Source: Candidatus Saccharimonadota bacterium (lineage in GTDB: Bacteria; Bacteroidota; Bacteroidia; Cytophagales; Amoebophilaceae). Taken from it: DNA of 32,000 bases. The stretch lies in assembly GCF_964030745.1 (NCBI RefSeq), contig NZ_OZ034918.1:750001-782000 (forward strand), given 5' to 3'. This document shows, piece after piece, positions 1-32,000 of this stretch. Each line of letters starts with the position of its first letter. Position 1 is the first letter of the stretch. A program made the translations under genes and the position numbers. The notes under the pieces are model-generated. The model was not told the origin of the DNA. It saw only the letters and a list, made by a program, of their open reading frames with translations, and did no database searches.

Positions 1-1220
1 TATTTGGTTCCCTTAGCCAATACGTTTTGCAGCCCACCAATGGCTACAATAGCAGTTAAAATAGGTATACCCATTACCGTATCTGATACAAAATGGTAGT
101 GCATAGCAATGATCAGCAGGAAAAAAGAGCCTCCCACTATCAGTGTGGTAACAGGCGTGATTAACGCTGCACCTAACCAATTTAATTTCCGAATCACTAT
201 GTTGCCAAAACAAGAACAAATTAATGTACAAACACCTGTCCAAAATAGGACCTTGCCTTGGTACGTGATAAAACTAGTAGGATCTTGCTTGTAAAAAAGA
301 CTGGTTTCATAAAACCAAAGCCCCTCTATTAAGTGCACAACCATAGAGTAAGAGATCATTAATATACAAATGAATGCGAGATATTTAGAACTGGAAATCA
401 TTCTAAAACTTTTATATAACCCCAGCTGTAGTGTAGTGGTTGTTCTGACCGATTCCGTTGCGCTGTACATAATATACTTTTCAATATATTTATGCAAAAG
501 TAGGATCAAGAAACATAAAAATGCAATCACGACCATAAGTGTAGCTATTTTTGGAGCTGCTTCTATTTTATACTTACCTATAAAGCGTAATAAAAAATGA
601 TCGGTACGAGAAAAGTAGACCATGATACTGCCAGAAATCAGCAGGTTGGCTTGTCCAATCAAGTTAAAAAAGAAGTAAAACCGACTGGCTTCTTCTGTGC
701 TAGTGATTTTATTGGCCAATTGCCAATACAATAGGGTAAAGACAATCATAGGCCACAGTTCACCTAGCATGTAGAAGAGTATTAATGTCCATTTTCCCCA
801 CATTACGAAAAACCATTTAAAATGGGGATAAAGTGTAATGTAGCCATCTACTCTACAGGGATCTGGATGTAATAGCGTTTGATAGGGAAATAAAAAAAAG
901 CCGAATAGTATAAAAAAAAAGAGAAAAAAAACTATAACGGCTCTAAAAATGGTTTCTGTGGTGTGTTTATTACATAAGATGGTATAAATCACTACAAACA
1001 GAACACCTGCCGGCATTTCGACAAATAGCTTAATAAAGCTCAATACTTCTGCGCCTATTAAGGTTACCACAAGCCCATCTTTTATGCCACGGATTAAATT
1101 TTGATTCAGTAGAATCAGAAACATCAAGGTGGCCATAGAAAAAAATTTATGCAGTGCACTGCCTTTAATGGGCCAGTGTATAGGATGCCATTTTTTTAGT
1201 AGAAGGGTTATTTGTTGCAT
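1..1220 (-). CDS. tlc: ATP/ADP (nucleotide) translocase, Tlc/NTT family; first ~406 codons, 3' end lies beyond the left window edge
   Basis: Absent from the supplied ORF track because it has no stop inside the window. Hand translation of the minus strand from ATG 1220 is uninterrupted down to nt 1: MQQITLLLKKWHPIHWPIKGSALHKFFSMATLMFLILLNQNLIRGIKDGLVVTLIGAEVLSFIKLFVEMPAGVLFVVIYTILCNKH...YMLGELWPMIVFTLLYWQLANKITSTEEASRFYFFFNLIGQANLLISG...GGLQNVLAKGTKY. The blocks LN..LIR..KD.LVV, GELW..LLYWQLAN.IT..EEA.RFY and QN.L.K.TKY are characteristic of Rickettsia/Chlamydia/plastid Tlc/NTT transporters. An upstream in-frame stop lies at 1278-1280. Confidence 0.85.
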   Translation of the reverse strand, partial: MQQITLLLKKWHPIHWPIKGSALHKFFSMATLMFLILLNQNLIRGIKDGLVVTLIGAEVLSFIKLFVEMPAGVLFVVIYTILCNKHTTETIFRAVIVFFLFFFILFGFFLFPYQTLLHPDPCRVDGYITLYPHFKWFFVMWGKWTLILFYMLGELWPMIVFTLLYWQLANKITSTEEASRFYFFFNLIGQANLLISGSIMVYFSRTDHFLLRFIGKYKIEAAPKIATLMVVIAFLCFLILLLHKYIEKYIMYSATESVRTTTTLQLGLYKSFRMISSSKYLAFICILMISYSMVVHLIEGLWFYETSLFYKQDPTSFITYQGKVLFWTGVCTLICSCFGNIVIRKLNWLGAALITPVTTLIVGGSFFLLIIAMHYHFVSDTVMGIPILTAIVAIGGLQNVLAKGTK

Positions 1221-1350
1221 ATTGATTTGTAGTGTATTAGACCTATTTTCCAAACTATGCGTTCGTATTTGTGCACGTCACTGGTTAATAATGAATTTTA
1301 TTCCACTTTTTTCTTGATAAAAAAGTGGACAAAAAATCAAGCCCTCGGCA

Positions 1351-1469
1351 AAAAGTTGGCGCCCCCACCCCTTACAGATGGAAAAACAGAAGTCGCCCGC
1401 TGTGCGGGCTTCAAAGGAATCTGTTTTTCCTAATCATCTGTAAGGGGTGGGGGCTGTTTCCCAACTTTT
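1351..1469. repeat. 119-nt nested palindrome built around a GC hairpin (gcccgc-tgt-gcgggc) followed by ttcaaa; core homologous to 12385-12440 and 20188-20261
   Basis: Perfect arms: aaaagttgg (1351-1359) / ccaactttt (1461-1469); gcccccaccccttacagatg (1361-1380) / catctgtaaggggtgggggc (1435-1454); gaaaaacaga (1381-1390) / tctgtttttc (1420-1429). The central stem is 1395-1400 / 1404-1409. It lies in the tlc-carrier spacer. Confidence 0.85.
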
Positions 1470-1470
1470 T

Positions 1471-1509
1471 ACAGGGGCATTTTACTGCTATGGCCATAGT
1501 GTTGAACGT
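1471..1509 (+). repeat. Short dispersed repeat module; inverted second copy at 20550-20588
   Basis: acaggggcattttactgctatggccatagtgttgaacgt aligns with the reverse complement of 20550-20588 (acagggacattttactactatgaccataaccttgaatgc). 31 of 39 positions are identical by hand alignment. The same similarity appears in the spurious ORF translations (LQGHFTAMAIVLNVY vs LQGHFTTMTITLNAY). Confidence 0.7.
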
Positions 1510-1597
1510 ATACATAAGTTCTGCTTGCTGCAACTTTTTACACAGGGCTTGATGGTTTGCTACTTTTTATCAAGCAAAAAAGTAGGGTATAACAACT

Positions 1598-2362
1598 TTA
1601 GGATTGCCCCAAGAAAAGCATTACAAGACTATGGGCAATAGAATAGGGAACAATTTGCAAAATGCGCATGGTTAATCCATTAAAGATTGCAAAAAACTTT
1701 TTTTCTACTGTAATATTATGCTTCAATCGACCGATCCAAGTCATGCGTACTTCTGATCCACAATTTTGTGTGGCGATCAGGTCAAATGGCATAGTTAAAG
1801 CCGATACAGCTATGCCCAATAAAGCGCTTACAACCATGTTGGCGCCTATTCCACTTATATCTTTTGTAAATTCATAAGCTAATATAGATGCAGAGCCACT
1901 TAGTATATTCCTTAAAAGAATGGGGGTCACAATGTCCATAACCCTTTCCTTGCGTTTCATTAAAGGGCCTTTATTGGCAGCAATTTCTTTTGTTTCGCTA
2001 TATATGGTCACCGCGGTTTCTACTATTCCTGCTAAAAAACATTCCCATATGACCAATAACGTAAAATTAGTTATTGCATAATAGCCAGTAGAACAAAGAA
2101 AAAGCCATTGTGAAATGCCAAAGGCTAAGGCGGCGATAAACTGTCGCAGTGCGTAGATATGCGCTCCGGAAAAGAATAATTTAAAATTTCTAGTACGTAT
2201 GCACCTTGTCACAATAGAGGCATACGATTCCCCTGTTTCTTGATAGACTACTTTTACAAATTGAGCAGGTGCCACTAGGTAGGCTACAATCATACAAGCT
2301 ATACCATGTGCAAGTGGATCAAAAAAAAAGCGATAAAGAAGTGTATTATGTTGCATAGTCAT
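1598..2362 (-). CDS. Divergent mitochondrial-carrier-family (MCF/SLC25)-like membrane protein, 254 aa
   Basis: There are three ~80-aa repeats, each with an odd helix, a degenerate P-x-[DE]-x-x-[KR] signature, a short loop, a G-containing motif and an even helix. Repeat 1: GIACMIVAYLVAPAQFVKVVYQ..SYASIVTRCIRT..FKLFFSGAHIYALRQFIAALAFGISQ. Repeat 2: LAGIVETAVTIYSETKEIAANKG...TPILLRNILSGSASILAYEFTK. Repeat 3: LLGIAVSALTMPFDLIATQ...FFAIFNGLTMRILQIVPYSIAHSLV. The spacing matches the MCF profile, but the salt-bridge residues are mostly replaced. Confidence 0.6.
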   Translation of the reverse strand: MTMQHNTLLYRFFFDPLAHGIACMIVAYLVAPAQFVKVVYQETGESYASIVTRCIRTRNFKLFFSGAHIYALRQFIAALAFGISQWLFLCSTGYYAITNFTLLVIWECFLAGIVETAVTIYSETKEIAANKGPLMKRKERVMDIVTPILLRNILSGSASILAYEFTKDISGIGANMVVSALLGIAVSALTMPFDLIATQNCGSEVRMTWIGRLKHNITVEKKFFAIFNGLTMRILQIVPYSIAHSLVMLFLGQS

Positions 2363-2626
2363 AGATGATTTGGTTCAAAGTTGCTTACTAGATGTTTTGC
2401 GAAACGCTGCTTTTGCTGGTAATTTGCCCGTTGATCCGGTGCTTAAGCCAAAGGAGCACGCAGTATGGCATAGGTAGATAAACGCAACCTGGGTTGCATT
2501 AAGATTGCACCTCACAAAATAGGCTTCCAAAGAGGGCTATTCAGTTGCTGTTGTATATGCTAAACTACCCCTTTGCCCAGGGGGGCGCTTTAAGTATTTT
2601 GCAACGGGTCTAGTACTAAACGATAA

Positions 2627-2675
2627 ATATAGTTCTTTAAAAGAACTATATCAACTTTATTGATCAATAAAGTTG
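2627..2675 (-). terminator. Two abutting perfect palindromes downstream of murC (probable terminator hairpins, or protein-binding sites)
   Basis: atatagttcttt-a-aaagaactatat (2627-2651) is immediately followed by caactttattga/tcaataaagttg (2652-2675). They start ~45 nt past the murC stop on the minus strand. Both stems are AT-rich and neither has a classic U-tract. Confidence 0.35.
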
Positions 2676-2720
2676 CAAAAAAGCAAGTACTGGTACAAAA
2701 AGTTTCTAAAAACTCAAGCT

Positions 2721-4136
2721 TTACGGAACCTTGTCAAAAATCTGTTGCAAGCCAGCTGCTATGGTTGAAACTGCTGCTCCTATATCGCCTGCACCAATAG
2801 TAAGGATGACCTGATGTCCTTGCATCGTTGCATCAGATGCTAGTTCTGTCAGTAAATCACCCATTGTCACCAAGGCTTTTCTGCTACAGGTAAGCTCGTC
2901 AAAAATCAATTGTGCAGTAATACCTGCCATGGGCGCTTCTCTGGCCGGATAGATAGGTAGTATAAACACCTGATCTGCTAGGCTTAAGCTGGCAGCAAAT
3001 GTTTTGTAAAAGGCCTTGGTGCGTGAAAAAAGATGGGGCTGAAAAATGGCTGTTATCCTACTACTAGGGTAGAGCTTTTTTACTGAGTGTAGTAAAGCGC
3101 TAATTTCTACGGGATGGTGGGCATAATCATCTATAAGCAAGTATTGCACATGGCTGCAAACAAAGGAAAAGCGCCTTTTTATACCGGGAAAACTGGCCAT
3201 AGCAGTTTGTATTTGGCTTGCTGTTAGGCCAACTTCCAAGCAGATAGTGATGGCTGCTAATGCATTTTCAATGTTATACAGTCCGGCTATAGGTAAAACT
3301 ATATTAGCAATGGTTGTATCAGTTCCTAGGTAGTCAAAAGTACTTTGATGGGGGGTAATGGATATATTGTCTGCTATAATATTTCCTTGTTCTAACCCAT
3401 AAGTTAGAACAGGCATATTATAATGGGTTGCTATTTTTAACTGATCTGCAGCCCTATGTTGTATGAGTACATTTTTCTGATTTTGACAGACAAATTCTCT
3501 AAAACTAGCTTCCATTTGGGCTGCTGTTGTGTAGGTCTCTGGGTGATCTGCATCTGCAGCGGTTACAATGCTAAAGGTTGGCTTTAGGTGGAGAAAGGAT
3601 CTATTAAACTCGTCGGCTTCTGCTACCATGAATTGTACGTTATCTAATGAATGGTTATATAATAAGTTGGTATCATATAGTTGCATCATACCACCTACAA
3701 AGGCGACCATGGGCAGGTCGCTTTGATGGAGGATATGGGCGATCATAGCTGAAGTAGTTGTTTTGCCATGTGTACCTGCCACTGCTATCGTAACAAATTG
3801 CTTGGAAATGGTTCCTAGGATTTCTGCACGTGATTGGATCTTGTAACCAACCTCTTTAAAATAGTTTAAAATAGGGCTATCGGCCGGGATAGCAGGTGTA
3901 TAAATCACTAGGGTTTGGCTGGGGTGGTTGCAAATAATGTCAGGAATAGCCTCTAGCCTATCTTCGCAAGCTATCAGAATACCCTCTTTTCTAAGCTGTG
4001 ACACTATAGCAGATGGAGATTGATCATACCCAAAAACTTGGTAACCTTGTTTAGCAAATAATTGCGCCAAGGCACTCATGCCTATGCCACCAATCCCTAT
4101 AAAGTATACAAAATCGTAGTCGTTAAATGGTAGCAT
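2721..4136 (-). CDS. murC: UDP-N-acetylmuramate--L-alanine ligase
   Basis: N-terminal Rossmann motif YFIGIGGIGMSALAQLFAKQGYQVFGYD, P-loop AVAGTHGKTTTSAMIAHIL and the Mur ligase C-terminal region DDYAHHPVEI. The ORF track starts at a TTG at 4178; the ATG at 4136 (MLPFNDYDFVYFIGIGG) is the more likely start. Confidence 0.93.
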   Translation of the reverse strand: MLPFNDYDFVYFIGIGGIGMSALAQLFAKQGYQVFGYDQSPSAIVSQLRKEGILIACEDRLEAIPDIICNHPSQTLVIYTPAIPADSPILNYFKEVGYKIQSRAEILGTISKQFVTIAVAGTHGKTTTSAMIAHILHQSDLPMVAFVGGMMQLYDTNLLYNHSLDNVQFMVAEADEFNRSFLHLKPTFSIVTAADADHPETYTTAAQMEASFREFVCQNQKNVLIQHRAADQLKIATHYNMPVLTYGLEQGNIIADNISITPHQSTFDYLGTDTTIANIVLPIAGLYNIENALAAITICLEVGLTASQIQTAMASFPGIKRRFSFVCSHVQYLLIDDYAHHPVEISALLHSVKKLYPSSRITAIFQPHLFSRTKAFYKTFAASLSLADQVFILPIYPAREAPMAGITAQLIFDELTCSRKALVTMGDLLTELASDATMQGHQVILTIGAGDIGAAVSTIAAGLQQIFDKVP

Positions 4137-4186
4137 AACTGTGGTTTTGAGATTTAAAACTAGATTAGAAAAAACCAACCATAATA

Positions 4187-5140
4187 TTAGTTTTCCATAA
4201 GTTTTCCATTGAGTATTTCGATAGCTATACGCTTACGGAAGTAAGGCATGTCGTGTTGGGTGAAATTGATTGGTGCATCCCGCGCTACGTAGTCAGCAAA
4301 TTTGCATACAAATACACCACAATCACTATGATTCTTCTGCTGCGGTAGGTCTTTCAAGCATTTAAGCCGCCACTCATCTTGGTTCAGTTTCCCTTGTTGT
4401 TTGTCGGTTATTTCTTGACTAAGGTAGTCTAGCAACGTTTTTAGGCAATCCCAATTTTCTCCTCCTAGCGAATCATAATACTTTATAGTCTTGCTACGAA
4501 AATCAATAACTGCTAAACACCAATGGTTTGTTAGATGAACAGGGATAAGCACCATGTCATAGGAAAATATATTCTTACCTTTAGTCCATTTTTTCACTTT
4601 TGAATAGCCACTTTTGGAAAGTGATTGTAAAAAAAAGGTATTGAATGCACAAACCCTTGGTTGTAAGTGGTTTTCTTTTTCTTCTGATCGTCTGTTAATC
4701 AGCTGCATATATGCGTTTATTATATTGTCATTGAGCCAAGTCAACCCTTGTAACCGGATTAGATCTTGCTGCATAATGGGTATGCTTTCTACATTGGTAA
4801 TCAGTGTGCCAGTTGAGGTATTAAAGGCTTGTTCTACTTGGGCGAGCATCTCTTGAGTTAATATGACATTTTGTGGGTTCATCGATGGTTTTCCTGGCGC
4901 GCACGCTTGCCTATTTTCTATTTGAGGTTCCTTGTTTTTTTGTATACAGCTTGGTTGTATGTTTATTTTGTTGGCTGGTGGCAGGTGGCTCTTGTATGCG
5001 TTGTTTGCGTTGCTGTCAGTAGGTGTCATTGCGTTACTTATCCTATGATTTTTGTTCTTTTTGGTTGATTGCGTGCATAATCCAGCATAGAACATGGCAT
5101 AGAAAAAAAAGATCAATATAACAGAAAAATAGAATCTCAT
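4187..5140 (-). CDS. Ulp1/SENP-like cysteine protease (peptidase C48, clan CE) with N-terminal hydrophobic signal and a low-complexity linker
   Basis: All catalytic elements are in canonical order: LTNHWCLAVIDF (His), IKYYDSLGG (Asp), LPQQKNHSDCGVFVCKFADY (Gln + Cys nucleophile). The N-terminus from ATG 5140 reads MRFYFSVILIFFFYAMFYAGLCTQS. The ORF track uses a TTG at 5158. Confidence 0.85.
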   Translation of the reverse strand: MRFYFSVILIFFFYAMFYAGLCTQSTKKNKNHRISNAMTPTDSNANNAYKSHLPPANKINIQPSCIQKNKEPQIENRQACAPGKPSMNPQNVILTQEMLAQVEQAFNTSTGTLITNVESIPIMQQDLIRLQGLTWLNDNIINAYMQLINRRSEEKENHLQPRVCAFNTFFLQSLSKSGYSKVKKWTKGKNIFSYDMVLIPVHLTNHWCLAVIDFRSKTIKYYDSLGGENWDCLKTLLDYLSQEITDKQQGKLNQDEWRLKCLKDLPQQKNHSDCGVFVCKFADYVARDAPINFTQHDMPYFRKRIAIEILNGKLMEN

Positions 5141-5344
5141 AAAACTGTGCGGTTTCAATAAAAATGCTACAAAAAAATAATTTGTAATTATATTAAAATA
5201 TTTGGTAACCTGAGTCGTTCTGGATTGGATTATTTTTTAGATCTGATAACCAATATGAATAAAAACTGTTTTGATTTGGTTCATATAAATTAATTTGAAT
5301 AGACGACCTATAAATAAATGATTATGGTTATCAGTGAATTATAT

Positions 5345-5362
5345 AGGATTTTACTAAATCCT
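5345..5362 (-). terminator. Small hairpin downstream of the glycosyltransferase gene
   Basis: aggattt-tact-aaatcct (7-bp stem), ~57 nt after the stop at 5419 on the minus strand, in an AT-rich spacer. The call is weak. Confidence 0.25.
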
Positions 5363-5418
5363 TTATTCTATACCAGCTGTATCGAATCTTGACTGTTATA
5401 CCTTCATTTTCTTTTCGT

Positions 5419-6432
5419 TTACCTAGTAAACCTATGGGTAGCAAGTTCAGAAAAGCATTTCTTATTTTTAATAAAAAAGTCAACAAGAATACTCCCCTTA
5501 TAGCTATTGGGCAAATCGGCTGCAGCAGCTTTTGTTATGTGTGTGTTTTTTAGCTTAAAAAAATCTATTTGGGCTTTTATAATAGCCCAGCTATGGGCAA
5601 ACTTACCCAGTACCAACATTCGAAGCATAGCTAATAGATCCAAGCATAGGTTTTTGATCGGATATATCAGATGGTTTGGGTGATACTTGTACAACATATA
5701 TAACCTATTTCTAAAGTTTAAGTAGGTTTTAGTAGGGCTATTGTAGGGTAGGGTAGCCCCTCCTAGATGGTATACCCTACTGCTTCCGCAATAATAGACC
5801 TTCCAACCAGCAAGCTGGGCACGCCAGCAAAGATCAATTTCCTCAAAATGTGCAAAAAAAAGCTCATCGAATCCACCTAGACTATGGAAAGCTTTGGCAC
5901 GTACCAATAGACAAGCCCCGCTGGCCCAAAAGACAGCTCGTGTATCGTTGTATTGTCCGCTATCTTTTTCAATGCGATGAAAGATCCTTCCTCGACAAAA
6001 GGGATAGCCATAGTCATCTATAAACCCACCAGCTGCGCCAGCATAGTCAAAGTGATCTGGTTTCCTGAGAGAAAGTATTTTAGGTTGGCAAAACCCAATA
6101 GCAGGATCTTCCTCCATAAGGGCTAGTAACGGTTCTAGCCAGTGGTTTGTAACCAGGAGATCATTATTCAATAATAGATAATAGGTGGCTTGAATCTGTT
6201 TTAGGGCTAGATTATACCCTTTTGCAACCCCATAATTTGCACCATGTACCATACAGGTCACTGTTGGGAAATGACTCCTTAGATAAGTTACAGAGCCATC
6301 TGTAGAGCCATTATCCACTACTATTATGTTATAGCGATTGCTATAGCGTAGTAGGGTAGGTAAGTATGCCTTTAATAGGGGCAGTCCATTGTAGTTTAAT
6401 ACTACAATGGCTACACTTGGCAGGTGGGTCAT
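5419..6432 (-). CDS. Family 2 glycosyltransferase (rhamnosyltransferase-like)
   Basis: GT-A fold N-terminus VAIVVLNYNGLPLLKAYLPTLL...IIVVDNGSTDGS, followed by LLLNNDLLV and FEEIDLCWR, which are typical of GT2 enzymes. Confidence 0.85.
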   Translation of the reverse strand: MTHLPSVAIVVLNYNGLPLLKAYLPTLLRYSNRYNIIVVDNGSTDGSVTYLRSHFPTVTCMVHGANYGVAKGYNLALKQIQATYYLLLNNDLLVTNHWLEPLLALMEEDPAIGFCQPKILSLRKPDHFDYAGAAGGFIDDYGYPFCRGRIFHRIEKDSGQYNDTRAVFWASGACLLVRAKAFHSLGGFDELFFAHFEEIDLCWRAQLAGWKVYYCGSSRVYHLGGATLPYNSPTKTYLNFRNRLYMLYKYHPNHLIYPIKNLCLDLLAMLRMLVLGKFAHSWAIIKAQIDFFKLKNTHITKAAAADLPNSYKGSILVDFFIKNKKCFSELATHRFTR

Positions 6433-6443
6433 TAGGGGATGCT

Positions 6444-6734
6444 TTATAGCGTTCCTGCTTGTTGCTGTATCACTTCTTGGACTTTATGGTCTACTTCTTC
6501 CAAGGCTAGGTTGGCTGCACCAACTATAAGATCTTGTACCATTTTTCGATTTGTTTGATTAAATAGCGTCTCATCTATTGAAACAGCAAGGATTTTTTTA
6601 TCGCCACGCGCGGTTACCTGAACCAGTCCAGCGCCTGTTTCTTTGGTTACAGTAAGTTGATCCAGTTGCTTTTTGACCGCTTCCATTTTTTCTCGGACCT
6701 GGTCCATTTGTCCAAATAGCTTGTTTATATCCAT
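6444..6734 (-). CDS. ybaB: Nucleoid-associated protein YbaB/EbfC
   Basis: 96 aa with the pattern MEAVKKQLDQLTVTKETGAGLVQVTARGDKKILAVSIDETLF...DLIVGAANLALEEV, typical of the YbaB family. Confidence 0.85.
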   Translation of the reverse strand: MDINKLFGQMDQVREKMEAVKKQLDQLTVTKETGAGLVQVTARGDKKILAVSIDETLFNQTNRKMVQDLIVGAANLALEEVDHKVQEVIQQQAGTL

Positions 6735-6736
6735 TT

Positions 6737-7912
6737 TTATTGCTTTCTAAAATTCCCTGTATTTTTATATGCCTGTACCATACTGGTGACCCACCATCTT
6801 ATAGGCGCTAAGCTATGCACTATAACGAACGATAGGGCTAGTGGTACAATACCGCAATGCTGCTCTATCAGTAACGCACTAAAAAGCCAAATGACAATAG
6901 GCAAATCTATTAAGAGCATATACAATGCTGTTAATAGATAGCAGCCATAATTGGCCTTGCCACCACCCACCATTTTTATTAAATAAGCTTTGTCATGGCT
7001 TATTAAACTATCTAATAGCCAAGTTAATCCTAAAAAGATAAAAAACTGCTGAATGCCTAGTTTAAATCGATGGGTTTGTAAAATCTTAGCTGGCTTTATC
7101 TGCAATCCCAACATGACTACAGCTGCAATAGAAAGCATTACCAGTGCAAAAAATATAGGAAATCTAACCGGGTAAATCTTGCCACTTAGTTCAGTATATC
7201 TATTGGATTCAGGTTTGATAACTAAAAATAGTAGTGCAGCCAGTAGTAAAAGCACAAAGAGCCCTTTCATTTTACCTGTTGGTACAGTGGCTACCTGCTC
7301 ATCATTACCTTGAGGAGGGTTCTGAGCTTCTTTACATAGTGGTATCAGCCATTTATTGGGCATAAGGCTGGCCAGCAAGCTACTGACCATTGTGAGGCCG
7401 ACTGTGGTGGCAACTATGACCCCTATCAAAGCTAGAGTAGGAAATCCACTATTTCTTGCCACCACTATGAGCGGTATGCCTGAAATAGATAAAGGACTTG
7501 CCAGTAGCGCCATATGCGCAGCAATGGTGATAGGAACAAATAGCCGTGCTTTGTCGCTATGGAGCCCATTTTGATCGCATAGAGATGGCTGTAGCCATTT
7601 TTTATCTCCTGTTAAAAAGACCAATCCATAGCAAAACAGCGCAATCAAAAACCCATAATGATAATGGACCTGTTCTATACAGGCCCTGAGTTTGGTTTGC
7701 AGGAGATAAAAAAAACCAGCGGCTTCTAATGTGGACATTAGAAGAAACCAGGTGGTCTGTAAGAGCATTAAGTCATTAGGGGGAGCTGTAGGTTGGACTG
7801 AAAAAGTTAACAGTCCTAAGCCCAATCCGCTCAATAGACCAATCGAGACCCCACCTAAGCGTAAACCTATTATAAGCAGCAATAGGAGCATCAGCCATCC
7901 AATTGTAATCAT
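6737..7912 (-). CDS. Divergent, shortened paralogue of the DcuA/DcuB C4-dicarboxylate transporter family
   Basis: Polytopic membrane protein. Its N-terminus MITIGWLMLLLLLIIGLRLGGVSIGLLSGLGLGLL parallels that of the upstream gene (LLIGLAILLLASFLGSRLQGMSLSMLGGLGVWLF). It has 391 aa versus 433 aa and is separated from the upstream gene by 29 nt. Confidence 0.6.
   Translation of the reverse strand: MITIGWLMLLLLLIIGLRLGGVSIGLLSGLGLGLLTFSVQPTAPPNDLMLLQTTWFLLMSTLEAAGFFYLLQTKLRACIEQVHYHYGFLIALFCYGLVFLTGDKKWLQPSLCDQNGLHSDKARLFVPITIAAHMALLASPLSISGIPLIVVARNSGFPTLALIGVIVATTVGLTMVSSLLASLMPNKWLIPLCKEAQNPPQGNDEQVATVPTGKMKGLFVLLLLAALLFLVIKPESNRYTELSGKIYPVRFPIFFALVMLSIAAVVMLGLQIKPAKILQTHRFKLGIQQFFIFLGLTWLLDSLISHDKAYLIKMVGGGKANYGCYLLTALYMLLIDLPIVIWLFSALLIEQHCGIVPLALSFVIVHSLAPIRWWVTSMVQAYKNTGNFRKQ

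Positions 7913-32000: not shown

Follow-up and report, generated by a model that had tools for sequence, protein, structure and literature searches.

A compact, divergent SLC25-fold protein encoded directly upstream of the ATP/ADP translocase gene in Amoebophilaceae

Results

The locus

The window analysed here, a stretch of 32,000 nucleotides from the genome of a Cardinium (Amoebophilaceae; contig NZ_OZ034918.1), an endosymbiont of insects or arachnids, opens within tlc, the gene of an ATP/ADP translocase that starts with an ATG at 1220 and runs past the window start (Table 1). Directly upstream of it, on the same strand and across a gap of exactly 377 bp, lies a complete open reading frame that begins with ATG, ends with a stop codon at 1598-1600 and encodes 254 aa, hereafter the MCF protein, after the mitochondrial carrier family. 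An earlier note on this DNA had placed a mitochondrial-carrier-like gene here, with PAQFVK, YSETKE and PFDLIA among its motifs, and had linked it to tlc; the frame, all three motifs and the linkage are borne out, the last by the match of the downstream gene to PF03219. The GC content of the MCF gene matches that of its surroundings.

Table 1. Features of the MCF-tlc locus (positions in the window; the dot marks a feature given no strand)
Feature	Positions	Strand	Support
tlc/NTT ATP/ADP translocase, 5' part, 406 aa	1..1220	-	PF03219 E=3.5e-101, TIGR00769 E=2.2e-81
MCF-tlc spacer with long nested palindromic repeat element	1221..1597	.	RNA fold, self inverted matches
Divergent SLC25/mitochondrial-carrier-fold protein	1598..2362	-	ORF, PF00153, profile against PDB carriers, AF2 model, Foldseek, dN/dS
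Repeat 3, aa 171-254	1601..1852	-	H5 P192-F-D194-L-I-A197, matrix helix, FNG229, H6 R233 and Q236
Repeat 2, degenerate, aa 98-170	1853..2071	-	H3 E115-T116, Y121-S-E-T-K-E126; H4 R151-N152, Y163-E-F-T-K167
Repeat 1, aa 6-97	2072..2347	-	H1 P32-A-Q-F-V-K37...Q41, short matrix helix, FFSG66, H2 R73-Q74
Non-coding region murC-MCF	2363..2720	-	one sigma-70-like site, 2654..2626, 10/12 matches

The order MCF-then-tlc recurs, on the same strand, in all Amoebophilaceae loci with flanking sequence (9/9), and the position of the MCF gene directly upstream of tlc is conserved throughout this family of bacteria. In other genomes the gap measures about 17-360 bp; its greater width in the window is due to an inserted palindromic repeat, which folds as RNA with an MFE of -142.8 kcal/mol (z=-10.4) and has copies at other intergenic sites (loci L001, L002, L003 and L008, as well as 20546-20590 of the window itself). 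With such a strong hairpin between the two genes, their co-transcription in the window strain is uncertain. Two MIR9486 matches from Rfam, which fell on both strands and scored far under the gathering threshold, were discarded as hairpin artefacts of the palindrome, and neither flanking spacer yielded a riboswitch, which might have pointed to the substrate, or any other Rfam family. A scan for sigma-70 promoters and terminators, run without Bacteroidota promoters, returned counts within the shuffled expectation. Elsewhere the window is rich in eukaryote-like putative effectors, such as a Ulp1 protease and an mTERF-like protein.

Homology to SLC25 carriers

The MCF protein matches the Pfam family Mito_carr (PF00153) with E=7.4e-10 and 38.9 bits, above the curated cutoff of 22.3. 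Two stretches of the protein pass, the better being aa 17-81, and 35/40 members of its family match as well. Identity to UCP/OGC-type SLC25 carriers is 11-15%. A search of the PDB with the single sequence gave no matches, and one with a narrow profile of close homologues gave insignificant matches only; the profile of a broader family alignment (Amoebophilaceae plus distant relatives) retrieved Ggc1 (3.1e-9), OGC (3.6e-6) and AAC3 (6.7e-6). The AF2 model of the protein (pLDDT 91.5, pTM 0.87) has six long helices, and its top 11 Foldseek matches in the PDB are all SLC25 structures (UCP1, OGC, AAC; probability 1.00, TM 0.53-0.72), the best being UCP1 (E=9.5e-5, TM 0.66-0.67) and the Tetrahymena OGC (TM 0.72), while the best match outside SLC25 reaches a TM of 0.26. 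By HMM, profile and predicted fold, the product is a genuine SLC25 homologue. Two of the checks proposed in the earlier note, HMMER against PF00153 and comparison of a predicted model with the carrier fold, both came out in favour of its assignment to the mitochondrial carrier family.

The repeats are unequally preserved. Repeats 1 and 3 resemble each other (hhalign E=1.4e-4 over 81 columns), and in the family profile repeat 3 aligns to repeat 3 of Ggc1, AAC3 and TtAac. Repeat 2 aligns to neither of the others significantly (hhalign E=0.03 and 0.08), and its profile alone finds no match in the PDB. Of the three repeat units described earlier, the first and third can thus be recognised by sequence, and the remaining SLC25 unit is seen in the predicted structure only. 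In the model, repeat 1 consists of helices 2-43, 47-56, 61-65 and 67-94 and repeat 3 of helices 172-200, 209-218, 223-227 and 230-253, with 1-3 residues left after H6. Repeat 2 has helices 100-134 and 145-166, between which a 10-residue loop (135-144) replaces the matrix helix h34; matrix helices h12 (47-56, 61-65) and h56 (209-218, 223-227) are present.

The gates of the carrier are reduced as well. In SLC25 carriers at large, the signature Px[DE]xx[KR]xxxQ on H1, H3 and H5 provides the three salt bridges of the matrix gate (PMC7611774). Here H1 reads P-A-Q-F-V-K...Q (the acid has become Gln, the Lys and the Gln brace being retained), H3 Y-S-E-T-K-E...N and H5 P-F-D-L-I-A...C, and only D194(H5)-K37(H1) of the three matrix salt bridges can form. 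As for the cytoplasmic gate, one of the three [YF][DE]xx[KR] motifs remains, on H4 (Y163-E-F-T-K167); H2 has S-Q-W-L-F at that position and H6 stops short of it, so that no inter-helix cytoplasmic salt bridge is possible. Alignments of the motif positions hence confirm that the signature charges are largely substituted, as had been noticed before. Judged from these motifs, the protein is an SLC25 homologue, yet not a canonical carrier.

R73-Q74 on H2 stands at contact point I, HMMER aligning R73 with the contact-point Arg of AAC3 repeat 1. E115-T116 on H3 is invariant in the family, and R151-N152 on H4 is invariant or nearly so. The latter pair precedes Y163-E164 by 12-13 positions and is aligned by HMMER to the contact-point Arg-Asn of an OGC repeat, its assignment to contact point II coming from this register and from alignment to a symmetry-related repeat, not from a direct H4-to-H4 alignment. 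A polar and charged central cluster (R73, E115, R151, N152, R233, Q236) has been conserved, and it lies level with the substrate site of canonical carriers.

Distribution and selection

At E<=1e-3 the family comprises 46 cluster representatives, of which about 40 are full-length (~250 aa); the remainder are fragments and four weak matches of canonical length. Members of this compact clade (~250 aa) were found here solely on bacterial contigs, from Amoebophilaceae and Rickettsiales, and those with a name belong to Cardinium, Amoebophilaceae, Xenolissoclinum, Xenohaliotis, Anaplasmataceae AB001_6 and coral Rickettsiales. Most of the distant homologues come from metagenome or SRA assemblies. The clade is marked by PxQFxK...Q(E)T on H1, ET...Y.E.KEI..NKG around H3, RN on H4, PFD..(A)T..CG on H5 and G..(M)R.(I)Q on H6, and the protein of the window has all these motifs together with the length; the canonical cytoplasmic motif on H4 is kept in the Cardinium clade. 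Across 24 orthologues, 45 positions are invariant. Group-B-like Cardinium homologues are 67-69% identical to the MCF protein and Anaplasmataceae relatives 26-36%, some of the latter being encoded as tandem pairs.

Rickettsiales members of the family also occur without tlc. Among the related loci, searched for with a 13-sequence subset of the family alignment, one from Rickettsiales (L012) has the order SDF-SDF-MCF with gaps of 42-48 bp, and a second locus (L014) has the order yajC-MCF-ABC ATPase with a gap of 8 bp; in Anaplasmataceae AB001_6 virB10/virB11/virD4 immediately precede the gene, and at a further locus (L016) it lies beside an ankyrin-repeat gene. The last of these loci is (L016) beside an ankyrin-repeat gene.

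In a crude neighbor-joining tree, rooted on four arbitrary canonical-like carriers, the family is monophyletic in 100/100 replicates and the Cardinium clade is recovered in 96/100 and nested inside Rickettsiales-type diversity in 97/100. The copy of Amoebophilaceae was probably acquired from a Rickettsiales-type lineage, that is, from bacterium to bacterium. Because the Cardinium clade sits within a Rickettsiales-type bacterial family, the direct transfer from amoeba to bacterium envisaged in the earlier note is unlikely.

Every Cardinium/Amoebophilaceae locus examined contains an intact, full-length orthologue. The dN/dS of the MCF gene is 0.06-0.14, against 0.09-0.16 for tlc and 0.19-0.22 for murC in the same genome pairs, with dS reaching up to ~1.4-1.8, the larger values of which are near saturation. 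The gene is intact and under strong purifying selection. The family alignment further indicates that the motif substitutions are ancient and fixed family-wide across two phyla, and are not recent damage.

Discussion

The explanation that we prefer, with a probability of roughly 45%, is that the MCF protein is a functional, highly derived carrier, linked to tlc, that would reside in the symbiont's own inner membrane and move an anionic substrate. It would be inserted co-translationally into that membrane, with its Lys/Arg-rich 'matrix' loops facing the bacterial cytoplasm and both termini facing the periplasm, so that its orientation relative to the host cytosol would be that of a carrier in the mitochondrion. 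The cargo that it moves there between the symbiont and the cytosol of the host may be a small anionic metabolite, and the nearly absent gating networks would fit a low-barrier cycle, uniport-like or loosely coupled. Ancestral co-transcription with tlc would make it part of the symbiont's import toolkit, in which it could, for example, balance phosphate or C4 acids against ATP/ADP exchange.

Several observations lead us to favour the inner membrane of the symbiont over a host mitochondrion. According to the literature, Cardinium has none of the known protein secretion systems, types III and IV included, apart from an AFP-like contractile injection device (PMC3486910); the window likewise contains no type IV secretion genes, though 32 kb are too little to show their absence from the genome. 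All six helices are strongly hydrophobic: the family has a GRAVY of 0.67 (range 0.41-0.97), compared with -0.2 to 0.38 in canonical-like carriers, of which only four were used. Lys and Arg number 15 on the matrix-side loops and 2 on the other side, which fits the positive-inside rule. H6 spans residues 230-253 of 254, so that a C-terminal tail that could hold a type IV signal is missing. Finally, the gene keeps an operon-like placement with bacterial inner-membrane transporters.

The main alternative, which takes up the two-part module of the earlier note, is an effector comparable to LncP, exported by the symbiont, imported through TOM/TIM22 into the host mitochondrial inner membrane and altering metabolite or ATP flux there for the symbiont's benefit, while tlc harvests the product. 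We consider it unlikely, but it has a clear precedent: LncP of Legionella pneumophila, the only characterised bacterial MCF, is translocated by Dot/Icm and assembles in the inner membrane of host mitochondria (PMC3252375). The SLC25 fold is native to mitochondria; most members of the family belong to Rickettsiales, an order in which type IV systems are generally present; and one copy is a neighbour of virB10/virB11/virD4, another has an ankyrin-repeat neighbour, and eukaryote-like genes lie nearby in the window. As to the sole injection device reported for Cardinium, an AFP-like contractile structure is not known to carry six-helix membrane proteins. The protein also ends at H6 with no free C-terminus, unlike LncP, which has a C-terminal extension, although deletion of the last five residues of LncP did not block its translocation (PMC3252375). 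Hydrophobicity far above that of canonical-like carriers argues in the same direction, even if it is compatible with secretion by the two-step type IV route through the inner membrane that has been proposed (PMC12981334). Moreover, the gene evolves very slowly, more so than its housekeeping neighbours, which is atypical of effectors, and a degenerate middle repeat and missing cytoplasmic motifs set its product apart from the carriers that TIM22 normally handles. Together with the operon-like arrays and the reported absence of secretion systems, these features leave export to a host organelle unsupported.

Regarding the substrate of a carrier in the symbiont membrane, contact point II with its invariant Arg-Asn makes anions of the carboxylate or phosphate type likelier than nucleotides. 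R[QHNT] at this position marks carboxylate carriers, and RN is found in UCP2 and AtUCP1/2 (PMC6769469), which move aspartate, malate, oxaloacetate, phosphate and sulfate. With R73 and R233 also in the cavity, R151-N152 would make carboxylates, acidic amino acids or phosphate a more plausible cargo than adenine nucleotides. A different cargo, a nucleotide or nucleotide-like cofactor carried across the same membrane, strikes us as rather improbable. Such a protein might, for instance, exchange adenine nucleotides for phosphate and so supply the net gain that a strict ATP/ADP exchanger cannot. The conserved pairing with tlc would suit this role, as would the inability of Cardinium to make nucleotides (PMC3486910) and the transport of ATP by LncP (PMC3252375). 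The best PDB sequence match, the GTP/GDP carrier Ggc1, is likewise a nucleotide carrier, which counters the anion reading, and shares a basic residue four positions past the H6 glycine; the nearest eukaryotic BLAST hit given by Brown et al. is SCaMC/SCaMC-1, an ATP-Mg/Pi carrier (PMC6232779). However, the ranking of carriers in the PDB is shallow (3e-9 versus 4e-6) and comes mostly from repeat 3, and contact point II holds Arg-Asn and not the G[IVLM] of nucleotide carriers, so that the nucleotide substrate suggested earlier lacks support. Cardinium already encodes four NTT paralogues (PMC3486910), and Rickettsiales members are also found without tlc, in one genome behind dicarboxylate/amino-acid symporter genes.

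It is also conceivable, if quite improbable, that the fold was recruited for a task other than carriage, as in MTCH2/SLC25A46 (insertase, lipid scramblase or leak channel), and that the gating networks were lost because alternating access was no longer used. The survival of one in three matrix salt bridges and one in three cytoplasmic motifs, and a repeat 2 unrecognisable by sequence, would be understandable in such a case, and the profiles weakly match an MTCH2-UCP1 chimera (E=0.53 with the narrow profile, E=0.045 with the broader one). Yet these matches are insignificant and cover the PFDL segment, which all carriers have in common, six helices are retained, and the conserved, charged central cluster is what one expects of a solute binder; we therefore dropped an MTCH2-like insertase as the lead explanation. 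That the gene is in decay, as what is left of a eukaryotic carrier once gained by horizontal transfer, is a reading prompted by its substituted signature motifs; it is refuted by the full-length frames at all orthologous loci, a dN/dS low compared with tlc and murC, the fixation of identical substitutions in a family spanning two phyla and a GC content like that of the surroundings, and the pseudogene reading was dropped.

The mitochondrial carrier family is regarded as having arisen in eukaryotes, and LncP, the one bacterial case that has been studied, is a weapon delivered into host mitochondria. In Cardinium, a symbiont genus without a known export route, this fold is encoded by a core gene that evolves slowly and precedes tlc, the transporter gene of energy parasitism. 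We think it possible, at a little short of even odds, that an SLC25 carrier is used in a bacterium's own cytoplasmic membrane, belonging to a compact clade, adapted to bacteria, that spread by transfer among endosymbionts of the Rickettsiales and Amoebophilaceae and became paired with tlc in an operon in Cardinium. If true, this would be the first case of an MCF native to a bacterial membrane, and endosymbiont and organelle would have converged in a striking way: the symbiont would plug into host metabolism through the same transporter fold as mitochondria do, and the recruitment of organelle-type carriers by obligate endosymbionts would offer a testable parallel to mitochondrial integration.

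The surprise is limited by prior literature, since the gene family has already been reported in Cardinium and Rickettsiales. Brown et al. [quoted passage not shown] Going by that description, this is apparently the orthologue group to which the protein of the window belongs; the gene is listed there without structure, motif analysis, tlc linkage, family delineation or localisation hypothesis. MCFs of Neorickettsia sennetsu and other 'bacterial Mito_carr' entries of Rickettsiales were reported by Dolezal et al. (2012) and by Gradowski and Pawlowski (2017). Like the MCF protein, these entries are PF00153 homologues, from obligate intracellular Rickettsiales, and Neorickettsia is a candidate member of the compact clade, going by the BLAST statement of Brown et al.

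LncP shares with the MCF protein that it is a bacterial-encoded SLC25 homologue of an intracellular bacterium, and is thought to be ultimately eukaryote-derived (PMC3252375). Its description sets it apart: it is of canonical length, with an extension at the C-terminus, and needs a type IV system. The Cardinium protein, with ~50 aa fewer, stops at H6, its repeat 2 is degenerate, and its genus reportedly lacks such a secretion system. Neither the 46 family representatives nor the 24 close homologues include a Legionella protein. A second Legionella protein, the very divergent SLC25-like effector Lpg1137, is another bacterial homologue of SLC25, and in it too the middle repeat has diverged furthest, but as described it is a Dot/Icm substrate of a separate, far more distant lineage.

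Among eukaryotic carriers, UCP1/UCP2 and the oxoglutarate/dicarboxylate types come closest, as the best structural matches and by the UCP2-like Arg-Asn at contact point II. They differ from the MCF protein in that the latter keeps a single one of three matrix network pairs, has neither h34 nor any part of the cytoplasmic network between helices, and has Gln at contact point III with an Arg one turn deeper. The family is a natural minimal SLC25, of 250 aa, with one matrix salt bridge and no cytoplasmic network, and should be useful for confronting models of how gating networks set exchange versus uniport.

A divergent mitochondrial-carrier homologue encoded beside tlc

The earlier note had seen a mitochondrial carrier family (MCF) protein in an ORF on the same strand as the ATP/ADP translocase gene tlc, and this observation is confirmed. 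Both genes read on the minus strand, 377 bp apart, and the translated part of Tlc matches PF03219 (TLC, E=3.5e-101) and TIGR00769 (E=2.2e-81). PF00153 (Mito_carr) matches two stretches of the carrier with 38.9 bits (E=7.4e-10; the curated Pfam cutoff is 22.3 bits), and the motifs that had first suggested the family lie at P32-K37, Y121-E126 and P192-A197. Modelled by AlphaFold from the 24 close homologues, the protein at first gave a structure of middling confidence (pLDDT 76), for which UCP1 and the ADP/ATP carrier were already the top PDB matches. An alignment of 40 sequences including distant relatives gave a model with pLDDT 91.5 and pTM 0.87, whose best 11 Foldseek matches in the PDB are all SLC25 carriers (probability 1.00, TM 0.53-0.72), including UCP1, a Tetrahymena oxoglutarate/malate-type carrier and yeast AAC2 and AAC3; the next fold scores TM 0.26. 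The predicted six-helix topology is that of SLC25 carriers, so neither outcome that the earlier note had named as refuting its call (lack of a PF00153 or SLC25 match, or another topology) was obtained. The 40-sequence profile finds the yeast GTP/GDP carrier Ggc1 (3.1e-9), the oxoglutarate carrier OGC (3.6e-6) and AAC3 (6.7e-6) in the PDB.

The existence of the gene was already known. The Legionella effector LncP was reported by Dolezal et al. (2012), who also mention two MCF proteins of Neorickettsia sennetsu. Gradowski and Pawlowski (2017) note that Chlamydiales, Rickettsiales and Legionellales have members of Pfam Mito_carr, and Brown et al. (2018, PMC6232779) list a 'mitochondrial carrier protein' of the Cardinium core as a candidate for horizontal transfer; the transporter table of the original Cardinium genome paper omits it. 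The present gene is a further orthologue in this reported, uncharacterised bacterial group. Our literature search found no description of a compact clade so far seen only in bacteria, of its degenerate middle repeat or invariant Arg-Asn site, or of a conserved pairing with tlc or an argument for action in the bacterium's own membrane.

Family, selection and origin

A protein search returned 24 homologues of about 252 aa (46-93% identity), all annotated as hypothetical, from Cardinium and other Amoebophilaceae. In a scan of species-representative genomes, loci turned up in eight genomes of Cardinium/Amoebophilaceae and in two of Rickettsiales, with the Cardinium endosymbiont of Oedothorax gibbosus as the best match (92%). 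Since the best matches lie in these genomes, the window is a segment of a Cardinium chromosome. The GC content of the gene equals that of its surroundings. Decay of the gene, which the earlier note had considered, is refuted by a dN/dS of 0.06-0.14 (codon comparison with nine orthologues) that lies below those of tlc (0.09-0.16) and murC (0.19-0.22) in the same genome pairs, so that purifying selection is stronger here than on the housekeeping neighbours.

When 1.84 billion cluster representatives were searched exhaustively by HMM, only 46 proteins reached E<=1e-3: about 40 are full-length (~240-275 aa), several are fragmentary, and the weakest four resemble carriers of canonical length. PF00153 individually matches 35 of the 40 aligned members. 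The family extends to Candidatus Xenolissoclinum (two tandem paralogues), Candidatus Xenohaliotis, Anaplasmataceae bacterium AB001_6 and coral-associated Rickettsiales, and the contigs of further members carry neighbours typical of alphaproteobacteria or endosymbionts. A crude neighbour-joining distance tree, rooted with four arbitrary canonical-like carriers, recovers the family as monophyletic in 100/100 replicates and the Cardinium/Amoebophilaceae clade in 96/100; this clade falls within Rickettsiales-type diversity in 97/100. This nesting, which agrees with the Neorickettsia proteins being the nearest non-Cardinium matches in Brown et al. (2018), makes it more likely that the gene entered Amoebophilaceae from another bacterium than directly from an amoeba.

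Repeats, gates and putative substrate site

When the family alignment is cut into its three units (helix pairs H1-H2, H3-H4 and H5-H6) and these are compared pairwise by hhalign, repeats 1 and 3 are related (E=1.4e-4, 81 columns). Repeat 2 shows no significant similarity to either (E=0.03 and 0.08), and its profile finds no match in the PDB even at E<=10. In the AlphaFold model this repeat lacks the matrix helix, a 10-residue loop linking H100-134 to H145-166, which in large part explains why the protein is some 50 residues shorter than canonical carriers. The C-terminus is the end of H6 (residues 230-253 of 254).

Using published motif definitions (matrix side Px[DE]xx[KR]xxxQ, cytoplasmic side [YF][DE]xx[KR]; PMC7611774), we find Q34/K37/Q41 on H1, E123/E126/N130 on H3 and D194/A197/C201 on H5 at the matrix-side positions, where D194-K37 is the only salt bridge possible. 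The canonical cytoplasmic motif is present on H4 only (Y163-E-F-T-K167), so no inter-helix bridge can form. These substitutions are fixed family-wide, beyond Cardinium. The near absence of both gating networks suggests, under the network model, a low-barrier and possibly uniport-like cycle.

In HMMER alignments with AAC3 and other carriers, R73 coincides with the arginine of contact point I and Q236 with that of contact point III, R233 lying one turn deeper. R151-N152 precedes Y163-E164 by 12-13 residues and aligns with an Arg-Asn of a symmetry-related OGC helix; we infer from this register, rather than from a direct H4-to-H4 alignment, that it is probably contact point II. R151, N152, E115, T116 and R233 vary hardly or not at all in 40 sequences from two phyla. 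At contact point II, G[IVLM] marks nucleotide, R[QHNT] carboxylate and R[DE] amino-acid carriers, and UCP2 and plant UCP1/2, which carry RN, move aspartate, glutamate, malate, oxaloacetate, phosphate and sulfate (PMC6769469). The invariant Arg-Asn and the arginine cluster thus suggest a small anion of the carboxylate, acidic amino acid or phosphate type. One plausible, if speculative, role would be to keep phosphate or C4 acids in balance with the ATP/ADP exchange through Tlc. That the carrier moves a nucleotide or a cofactor is a live rival reading, given that Ggc1 is the best sequence match and SCaMC the nearest BLAST match in Brown et al. (2018); the putative contact point II, which is RN and not G[IVLM], does not support the nucleotide reading put forward earlier.

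In the alignment, the columns of R73 (H2) and W106 (H3) hold Arg and Trp in Cardinium-type sequences and in one further family protein, P0025; most Rickettsiales-type members have a hydrophobic residue and Arg, respectively. This swap could mean that the cavity charge has moved or that the substrates differ.

Genomic context

The carrier gene is followed by tlc, adjacent and on the same strand, in all nine Amoebophilaceae loci with sufficient flank, while the genes upstream of it vary. Spacers range from ~17 bp (Cardinium of Nabis limbatus) to ~360 bp. Here, a nested palindrome fills nearly all of the spacer (MFE -142.8 kcal/mol, z=-10.4). Fragments of it are found again between genes in other Cardinium genomes and at one further site in the window, so the wide gap is a small repeat element inserted secondarily into an ancestrally tight gene pair. 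The palindrome yields spurious plant-miRNA matches on both strands in Rfam; an Rfam scan of the flanks found no riboswitch or other element beside the carrier gene. Among Rickettsiales loci the context is not conserved (carrier rows of the table). L019 and L020, which share a hemE neighbour, belong to the most basal branch of the family; in L020 the tandem carrier genes are followed by a GCV_T/YgfZ-like gene. In L013, a FliI-like ATPase gene and rpmJ separate the virD4 region from the carrier, and FliH-like and FliN-like genes lie downstream.

Features of the window and of loci with carrier homologues in other genomes (L numbers; L001, L002, L003 and L008 are Cardinium)
Feature	Location	Strand	Remarks
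MCF ORF	window 1598..2362	-	ATG start, 254 aa, from ORF listing
tlc, 5' part	window, ATG at 1220	-	continues past window start; 406 residues translated
Palindromic MITE-like repeat	window 1221-1597 (core ~1292-1583)		carrier-tlc spacer
Related repeat copies	window 20546-20590; L002 4098-4218, 8429-8621; L001 3324-3404; L003 33-124, 1547-1641; L008 8427-8523		intergenic
Carrier	L012		behind two SDF-family symporter genes, gaps 42-48 bp
Carrier	L014		between yajC and ABC ATPase
Carrier	L009, L015, L020		tandem paralogues
Carrier	L019, region 3146-5750; L020, region 3927-6579		just 3' of hemE (uroporphyrinogen decarboxylase), two genomes
Carrier	L013, region 1-5756 (Anaplasmataceae bacterium AB001_6)		few genes 3' of virB10/virB11/virD4, same strand
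Carrier	L016		beside ankyrin-repeat gene
Ulp1-domain gene	window 4187-5158	-	323 aa
DcuA/DcuB paralogues	window 6737-7912, 7942-9243	-	tandem
mTERF-like ORF	window 9452-12181	-	909 aa
Three consecutive ORFs	window 19241-20029, 20732-21865, 22021-22863	+	262-377 aa

Where the carrier acts

We favour the symbiont's own inner membrane as the site of action. Export to a host organelle, which the earlier note had raised as one possibility, is not supported: Cardinium reportedly has none of the known secretion systems except an AFP-like contractile device (PMC3486910), and the protein ends at H6, whereas LncP has a C-terminal extension. All six helices are strongly hydrophobic, with a family mean GRAVY of 0.67 against -0.2 to 0.38 in a tiny control set of four canonical-like carriers. 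The matrix-side loops hold 15 Lys+Arg against 2 on the other side, which by the positive-inside rule would turn the 'matrix' face towards the bacterial cytoplasm. The linkage to bona fide inner-membrane transporters and the slower evolution than that of the neighbours argue in the same direction. Against this, most family members belong to Rickettsiales that bear a type IV secretion system, and secretion of hydrophobic effectors in two steps by the type IV route has been proposed (PMC12981334). We put the chance that this SLC25 carrier is native to, and works in, a bacterial membrane at slightly below even, roughly 45%; if true, this would be of considerably greater interest.

Other genes in the window

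The three plus-strand ORFs have no Pfam match at E<=1e-5 and lie where the GC skew is strongly positive. The 909-aa ORF matches Pfam mTERF weakly (25.9 bits, cutoff 23.1; E=5.7e-6); this repeat family is eukaryotic and associated with organelles, and the ORF may encode a eukaryote-like effector. Between a glycosyltransferase gene and murC lies a gene with a strong Ulp1/SUMO-protease C48 domain (E=2e-46), a putative eukaryote-like host-interaction protein for which tblastn against the flanking DNA of the other examined Cardinium loci gave no match. The window also holds two C4-dicarboxylate transporter paralogues of the DcuA/DcuB type, of which the downstream copy is far more divergent (Pfam E=4e-23 vs 4e-96); the pair is also present in the Cardinium locus L002.
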